DNA of 24,962 bases, taken from positions 1-24,962 of the IMG/VR virus record IMGVR_UViG_3300017978_000113. One strand, given 5' to 3'. Both the position numbers and the translations under genes were made by a program. How positions within the stretch are numbered: position 1 is the stretch's first letter; each line of letters starts with the position of its first letter. Under the pieces are notes generated by a model that had not been told where the DNA came from, made no database searches, and saw only the letters and a list, made by a program, of their open reading frames with translations. This DNA comes from a virus (Duplodnaviria > Caudoviricetes). Positions 1 through 24,962 of the stretch are shown here, piece after piece.

Positions 1-134
1 GTGTCTTTAGCTCCGTTTATGTACGCTTCTGCTGATGGTCGCTTTTCCTGTAGCTCTTCTCTTGTTAGCTTTACTTTCCAAATGTTCTTTTCTATCAGTC
101 CTTTGATGTAAAGTAGTTTTAATCCTATGTCCAT
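1..134 (-). CDS. hypothetical protein, 5' part (runs off the window)
   Basis: ATG at 134 just after the stop of 144..977; reads MDIGLKLLYIKGLIEKNIWKVKLTREELQEKRP... with no stop before the edge. Confidence 0.65.
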   Translation of the reverse strand, partial: MDIGLKLLYIKGLIEKNIWKVKLTREELQEKRPSAEAYINGAKD

Positions 135-143
135 AATTTTAAT

Positions 144-977
144 TTAAAGTCCGCAATATCCTGAATCACAATCGTTGAAATCTTCATCGAACAAATCTAA
201 TTGTAATTTATGGTTTTTTATCTTTTCGTAAGTAACTCCACTTTTAAATGTGCATCCGTTTTTCTGCTCCATATCAATAAACCACTGGAACTTGTTCTCA
301 TCTCTTTGACTCATGTGTTTTAAGAATATCTCTGAACGATGAAAGCATCCAACACAATTATTTTTGTAAGCAAATCGCACAGGTTTATCTTTCCAAAACT
401 GCTCTACTGTATCTTTAAAAATACCTGCTTCAATTAGTGGAAATGTAGCAGTTCTATATGGCAAAGTTTTCCATTTGTTGCGTCCGTTTTTCTCTCCTAC
501 TTTAAACTTAAAATGCTCTACTCCGTCAACTGCTCGGTCAATCATCGTCTTTGCTCTGCTCATTTCATTAGCTCTAAATCCTATTCTCATATCAATTGGC
601 AGTTCTAAGTTCTCATAACACCATTGTGCAATTGGTTCTACTTTCATTTTTGATGTGCAAAATCTACGCATTAAGTTTGGAAGATATCCTCCTGCTTTGT
701 CAATTACATCTTCAAATGTTCTATCGCTTAACCAAACAATCTCGCTTCCGATATATTGCTCTAAATCAAGCATCGTGTAAATAATCGTATCTTCTTCCAG
801 TGTTCCAATGAACTCTTTTCCGATTCTATCGCTTACAATTTGACGCACCTTTGCATCAGGAAACAAACAATTAATGTCATTTGTACGAACAAGAGAAAAG
901 ATGTTGTAATCAGCAGGATAATTTACTGCAATGTAGCTTGATGTTTTACCACCACTTAGTGAGTTTACCGTTTTCAT
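144..977 (-). CDS. PAPS-reductase/PP-loop family protein with Cys-rich C-terminus
   Basis: N-terminal SLSGGKTS PP-loop, RRFCTSKMK, IGFRANE, NNCVGCF and terminal CDSGYCG. Confidence 0.75.
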   Translation of the reverse strand: MKTVNSLSGGKTSSYIAVNYPADYNIFSLVRTNDINCLFPDAKVRQIVSDRIGKEFIGTLEEDTIIYTMLDLEQYIGSEIVWLSDRTFEDVIDKAGGYLPNLMRRFCTSKMKVEPIAQWCYENLELPIDMRIGFRANEMSRAKTMIDRAVDGVEHFKFKVGEKNGRNKWKTLPYRTATFPLIEAGIFKDTVEQFWKDKPVRFAYKNNCVGCFHRSEIFLKHMSQRDENKFQWFIDMEQKNGCTFKSGVTYEKIKNHKLQLDLFDEDFNDCDSGYCGL

Positions 978-1906
978 TAGAAGTTTTTGTTAGCGTGAAT
1001 AGCGTTTATCTTTTGCTCAATCATAGTCATTTGTTTAGGTGGTTTAGGTCTGAAAGGCTTCAACGGGTCTTGTCCATTTATTGTAAAGCCTAATCCACTA
1101 TTAAAATCACACATAATAAAATCATCTAATGCAGTAATCTTTCCACCTGTATCTGTGTCCTTTACTTTCTCAACTGATATCAAAGTTACAAATTTCATTG
1201 TTTCGTGTTTAACTAACCTATGAATGACAAACATATCATCACAACGATTTAAGAAAGCCTTACCTCCTTCAATGTGGTCTTTCATTGGTGGTTTAAGATG
1301 TCCTTTCCAATGGTGTTGTTCTCCATAGATATTTCCTGCTCTTCCCGATTCCGTGTTAGGATGCGTGTTTATGTAGATTGATTTACCTGTTTCGTTTACA
1401 AATTGACGTGCAGTATTTAAGAATTTGTAGTTTCCTTCGTATCCCATTTCTCGGTCAAGTCCAGTGTATGGGTCTATCAAACAAGCATGAGCATCAGACT
1501 TTTTAAATATCTCGAATAACTCCATCGGTTTATACAATTTAGAGTTATCAACAAAGTCAAAGAACTGTTCCAGGTAAGTTGAGTAACTGAGAATCTGCTG
1601 CTCGTTTAGTTCTTTGTATGGCTTTCCTGAATAGATTTGAATCATATCTCTTAGTATTTGTCCATATTGATTTTCACCTGACCATAGAATAAAACGTATT
1701 CCGTGCTTTAATGCCAAAGAAAGAAAGTACCAATTAATCCAATACGTCTTTCCAACGTTGTCGTGTCCTAAAATGATTGTAAGTTGTTTAGGTTTATATC
1801 TTAGGTTATCATCTAAGTTGCAATCTAATCCTAATCCTTGTTTAATTCTTCCTGCTTTGTAGTCCAACAGATACTGTTGAGTGCTACCTTTACTTAATAT
1901 ATCCAT
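977..1906 (-). CDS. replicative helicase (DnaB/SF4 RecA-fold)
   Basis: Walker A GHDNVGKT, Walker B-like CLIDPY, NTHP and KVK motifs; directly follows the initiator-like gene. Confidence 0.75.
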   Translation of the reverse strand: MDILSKGSTQQYLLDYKAGRIKQGLGLDCNLDDNLRYKPKQLTIILGHDNVGKTYWINWYFLSLALKHGIRFILWSGENQYGQILRDMIQIYSGKPYKELNEQQILSYSTYLEQFFDFVDNSKLYKPMELFEIFKKSDAHACLIDPYTGLDREMGYEGNYKFLNTARQFVNETGKSIYINTHPNTESGRAGNIYGEQHHWKGHLKPPMKDHIEGGKAFLNRCDDMFVIHRLVKHETMKFVTLISVEKVKDTDTGGKITALDDFIMCDFNSGLGFTINGQDPLKPFRPKPPKQMTMIEQKINAIHANKNF

Positions 1907-2471
1907 ACTTTCTTGCTTTTTCTACTAATGGGTCATAAACTTCCTGAACTTGTTTTACGTTTTTAGCCAACCATTTTGTAGCAGTCAAATATAAGGAAGT
2001 ATATTTCTTATTTCCTTTGAAGTTTTGAATTGAATCTAATATTTCGTCTATCTCTGAAATGGAATACTTTTCTAATAGCTTCTCTACCTCTGAATTAGAT
2101 ATAGATAAATGAGCGAATGCTCTATATATATTTATATCATTTACATTATCATTAACATTATCAGCTATTTTTGCTATGTCATTTATGCGTTTGCTATCGT
2201 TTGCTATCGGTTGCCATCGTTTGTTAGCACCTGCTATTCCTGCTTCACTTCTCTTAACTCGCTTTTCCTCAAAGAGTTTCAAATCTCTTTTCAATTGTTG
2301 CTTGATTGGTTCGAATGCTATCTCAATCATTAGGTCATCACTTGTTGGATGTTCATCACTTACATAAGAGTAAATGTGTTTGATTAATTTACCAGCAATT
2401 TCATCAGGTAGTTTGTTCCATAAGTCCTTTTGGTCAACGTAAAGGATAAACGATTTTTTGTCTTTTGCCAT
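1890..2471 (-). CDS. putative phage replication initiator (DUF6291-like N-terminus)
   Basis: KKSFILY..LPDEIAGKLIKHIYSY..KRSEAGIAGANKRW N-domain, low-complexity DNVNDNVND linker, YLTATKW C-domain; upstream of helicase. Confidence 0.65.
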   Translation of the reverse strand: MAKDKKSFILYVDQKDLWNKLPDEIAGKLIKHIYSYVSDEHPTSDDLMIEIAFEPIKQQLKRDLKLFEEKRVKRSEAGIAGANKRWQPIANDSKRINDIAKIADNVNDNVNDINIYRAFAHLSISNSEVEKLLEKYSISEIDEILDSIQNFKGNKKYTSLYLTATKWLAKNVKQVQEVYDPLVEKARKYGYIK

Positions 2472-2489
2472 TGCAAATGTTTAAGTAAT

Positions 2490-2541
2490 AAAAAAACCCT
2501 CGCAAATCCGTAGTCTCTCACTTCTACTTCATTACAAGGGT
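2490..2541 (-). terminator. extended terminator-like hairpin in the leader of the replication operon
   Basis: RNA ACCCUUGUAA/UUGCGAGGGU 10-bp stem, internal loop, GUAG/CUAC stem, then U7; G-U pairs form only on the minus strand. Confidence 0.7.
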
Positions 2542-2584
2542 CAATAATACCTTAAGGACTTATAATGTGAGAGAAGTCCGTGTA

Positions 2585-2618
2585 CAAATATAAACGTAAT
2601 TACTCTAATAAAGTTGCA
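2585..2618 (-). promoter_or_regulatory. overlapping promoters: ECF-type TGCAAC-N16-CGTTTA and Bacteroidota sigma70 -7 box TATATTTG
   Basis: minus strand TGCAAC TTTATTAGAGTAATTA CGTTTATATTTG; no good -33 TTG for the sigma70 box. Confidence 0.6.
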
Positions 2619-2998
2619 TAATGCTCATATTTTTTTTCTTTAATCCATTTCTTAACACGATTCAAAGCATATAAGCTATTTGCTTTTTCGATGTCTTTAA
2701 TCAAATCACGTTTTGGCAATTCAACTTTAACGCCTGTAAGTTCTGCAACGTATTCACTAATTTCTGCTGAATACACTGCACTATAGTATTTCGCTAAATT
2801 GTCGTGTGTCTTTACTGAATGAATTACGGATGCGTGATTCATATTAAACATTTCTCCAATCTCTTTGTAGGTCATCTCAGCATCTCTTAGCTTGCTTTGT
2901 AGATAGCACTTTCTGTAGATGATTTCACGTTTGCGATTAGGCTTATTTAATCCGTCTTTTTCTATCAGGTATTGAACCTTTTTTATGAACTCGCTCAT
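2600..2998 (-). CDS. HTH DNA-binding protein resembling DnaA domain IV
   Basis: TYKEIGEMFNMNHASVIHSVK resembles the DnaA C-terminal HTH signature (S..EIG..F..RDHTTV.HA). Confidence 0.6.
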   Translation of the reverse strand: MSEFIKKVQYLIEKDGLNKPNRKREIIYRKCYLQSKLRDAEMTYKEIGEMFNMNHASVIHSVKTHDNLAKYYSAVYSAEISEYVAELTGVKVELPKRDLIKDIEKANSLYALNRVKKWIKEKKYEHYATLLE

Positions 2999-3162
2999 TT
3001 GTTAGAATTTAAAACATCAAATTGTTCGATTTTAAAACTACCCATATTAAAACGTCCTGTTTCAATTAAGTCCATTTTCTTCCAGTACGCTAAACTTTTT
3101 GATGTAAATATCCATTCCTGCACTGTTGCCATTCCTATTTTATAAATTAGTTTGTATCTCAT
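2995..3162 (-). CDS. small early hypothetical protein (55 aa, not in ORF track)
   Basis: MRYKLIYKIGMATVQEWIFTSKSLAYWKK...NSNK*; ATGA overlaps with both neighbours. Confidence 0.7.
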   Translation of the reverse strand: MRYKLIYKIGMATVQEWIFTSKSLAYWKKMDLIETGRFNMGSFKIEQFDVLNSNK

Positions 3163-3287
3163 AACTTCTCATTAAATTTTATTTCACATATTCTCTTGTA
3201 CAATTCCTCATTAAATGTACCTCTAATTGTTTCGTGTGATGATTTACCCGTCCAGAATCGAATCATCCTTTGTAGTCTAAATACCAT
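3159..3287 (-). CDS. small early hypothetical protein (42 aa, not in ORF track)
   Basis: MVFRLQRMIRFWTGKSSHETIRGTFNEELYKRICEIKFNEKL*; fills the gap and overlaps both neighbours. Confidence 0.6.
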   Translation of the reverse strand: MVFRLQRMIRFWTGKSSHETIRGTFNEELYKRICEIKFNEKL

Positions 3288-3606
3288 ATTCGTAAAAATT
3301 ATTGTGTATAATCTTATCTAATTGCTCAATCATTTCATCAAACAGGAATCCTTCTTCTCTTCTCATATGTTCGATTTGTGATAATAGCCAATTCTCATAT
3401 TGCTTACTTGTTTCCATTTGATGAATGCCATCCTTTTCTTCAATCCACCATTCTGCTTTTTTGATATTAATATCTAACTCAAGCCATTCGAAATCGTGTT
3501 TTCCTGCAGTTTCAGTCCAAAACCACCAATCACAAATAACATAAAAAATAACATCGCCTCGTTCGTAAGATATCCACATTTCATTTTTGTTGTATTCGAT
3601 TTCCAT
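3277..3606 (-). CDS. acidic Trp-rich early hypothetical protein
   Basis: 109-aa ORF in a tightly packed operon, A-rich start context AAAAACTAAACGCTATG. Confidence 0.75.
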   Translation of the reverse strand: MEIEYNKNEMWISYERGDVIFYVICDWWFWTETAGKHDFEWLELDINIKKAEWWIEEKDGIHQMETSKQYENWLLSQIEHMRREEGFLFDEMIEQLDKIIHNNFYEYGI

Positions 3607-3611
3607 AGCGT

Positions 3612-3806
3612 TTAGTTTTTAGTAAATAGTTTTCCGTATTTCTCTAATACAGGCGATTGAACGTGCTTAGTTTCAATTACAGGCTCTTCATTCGTTTCTA
3701 CATAGTTTGGTTGTGTAAAGGTAAAATAACCGATTACGGTAAAGATTAAGGACAATGCGAAGATTGTTCCGATGATGTCTTTTTGTGTTTCGTTTAAATT
3801 TTTCAT
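3612..3806 (-). CDS. small single-pass membrane protein
   Basis: hydrophobic IIGTIFALSLIFTVIGYFTF segment; ATGA coupling with upstream ORF. Confidence 0.75.
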   Translation of the reverse strand: MKNLNETQKDIIGTIFALSLIFTVIGYFTFTQPNYVETNEEPVIETKHVQSPVLEKYGKLFTKN

Positions 3807-3967
3807 AGTCCTAAGTTTTTAATTAATTTAGTAATAGTTGCTAATCGTGTACCTGCTGATTCAGTAGCTGAATCGTTCATACCGAATGTTTCAAACATCT
3901 CCATATATTCCTTGAATAATACTTCGTGTTCCTGTAAAATCAAATCAATCATTTCTTGTTTTTTCAT
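3803..3967 (-). CDS. first gene of the early operon, hypothetical (54 aa, not in ORF track)
   Basis: MKKQEMIDLILQEHEVLFKEYMEMFETFGMNDSATESAGTRLATITKLIKNLGL*; just downstream of a consensus promoter. Confidence 0.75.
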   Translation of the reverse strand: MKKQEMIDLILQEHEVLFKEYMEMFETFGMNDSATESAGTRLATITKLIKNLGL

Positions 3968-4001
3968 AGCTTTTAATTTTTGTTTGTGAACTAATTATAT
4001 G

Positions 4002-4031
4002 CAAATATAGAAATAAGGTTTCAATTATCAA
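4002..4031 (-). promoter_or_regulatory. Bacteroidota sigma70 promoter (early)
   Basis: minus strand TTG-N19-TATATTTG, an exact match to the Flavobacterium/Bacteroides TTG-N19-TAnnTTTG consensus. Confidence 0.8.
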
Positions 4032-4093
4032 CAATTTTTTTTATCTTTTTTACATTTATTTTTAAAACGCTTGATTTTACAAGGGAAAATTTA

Positions 4094-4380
4094 TACCCGA
4101 TGAGGTACTTACGTATAGGAATTGGAGGTAAAACGTACCCGATAAGGTGTAAAATACTTAATTGTATGGAAAAGCGTATAATTTTCGTATAAATACGGAT
4201 AAATGCGTATACAAAATCCAATAAATCGAAATAGTGGCAAATGTTTGTGATAAAAATGTCCAGTAAATTGTCACAAAAACTGGACAAATATGTTACAGAA
4301 TGTCTCAAATATCTGCTAAATATGCGACACAATTATTTGTAAAAGTGTGACACTTGCTATTTATTAAGGGTATATCCTTA
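4094..4380. repeat. non-coding array of short direct and inverted repeats
   Basis: TACCCGATRAGGTR at 4094 and 4136, GCGTATA x2, interlocked inverted repeats 4244-4286, TGTnnCA-like heptamers about 11 bp apart, AAGTGTGACACTT, TAAGG-N6-CCTTA. Confidence 0.65.
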
Positions 4381-4412
4381 CAAAGGGGTGTTCGCTTTAA
4401 GATTATAGCCAT

Positions 4413-4450
4413 AAAAAAAAGGAGCATCGCTTTCAACTGACACTCCTTTT
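4413..4450 (-). terminator. intrinsic terminator ending the late/lysis region
   Basis: GGAGUGUC/GAUGCUCC stem followed by U8. Confidence 0.85.
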
Positions 4451-4472
4451 AAAAACTAAAAGCTATGATTAG
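4413..4472 (-). ncRNA. candidate ~60-nt antisense sRNA (or 3'UTR element) targeting early-gene start regions
   Basis: TACATTTG box at 4475-4482, then UCAUAGCUUUUAGUUUUU (4468-4451) complementary to starts at 3967, 3806 and 3606, then a terminator. Confidence 0.55.
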
Positions 4473-4482
4473 TGCAAATGTA

Positions 4483-5520
4483 CTAAAATATATGTGAAAT
4501 CCTACACACTTGACCGTGTTCTTTGTGATGTATGAATCCTTCAACTGCCTTAGGGTTGTGTTGGTATCCATTTCTATGATGCCAGGAATCAGTTCCTGAA
4601 GGTGAACGTAGTGATTCAACTGTTACTCCAATGTAATCTTTTGAAGTTTTATGGTGAACGTGGTGCGTGTACACATAACGATGCTTAGATAAACTCCATT
4701 CGTGTGAAAACTCAGTTGCCATCAATAAAGGAAGGTCAGCGTGCTTTGCTCCATCACCGTGTGTAGTTCCGATTAGATTCTTTCCGTATAAAAATCCTTT
4801 GCGGTGAGCGATAGAACAATCAAAAGTGATATTATCACAATCTTTAAACCACGTTTGTATAACATCTGCAAGGAAGAATCCGTGTGTGTAGTCGTGATTA
4901 GATGGATTGAAAGTAAAATGCACATCAGCGACAGATAGCAAAGTTTCCAAAATGTCAACATATAAACGTTTTGCGATTAGAAAATTAGAGTACCACATTC
5001 CATCTGTATCCTGTGGAGTGCCTGAAGTGGTTTGTCTTTTAGGAGTATCAATGTGTAAAATGTCGTTTCCTCCTATGAATAGAATCTTATCAATGTTAAA
5101 TCCTGTGCATTTATCTAAGATGCCTTGAACGCCTTCTTTAACACGTTTAACTGCGATTTGGTTGTTGTAATCTTCACCTGTTTCAAATGCTTCACATAGC
5201 TTTCCGATGTGTACGTCTGCAGGGTCAATCACTAACAAGTGTCCATCTGTGGATGGATTACGAAAAATAGTTGGGTATTCTGGTTTGAAATCACGGATGT
5301 CTTTTATGATTGCTTCCTGTAATTCCTTGTAGTTTGTTTCCTCTGATTCTTTGAAGTTTGGATTCTTAAAGAATAGTGATGCGTTTTTGGATTTTAGCCA
5401 TCCGTGTTTTACATCCTTGTCATCTAATCCAAGCCCATTGGATTCGAGTTTAATTGCTCTGTAAGACTGCAAGATTTCAATTTCGTCCTCTTGTAGTCTA
5501 AAGCGAGTTTGCTTGTTCAT
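4483..5520 (-). CDS. calcineurin-like metallophosphoesterase
   Basis: ordered motifs DVHIG, GGNDILH, SNHD, HGD, HHVHH. Confidence 0.85.
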   Translation of the reverse strand: MNKQTRFRLQEDEIEILQSYRAIKLESNGLGLDDKDVKHGWLKSKNASLFFKNPNFKESEETNYKELQEAIIKDIRDFKPEYPTIFRNPSTDGHLLVIDPADVHIGKLCEAFETGEDYNNQIAVKRVKEGVQGILDKCTGFNIDKILFIGGNDILHIDTPKRQTTSGTPQDTDGMWYSNFLIAKRLYVDILETLLSVADVHFTFNPSNHDYTHGFFLADVIQTWFKDCDNITFDCSIAHRKGFLYGKNLIGTTHGDGAKHADLPLLMATEFSHEWSLSKHRYVYTHHVHHKTSKDYIGVTVESLRSPSGTDSWHHRNGYQHNPKAVEGFIHHKEHGQVCRISHIF

Positions 5521-5523
5521 ATG

Positions 5524-5958
5524 TTACTTCATTAGCGTGAATAGAAGTTTAACCCTACTTCTAAAGGTTTCGCTTAGTGATATTCTTAAAAGGAATCCTA
5601 AGACGAATGCGATGGCAACAAACCACCAATTTATTTTTTTCTTTGTAATGTATTTATTCTGAAACTTTACCTTCTGCACCTCAGCATTTACCACTTTGGT
5701 TTTGTACTTATATTCAATCTTTGTCTGATACCGTGTTTTAGGCACGAAAGACGTCTTGTAACGCACTATCGTATCTTTCTTAACGATTACCTTCTCCCAA
5801 TAAATTGAGTCTCTTAAAACGTACGGAATTGAGTCTATTGTCGAAACTTGTATAGTATCGCTTGTTTCGTCACACCTGTATCCTTTTTTCATCGCCTTCA
5901 TAACGTGATAATGAGCAGAGCAGGATGCAAGCAATAAAACTAAGAAGAGGTATCTCAT
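5524..5958 (-). CDS. putative unimolecular spanin
   Basis: signal peptide with lipobox LLASC, beta-rich middle, C-terminal TM WWFVAIAFVLGFLL; follows the endolysin. Confidence 0.7.
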   Translation of the reverse strand: MRYLFLVLLLASCSAHYHVMKAMKKGYRCDETSDTIQVSTIDSIPYVLRDSIYWEKVIVKKDTIVRYKTSFVPKTRYQTKIEYKYKTKVVNAEVQKVKFQNKYITKKKINWWFVAIAFVLGFLLRISLSETFRSRVKLLFTLMK

Positions 5959-6605
5959 AGATTTTTAAGCATTTCAATTACTCGTGGACAAGGGTACATA
6001 TCACTTTTGTCTTTACGAACTGAATTGTGTGTGAAGATTCCTTTATTTCCTTTGAATGCTTCCTTATCAATTGCCCATATTTCAGAACGGTAATCCTTAG
6101 GGATGTCGTATGTATCACACAGGTAAACTACAAGTTGACGCAAAGACTCGATTTGAGCATCAGAGTATTTATACCAATACTTGTACCCTTTATAAGGCTG
6201 GTCTAATTCAGTAACATAAGATGGATTAACAACGCCACCTGCATAGTTATAGAACTTGTCGCCTTTCTTTTTCAGATAACCCCAGTTGCATACCTCGATT
6301 CCAACCGATGATTTGTTGAGATTTGAATACTTCGCACCATTACGAGCAAAATCTTCTTGGTCAATTCCTAAATGCCACGCCCAATGTTTAGAAGAAAAAC
6401 ATTGAACGATTGTACCGTTTTCACCAATGATAAAAGCTGTAGCGATTCTGGAGTCGTTACCATTCCAATATCTACTCACTCCTTCAGCATTTCCATTTCC
6501 TGCCGTGTGGTGCAGATATATCTGCGTCTTAGGTGAACTTTCAGCAAAATACTGGTTGTCTTTTAGCCTAACTTGTTTAATAGCTTGGATGTCTAATTTT
6601 TTCAT
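5955..6605 (-). CDS. endolysin, N-acetylmuramoyl-L-alanine amidase (Amidase_2 type)
   Basis: IYLHHTAG, AWHLG, SVGIEVCN, THNSVRKDKSD motifs. Confidence 0.9.
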   Translation of the reverse strand: MKKLDIQAIKQVRLKDNQYFAESSPKTQIYLHHTAGNGNAEGVSRYWNGNDSRIATAFIIGENGTIVQCFSSKHWAWHLGIDQEDFARNGAKYSNLNKSSVGIEVCNWGYLKKKGDKFYNYAGGVVNPSYVTELDQPYKGYKYWYKYSDAQIESLRQLVVYLCDTYDIPKDYRSEIWAIDKEAFKGNKGIFTHNSVRKDKSDMYPCPRVIEMLKNL

Positions 6606-7027
6606 TTTAGTTCGTCTAATTGTTCCTTACTTCGTTTCAAAAACTTTACGAATCTATCCCATACATTAACTCCTGTTACCGAGAAGTAGCTTTCATTGAT
6701 GCTCTTAATTTCCGTAAATACGCAGAACGTTGTGAATGCTTTGGTCAATACTAAGTCAATCGCAATAAAGTGTCCTAATAAATCAGCTACAACGTATTTT
6801 TCTAAAAGAAAGATACATACAATAGCACCTGAGTAAAGTAGGCTCTTGCTGATAGTGTGAGATAATCTTCTACTTCTAATTGATGACCATCCGTTTTTTT
6901 TCACGCTTCTCCAGATACCGAAAAACGTATCCAAGATAATGAATAGAACTGCAATAATTACTAATGGTTTTACAGGTGCTAAGATAGTCAGCACAGAGAA
7001 AGCAAATATGGACAATTTAGTTTTCAT
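6602..7027 (-). CDS. holin
   Basis: several hydrophobic segments, ILDTFFGIW..SRRL..EIKSINE pattern, charged C-terminus, directly upstream of amidase. Confidence 0.8.
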   Translation of the reverse strand: MKTKLSIFAFSVLTILAPVKPLVIIAVLFIILDTFFGIWRSVKKNGWSSIRSRRLSHTISKSLLYSGAIVCIFLLEKYVVADLLGHFIAIDLVLTKAFTTFCVFTEIKSINESYFSVTGVNVWDRFVKFLKRSKEQLDELK

Positions 7028-7263
7028 TATTTAAGTGCGTTTACAAACAAATTAATGTCGGTAAATTGAACGTTGTTAATAGTACAAGAAAGGTCTAAAT
7101 AAATGACACCTTTGTCAGTTGCAACTAATACGCTTTCAGTTGATATAATTTCGCCAACCTCAATTATATTTTCGTTTTCGTCATACACTTGAGTAGTGCT
7201 AAATACATACGTTTCATCTTTAAAGATAAATCCGTTTTCTATTGTTGTTATACTATGCTTCAT
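7027..7263 (-). CDS. hypothetical protein (possible fibre-associated/chaperone); start at 7263 or 7272
   Basis: ORF between the fibre-like gene and the holin. Confidence 0.65.
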   Translation of the reverse strand: MKHSITTIENGFIFKDETYVFSTTQVYDENENIIEVGEIISTESVLVATDKGVIYLDLSCTINNVQFTDINLFVNALK

Positions 7264-7852
7264 TTTGTACAAATTTTACCCCTCTTACTTCGGCTGTAGC
7301 TGGAACAGAAGGCGTTAAAGATACTAATAAATATCTGTTTGCTGTAACGTCAAATGCAATGGAACTTTGTGTATTTCCACTAGTTACTAAATCTGAATTA
7401 GTAGCTAAAGCAGAATTTAAAGTTAAGATATTACTAGATGAAATAAAAGAATTTCTAATCATATTAAAATAACCAGAAGTTGCAGCGTTTCCACTTGTTG
7501 CAATCAATGTAGCACCCGTTAAAGTACTTGTTGTATTTATGTAAAGTTTTGCTTGTAAACTTACTGCACCACTTGTTGAACCAACTTTCAAAGCAATCTC
7601 AAAAGAACCATTAGCAGCGAAAGTATTTGCTGGAATCAAATAACTACCCACCAGCGTTTCACCCGTTGCTAATGCACTTTGTAAAGTAGTGTTTACATAT
7701 TTACGGTATCCAACACTACCACCTCCTCCACCTAAATCAGCGATGTCTTGAGTTGTTACTTTTACCGTTGCACCACCTTGCACAATCGGCACGACCTCAG
7801 TACCATCTAATGTGCTACCTGCCGTTAATTCTGATATTTTTACTTCAGCCAT
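7253..7852 (-). CDS. short tail-fibre/appendage-like structural protein
   Basis: N-terminal VKISELT..LDGTEVVPIVQGGATVKVT attachment-type segment, G6 hinge, then S/T/G-rich beta domain. Confidence 0.6.
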   Translation of the reverse strand: MAEVKISELTAGSTLDGTEVVPIVQGGATVKVTTQDIADLGGGGGSVGYRKYVNTTLQSALATGETLVGSYLIPANTFAANGSFEIALKVGSTSGAVSLQAKLYINTTSTLTGATLIATSGNAATSGYFNMIRNSFISSSNILTLNSALATNSDLVTSGNTQSSIAFDVTANRYLLVSLTPSVPATAEVRGVKFVQNEA

Positions 7853-7863
7853 ATTTTATTTTT

Positions 7864-8088
7864 TTATCTTTCTAATAATGTTTCACCTGCCCAAGAATTG
7901 TCATAGATAGAACCAAAGCCACCTGCATTGAAAGTAGTTTCAGTTACTAATAGATTGTCGTTCTCAGTTGACATAAACGAACCATTCTCAGCAAGTATGT
8001 TTGTTACTTCTAATCCGTTAATCTGTCCATCAGCACCCCAACTTATTGTGTTCAGAACGCCTTCACCCCAATTAATGTTATTTGCCAT
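7864..8088 (-). CDS. small putative virion protein
   Basis: 74 aa with repeated WG and L.TEN motifs, in the structural operon. Confidence 0.65.
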   Translation of the reverse strand: MANNINWGEGVLNTISWGADGQINGLEVTNILAENGSFMSTENDNLLVTETTFNAGGFGSIYDNSWAGETLLER

Positions 8089-8164
8089 CTTTCTTTATCT
8101 TATTAAGAAACGTCTTTAATTTGTTTATGTTTTCTTTCTTAGGTGTGTAGATTCGTTTTTTCAT
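8078..8164 (-). CDS. small basic peptide (28 aa, not in ORF track)
   Basis: MKKRIYTPKKENINKLKTFLNKIKKDGK*; ATGA overlap with adaptor stop and overlap with next start. Confidence 0.5.
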   Translation of the reverse strand: MKKRIYTPKKENINKLKTFLNKIKKDGK

Positions 8165-8664
8165 AGATACCATCCGATGTAATTATTATTAGAATCTGGG
8201 TACATATCGTTATTCACATTAGCACGGTACTCAGGGAAAATGTCGTTATTAAAACTCATATAACTAATGAATCTCTCTGTGTAGTGTTGTGCAATTGAAC
8301 GTTCTTTCTCCAATAGGTAATCCACTTCGTTTTTATCTACGTTCTCAGAGTTCTCAGATGAATGCTTGTAAACTCCTTTGTTTGCGATTGTGTAAGCTGC
8401 AAAAGGTAAGTATTCAACCATTGCCCAATGAATAAGCATAGGCTTCACGTATGTTTCAACCAAAGATTCATAGTTACCTGTAAGAGTTCCTGCGATGATG
8501 TCCGCTTGTAGTTTCTCAAATAGCTTAGAACCTAAGTAGTTTTGTATGTGAATGTCCTGAGCGATTTTGACAAACTGAATGAACTTGTCAGTATCAACGT
8601 TACCATTTAACGCAGTAAATTTAACGATGTCATTTCTTGTTATGAATAGTGCCTCTGCTGCCAT
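8161..8664 (-). CDS. putative head-tail adaptor
   Basis: helical 167-aa protein (IKIAQD-like KIAQDIHIQNYLGSKLFEKL) coupled to the portal gene. Confidence 0.6.
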   Translation of the reverse strand: MAAEALFITRNDIVKFTALNGNVDTDKFIQFVKIAQDIHIQNYLGSKLFEKLQADIIAGTLTGNYESLVETYVKPMLIHWAMVEYLPFAAYTIANKGVYKHSSENSENVDKNEVDYLLEKERSIAQHYTERFISYMSFNNDIFPEYRANVNNDMYPDSNNNYIGWYL

Positions 8665-10442
8665 TATTTCCCGTATGTTTTATTTGTTGGTAAAAAGCCA
8701 TTGTAAGGCATATCAACAGGTCTTTGTGAAACTAAAGCGTTGTTCTTAATTGTATATCCGAATTTCTCAGCTTTCTTTCCTGCAATCTGTTTTGCTTTAG
8801 GTGAGTTAACATCTATTCCACGTCCTTCAAAATTAGCATACACTTGCTTGTTCCATCTGTGGTGACAATTTCCTCCTCCTTTGTACTTCCAAATGTCGTA
8901 CTGATTAGCACCTTTTGCTCCCCATCCTTCATTTACTGTTTGGTTATTCATTCTCAAGATATCCTCTTTGCGGTAAATCTTGTTAGCAGACATCATCTTT
9001 TGACAAAATGGACGTGACTTAGCAGACGTTTCACCTGCGTAAACATAGCGTGTAATGAATCTGATTCCATCAATATCTTCATCCTGCTCTGATTTAGCAT
9101 TAGGATTAGCAGTACCTGTGGAAACAAAGTTGTATATCTTGCTTAATAAAGACGTTTTAGGCTCGTTTAAGAGCATTTCGTTCTCTGCGTCATCATTATC
9201 ATAGTCAACTGCAAATTCGTCTATTAGAAGCCAATCTGCATTTGGTGATTCACCTAAGTCAATCAATGCTTGTGCTACTTCGTTATCCATTGCACTTAAC
9301 TCAGTTCCATCTGTACCTGTTTCTTCAGCAATTTGCTCTTCAGTTTGTGCGTTCTCTAAATCAACGAATTCCAAAGGTTGTAATGTACGGAAATATAGTT
9401 TCAATGAGATTCCGTTTACTGCTAAGATTGCATCAAATGCTTCTAACAATTCCTCCTGCATTGGACGAATCACCATATTATCAAATAAGATAGCAGAGTT
9501 TTTAAGTTCATCTGCATTGCTTGAGAATCCATTTGATGAAGCAACTCCAAATAACAAAGGAGAAGTCACGTTATGACCTAACATAATCTTACGTAAACAT
9601 TCTTCAGATAAGTATGTGTAATGCTCAGGTGCATCGTTTAATGGAATATCTTCAACTGTTGTTTTGGATTCAGCATTGTCATTGAAAGCAACGATTACTT
9701 TTTGCCCTCGTGAACCTGTTAGCTTGTTTAATACCTTAGATGTTATGATTGATTGTTGCTCTTCAGTAGGAACTCCATTGTTGAAGTTGACTACTTTAGT
9801 TCCTGAGAATCCGTTTTGTACTTCATTAATCAAGTAATCAGCTATTTCCTCCTCCAAAAGTGCATATGGAAGTGCCCCTTGATAGTCAGGATAAGCATAG
9901 TATTTCATTCCAACTGCATAAGGCTTAGAGAATAGAATCTCTACCTTTTCTTTTGAGTATCCAAATGCAGGAATGCGTTTTGGTTCGAACTTTTTAGTGT
10001 CACTCCAATCATCAGAGTAGTAATACGCCTCAATTTCTCCATCTTTATTGCACTTCTCAGCACGTAGTAAGTTCACAGGCATATGATAAGCCTTTAAAAT
10101 CTTATCGTGTTTATCATTGTAGTGTACCTGAATAGCGAATTGCCCTAACATTTTTCTGTCAAGTACCATTTTACGCACACAATCCTTGTTGAATAAACTC
10201 ATCATTTGAGCATACTCATTTGGCTTGCGATTAGCATCTAATGCACTAAGTCCTTTACCGTAAACTAAGCGTGAAATATTATTAATGATTGCTGAGTTCG
10301 TTGTGGAGTTCGTGTATCTGTCTATAAGGAAAGAATAGAAATCGTTCGAATCACCAAAATCCACCCAATTATCACGCTTGGATTCTTGGATTGTGGGAGT
10401 TGTATAAGCACTTAGACTTAATATGTGTACGTTATCACTCAT
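8664..10442 (-). CDS. portal protein with C-terminal Cys/His (minor head protein-like) extension
   Basis: about 360-aa portal-like N-part (YYAYPDY, NGFSG, IMLGHNVTSPLLFG, VIRPMQ), acidic linker, then SRPFC..KGGGNCHHRW. Confidence 0.75.
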   Translation of the reverse strand: MSDNVHILSLSAYTTPTIQESKRDNWVDFGDSNDFYSFLIDRYTNSTTNSAIINNISRLVYGKGLSALDANRKPNEYAQMMSLFNKDCVRKMVLDRKMLGQFAIQVHYNDKHDKILKAYHMPVNLLRAEKCNKDGEIEAYYYSDDWSDTKKFEPKRIPAFGYSKEKVEILFSKPYAVGMKYYAYPDYQGALPYALLEEEIADYLINEVQNGFSGTKVVNFNNGVPTEEQQSIITSKVLNKLTGSRGQKVIVAFNDNAESKTTVEDIPLNDAPEHYTYLSEECLRKIMLGHNVTSPLLFGVASSNGFSSNADELKNSAILFDNMVIRPMQEELLEAFDAILAVNGISLKLYFRTLQPLEFVDLENAQTEEQIAEETGTDGTELSAMDNEVAQALIDLGESPNADWLLIDEFAVDYDNDDAENEMLLNEPKTSLLSKIYNFVSTGTANPNAKSEQDEDIDGIRFITRYVYAGETSAKSRPFCQKMMSANKIYRKEDILRMNNQTVNEGWGAKGANQYDIWKYKGGGNCHHRWNKQVYANFEGRGIDVNSPKAKQIAGKKAEKFGYTIKNNALVSQRPVDMPYNGFLPTNKTYGK

Positions 10443-10767
10443 ATACTATGAATTCGTTTGTTGTATTGTTTGATATGTATTGTCCATCATTCACAGAGAA
10501 CTCGGATATTGTTTGGTCGGTACAGAATATCTTATCCTTATGACAGATAGTTGTTCCGTTTGTTAATAGTAAAGTGTATCCGTGATTTTCTACAAGTGCA
10601 AAGGTTGCAGTAATCGTGTTTGCATAGCCACCTTGAGTTGAACTTGTGATTGCAACTGTCGTTGTTACGTTCGTCTGCTCATCAGTAATTGACATCGTTG
10701 TGTAATTCTCAAATCTTGGAATGAAACTAAATGTTTGTGCTGAAGTAGATGTTGTTAATACTATCAT
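10435..10767 (-). CDS. small beta-rich structural protein; true start likely MIVLTT at 10767
   Basis: the 10836 start of the ORF track lies upstream of a terminator; a promoter motif sits right before ATG 10767. Confidence 0.7.
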   Translation of the reverse strand: MIVLTTSTSAQTFSFIPRFENYTTMSITDEQTNVTTTVAITSSTQGGYANTITATFALVENHGYTLLLTNGTTICHKDKIFCTDQTISEFSVNDGQYISNNTTNEFIVYE

Positions 10768-10773
10768 ATGTAT

Positions 10774-10801
10774 TAAACGACAAAAGAAAGAAAACGTTTT
10801 A
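10774..10801 (-). promoter_or_regulatory. ECF-type late promoter
   Basis: TAAAAC-N16-CGTTTA, ATG 9 nt after CGT. Confidence 0.6.
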
Positions 10802-10830
10802 AAATAGAAAAGGGAAGCCGAAGCCTCCCT
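10801..10830 (-). terminator. intrinsic terminator after tail tube gene
   Basis: AGGGAGGC-UUCG-GCUUCCCU then UUUCUAUUUU. Confidence 0.85.
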
Positions 10831-10854
10831 AATCACGCTATGAAAAAGTATAGA

Positions 10855-11397
10855 TTAAGCAGTTACAATAGTAGCTGAACCAAATGCAGTTGCTAAAGCA
10901 GTTTCTGTAGATACATCAATTAGATTGGCAGTCAATTTCTCAGTCCCAACCATAGTCAAGGTATATCCGTTTAGGTCTCCCATCGCACTACCATTCATCA
11001 CGTTTGCAGTAGTCAATTCCATTCCGTGTTCTAAACCTGCGAAAAAGAATTGGTTGTTTCTGTTTTTAACGATAACGTATGGACGACCATAAGAAAGTAA
11101 CTTAACATTTTTGTGAGTAGTTGAATCTTGTTTTTTCAAAGTGAAAGTCAAAGTTTGCTCAACAAAAGATGTTCCGTTCTCACGAGAAGATGTAATTACT
11201 TGGTCAAAAGTATTAGCACCTTTTAATTCATATTTATATAAGTTAGTAACACCAGCAACAGAATCAATTACATCTGTGTTAGTACCATCATAAGTTATAC
11301 CTGTGTAGTCTCCGAAGTTAATGAAGTAGATAGCGTCAATCCCGCCTACTGCATCCTTACATACTTCCAATCTACCGTTTGCAATATCACAAGCCAT
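10855..11397 (-). CDS. major tail tube protein (putative)
   Basis: 180 aa beta-rich, MACDI..CKDAVGGI, SRENGTSFVEQTLTF, GDLNGYTLT; bracketed by terminators like a highly expressed gene. Confidence 0.65.
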   Translation of the reverse strand: MACDIANGRLEVCKDAVGGIDAIYFINFGDYTGITYDGTNTDVIDSVAGVTNLYKYELKGANTFDQVITSSRENGTSFVEQTLTFTLKKQDSTTHKNVKLLSYGRPYVIVKNRNNQFFFAGLEHGMELTTANVMNGSAMGDLNGYTLTMVGTEKLTANLIDVSTETALATAFGSATIVTA

Positions 11398-11420
11398 TTT
11401 TTATATTTTATAAGTTAAAC

Positions 11421-11450
11421 AAAAAAGGGAAGGCATTTGACCTCCCCTTT
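11421..11450 (-). terminator. intrinsic terminator after major capsid gene
   Basis: GGGGAGG-N7-CCUUCCC then U6. Confidence 0.8.
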
Positions 11451-11469
11451 CAATTAGTGTCTGTTAATA

Positions 11470-12423
11470 TTAGTTAGCAGAGTTTGTGATTCCGTATGTT
11501 ACCATATCTTCAGCAAAACCATATTTCGCATCTGCGGTGAAACGCATTACTACTCGGACGTTCTCCGAACCGTCCAAATCTGCTAAATCAATGACTTTCA
11601 CTTGGTTCATATCGTTCAACAAACCTGTTGCGAAGTGCAAATTAGAAGTTGTAGTTGCGATACCTGTGTTAGCAGCCAAACCGTTAGCCATAAAGATAGG
11701 AGTACCATCGAAGCTCAAAGAACCGTTTGTGTACCATTGAGTACCCATATTGTTTGTACCATTTGCTCCTAAACCTGATGCACCAAATCCACCCAAAGCA
11801 CGGATATATGCTTTAACGATGTTTTGAGATAAATACAATTTCAAATCAGGTTGTCCGTACATACGTGCAGGAATAGCATCAACCAATTTACCGATTTCAG
11901 CAACAACGTTTGCAGCAGTTACAGTTGTACCAGCAACTTCTTGTGCAGCAGGTAAAGCAGCATCAGCAGCGATTTGTGTAGCGATACCATCGAATTGACC
12001 AGCAGTTGCGTTAGCACCTGTCCAGATTGTTGTCTCCATAGAAGAAGCAACTTTGTCAGCAACGTATCCGATTAAGTAATCAGAGAAAGATTTAGGAAGT
12101 ACATCAAATGCAGAGTATCCCATCTCGTTTGCTTGCCAAGTTGAATGGAAGTCTTTTTTACAAAGTTGTAAGTTAACTTGGAATTCCTCAGGTTGAAGAA
12201 CACGCTCAGTCAAAGTAACTGTAGAAGTAGGGGTGAAATCGCAAGATGCATTGGAAATCACGCCATCTGTACCGATTTTTTGAATTACTTGTTTGTACTT
12301 TACATTCGGGTGAATAGTTAAACCACCTTGCTCTAAGGTTGGAGCAGATAACAATGCAGCAGCAATGTATTTGCCTGCGAACTCACCTGCGTAAGTTGTA
12401 GTAATTGACGTTGTAGTAGCCAT
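11470..12423 (-). CDS. major capsid protein
   Basis: 317 aa after scaffold and protease, HK97-like layout (long helix ending TIWTG, GQFDGI), followed by terminator. Confidence 0.8.
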   Translation of the reverse strand: MATTTSITTTYAGEFAGKYIAAALLSAPTLEQGGLTIHPNVKYKQVIQKIGTDGVISNASCDFTPTSTVTLTERVLQPEEFQVNLQLCKKDFHSTWQANEMGYSAFDVLPKSFSDYLIGYVADKVASSMETTIWTGANATAGQFDGIATQIAADAALPAAQEVAGTTVTAANVVAEIGKLVDAIPARMYGQPDLKLYLSQNIVKAYIRALGGFGASGLGANGTNNMGTQWYTNGSLSFDGTPIFMANGLAANTGIATTTSNLHFATGLLNDMNQVKVIDLADLDGSENVRVVMRFTADAKYGFAEDMVTYGITNSAN

Positions 12424-12447
12424 TTTTTAAATTTTAATTAGTTAATA

Positions 12448-13047
12448 TTATTTATTTAATTTTTCAAAGATTGAATCCAAAGTTGTTTTTGCTCTTTTGT
12501 TTGAGAACTTAAACATCTCTACTGTATTCGTGTTTTCAGGATTGTGCATTATTGGTTTTGGCTCTTCTGAAAGTTCGGTTGCTTCCGTTGCAACTTCGTT
12601 AACTTTAGAAAGCAATTCCAATTTAGCTTTCAATTCAATATTTTCGTTTTTAAGTGCTTCGATTTCTGAGAAGAAAGTTTCTTTCACGATTGATTCGATA
12701 GTTTTCTTAGCAGCAGGTGCAGATGGTGCGGATGCCTCAACTTCAACTTCCTCTTCTACTTCAGCCTCAGGTGCAACTTCCTCTTCAACTTCTTCTTCTT
12801 TTACTGCCTCTTTTACTTCTTTGATGATACCTTCAACTTCAACGACAAGAATCATTCCGTTCTCTAATTCGTATTCACCTACAGGTAAAGGAATTTTTTG
12901 CTCGTCTTCAGTAACAACGAATACTTCGTTATCCATTTCAAATGCGTCTGCTTCAAGAACTGTTACTCCATCCATTAGCTTCATCATCTCAAGTTTAACT
13001 TCCATTCCAAGAAGTTCTTTGATTTTGTTAATTGTGTTATTTTTCAT
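12448..13047 (-). CDS. capsid scaffolding protein
   Basis: very Glu-rich, PLPVGEYELENG..VEVEGII motif, coiled-coil C-half, immediately upstream of capsid gene. Confidence 0.7.
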   Translation of the reverse strand: MKNNTINKIKELLGMEVKLEMMKLMDGVTVLEADAFEMDNEVFVVTEDEQKIPLPVGEYELENGMILVVEVEGIIKEVKEAVKEEEVEEEVAPEAEVEEEVEVEASAPSAPAAKKTIESIVKETFFSEIEALKNENIELKAKLELLSKVNEVATEATELSEEPKPIMHNPENTNTVEMFKFSNKRAKTTLDSIFEKLNK

Positions 13048-13057
13048 TTTTCGTTTA

Positions 13058-13414
13058 TTAAAATTGCTGTACTTTATCTATTACTGAACTTAATGCTTCC
13101 CAAGACTTATTTACTTCATTGTAATTTGGGATTGAAGTAGGGTTAATTCCTAATTCTTTTGCTTTTGCTTCTACAGTGTTAATTAATTTTGCTTGTACGC
13201 CCAATATTGAGTTAGCACCTTTAGACTCCGTTAACATTTTCTTGTAAGAATCTTCGTAACTTTTGATTGATAAATTAACAGCGTCAGTTGCTTTTTGTAA
13301 AAACACAATTGATTGTTTTAGGTCATCGGCTAAAGCTAAATTAACTTCGTGAGAAGCTAACTCTGTTACCTCGTTGATTGCTGATACTTTCTTAAATACT
13401 TCGTTTAATCCCAT
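13058..13414 (-). CDS. helical hypothetical protein, paralog of 13665..14036
   Basis: shares L.SH.V.LAL.D.LK and AKELGI..P with 13665..14036. Confidence 0.75.
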   Translation of the reverse strand: MGLNEVFKKVSAINEVTELASHEVNLALADDLKQSIVFLQKATDAVNLSIKSYEDSYKKMLTESKGANSILGVQAKLINTVEAKAKELGINPTSIPNYNEVNKSWEALSSVIDKVQQF

Positions 13415-13430
13415 TGTTCTTTTTTTTTAT

Positions 13431-13458
13431 AAAACGTTTCTATTATATTTCTGTTGTA
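13431..13458 (-). promoter_or_regulatory. ECF-type late promoter (scaffold/capsid)
   Basis: TACAAC-N16-CGTTTT. Confidence 0.65.
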
Positions 13459-13461
13459 TTT

Positions 13462-13662
13462 TTATCCGTTCTGACGTACGATTGTTCTCGTTCCGCCATT
13501 GACTGTTACCGTGACATTTTCAGTTCCTGTAATCGCTCCTATGCCCTGTGCTTCCAAACTTCCATCACAACATTTCTTGGAGTATTTTCCATCTTTGCAT
13601 AAGCATCCTCTTTTGCTACCTAATCTTGGTGAAGAGTAGCTTGGTGTTTTAAACTTGCTCAT
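13462..13662 (-). CDS. small Cys-rich protein in head module
   Basis: RGCLCKDGKYSKKCCDGSLEAQGIG. Confidence 0.75.
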   Translation of the reverse strand: MSKFKTPSYSSPRLGSKRGCLCKDGKYSKKCCDGSLEAQGIGAITGTENVTVTVNGGTRTIVRQNG

Positions 13663-13664
13663 TG

Positions 13665-14036
13665 TTATTTGTGTTTGTTTATGAATCTAAGAACTTCTGT
13701 AAGTGTTACTGCATTTTTATCGTATTGCTTTACCTCAGGTAAGTTTTCAATTTGAGCAGCACCAATACCTAATTCCTTAGCAATTTCAACCATTCGGTCA
13801 TATGTACCTGCAGTTGTTTTAATTCCTGCACTTGCTTCAGAAAATAAACTTTGTAAACTTTTTATTTCAGAATTAATCTGATTCATTTTATCTTGAAGTC
13901 CTTTGATATTTTTATTATCAAACTCTACATTTCTTTTCAAATTATCAGACAATGCCAAATCAACTTTATGACTTTCTAATTTAGCTTCTACTTTTGCAGT
14001 AATGTCTGCAATGATTTGTTCTTTAGTTGTTTTCAT
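13665..14036 (-). CDS. helical hypothetical protein, paralog of 13058..13414
   Basis: LESHKVDLALSDNLK and IAKELGI motifs, coiled-coil character. Confidence 0.75.
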   Translation of the reverse strand: MKTTKEQIIADITAKVEAKLESHKVDLALSDNLKRNVEFDNKNIKGLQDKMNQINSEIKSLQSLFSEASAGIKTTAGTYDRMVEIAKELGIGAAQIENLPEVKQYDKNAVTLTEVLRFINKHK

Positions 14037-14613
14037 TTTCTATGATTATTTGTTTAATTTTTTCGATTAATAAATCCTCCTCAGTCATTTGAGACATTTC
14101 TAATTTGTCAGCGAAGTAACCTTCAATAGAGAATCCTTTTACTTTTCCTGCTTTAACGTCTTTCCATACCTCATCATTGTTCACCTTCATTGAAATCATC
14201 CAGGTTCCTTTTGGTAAACTGAATCCGTATTTAACTGATTTGTCGTGTTTGTCATCTTCAATAATCCAAGATTCAACTACGCTCATTCCGTCCAATTTCT
14301 TGTCGTGTTCGTAAGTAGCGTTGTTTTGATTTGAACGCATTAAGAATAACTCGGATGCTTTGCGTACCGTGTCCTCAGAGAAGTAAATGTAATACTCTTC
14401 ATTCTTTGCGTTACGTCTGTAGATTTGTTTGTTAGGGACTAAAGCAGCACCCATTAGGATGCGTTTCTCTTGGTCAACTTCCTTTAATTCTACTTCGTGT
14501 TTTGATAGATGAATGAAGTTCTCCTCAATGGCAGGCGATTCCACTACGGAAACCGCATCAATTCCACTCATTGAATCTTTCTCGTCAATTATAAGTTCGA
14601 TAATTTTGTACAT
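14023..14613 (-). CDS. prohead maturation protease (XkdF/S80-like)
   Basis: SVVESPAIEENF, GAALVP, YEH, VVESWI, PKGTW, KGFSIEG motifs. Confidence 0.8.
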   Translation of the reverse strand: MYKIIELIIDEKDSMSGIDAVSVVESPAIEENFIHLSKHEVELKEVDQEKRILMGAALVPNKQIYRRNAKNEEYYIYFSEDTVRKASELFLMRSNQNNATYEHDKKLDGMSVVESWIIEDDKHDKSVKYGFSLPKGTWMISMKVNNDEVWKDVKAGKVKGFSIEGYFADKLEMSQMTEEDLLIEKIKQIIIENENN

Positions 14614-14619
14614 AATATA

Positions 14620-14646
14620 AAAACGTTTTATTTAACTAATGTTGCA
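14620..14646 (-). promoter_or_regulatory. ECF-type late promoter (protease)
   Basis: TGCAAC-N15-CGTTTT, ATG 9 nt after CGT. Confidence 0.6.
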
Positions 14647-16694
14647 TTTTCAATTCTATTTCGGTCTAATGACTGAGCAGATGTTACATCTCCCGACACT
14701 ACATAAGCCTTAGTTGGTTGTTGTTGTAACTGTGCTAATTGATTGATGCTTGAGTTACCTACAACGTTAAAGGATGGTGACATAACAGAACCTGCTCCTC
14801 CACCTGTTCCTCCACCTCCTCCACCGCCTGTTGGGTCAGCAGGAGGAGTTCCACCACCTAATGTTTTTAATGCCTTTGCAGTTGCAGCAATGTTTGCTGC
14901 TATTCCAATACCTGTTGAAATGTTATTCATTGCAATTACAGGTGCTGCCGCTGCTCCACTTGTTGCAATTGATTGTGGAGTTGCTAATGCTCCTGCATTT
15001 GCTAATTTATTTGCAATAACCATCTTAGCAATACCAATAGCCGATTCTGCAATTACTGCTGCTTTTTGAACTCCTTTTGATTTTTCAAATAAACCTTTTA
15101 CTAATGCAATACCTTGCAATGCAGTATCAAGTCCTTGTTGTTGAATAGCTGCCTTTTGTTCTGCTACTGCTTTAGCCTCTTCTACCTCTTTTTTATACCG
15201 CTCGGTTTCAGCAAATGCCAGCCTTGTTTTTACCTCATCAATACCAACTAATCCTTTTTTCTGTTGCTCTTGTGAATCTTTTGACCTTGTAACAAAATCG
15301 GCTTGTAGCATAGCTACTTTATCTAATCCTAAACGAGTAGTGTCAATCTGACGGTCTTCTAAGTCTTTAAGTTCTTTAGCTTTAGCTGCTTCTAAATCAG
15401 TCGTGTCTTTTTTATGTTTTTTAGCCAGTGCAATCTGAGCATCATATTTTTCTTTGACATCACGAACTTGCTTATCATATTCAGACTTAAATACATCGGT
15501 TGCTTCACGATTGTTTTTCTTTATCTCATTTAATTCTTCAATTGATTTATCGTGTTGCTCTTTTTGTAAGTCTTTGAGTTTGTCGTTCTTTTCTTTTTCC
15601 TCTTGTATTGCTTTATTCTTTGCATCCGTTAATTCCTGTTGGACTTCAACTTGATTTTGATAAATAACATTTCTCTTATTTTGGTATGCTTCTTTTAAAT
15701 CTGCATATTCCTCTTTAAGTGCCTCACGCGTTTTAGTAACTAACTCCCTTTGTTTTTGAATCTGCTCATCTGCTAAACCTTGCATTTGGTATGATGCCAG
15801 AATGTTCTTATTTTTTTCGTATGTATTTCGTGCAGTTGCAACCGATGCCTCTTCTAAAGCAATTTGTTCATCAGCGTGTTTTAACGCTAACTTTCTTAAA
15901 GCCTCAGCACTTGCACCTGCTGCTTTAGCCATATTATACTCGTGACCGTTCTTTTCTTTGAGTGCATCACCTGCCTTATCTGCTGATGCCTTTTGTTTCT
16001 TTAATGCCTCTGTGTTTCGTGCAGTAGCTGCCGCAGCAGCATCATTTGCTTGTGAGGATTCCTGGAACATTGTAATCAACTTGTATCCAATTGCAACCAA
16101 TGCTGCAAGACCTGCTACAATTGCCACAACTGGATTGGCTGCCATTGCAGTGTTGTATAACCATTGAAATGCAGTTAATACTTTTTGAAATGCAGATGTT
16201 GCCTTAATCGTTTCACCTAAGGACTTGAATGATTTTATGCTTTCTCGTACTCCCTCAATACCTTGCTGAATAGCCATTGCGGATTGCACCTTCAATAAAG
16301 CACCTTCCACTTGCTCGGATTCAACTCCAAATGCACCCATAGCACCCTGAGCAACACTAAACCCTGCAGAAATCCCACTTAAAGCACCACCAAGTTTTTG
16401 ACCCATTGTACTTGCAGCTGCATCCACCGCCATATCGGTCTTTATCTGCACCTTGCGATAATCTCCAACGGTCTTTAATAAGTCTTTATATTCCTTAGTA
16501 GTAGTTTTACCTGCGTTCGCTAATTCATACAACCTATCCTCTGCCTCACCCATACGAGTTGTAAGCGGTTGCAAGTCGCCATATACCTCTTCAAAACTTG
16601 CTGATACATCGTGTGTTGCTTTGGACAAATCGTCCATTGCTTTCACAGCATCTTTCGTGTTTACATCAATTTCTATTACTCTCTTTTCAGCCAT
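14628..16694 (-). CDS. tail tape measure protein
   Basis: 688 aa Ala/Lys/Gln-rich helical, hydrophobic AMAANPVVAIVAGLAAL segment, Gly-rich C-terminal linker. Confidence 0.8.
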   Translation of the reverse strand: MAEKRVIEIDVNTKDAVKAMDDLSKATHDVSASFEEVYGDLQPLTTRMGEAEDRLYELANAGKTTTKEYKDLLKTVGDYRKVQIKTDMAVDAAASTMGQKLGGALSGISAGFSVAQGAMGAFGVESEQVEGALLKVQSAMAIQQGIEGVRESIKSFKSLGETIKATSAFQKVLTAFQWLYNTAMAANPVVAIVAGLAALVAIGYKLITMFQESSQANDAAAAATARNTEALKKQKASADKAGDALKEKNGHEYNMAKAAGASAEALRKLALKHADEQIALEEASVATARNTYEKNKNILASYQMQGLADEQIQKQRELVTKTREALKEEYADLKEAYQNKRNVIYQNQVEVQQELTDAKNKAIQEEKEKNDKLKDLQKEQHDKSIEELNEIKKNNREATDVFKSEYDKQVRDVKEKYDAQIALAKKHKKDTTDLEAAKAKELKDLEDRQIDTTRLGLDKVAMLQADFVTRSKDSQEQQKKGLVGIDEVKTRLAFAETERYKKEVEEAKAVAEQKAAIQQQGLDTALQGIALVKGLFEKSKGVQKAAVIAESAIGIAKMVIANKLANAGALATPQSIATSGAAAAPVIAMNNISTGIGIAANIAATAKALKTLGGGTPPADPTGGGGGGGTGGGAGSVMSPSFNVVGNSSINQLAQLQQQPTKAYVVSGDVTSAQSLDRNRIENATLVK

Positions 16695-16848
16695 TGTTTC
16701 GTTTTTTTAGTGCTATTTTTCTTCTTTCTTGACGTGTCATTTTACGAAAGGATGTCGTGTAAGCGTATTTACCTTTTGCGATGTCTATGTTTTCCGATAT
16801 TCCGTAGAAGTCATCCACTGATAGCATTGAGATTATGTTCTTTATCAT
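16687..16848 (-). CDS. small protein upstream of tape measure (53 aa, not in ORF track)
   Basis: MIKNIISMLSVDDFYGISENIDIAKGKYAYTTSFRK...NNG*; overlaps both neighbours. Confidence 0.7.
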   Translation of the reverse strand: MIKNIISMLSVDDFYGISENIDIAKGKYAYTTSFRKMTRQERRKIALKKRNNG

Positions 16849-19112
16849 TTCTGTATAATGTTAATGTTTGTTAATTCCGTGATTCCGTTGTTCAATGTGT
16901 AGGTAACATCCACAGGGTAAACAGTTCCTGCAGTATTAGGAGGTAAAGTGATGTCAACATACTGTGGTGCATCAATAGTTGTAGGGGCAATTATAATATC
17001 AGGTACAGTTGTGCTTACTTCTGCACTAATCGCTCCGTTGACAAAGTCAATAGGAACTGCAATTGTACCGCCTAATACCCCAACATAAGGTTGATATGTA
17101 GAATTTATCATTGGTCTGAAGTCTAATATCAATTCGAAGTTTACCTCACCTGTTGTTAGATTGGATTGCATTGAGTTAATGATGTATCTTTTATCTCTAA
17201 TGAGTAATCTATCGTTTAACTGTAAGCCAGTAAGCAAGCTAATAGGTAGAATCGTTTTTACCTTGACAATTCGTTGCTTTAGGTTGTACAGATTGTACAG
17301 GTAACTGAAATAATATGTAGCAAATAACGTTTGTTGCACAGGCTCATTTAACATCGTTGAGATGTCAGGTGCAAAGTTCAAAGTATAGTCAGTTAGGTTA
17401 TATCTTAAATCTTGTCCAAACGGAGTGTAATTAACTATAGGGTCAGTTGATGTACCATCGTTAAAGTAAAAATCTACATCCTTATTGTCGTATTGATACA
17501 ATAAAATTGGCTTAGGAATATAAGGTGCAAACTCGTTGTTTAATGAGTATCCAACTTGTAAGTCAGTACCTGTGAATTTGTTCTGTAGAAGATTTTCAAA
17601 AGGCACTGCCAAAGTAAATTCATCTCCATCGTAATTGTACTGATAGGATGTATCTCCATATTGACGTGCAAATAATTGGCTAAATTGTTTATTTAAGAAC
17701 CCTTCACCTTCCTGATACTTCATTGAAATCTTTTTATACAATTTCATTCTGTCAATATCAATAGTATTTACATCCGTGTATTCAGAGATATCAACAATTG
17801 CTCCTTGAGAATACCAATCGTCCAAAGGCTCAAGTTGATAAACATTCTCAGCAGTTCCGTAGCAGGTCATATTGAACATTTTCACAATACCTCCAAAGAA
17901 ATCCGCTATTTTCATTTGAGGTGACATTGAAGCTAAGTCTGTATTCAAAACAATGTTAGTAGTATTGTTTGTACAAACTGCATAATCACTAACCAAAACT
18001 CCACCTGAAATGTAATAAACTGTGTATTTAATTTCTGAATTTATTGTTATCGCATCGTTTGCTCTTAGTTTAAATTGATAAGTGACATCAAGTCCTGAAG
18101 TCTGATTAAAGAAATCACACGTATAAACACCTGTACCACTTCCGAAAATAGTATTGAATAGGTTTCCGTTTTGATAGATGTCAATATAATATGTATCACT
18201 TGTTGATGCTGAGGTAACTTCAAATTCAATCAAGTGACTATAAACACCTGTTATTTCTTGAATGTGTAATGTGTCTAACGTAGTATCAAATGCACCTGTC
18301 AAATCATAAGTTCCAACTGGAGGTGATATTACTTCCATATCAACTAAGAATGATTCTGATACAATCTGCATTTCATTCTTGTTTTTGTACCACAAGAATA
18401 GTTTCGTGAACCTATCGTTATTTAGGAAGTTACCTGTGAAATCTATTCCGTATTTATTTTCAATCGCTTCGAATATTTTCGACACTCTAACTGCTGGAAA
18501 TAACTCTTCATAATGTATGTGTCCTGAAGTTTGTCCAATGTCGTGAGATGAACTTGTTGGAATCGTGTAATAAGCAGGAGTAATTGTAGTTGGTGCTTGA
18601 CCTGAATAAGTCCATACACGTTGTGAACTAATCAAAGGGTATTTAACATCGTATGAATTAGACGCATCTATTATCCTTGTTCTAACTTCCGTGCCTGTGT
18701 ACTCGTGATTCAAAGATGTGTAATCCAAATCAGAAAGTAAATCTTCACCAAAGTAATCTAACAAGGTTCTGCCTTCACCATAGAATGTAAGTGTGTAGCT
18801 TTCTGCTTTTCCCTTGTTTAATTTGCTCCCTTCAATCTGAATCTTACCTCGTCTGAAAAACGTTAAGTCAATTTCAATGAACGCATTTCTACGTATGTTG
18901 TGGTCAATGCTTGAGTTAACATCTGTCTGATAGAAGTGTTCAAAGATTGCATTGTTGTGTGTGGAAGCAGGCACGGTAAAACTCTGTGAAAAGTCTGTGT
19001 ATGCTTTCGATATGTCTGATATATTCTGTTGAGTTGACGTTACTTGAATCTGTTCGTCATTGAACAGTTCTATCCTTTGCCCTTCGATGTATATCTGTAC
19101 TTTTCTATTCAT
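16845..19112 (-). CDS. tail tip/baseplate hub-like structural protein
   Basis: 755 aa beta-rich, N-terminal IELFNDE..DFSQSFTVPAS..NNAIF segment typical of tail-tip proteins; position in tail module. Confidence 0.6.
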   Translation of the reverse strand: MNRKVQIYIEGQRIELFNDEQIQVTSTQQNISDISKAYTDFSQSFTVPASTHNNAIFEHFYQTDVNSSIDHNIRRNAFIEIDLTFFRRGKIQIEGSKLNKGKAESYTLTFYGEGRTLLDYFGEDLLSDLDYTSLNHEYTGTEVRTRIIDASNSYDVKYPLISSQRVWTYSGQAPTTITPAYYTIPTSSSHDIGQTSGHIHYEELFPAVRVSKIFEAIENKYGIDFTGNFLNNDRFTKLFLWYKNKNEMQIVSESFLVDMEVISPPVGTYDLTGAFDTTLDTLHIQEITGVYSHLIEFEVTSASTSDTYYIDIYQNGNLFNTIFGSGTGVYTCDFFNQTSGLDVTYQFKLRANDAITINSEIKYTVYYISGGVLVSDYAVCTNNTTNIVLNTDLASMSPQMKIADFFGGIVKMFNMTCYGTAENVYQLEPLDDWYSQGAIVDISEYTDVNTIDIDRMKLYKKISMKYQEGEGFLNKQFSQLFARQYGDTSYQYNYDGDEFTLAVPFENLLQNKFTGTDLQVGYSLNNEFAPYIPKPILLYQYDNKDVDFYFNDGTSTDPIVNYTPFGQDLRYNLTDYTLNFAPDISTMLNEPVQQTLFATYYFSYLYNLYNLKQRIVKVKTILPISLLTGLQLNDRLLIRDKRYIINSMQSNLTTGEVNFELILDFRPMINSTYQPYVGVLGGTIAVPIDFVNGAISAEVSTTVPDIIIAPTTIDAPQYVDITLPPNTAGTVYPVDVTYTLNNGITELTNINIIQK

Positions 19113-20158
19113 TAGACAACGGAGTTAATTAGGTCATAAGCGTATTCAAAATCCAATTGATAATTAATCATATGGTTGTTTATACTCTTGAATAGTTCAG
19201 TTGATTTCGTGTTTATCTTTACAGGTGATTTATCTAATAGGATTCTTTCGCTTGCCATTAGTTGTTTAATGACCTCAGAATAACTTTCGTCCACCCAATC
19301 AGTATTAACCTTGATTTGTTGTTTAAGGTTCGTGTTAAACATTTTTCTTTGTCCTTCCTGTACTGAGTAATTTGGGTATGTGGATTGCATCAAATTATAC
19401 TCCGTGTTTTCCATTGATATGGCTGAACTAGATGCTTTGAAGAACCATTCAGTTTGCCACCCTCCATATCTGTTTACAAAGTCACATCTTACAGGTGTGT
19501 ATTTGCATTCCTCCTTCGGTCTGAATGTTGCACTCCAAATTGTAGATGTACCATCCGAAATGTCTATTCTATTCCCATCGTTAAGATAGGTAGGCCATAC
19601 CTTTGCCCAATCGTTAACGTTTGACGTGTTCAAAGTTGAGAACTCGGTTGCACCTGTGTTTAGGTTCGTGTAAGTAATTGAATGACCAAATGCACCTTCG
19701 ATTGTAATGTGTCCTGTGTTACCTGTGCCATCTAAATAATAGTAGCTATCAACAGGTGGTGCGTGAACGTATCCAATATCAGCATTGTATCCTTCCGTGT
19801 AATATCCGAATCCATCAAATGCTCTGCGTGTCTGAGTTAATCCAACTTGAATAAATATAGTGCTAACTTTCTTGTATAGTTTTAAACCTACCCAGCACCA
19901 TTGTGCTGCAGGCGTTACAGGATTTCCCGATGTAACAGACTGCAATTGATTGTGGTCAATGTACTCCCTGATGTATGGAGAAATGTCATAGTAAGTTGCA
20001 GGTGCATTTGATGAAGGTATCTTTTTGCTGAGAGTATAAGCAGGTGAAGATGGCATTGGAGTAGTGTTACCATTCCACAGAAAGATTTCTAATTTAGTTT
20101 CAATCTGAGCAGTCTCATTGATTGTAACGATGTATGGTGAGCGTGCAAATATTGCCAT
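19112..20158 (-). CDS. tail structural protein (distal-tail-like)
   Basis: 348 aa beta-rich, FVNRYGGW..VNTDWV..QLMASE..NYQLDFEY C-domain; upstream of hub-like gene. Confidence 0.55.
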   Translation of the reverse strand: MAIFARSPYIVTINETAQIETKLEIFLWNGNTTPMPSSPAYTLSKKIPSSNAPATYYDISPYIREYIDHNQLQSVTSGNPVTPAAQWCWVGLKLYKKVSTIFIQVGLTQTRRAFDGFGYYTEGYNADIGYVHAPPVDSYYYLDGTGNTGHITIEGAFGHSITYTNLNTGATEFSTLNTSNVNDWAKVWPTYLNDGNRIDISDGTSTIWSATFRPKEECKYTPVRCDFVNRYGGWQTEWFFKASSSAISMENTEYNLMQSTYPNYSVQEGQRKMFNTNLKQQIKVNTDWVDESYSEVIKQLMASERILLDKSPVKINTKSTELFKSINNHMINYQLDFEYAYDLINSVV

Positions 20159-20159
20159 T

Positions 20160-20666
20160 TTATTTTCCTATTAAGTAAATTGATTCATTAAATAATTTTG
20201 TCGCATCTAATCCAAATGCTTCCACCAAAGTGTCAGGTAACTTCTTGTATGCGTTCTCAAATGGTTTGGTAAAGAATAAACTCGGTTTAATCCCGTTCAT
20301 ATAAACGCCACGTGCAATCATAAACTGAAGTGATTTCCTTGATGCAAACTTCCCTTGTTTTCTTGGAGACAATCCTTTTCTTACAATCCATTTATCAAAT
20401 GCTCTTGGAGGAGGCATCTTATCTTTGTAGCTAAACTCAGTGTTGTACTTTTTTCGTTTACCACTAACTCCTTTATCTTGAAAGATACCGTAATCTTCCA
20501 TTGAGAACTCCATCTCAAATGAGTTTTGGTTTGCTTTTACCCTACCGTCAATTGAATCATAAAGTTTACCTCCATCCTTCCCAAGTCGAGATAGGTTGTT
20601 CTTAGCCCGCTCAATTACTTGGTCACGAAACTTTTCTATTTCAATTTGAAGTTCTGATTTAGTCAT
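20160..20666 (-). CDS. tail completion/neck protein (HK97 gp10-like)
   Basis: basic, GKLYDSI..YGIFQDKGV..GIKPSLFFTKPF. Confidence 0.6.
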   Translation of the reverse strand: MTKSELQIEIEKFRDQVIERAKNNLSRLGKDGGKLYDSIDGRVKANQNSFEMEFSMEDYGIFQDKGVSGKRKKYNTEFSYKDKMPPPRAFDKWIVRKGLSPRKQGKFASRKSLQFMIARGVYMNGIKPSLFFTKPFENAYKKLPDTLVEAFGLDATKLFNESIYLIGK

Positions 20667-20893
20667 TACTCAATAATTAAGAATGTTGATTCAGTAGGTT
20701 GTGGTGCTTGGCTTAAAGAACCCCAAGATGAAGCCAATTTTTTATCTACCTCAGTATAACTACTATTTGACCAAGTGTAAAGTTTTCTTGTGTCATTAGC
20801 TACATACAAAATCTTTGCATCTCCCCTCTGAGGAAATGAAGCACGATTGTTGTATTGTTCGTGTTTTTGCGGTAGGTTAATATTGAATGCCAT
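20666..20893 (-). CDS. small putative virion protein
   Basis: FPQRGDAKILYVANDTRKLYTW motif of the kind seen in fibre/appendage proteins; coupled to neighbours. Confidence 0.6.
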   Translation of the reverse strand: MAFNINLPQKHEQYNNRASFPQRGDAKILYVANDTRKLYTWSNSSYTEVDKKLASSWGSLSQAPQPTESTFLIIE

Positions 20894-21348
20894 TAGCAGA
20901 TAGTCATTTCGTTTGGCACTGTTACATCAAATGTCATTGTCCATCCAGCAAGGTAGTTCTCGAATCGCTCTGTGAATGGTTCTAAACTTGGATTGTCCTC
21001 AATTACAAATAAGTCATCCCATAAGTTACCGTGTAACATCTGCTGATATGCACGATTTAAAACTGCGTGTTGAGTATTTAGTACGTCAAGTTCATTGTTG
21101 TTCTCTTGAAATAAATCAGTCACCTCTACTTTAGAAATATCAACAATATCCATTGCAAGAATTGATACGTTGAACGTTTGTGTATTAGGAGTAAGCGTTG
21201 AACTGTTCACCATTATGTGAGTTAATGGAAAAATAGTTTGCTTATTTAAATCCACTTGAAAGATGTCACCCTGAGTTACCGTGTTCACGATAGGGTCTGC
21301 ATCGAAGTGAGTTTTAAGTTTGTCTAATATTGTGTAGTAGCCTGTCAT
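20893..21348 (-). CDS. putative tail terminator protein
   Basis: 151 aa acidic alpha/beta, IFPLTHI..EPFTERFENYLAGWTMTFDV. Confidence 0.55.
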   Translation of the reverse strand: MTGYYTILDKLKTHFDADPIVNTVTQGDIFQVDLNKQTIFPLTHIMVNSSTLTPNTQTFNVSILAMDIVDISKVEVTDLFQENNNELDVLNTQHAVLNRAYQQMLHGNLWDDLFVIEDNPSLEPFTERFENYLAGWTMTFDVTVPNEMTIC

Positions 21349-21620
21349 CGTTTTAAATTACGTTCAAATTGTCTGCGTTCGATTTCGTTTTTTTGCTTTT
21401 CGAATACGAGATAGGTGAGACATTTAGTAAGTCTGAGTTCGGTAACTTCGTCAAATCTTGTAACGTCTCCTTTAGCGAGTCCATATATTGACTGATACCA
21501 TCCCCATCGCTTGGCAAATTGAGTTGTTTCTGAAAAGTCATTTGCAATTCCTTGCTCGTCCTCATCTCCTTCTCCAAATAGTTCAGGGTAGCCTCTAATA
21601 ACTCGCTTCCTAAATTCCAA
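21345..21620 (-). CDS. -1 frame extension of the upstream gene (frameshift product C-terminus)
   Basis: no ATG; starts inside a T9 run; its stop overlaps the next gene's ATG (ATGA). Confidence 0.65.
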   Translation of the reverse strand: MEFRKRVIRGYPELFGEGDEDEQGIANDFSETTQFAKRWGWYQSIYGLAKGDVTRFDEVTELRLTKCLTYLVFEKQKNEIERRQFERNLKR

Positions 21621-22120
21621 AAAAAAAGCGTACTTGCAATTACCACATCAAGTGGAGCAAACTTCATTAATTCTTGGAAGTCAACGTTTGGTTCGTATGG
21701 TAAAATATCGTACTTATCTTTTCGTGTTTTCACAATCGGTCTGTACATTACTGCCATCGCTTTGTGATAATCATCCCATTTAGTAAGGTGAGATTCTAAA
21801 TCAACGTATTCACCAAAGGAGATTGCTTCAAGTTCTGGTATGAATCCGAATTCAATTTCAGTTTCGTTTGCTTTAATCTTGAATCGGTTCTTGAATGCTG
21901 GCTTCTCAGAGAATAACTTTGTGAAGTGAACGATTAATTCATTCAAAGATGTTAGCTTCATTTTAGCAACGTCTTTTAGTTGTAGTCCACAGAATATCTC
22001 CACCATCTTTTGAGCAACAAATTCTTCATCATTGGAATCTGCCTGAACTTTAAGAAAGTCCTGATAGTGTTTAAGTGGAATCTCACTTAGACTTGAAGGT
22101 ACGTTGATTTCTAACTTCAT
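21353..22120 (-). CDS. putative tail assembly chaperone with slippery site
   Basis: acidic helical protein with CTT TTT TTT TGG at codons 165-168. Confidence 0.6.
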   Translation of the reverse strand: MKLEINVPSSLSEIPLKHYQDFLKVQADSNDEEFVAQKMVEIFCGLQLKDVAKMKLTSLNELIVHFTKLFSEKPAFKNRFKIKANETEIEFGFIPELEAISFGEYVDLESHLTKWDDYHKAMAVMYRPIVKTRKDKYDILPYEPNVDFQELMKFAPLDVVIASTLFFWNLGSELLEATLNYLEKEMRTSKELQMTFQKQLNLPSDGDGISQYMDSLKETLQDLTKLPNSDLLNVSPISYSKSKKTKSNADNLNVI

Positions 22121-22126
22121 AATATT

Positions 22127-22154
22127 TAAACGATTTATTTATTGTTTTGTTGTA
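22127..22154 (-). promoter_or_regulatory. ECF-type late promoter (tail operon)
   Basis: TACAAC-N16-CGTTTA, ATG 9 nt after CGT. Confidence 0.65.
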
Positions 22155-22314
22155 CACGAATCATATCATACGCAGCACATAGCATCTTGAAATGTAAACG
22201 CATTTTCATAGGCTCATCAAAGATAATCTTTATTTTCTTTCCAGTCATTACGTAGATGTAATCCTCCACTACCGCCTTAAGCATTGGAAGGTCATCTGAT
22301 GTTGTATTGTCCAT
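22135..22314 (-). CDS. small hypothetical protein (59 aa, not in ORF track)
   Basis: MDNTTSDDLPMLKAVVEDYIYVMTGKKIKIIFDEP...NNK*; overlaps TerL end. Confidence 0.6.
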   Translation of the reverse strand: MDNTTSDDLPMLKAVVEDYIYVMTGKKIKIIFDEPMKMRLHFKMLCAAYDMIRVQQNNK

Positions 22315-23494
22315 AGTTCTTTTTTAATCCTAAGGTTTCCATCTCGTGATACCTGAGTGCATCAATAGCGTGATTGAAGTGGTCAATAGGTACGTTCTTT
22401 CTTGTACCGTCTTTTGCTACATCCCAACAGTAACTTCTCAACTCCTTAATCAAGTTCTGGCTATCTGCAGTGACTAAGTATTCTTGACGTTGCATAATGT
22501 CAATACCGAATCTAATTGAATCTACTCCCTTTGTTACGCCCTTAATCATTTTGCCGAATCTTCTAATCTCTTCTATTGATTTAGGTTCTGAACTATCAGC
22601 GTAAATCGGTACACTATTTGGGAGCATATTTGCGATGTCAGAGTTAACCATTCCTGTACGGTAGACTACCTCGTTTACTATTCGTTGACCGTTGTAGTTG
22701 TATATCTCAATGATTGATGTAGGGTCATTCGTGTAACCAAAATCCAGTCCTATTCCAATCAACTTAGCTTCGGTTGGTATCTTGTCGATTGATTTCCAAT
22801 TGTCAAAGATTACGCCTTCTAAACTACCTACTTCTCCTAATCCATACACACGCCACCAATTCGCCCAATAAGAACTCGTTGCTGCTTTCTCACGGTTCTT
22901 TTCAATCTGAGATACAATTGATTCATCAAGTGCTTCGTTGTCCTTGTATGTTAAGATAATGAAATCTGAATCAGGTTCGTCTTTTAGTTCCTTATGTACC
23001 CAGAATTCATTGGCTGGATTAAAGTCAAGGAATACTTCCTTTTTTGTACGGATGGCTAACTCATTGTAGGATTCAAAAGTTACGTTGTTGCACTCATTGA
23101 TGTAAAGGATGTCACGCCTTGCTCCTCTGAGTTTAGATGCATCATCTGCTGAGAAGAACTCTATTACACTACCGTTTCCAAATTCGTATCTTAGAAGTGA
23201 TTTATTGAATCGGTCATCTATGTAGCGTCCTGTCCATCTCATTATCTTTGTGAAGTCTTTTAATGCTCCTCTTCGTAAGTGAGGAATGGATTCAGCTACA
23301 ACAGAAACTTCTAATCCAGGTTGACGTGTGCATTTGTCTATTAAAATTGGCAGTATGCCAAATGTTTTACCAACATTATCTCCCCCTGTTACTTAATTCG
23401 CAGGGGGATAAAAGGCGGACGTTCCACCCTGAACGATTTTGATTCGTTTTTTCAAGGCGTGAATGCGTCTGATTGCAGTCGTTACTTTAAACAT
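22292..23494 (-). CDS. terL: terminase large subunit (PBSX-like), interrupted by a 42-nt insertion with in-frame TAA
   Basis: ATG 23494 overlaps terS stop; IVQGGTSA[insert]GKTFG Walker A, LRGARRDILYINE Walker B, DFNP, GLDFG and NHAIDALRY nuclease motifs; the ORF-track 316 aa is only the C-terminal part. Confidence 0.9.
23372..23413 (-). other. 42-nt hairpin insertion in TerL Walker A
   Basis: UUUUA-UCCCCCUG-CGAAUUAAGUAA-CAGGGGGA-GAUAAUGUU between GCC (Ala27) and GGU (Gly). Confidence 0.85.
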
Positions 23495-23930
23495 TACTTT
23501 CTTCTTTATCTTCTGATGAGTTAAAATCAAACAATGGTTGCTCTGTTACAATAGTGTTTTCTACCTTCTCAGTTAATCCGTTTAATCGTGCAGTAAGACT
23601 TGCATTGTATTGTCCAACCATACCTCCTGAGATTTGGTCTTGTCTGATTTCTCGCTTTATGTGTGTAGAGATATCGCAAAAATCTTGGTAAGCTCCTTTA
23701 GTATTATGTAAATAATGTTCAACAGTGCATTCAAATTTGTTGTAGCAATACACTTCAAAGCCATCAATGCTGAGTGGACATTCTAAGGGTTCTGCAACCA
23801 TATCTCCTGAGCGTTGGTTCATTACGTATTTGTAACGTGGATTTTCTTTTACATACTCCTTGTATGCTTTGAACATATCTAATAGTTGTTCAGGTGTGTC
23901 TATCTTTCTTGGTCTTCCTCTTTGTGCCAT
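23487..23930 (-). CDS. terS: terminase small subunit (P22 gp3-like)
   Basis: GRPRKIDTPEQL, PLSIDGF, GGMVGQYNASLTARLNGL; directly upstream of terL. Confidence 0.8.
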   Translation of the reverse strand: MAQRGRPRKIDTPEQLLDMFKAYKEYVKENPRYKYVMNQRSGDMVAEPLECPLSIDGFEVYCYNKFECTVEHYLHNTKGAYQDFCDISTHIKREIRQDQISGGMVGQYNASLTARLNGLTEKVENTIVTEQPLFDFNSSEDKEESNV

Positions 23931-23933
23931 AGT

Positions 23934-24122
23934 TTATTTAGTTTTTTTGTAGTGTTTAAAGTGGTCTAAAAATTCGTTCTCATCTATTTCTTCAACGCAC
24001 ATTAATCCATCTGCGTCTGTTAAGTAAACCACATAGTGAAATCCTTGCTTTGATAGATACTCTGTTACTTTGTTAGCAGCTTCTATCATTTCCTTACCGT
24101 GGTCAACTAAGTAGTATCTCAT
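23934..24122 (-). CDS. hypothetical protein
   Basis: 62-aa ORF packed in the operon. Confidence 0.65.
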   Translation of the reverse strand: MRYYLVDHGKEMIEAANKVTEYLSKQGFHYVVYLTDADGLMCVEEIDENEFLDHFKHYKKTK

Positions 24123-24128
24123 TTTGGT

Positions 24129-24515
24129 TTATTCAGTTTCCTCTTCCTTGTATTCCTCCATTACTCGTTGCATCTTAACTACGATTTCTCTTAGGCAACT
24201 TGCACACGATGTAGGCTCTTGTCTTACTTTGAAAATACGGTTGTATATCTTTAGGATTTGGTCTTGTTCGCTTGGTCGTATCGTGTTTTTGTACAATACC
24301 TGCGTTTCGTTTAGATAGTTGTATTCTACCTCAGTTAAACACTCTGGTTTGTTGTACGGAAACATCGCATTTAATTTTGCTTTGCGTGCATCGCATCCAC
24401 AGTCATCTCCTGCTATGAACTTAACTAACTTTTTAATGCCTGTTGCCTCTGTGATTTGTTCGATAGTATCTCCTAATCCTTCAGCTTTCTTTCTTGGTGT
24501 TCGTGTTTTTGCCAT
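24129..24515 (-). CDS. Cys-containing hypothetical protein (possible metal binding)
   Basis: GLGDTIEQIT..DCGCDARK..LN, PECL, TSCASC. Confidence 0.75.
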   Translation of the reverse strand: MAKTRTPRKKAEGLGDTIEQITEATGIKKLVKFIAGDDCGCDARKAKLNAMFPYNKPECLTEVEYNYLNETQVLYKNTIRPSEQDQILKIYNRIFKVRQEPTSCASCLREIVVKMQRVMEEYKEEETE

Positions 24516-24518
24516 TTG

Positions 24519-24962
24519 TTATTTTATTAATTCAAAATCTTCATTTAAATAGTCCTCAAAATCTTCTCCAATTGCTTCTCTGAGTCGTTCCTTACAGTTT
24601 TTTAGCGTGTTGAATATAGAAGTCAGACTTATATCTGTTTCTTCCGCTATCTCACGCATTGATAATTCTGATTCTCGGTAAAGGTTAAACATCTTAATGT
24701 CGTACCAATGCCATTTATCCACCTCTTCCTGTATCTTTTGCTCAATCAAGTTGAATGATTCGTGTTTTTCCACATTGCATTCATTGTAACTTAGCCTCGT
24801 GCAGTCATCAATTGATACGCTTTCAATCTTCTTTGCCCGCAAATGGTCAACATATACGCTACGCAGAATAAGCCACATTATGTTTTTGTTTACCGTGTCA
24901 GTAACTATTTTATCTATATGATTTAAACGTATGATTTTGATATATGTTTCTTGAACTATATC
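24519..24962 (-). CDS. phage ECF-like sigma factor (5' end outside window)
   Basis: frame open to the edge: DIVQETYIK (region 2) and SMREIAEETDISLTSIFNTLKNCKERLR (region 4 HTH). Confidence 0.75.
   Translation of the reverse strand, partial: DIVQETYIKIIRLNHIDKIVTDTVNKNIMWLILRSVYVDHLRAKKIESVSIDDCTRLSYNECNVEKHESFNLIEQKIQEEVDKWHWYDIKMFNLYRESELSMREIAEETDISLTSIFNTLKNCKERLREAIGEDFEDYLNEDFELIK

Follow-up and report, generated by a model that had tools for sequence, protein, structure and literature searches.

Does the short stretch that follows the phosphoesterase gene of this phage encode a small RNA, and with which mRNA starts would such an RNA pair? The window analyzed here is the whole stretch of 24,962 nt, a virus record that CheckV rated 82% complete, with about 5–6 kb of the phage missing. 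The initial annotation, made from the sequence alone, had placed at positions 4413–4482 a candidate antisense RNA that would silence the first three early genes and possibly host mRNAs with similar starts. Nearly all genes of the window lie on the minus strand; they include terminase, portal, amidase, and phosphoesterase genes, and the phosphoesterase gene is followed by early genes of small size and by genes for replication and for a helicase-like protein. The TAnnTTTG promoters, the A-rich translation starts, and the nearest cultured relatives, which are Nonlabens and Flavobacterium phages, indicate that the host probably belongs to the phylum Bacteroidota. These cultured relatives are distant (36.5% for the portal of Nonlabens phage P12024S/L and about 60% for the phosphoesterase of Flavobacterium phages), and an exact search of metagenome contigs for the window's seed, aimed at a complete copy of the phage, returned 0 matches.

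A promoter box, a U-rich seed, and a terminator follow the phosphoesterase gene

The last gene before the RNA unit encodes a phosphoesterase or DNA repair exonuclease-like protein (4483–5520, minus strand; PHROG 704, E = 5e-72), and its stop codon occupies 4485–4483. Directly 3′ of this stop, at 4475–4482 of the minus strand, lies TACATTTG, a −7 box of the Bacteroidota sigma-ABfr type, which fits the TAnnTTTG consensus given in PMC7366714. No TTG occurs at −33 in the window, and among 50 units, 25 have a TTG at a spacer of 22–23 nt. Judged from the box offset, the predicted small RNA would be about 58 nt long (4413–4470, minus strand), with a putative 5′ end at 4470 and a 3′ end in the U tract; in viral copies of FopS, the same spacing from the box leads to the known 5′ end. 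The predicted fold of the 58-nt RNA consists of an open 5′ seed followed by the terminator. The U-rich seed (4450–4470, minus strand), antisense to an A-rich leader plus AUG, is mostly single stranded by predicted accessibility and cofolding, with unpaired probabilities of 0.59–1.0 over the first 20 bases. It contains the core UCAUAG (4463–4468, minus strand), which is the complement of CUAUGA. The intrinsic terminator (4413–4449, minus strand), assigned from folds and conservation, comprises a hairpin at 4449–4418 and a tail of 8 U's at 4420–4413, and it likely also ends the late/lysis operon. The −7 box, the U-rich stretch, and the terminator were thus found where the initial annotation had put them. 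The hairpin is a good one of unexceptional stability (−13 to −15 kcal; z = −1.6 for the fold), and a simple terminator scan of the window did not pick it up.

A second UCAUAG core with a terminator, having no promoter box, lies at 10808–10854 (minus strand) in the 3′ UTR of a 180-aa structural gene. At this place in the family of the 180-aa gene, a terminator was present in 22 of 23 members and the core in about half of them.

Other noncoding features were observed as well. Between the RNA unit and the early-operon TAnnTTTG promoter, which lies at 4002–4009 (minus strand), 42 nt ahead of the ORF 3967 start, the stretch 4060–4410 is noncoding and carries short direct and inverted repeats; it may serve in packaging or mark a genome end. 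A separate promoter box, a structured RNA of about 90 nt, and a terminator precede the replication gene 2471, at 2490–2592 (minus strand). The 5′ hairpin loop of this RNA is complementary to a stretch within its terminator loop, and the loop and the complementary stretch co-vary in the relatives G011, G030, G031, and G033. The RNA, which had no Rfam match, looks like an attenuator or a pseudoknot.

The unit is conserved in relatives and its hairpin favors the minus strand

Eighty viral loci with the phosphoesterase gene were taken, and 75 of them had enough downstream DNA for counting. A terminator unit was found right after the phosphoesterase stop in 53 of the 75 relatives, and among these 53 the promoter box and CATAG were each present in 49. 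Beyond these 53, in L112 and L141, the unit follows an inserted gene yet retains its promoter. A 219-aa gene was likewise seen between the phosphoesterase gene and the unit in L003 and L026, where the unit also has its own promoter. RNAalifold on a MAFFT alignment of the units predicted no pairs, because the stems were out of register in that alignment, and a helix set by hand across the units was 72.6% paired. Since alignment-based folding gave no usable pairing, the support for the terminator comes from per-sequence folds. In 54 of 54 units, folding of the sense strand gave the more stable hairpin, with means of −14.4 kcal versus −7.5 kcal on the opposite strand.

The strand preference bears on a reading that the initial annotation had itself raised, namely that the segment does no more than provide the start of a plus-strand mini-ORF, which is 10 aa long in the window. 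The plus strand does read as an A-rich leader and then ATG. In relatives, however, the equivalent ORFs are 1–73 aa long in shifting frames, four units lack the core that would supply the ATG, no plus-strand TAnnTTTG occurs between 2166 and 7996, and the hairpin and U tail favor the minus strand in every unit. The mini-ORF, conserved in neither length, frame, nor ATG and having no promoter, was therefore largely refuted, and we consider it extremely improbable that the unit is merely its start.

A motif scan returned 118 viral matches, 95 of them with a hairpin (64 distinct), downstream of several unrelated genes. Eight control hexamers gave 25 hairpins in total (10 distinct) in 29 of the 64 parts of the collection, or about 7 per hexamer after scaling; the motif-versus-control ratio is inflated by kin, because the core had been picked from the family itself. 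When a second promoter variant was used, 42 of 120 matches had a hairpin, true FopS copies among them. Matches in the bacterial genome scan were mostly due to chance: a hairpin accompanied 20 of 120, 15 of those being Bacteroidota by title, and at least one match (L287) resembled FopS at 49.3 bits. Five Bacteroidota genomes had 1–3 motif matches apiece.

Units composed of a promoter, a U-rich stretch, and a terminator but having no core were also seen, in L319 and L323 of the control scan and after the holin gene of the cultured Nonlabens phage P12024S (L440, about 10170–10240; no UCAUAG). In two other records, G017 (L459, 6960–7080) and G008 (L447, near 8341), promoter–seed–terminator units coincide exactly, in antisense, with the start of a real neighboring gene; the one in G017 lies between a gene that by reading has an SSB-like acidic tail and an exonuclease-like gene. 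These two forms indicate that units can arise from gene starts, and they give a sequence-based hint that the unit may have originated as a cis-antisense RNA.

The seed is complementary to three early-gene starts in the window

Three minus-strand sites in the window pair with the seed. They are the starts of ORF 3967, the first early gene (54 aa; 3964–3981, 17 Watson-Crick pairs and one G-U, −20.6 kcal/mol), ORF 3606 (109 aa; 3604–3621, 17 of 18 positions paired, −19.0 kcal/mol), and ORF 3806 (64 aa; 3803–3822, 16 Watson-Crick pairs, two G-U, and two mismatches, −14.4 kcal/mol). Direct reading bore out all coordinates and pair counts that had been given for these pairings, and the net cofold energies with ORFs 3967, 3806, and 3606 were −19.8, −13.5, and −18.3 kcal, respectively. 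The three starts are the best seed sites across the entire minus strand, and the fourth-best of 40 start regions is that of the terminase small subunit gene (23487–23930, minus strand; −12.3 kcal/mol). None of 5000 base-shuffled seeds, with a mean of −15.0, matched the summed duplex energy of −54.0. The only 22-mers of the window that beat the seed were exact complements of two of its targets. Thus, the observation that the seed is complementary to three early starts was confirmed.

Across relatives, own seeds paired at −12 kcal or better with the ORF 3967 family in 19 of 23 loci, with a covariation z of −3.0; with the ORF 3806 family in 12 of 25 loci, where no covariation was found; and with the third-position gene in 6 of 26 loci. 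Duplexes of 17–18 bp are peculiar to the window, and no relative reaches −17. The ORF 3606 start ranks 2–3 for the seed in G019 and G020 and 8 in G032, this site being kept in the closest relatives only. The three early-gene targets initially proposed therefore held for ORF 3967, held in part for ORF 3806, and mostly failed for ORF 3606. Covariation between seeds and early starts was seen within clade A, in which seeds fit their own early starts over foreign ones (p = 0.0002, or 0.0004 minus the window); neither the comparison within clade B (p = 0.84) nor that between 13 clades (p = 0.17) was significant.

Host mRNAs as further targets were unsupported. Of 338 Flavobacterium starts, used as a proxy host sample, one reached −14.4 with the window seed, nine reached −12.2, and none reached −19.

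The recombinase start is the best co-evolving target in relatives

Every called start in 34 whole records was ranked for the record's own seed, and the top rank fell repeatedly on a gene 0.6–7.6 kb downstream that was identified as ERF or RecT. The unit and a recombinase-like gene were both present in 25 records, with 21 ERF, 2 RecT, and 2 members of the unnamed PHROG 19042, which was joined to the ERF family by BLAST single-linkage; no recombinase-like match was found in nine of the records, nor in the window. The recombinase test did not include P12024S, whose unit has no core and whose ERF start ranks 10 of 60. With the own seed, the recombinase start, among 20–67 starts, ranked first in 15 of the 25 records, in the top 2 in 20, and in the top 7 in all 25, whereas its median ranks were 3–48 with foreign seeds and 7.5–44.5 with shuffled seeds. 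With row and column effects removed, own pairs had an advantage of 5.0 kcal (p = 3e-5 by genome and p = 0.002 over six clades); the own-versus-foreign covariation had a p of 0.0005 in clade A and was not significant in clade B (p = 0.18). Among 42 gene families, each present in at least nine records, the recombinase was an outlier (z −7.7, median rank 1), and the runners-up were the terminase small subunit (z −3.5, median rank 12.5) and the ORF 3967 family (z −3.0, rank 3). Furthermore, when 12 disjoint nearest-neighbor genome pairs were compared, own beat swapped combinations in 9 of the 10 informative pairs (p = 0.011), and the disjoint-pair test over 34 families again put the recombinase first and the ORF 3967 family second. 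Similar seeds match similar leaders even on nonhomologous ERF and RecT genes (G011–G013).

Because the recombinase idea had come from these first records, the 25-record set, of which six rank-1 genes had served as BLAST queries, later samples were tested. One was drawn from 80 ERF-anchored loci, 40 of which had at least 4.5 kb upstream; 17 of these carried the unit (15 distinct, representing about four lineages). The ERF start ranked first in 8 of the 15 and in the top 3 in 13 (expected 0.5 and 1.6), with p = 3e-5 for own versus foreign. In two lineages, the core had changed from UCAUAG to UCAUAA, while the ERF start had changed from CUAUG to UUAUG. By the strict rule, 23 of the 40 loci lacked the unit: four of them have a promoter-less version, seven, with at least 6.5 kb upstream, have neither a unit nor CUAUG at the ERF start, and 12 were possibly cut short, a recheck of three finding nothing. 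The other sample took the window's last full gene as its anchor and comprised 80 loci, from which 28 loci without recombinase, 35 without unit, and three duplicates were excluded, leaving 14 distinct testable units. The recombinase start was first in 4 of the 14 and in the top 3 in 9 (expected 0.7 and 2.0), and this count retains three poor ranks, two from units downstream of the gene and one from a probably mis-called start. One contig is common to both later samples, and these samples include near-identical lineages.

In 16 of 26 records, a TAnnTTTG of its own precedes the recombinase gene at a distance of no more than 75 nt; in most cases it lies some 30 nt ahead of the AUG, so that the entire leader of the gene would be about as long as the seed. 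More generally, 32 of 105 top-3 targets were promoter-proximal, versus 94 of 1436 other starts. For the promoter-less second unit, the recombinase start was the best pairing in three of five records of clade B (−20 to −24 kcal) and had a median rank of 20 over all records.

The window ends short of its own recombinase gene, which in the closest relatives lies 5.4–6.4 kb from the unit; this explains why the initial annotation missed it. For the same reason, the recombinase as a target in the window phage is judged from its relatives, to whose ERF start the window seed pairs at only −12.2 kcal. In many relatives the pairing is no stronger than −11 to −14 kcal, an energy that 0–8% of proxy host starts reach too.

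These results weigh on two alternative readings. The initial one, in which a general anti-start RNA acts chiefly on the first three early genes and on host mRNAs with similar starts, would account for the three long duplexes of the window and for the own-seed fit in clade A, but the long pairing is confined to the window, the third-gene position seldom pairs, a single proxy host start reaches −14.4, and the recombinase outranks the early genes; we regard this reading as unlikely. It is quite unlikely that the unit is an ordinary late terminator with a left-over inverted gene start, which would have no pairing role and whose matches would reflect the start style of the lineage. Each seed's reverse complement does resemble a typical Bacteroidota start region, and the G008 and G017 units do lie exactly antisense to real neighboring starts. 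Start style, however, should lift all families, whereas z −3 is passed by just three of the 42, namely the recombinase, the terminase small subunit, and ORF 3967, and a neutral remnant would not be expected to keep the core in 49 of 53 relatives or to follow the changes of the ERF start.

A proposed mode of action

Taken as a whole, the unit is conserved and probably a functional antisense RNA gene, similar in kind to FopS and GibS. It would likely function as a trans-acting phage antisense RNA of about 58 bases that blocks translation of the leading gene in each early operon. The initial idea of an antisense RNA unit over start codons agrees with the conserved promoter, seed, and directional terminator, with silencing as the predicted effect. 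From the observed anatomy, conservation, complementarity, and seed-target covariation, we infer the following course of transcription, repression, and polarity. Host RNA polymerase would make the RNA from its own −7 box, a host-type promoter, and read-through of the late operon would supply more of it as the 3′ end of that transcript. The seed would then cover the short A-rich leader and the AUG, and translation of the first cistron would be blocked; according to PMC7366714, initiation in Bacteroidota uses A-rich positions upstream of the AUG. The genes blocked would be ORF 3967 here and, judging from relatives, the recombinase (ERF/RecT), with possible polarity on the genes downstream in both early operons. 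The likeliest purpose would be to limit the early and recombination genes at first and to turn them off as late transcription increases, which we propose for phages in which no protein repressor was found. A search for integrase or CI/Cro-type Pfam matches gave none among the 54 proteins of G020, a complete close relative, and none among the 29 searched of the 52 G026 proteins. This fits RNA-based control, without proving the lifestyle.

The same RNA and targets could instead act constitutively, quieting the phage in a carrier state or excluding related phages and thus standing in for a repressor protein. The housekeeping type of the promoter, the missing integrase and CI/Cro-type matches, and the ability of seeds to pair with starts of related phages are all in keeping with such a role. 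Nothing points to lysogeny or a plasmid state, however, and the unit's place as the last element of the late operon, together with the promoter-less copy in a late 3′ UTR, suggests late accumulation, so that we hold constitutive action to be improbable. Returning to late shutdown of early genes, a broader generalization seems to us evenly balanced between right and wrong: a widespread class of Bacteroidota-phage sRNAs may mask the Shine-Dalgarno-less starts of the recombination module and the first early operon, with the seed being re-tuned whenever the recombinase leader or family (ERF, RecT) is swapped, in an all-RNA early-to-late switch that needs no repressor.

To our knowledge, the target has been defined for few of the phage sRNAs that act in trans. 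Here, natural compensatory changes point to one specific mRNA. Such a system would show how an RNA regulates starts that have no Shine-Dalgarno sequence, and it would suggest post-transcriptional control of the dose of a phage recombinase.

Comparison with known base-pairing RNAs

P22 sar, which is cis-antisense, P1 c4, and P4 CI are phage-encoded base-pairing RNAs. Lambda OOP, PreS, and VP882 VpdS are described as base-pairing RNAs that control phage or host mRNAs in bioRxiv 10.1101/2024.10.31.621285. By the same source, OOP acts as a cis-antisense RNA, whereas the unit pairs in trans with sites that lie 0.4 to 8 kb away; no conserved opposite-strand gene of the OOP arrangement was found at the unit locus. 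PreS, as described there, acts mainly on host genes. All of the phage systems named here are proteobacterial, whereas the unit pairs with Shine-Dalgarno-less starts and has the recombinase as its best partner. A literature search at title level returned no such RNA for a Bacteroidota phage or for a phage recombinase.

Rfam searches above the cut-off gave no match in the window, 6 relatives, or 14 bacterial loci, and matches at E up to 5 were at chance level only. GibS (RF04182; PMC7366714, with the oligo in PMC11697453) resembles the unit in a 5′ end with the same core and in a long AU-rich seed over start codons. It differs in a 142-position model, two seeds, a noncanonical promoter, and chromosomal metabolic targets, and the GibS model had no match in window positions 3500–5000 at E up to 5; the predicted RNA here, 58 nt long, also lacks the second seed R2.

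FopS, a set of paralogous sRNAs of B. thetaiotaomicron (RF04319; PMC11697453), comes closest. PMC11697453 describes an expressed RNA that binds RbpB and represses translation of the first genes of operons. From that description, FopS and the unit have in common a sigma-ABfr promoter, a predicted single-stranded 5′ seed, a terminator hairpin, a UCAUAG-type core, pairing over the start of an operon's first gene (in silico for the unit), and several copies, one of them 3′ UTR-derived. The window and 49 of the 53 relatives have the canonical promoter as TAnnTTTG, and both in silico partners, ORF 3967 and the recombinase, are promoter-proximal. The same core occurs in GibS and in many FopS copies, as read from the fopS and GibS oligos and the Rfam FopS consensus. 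The only match of the FopS model in the window at E up to 10 is this unit, which at 12.6 bits (E = 0.39) falls below the gathering cut-off of 56; the best of four relatives scored 21.5 bits, and the positive control L594 scored 69.4 bits. The conserved R1/R1′ seed of FopS is absent, and just the UCAUAG core and U-richness are held in common. FopS-type copies were seen in the viral contigs L502, L517, L546, and L594, the last being above the Rfam cut-off and adjoining a tRNA, so that some of these copies may be prophage edges or host DNA. One Caudovirales phage is said in PMC11697453 to carry a FopS sequence, and the present unit bears on the idea, put forward there, that phages spread FopS-like RNAs. 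The two kinds of RNA differ in their seeds: that of FopS, by the same account, is nearly uniform and targets host polysaccharide-utilization (PUL/susC) mRNAs, whereas that of the unit is variable beyond the core and tracks phage genes. By its sequence, then, the unit would act in the manner of FopS and GibS but belongs outside the FopS family.

What the first reader, a model, noticed from the sequence alone, without database searches (positions are those of the whole stretch)
23347..23494. 42-nt stop-containing hairpin splits the TerL Walker A: candidate ribosomal bypass or RNA-excision switch on DNA packaging
Seen: from ATG 23494 the gene reads MFKVTTAIRRIHALKKRIKIVQGGTSA-[FYPPAN*VTGGDNV]-GKTFGILPIL. 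Removing 23372..23413 restores QGGTSAGKT and a 386-aa TerL. The insert is an 8-bp GC-rich stem (UCCCCCUG/CAGGGGGA, extendable by UUA/UAA past a 2-nt bulge) with the in-frame UAA in its 12-nt loop. The +1 and +2 frames also hit UAA inside it. Its 3' end can pair with downstream coding sequence (AAUGUU/AACAUU), and another hairpin (UUGGCA/UGCCAA) follows. Known: TerL needs an intact P-loop; T4 gene 60 and Magnusiomyces mitochondrial byps are non-coding gaps of this size hopped by ribosomes. Inference: take-off at GCC and landing on GUU (tRNA-Ala GGC could pair C-G, G-U, G-U, with GGAG 5 nt upstream) would resume exactly at GGU AAA ACA. A matched AAU(UAA)...AAU hop also exists but would leave 7 extra residues in the P-loop. 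The insert is far too short for a self-splicing intron or intein, TAA is the usual stop in this window, and no other gene looks decayed.
Basis: partly seen in the sequence, partly recalled or inferred. Interest (0 to 1): 0.92.

Follow-up and report, generated by a model that had tools for sequence, protein, structure and literature searches.

The report
Ribosome-skipped hairpin in phage terminase
The only DNA-packaging motor gene found in this uncultured aquatic phage is cut inside its ATP-binding loop by a 42-base, stop-containing hairpin of a kind that dozens of related phages also carry and keep under selection, so ribosomes likely hop over it, a very rare way of reading a gene.

Summary
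The 42-nt insert is real. The identical insert lies in other public contigs and is bridged unchanged by contigs of two other runs. Pattern scans gave 68 distinct junctions of 36-50 nt, in all three frames, in the same Walker A, after Thr, Ser, Ala or Gly. The codon before the gap recurs at its end: first base 68/68, second 61/68 (the other 7 GC to GU), third 6/68, flanking bases at chance. A C-rich/G-rich hairpin starts 5-7 nt after that codon and covaries. Downstream terL has no internal stop in 205 loci; median dN/dS is 0.043. An HNH or GIY-YIG-like nuclease gene lies just upstream in 39/74 carriers against 3/64 non-carriers; this window has none. Best reading: programmed ribosomal bypassing on a homing-spread cassette (0.75), inferred from sequence only; no RNA or protein evidence. 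Unlike T4 gene 60, a stop follows take-off in only 8/68 and the hairpin lies downstream. Eight literature searches found no paper on this family. This scan noted similar terminase gaps in other genomes before.

The parts
23414..23494 (-). terL 5' part, 27 codons (N-terminus, first strand and GGTSA half of Walker A)
   Evidence: same N-terminus in 80 uninterrupted relatives; median dN/dS 0.077 over 196 carrier pairs
23414..23416 (-). predicted take-off codon GCC (Ala27)
   Evidence: family rule
23372..23413 (-). 42-nt coding gap, landing codon included
   Evidence: own covariance model finds it once in the window
23381..23408 (-). hairpin: C-rich arm 23408-23401, 12-nt loop, G-rich arm 23388-23381
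23393..23395 (-). in-frame UAA in the loop, 7th codon after take-off; would end a 33-aa peptide
23372..23374 (-). predicted landing codon GUU (second-position G.U with tRNA-Ala); decoding would resume at GGU AAA
   Evidence: GC to GU in 7 of 68 junctions
23412..23430 (-). predicted small upstream hairpin in coding sequence, with the take-off codon in its 3' arm
   Evidence: Ala-class median -6.4 vs -1.3 kcal/mol in uninterrupted genes, weak in the other classes
22292..23371 (-). terL 3' part, 359 codons (GKT, rest of the ATPase, nuclease domain)
   Evidence: 99% identical to L001
23487..23930 (-). terS, overlapping the terL start; no endonuclease gene between them here
23372..23529 (.). mosaic block (terS 3' end, terL 5' part, insert) that does not align to L001 while both flanks do (92.5% and 89.6%)
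   Evidence: loose ends and a joint at 23530

Best explanation
The insert is a conserved non-coding gap in the terminase P-loop that ribosomes likely skip by programmed translational bypassing, and that likely spreads between phages with a neighbouring homing endonuclease. Shown: the gap, the recurring codon at both ends, the fixed hairpin position, selection on both coding parts, and the linkage to nuclease genes. Inferred: with peptidyl-tRNA-Ala on GCC the hairpin lies at the mRNA entrance and slows the ribosome; the tRNA lets go, the ribosome passes the hairpin without decoding, the tRNA re-pairs at the first compatible triplet after the G-rich arm (GUU here) and decoding resumes at GGU, giving QGGTSAGKT and a 386-aa TerL. 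Ribosomes that fail to hop would stop at the loop UAA and release 33 aa. Also inferred: the insert breaks the nuclease's target in terL, so carriers would be immune and the insert is copied along during repair; this genome has the insert without the nuclease.
For: Recurrence is confined to codon positions 1-2: identity between the two ends is 68/68 and 61/68 there, 6/68 at position 3, 17/68 one base before and 5/68 one base after. It holds at four sites: Thr 4, Ser 13, Ala 38, Gly 13 junctions. The only second-position exception is GC to GU (7), which an anticodon G can pair; Val was seen at that P-loop position in none of 80 loci and none of 236 proteins with a readable motif out of 240. Gaps are 36-50 nt, 31 of 68 not multiples of 3. 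The C run starts 6-7 nt after take-off in 67 of 68; nucleotides +8 to +10 are C-G pairs in 63 of 63 distinct bodies. Stem covariation exceeds all 500 shuffles and all slid controls. The landing codon is the first matching dinucleotide after the G run in 64 of 68. No internal stop in the downstream frame of 205 carrier loci; dN/dS 0.043 (74 pairs) vs 0.062 (675 pairs) in uninterrupted genes. No second terL in the window. Nuclease upstream in 39/74 vs 3/64, including L263 and L419, which carry the window's exact insert. The T4 gene 60 family shows the same logic (10.1101/2022.08.31.505936, parts 1-3 read).
Against: No protein, ribosome-profiling or confirmed RNA data. The classic trigger is mostly missing: a stop in the A site in only 8 of 68, at +2 in 29, and 21 different A-site triplets; the window has UUU. 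The window's own match, GCC to GUU, is among the weakest. The G run looks like a Shine-Dalgarno site, but it is a stem arm, and Bacteroidia ribosomes sequester the anti-SD (PMC10798248 abstract); the host is only guessed. The 68 junctions are related, not independent (27 are 42 nt; the GC to GU cases are perhaps 2-3 events), two were reassigned by hand to the Ser class, and the scan patterns required the usual flanking codons and, CCCC and GGGG, so blunt or divergent inserts could be missed. The GCY bias at take-off (39/40 vs 11/67) can come from the upstream hairpin rather than from tRNA pairing. Uninterrupted controls come only from the window's close relatives, which weakens the nuclease comparison; 35 of 74 carriers have no nuclease and 3 non-carriers have one.
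Confidence: 0.75

Rival explanations
1. The hairpin is cut out of the mRNA and the ends are joined, by a host or phage nuclease and ligase or by an unknown tiny ribozyme, so ribosomes read a normal terL.
For: Would remove any length in any frame; needs no stop next to take-off; the hairpin is rigidly placed relative to the 5' boundary.
Against: No conserved end bases: boundaries start with A, T or G according to the site. Nothing explains why the repeat is always codon positions 1-2 in frame with a free third base. Cutting before the repeat would put Val in the P-loop in 7 junctions. No Rfam match.
Confidence: 0.1
2. The insert kills terL; carriers are defective, are packaged by co-infecting relatives, and the insert persists by homing and recombination alone.
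For: Carriers and non-carriers interleave on the tree, with near-identical pairs window/L001 and L445/L072, so gene bodies are exchanged often, which could keep dN/dS low. No cultured carrier was found (nearest cultured phage 53%).
Against: Does not explain the recurring codon or the fixed geometry. For the Gly-class lineage L324 the nearest uninterrupted protein among 8000 scored was 70% identical. No decay in 205 loci.
Confidence: 0.07
3. Ribosomes do hop here, but at another codon pair: AAU before the loop UAA to AAU before GUU (7 extra residues), or a Gly of QGG to a Gly in the G-rich arm, which would give QGGDNVGKT, also a GxxxxGKT pattern.
For: The Asn pair is a perfect match with a stop in the A site and occurs in 10 of 68 junctions, twice as AAU/AAC. 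The window's GCC/GUU pair is weak.
Against: Close relatives of those inserts stop at codon +2, before the Asn. Nine of 38 Ala-class inserts have a stop directly before the landing codon, which rules out the Gly route. Thr-Ser-Ala stays conserved upstream. Extra residues in a P-loop are unlikely to be tolerated (general knowledge).
Confidence: 0.05
4. TerL is made in two pieces: a short N-terminal peptide, and a C-terminal protein restarted behind the G-rich, SD-like arm.
For: A G run followed by an AU-rich spacer (median 78% AU) resembles a ribosome binding site.
Against: An in-frame ATG, GTG or TTG is available in only 6 of 68 and not in the window; the break is in the middle of the P-loop; the recurring codon is unexplained.
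Confidence: 0.03

Closest known systems
Phage T4 gene 60 50-nt bypass and its MobA-linked homologues (10.1101/2022.08.31.505936, parts 1-3 of 7 read; 10.1101/2024.12.09.627546, abstract)
   Same: Gap of similar size in an essential phage gene; paired take-off and landing codons with a free third base; site shifts by a codon between clades; G-rich motif and AU-rich spacer before landing; linked HNH or GIY-YIG nucleases that can be lost while the gap stays.
   Different: Terminase, not topoisomerase; four amino acids rather than Gly or Asp; stop directly after take-off in only 8 of 68; take-off codon is upstream of the main hairpin, not in its 5' arm; no conserved tetraloop; GC to GU landing; only 25-28 residues made at take-off; no sequence similarity tested or claimed.
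Streptomyces phage Hau3 terminase bypass (PMC10732093, passages read)
   Same: Large terminase. The first Hau3 junction is GWG|KD, which I read as Walker A (my inference). A junction peptide was found by mass spectrometry in E. coli.
   Different: Gaps of 7-10 nt triggered by a hungry UUA codon, in 3 of 100 genes there; here 36-50 nt with an internal hairpin, no common A-site codon, and nuclease linkage.
Magnusiomyces mitochondrial byps (second-hand from the introduction of 10.1101/2022.08.31.505936; downstream hairpin recalled, primary paper not read)
   Same: 27-55 nt inserts that behave like small mobile elements and are skipped; hairpin after the take-off codon (recalled).
   Different: Byps rely on an unassigned codon and occur 81 times in 12 genes of a mitochondrion; here one site in one phage gene, read by a bacterial ribosome, with no unassigned codon.
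Group I or II introns and inteins in phage terL (recalled)
   Same: Sit in conserved motifs of terL and travel with homing nucleases.
   Different: Far too short for a ribozyme core, no Rfam match, and stops and frame shifts exclude an intein.

Membership tests
Programmed translational bypassing (general) | Matched take-off and landing codons around a non-coding gap | tested here: met
   68/68 first base, 61/68 first two bases, 7 GC to GU; neighbouring codons match in 2/68 and 0/68
Programmed translational bypassing (general) | One protein made across the gap from unspliced mRNA | not testable with these tools
   no proteomics or ribosome profiling; laid runs are contigs and probably DNA
T4 gene 60 cassette | Stop or hungry codon directly after take-off | tested here: not met
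   stop at +1 in 8/68, at +2 in 29/68; window has UUU; host codon rarity not tested
T4 gene 60 cassette | Take-off codon in the 5' arm of the stem-loop | tested here: not met
   C run starts 5-7 nt after take-off in 68/68
T4 gene 60 cassette | Mini-SD about 6 nt before landing with an AU-rich spacer | tested here: inconclusive
   G run ends 4-11 nt before landing in 67/68, spacer 78% AU; it is also the stem arm, and anti-SD use in Bacteroidia is doubtful
T4 gene 60 cassette | Downstream stem-loop (forward slippage barrier) | tested here: inconclusive
   predicted in the window, not stronger in carriers than in non-carriers
T4 gene 60 cassette | Nascent-peptide signal | not tested
   upstream peptides listed; they resemble those of uninterrupted genes, no test made
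T4 gene 60 cassette | Linked free-standing homing endonuclease | tested here: met
   family 39/74 vs 3/64; absent from this window; activity not tested; GIY-YIG scores are below Pfam's cut-off
T4 gene 60 cassette | Sits in the type II topoisomerase gene | tested here: not met
   host gene is terL
Hau3-type terminase bypass | 7-10 nt gap starting with UUA | tested here: not met
   gaps 36-50 nt; TTA first in 5/68
Mitochondrial byps | Unassigned codon after take-off; many copies in many genes | tested here: not met
   21 different A-site triplets; the model finds only the terL site in 77 sources, 471 kb
Group I or II intron, intein | Catalytic RNA core with conserved ends, or an open in-frame protein insert | tested here: not met

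The most novel reading that the evidence does not exclude
A widespread, portable bypass signal of a new design: a hairpin 5-7 nt ahead of the P-site codon makes a bacterial ribosome hop 36-50 nt without a stop or hungry codon in the A site, works with at least four tRNAs, tolerates a second-position G.U at landing, and serves as the self-removing, target-breaking half of a homing element in terminase genes, doing the job of an intron at one tenth the size.
Probability: 0.55. Interest if true: 0.9.

Novelty: new variant of a known kind. Interest (0 to 1): 0.8.

Why it matters
Long programmed bypassing is established for few natural systems (T4 gene 60 and its homologues, yeast mitochondrial byps, with the Hau3 terminase as a supported candidate). 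A family of 63 distinct natural gap sequences at four adjacent codons gives ready-made variants to ask what drives take-off when no stop is in the A site, and whether a folded hairpin is passed unscanned (Gly-class arms are full of GGN triplets that must be ignored). It also means gene callers truncate these terminases (P0121 starts after the P-loop), and it offers a third way, beside introns and inteins, for homing nucleases to occupy an essential motif.

Tried and rejected
Assembly error: rejected. Stop readthrough or single frameshift: rejected, 31/68 gaps shift frame and 62/68 have a stop in the landing frame. A generic hairpin scan (119 loci, output partly cut) gave terminator-like hairpins and no useful relative. 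DNA search of cultured phages with the junction: no match. Protein search of cultured phages: best 53%, Flavobacterium phages, single pieces in the 40 rows shown of 1165. Inserts after the Lys codon: 11 hits, none terL. Genome-collection scan: 26 hits, none terL, so no host. 401 genomes of one order centred on a Flavobacterium genome: 7 terL matches in 4 genomes, none with an insert. No RNA holder listed; X4 and X20 are labelled RNA by guess and probably DNA, so the lack of a joined form there says nothing on splicing. One X2 contig skipping exactly 42 nt was not listed again at stricter likeness and is most simply an insert-free relative. Wobble argument from third bases (Y at take-off, A at landing): not used as proof, since GCA is the usual codon (50/67) and the upstream hairpin can explain Y. 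No nuclease remnant in the window. The first tree run did not finish; the tree used is FastTree, so I draw only interleaving from it. No structure or complex prediction was run.

Full report
Observation. The window is a 25-kb virus record whose minus strand carries terS (23487-23930), terL, a portal and a head protease. terL starts at 23494, stops after 33 codons, and continues in the same frame to 22292. The 42 nt at 23372-23413 lie between Ala and Gly of QGGTSAGKT, which aligns with the GGRGSGKS motif of a solved terminase, PDB 4IFE. All 80 closest viral terL loci are uninterrupted there; the best is 99% identical downstream. There is no second terL in the record, which may be incomplete: many relatives are on contigs of about 30 kb.

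It is not an artefact. The same 42 nt occur in L236 (IMG/VR) and in L419 and L464 (metagenomes), in front of terL bodies mostly 65-90% identical to the window's per 60-nt block. Contigs of runs X4 and X20 bridge the insert with differences only outside it. These runs are contigs and probably DNA, so they say nothing on splicing.

It is a family. Four viral and one metagenome pattern scan, plus the exact-match scan, gave 205 carrier rows with many duplicates of the same contig: 91 distinct junction-plus-flank haplotypes, 68 distinct junctions, 63 distinct gap bodies. Non-terL hits were dropped by a downstream motif filter; one true carrier (L342) also fell out of the count. Gaps are 36-50 nt: 37 in frame, 21 +1, 10 +2. 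Downstream TerL identity to the window runs from 36% to 92%. No carrier has an internal stop downstream; all short rows end at contig or locus ends. Median dN/dS is 0.043 in 74 carrier pairs and 0.062 in 675 non-carrier pairs; the upstream 23 codons give 0.077 in 196 pairs.

The key pattern. The gap follows Thr (4), Ser (13), Ala (38) or Gly (13), and that codon recurs at the end of the gap. Identity between the two ends by offset is 17/68 one base before, 68/68 and 61/68 at codon positions 1 and 2, 6/68 at position 3 and 5/68 one base after. The seven second-position exceptions are all GC to GU, the window among them. L403 and L424 were moved by hand to the Ser class, where their geometry fits. 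A DNA target duplication or splice-site ambiguity need not respect the reading frame at four sites nor free the third base; a tRNA anticodon does both, and its middle G can pair with U. Val was not seen at that P-loop position in 80 loci or 236 readable proteins, so GUN is probably not decoded. Caveats: the junctions are related; the patterns demanded the usual flanks; landing GCA is also the commonest codon in uninterrupted genes (50/67).

Anatomy. The C run starts 6 nt (49), 7 nt (18) or 5 nt (1) after take-off in all classes. Positions +8 to +10 are C-G pairs in 63 of 63 bodies and the upper stem varies among all pair types. On a 65-row alignment 85% of cells pair and 81 cells change on both sides, above all 500 shuffles and all slid controls; relatedness is not corrected for and the structure was taken from these sequences. 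The G run ends 4-11 nt before landing in 67 of 68, across an AU-rich spacer, and landing is the first matching dinucleotide after it in 64 of 68. The first in-frame stop is at +1 in 8, +2 in 29, +6 to +13 in 28 and beyond the gap in 3. In the Ala class the coding sequence up to take-off folds into a small hairpin (-6.4 vs -1.3 kcal/mol); this is weak in the other classes and can explain the GCY bias (39/40 vs 11/67). A model built from the gaps finds only the terL site in 77 sources.

Mobility. An HNH (NUMOD4 plus HNH_3) or GIY-YIG-like gene lies directly upstream in 39 of 74 carriers and 3 of 64 non-carriers with enough sequence (counted over distinct downstream proteins; non-carriers come only from the window's close relatives). 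L263 and L419, with the window's exact insert, have the HNH. The window has none and no remnant. It aligns to L001 at 92.5% up to 23530 and 89.6% from 23371, with a non-aligning 158-nt block between: the shape expected if insert and near flank came in by recombination. On the FastTree tree carriers and non-carriers interleave; the non-carrier label needs at least 7 changes, 5 forced by strong branches. That the insert protects against the nuclease is inferred from the T4 case, where the preprint says the bypass sequence protects from MobA nicking.

Mechanism. Most likely (0.75) programmed bypassing: the hairpin meets the mRNA entrance as the take-off codon reaches the P site, the peptidyl-tRNA unpairs, the ribosome passes the hairpin and the tRNA re-pairs after the G arm. 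These steps are inferred. A U34 tRNA suits landing on GCA, GUA, UCA, ACA and GGA (inference). Whether the G arm acts as a Shine-Dalgarno brake is open: the nearest cultured terminases are from Flavobacterium phages (53%), and Bacteroidia sequester the anti-SD (PMC10798248 abstract; PMC7797042 listing). Rivals: RNA excision 0.10, dead gene spread by homing 0.07, another hop 0.05, restart 0.03.

Comparison and novelty. It works like T4 gene 60 but is not a member: different gene, no stop at +1 in most, hairpin downstream of take-off. It shares the gene, and by my reading the motif, with the Hau3 terminase bypass, but not the UUA trigger or size (PMC10732093 passages). It resembles byps in size and layout (second-hand and recalled). 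Searches listed no paper on hairpin gaps in a terminase Walker A; one search was on anti-SD. The library lacks most subscription journals; I did not open the supplements of PMC10732093, those of the preprints are closed, and parts 4-7 of the 2022 preprint were not read. Earlier notes of this scan describe similar gaps in other genomes. They are unchecked AI notes and are not counted as support; my reading was recorded before I saw them, and the nuclease link came from my script, sent together. Verdict: real, functional by sequence evidence, a new variant of programmed bypassing, interest 0.8.

Noticed in passing
window 977-1906 (-) and 23372-23386 (-): The primase/helicase Walker A reads GHDNVGKT, and the 3' half of the insert in the landing frame reads GGDNVGKT. 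Probably chance, since other inserts differ or stop there; DNA-level likeness was not checked.
   Followed up: partly
window near 23530: Mosaic boundary near the terS 3' end: contigs of two runs break or rejoin here, and alignment to L001 ends here.
   Followed up: partly
L025, L068, L038 upstream of terL: Three uninterrupted terL genes have a GIY-YIG-like or HNH gene directly upstream, so a nuclease can sit there without the insert.
   Followed up: no
L324, L330, L336, L373, L341, L443, L433, L368 terL 5' end: No ATG at the usual terL start position in the in-frame translation; the start may lie a few codons upstream inside the nuclease gene or be non-AUG.
   Followed up: no
L252:941-993: Longest gap (50 nt, about 20-bp stem that takes in the take-off codon) in a terL with an ASKT motif; an outlier worth testing.
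   Followed up: no
L462:1521-1560 (-): Carrier whose P-loop would read GGTWAGKT, with Trp at the otherwise fixed Ser.
   Followed up: no
L513 (G072:C10): Prophage-like terL with 8 internal stops and an intact Walker A, beside three intact copies in the same genome; not examined.
   Followed up: no
window 3968-4482: About 500 nt between early and lysis genes with only a weak TTG-started ORF; possible control region.
   Followed up: no
window 144-977 (-): PAPS-reductase-like gene (phrog_424) next to the helicase.
   Followed up: no
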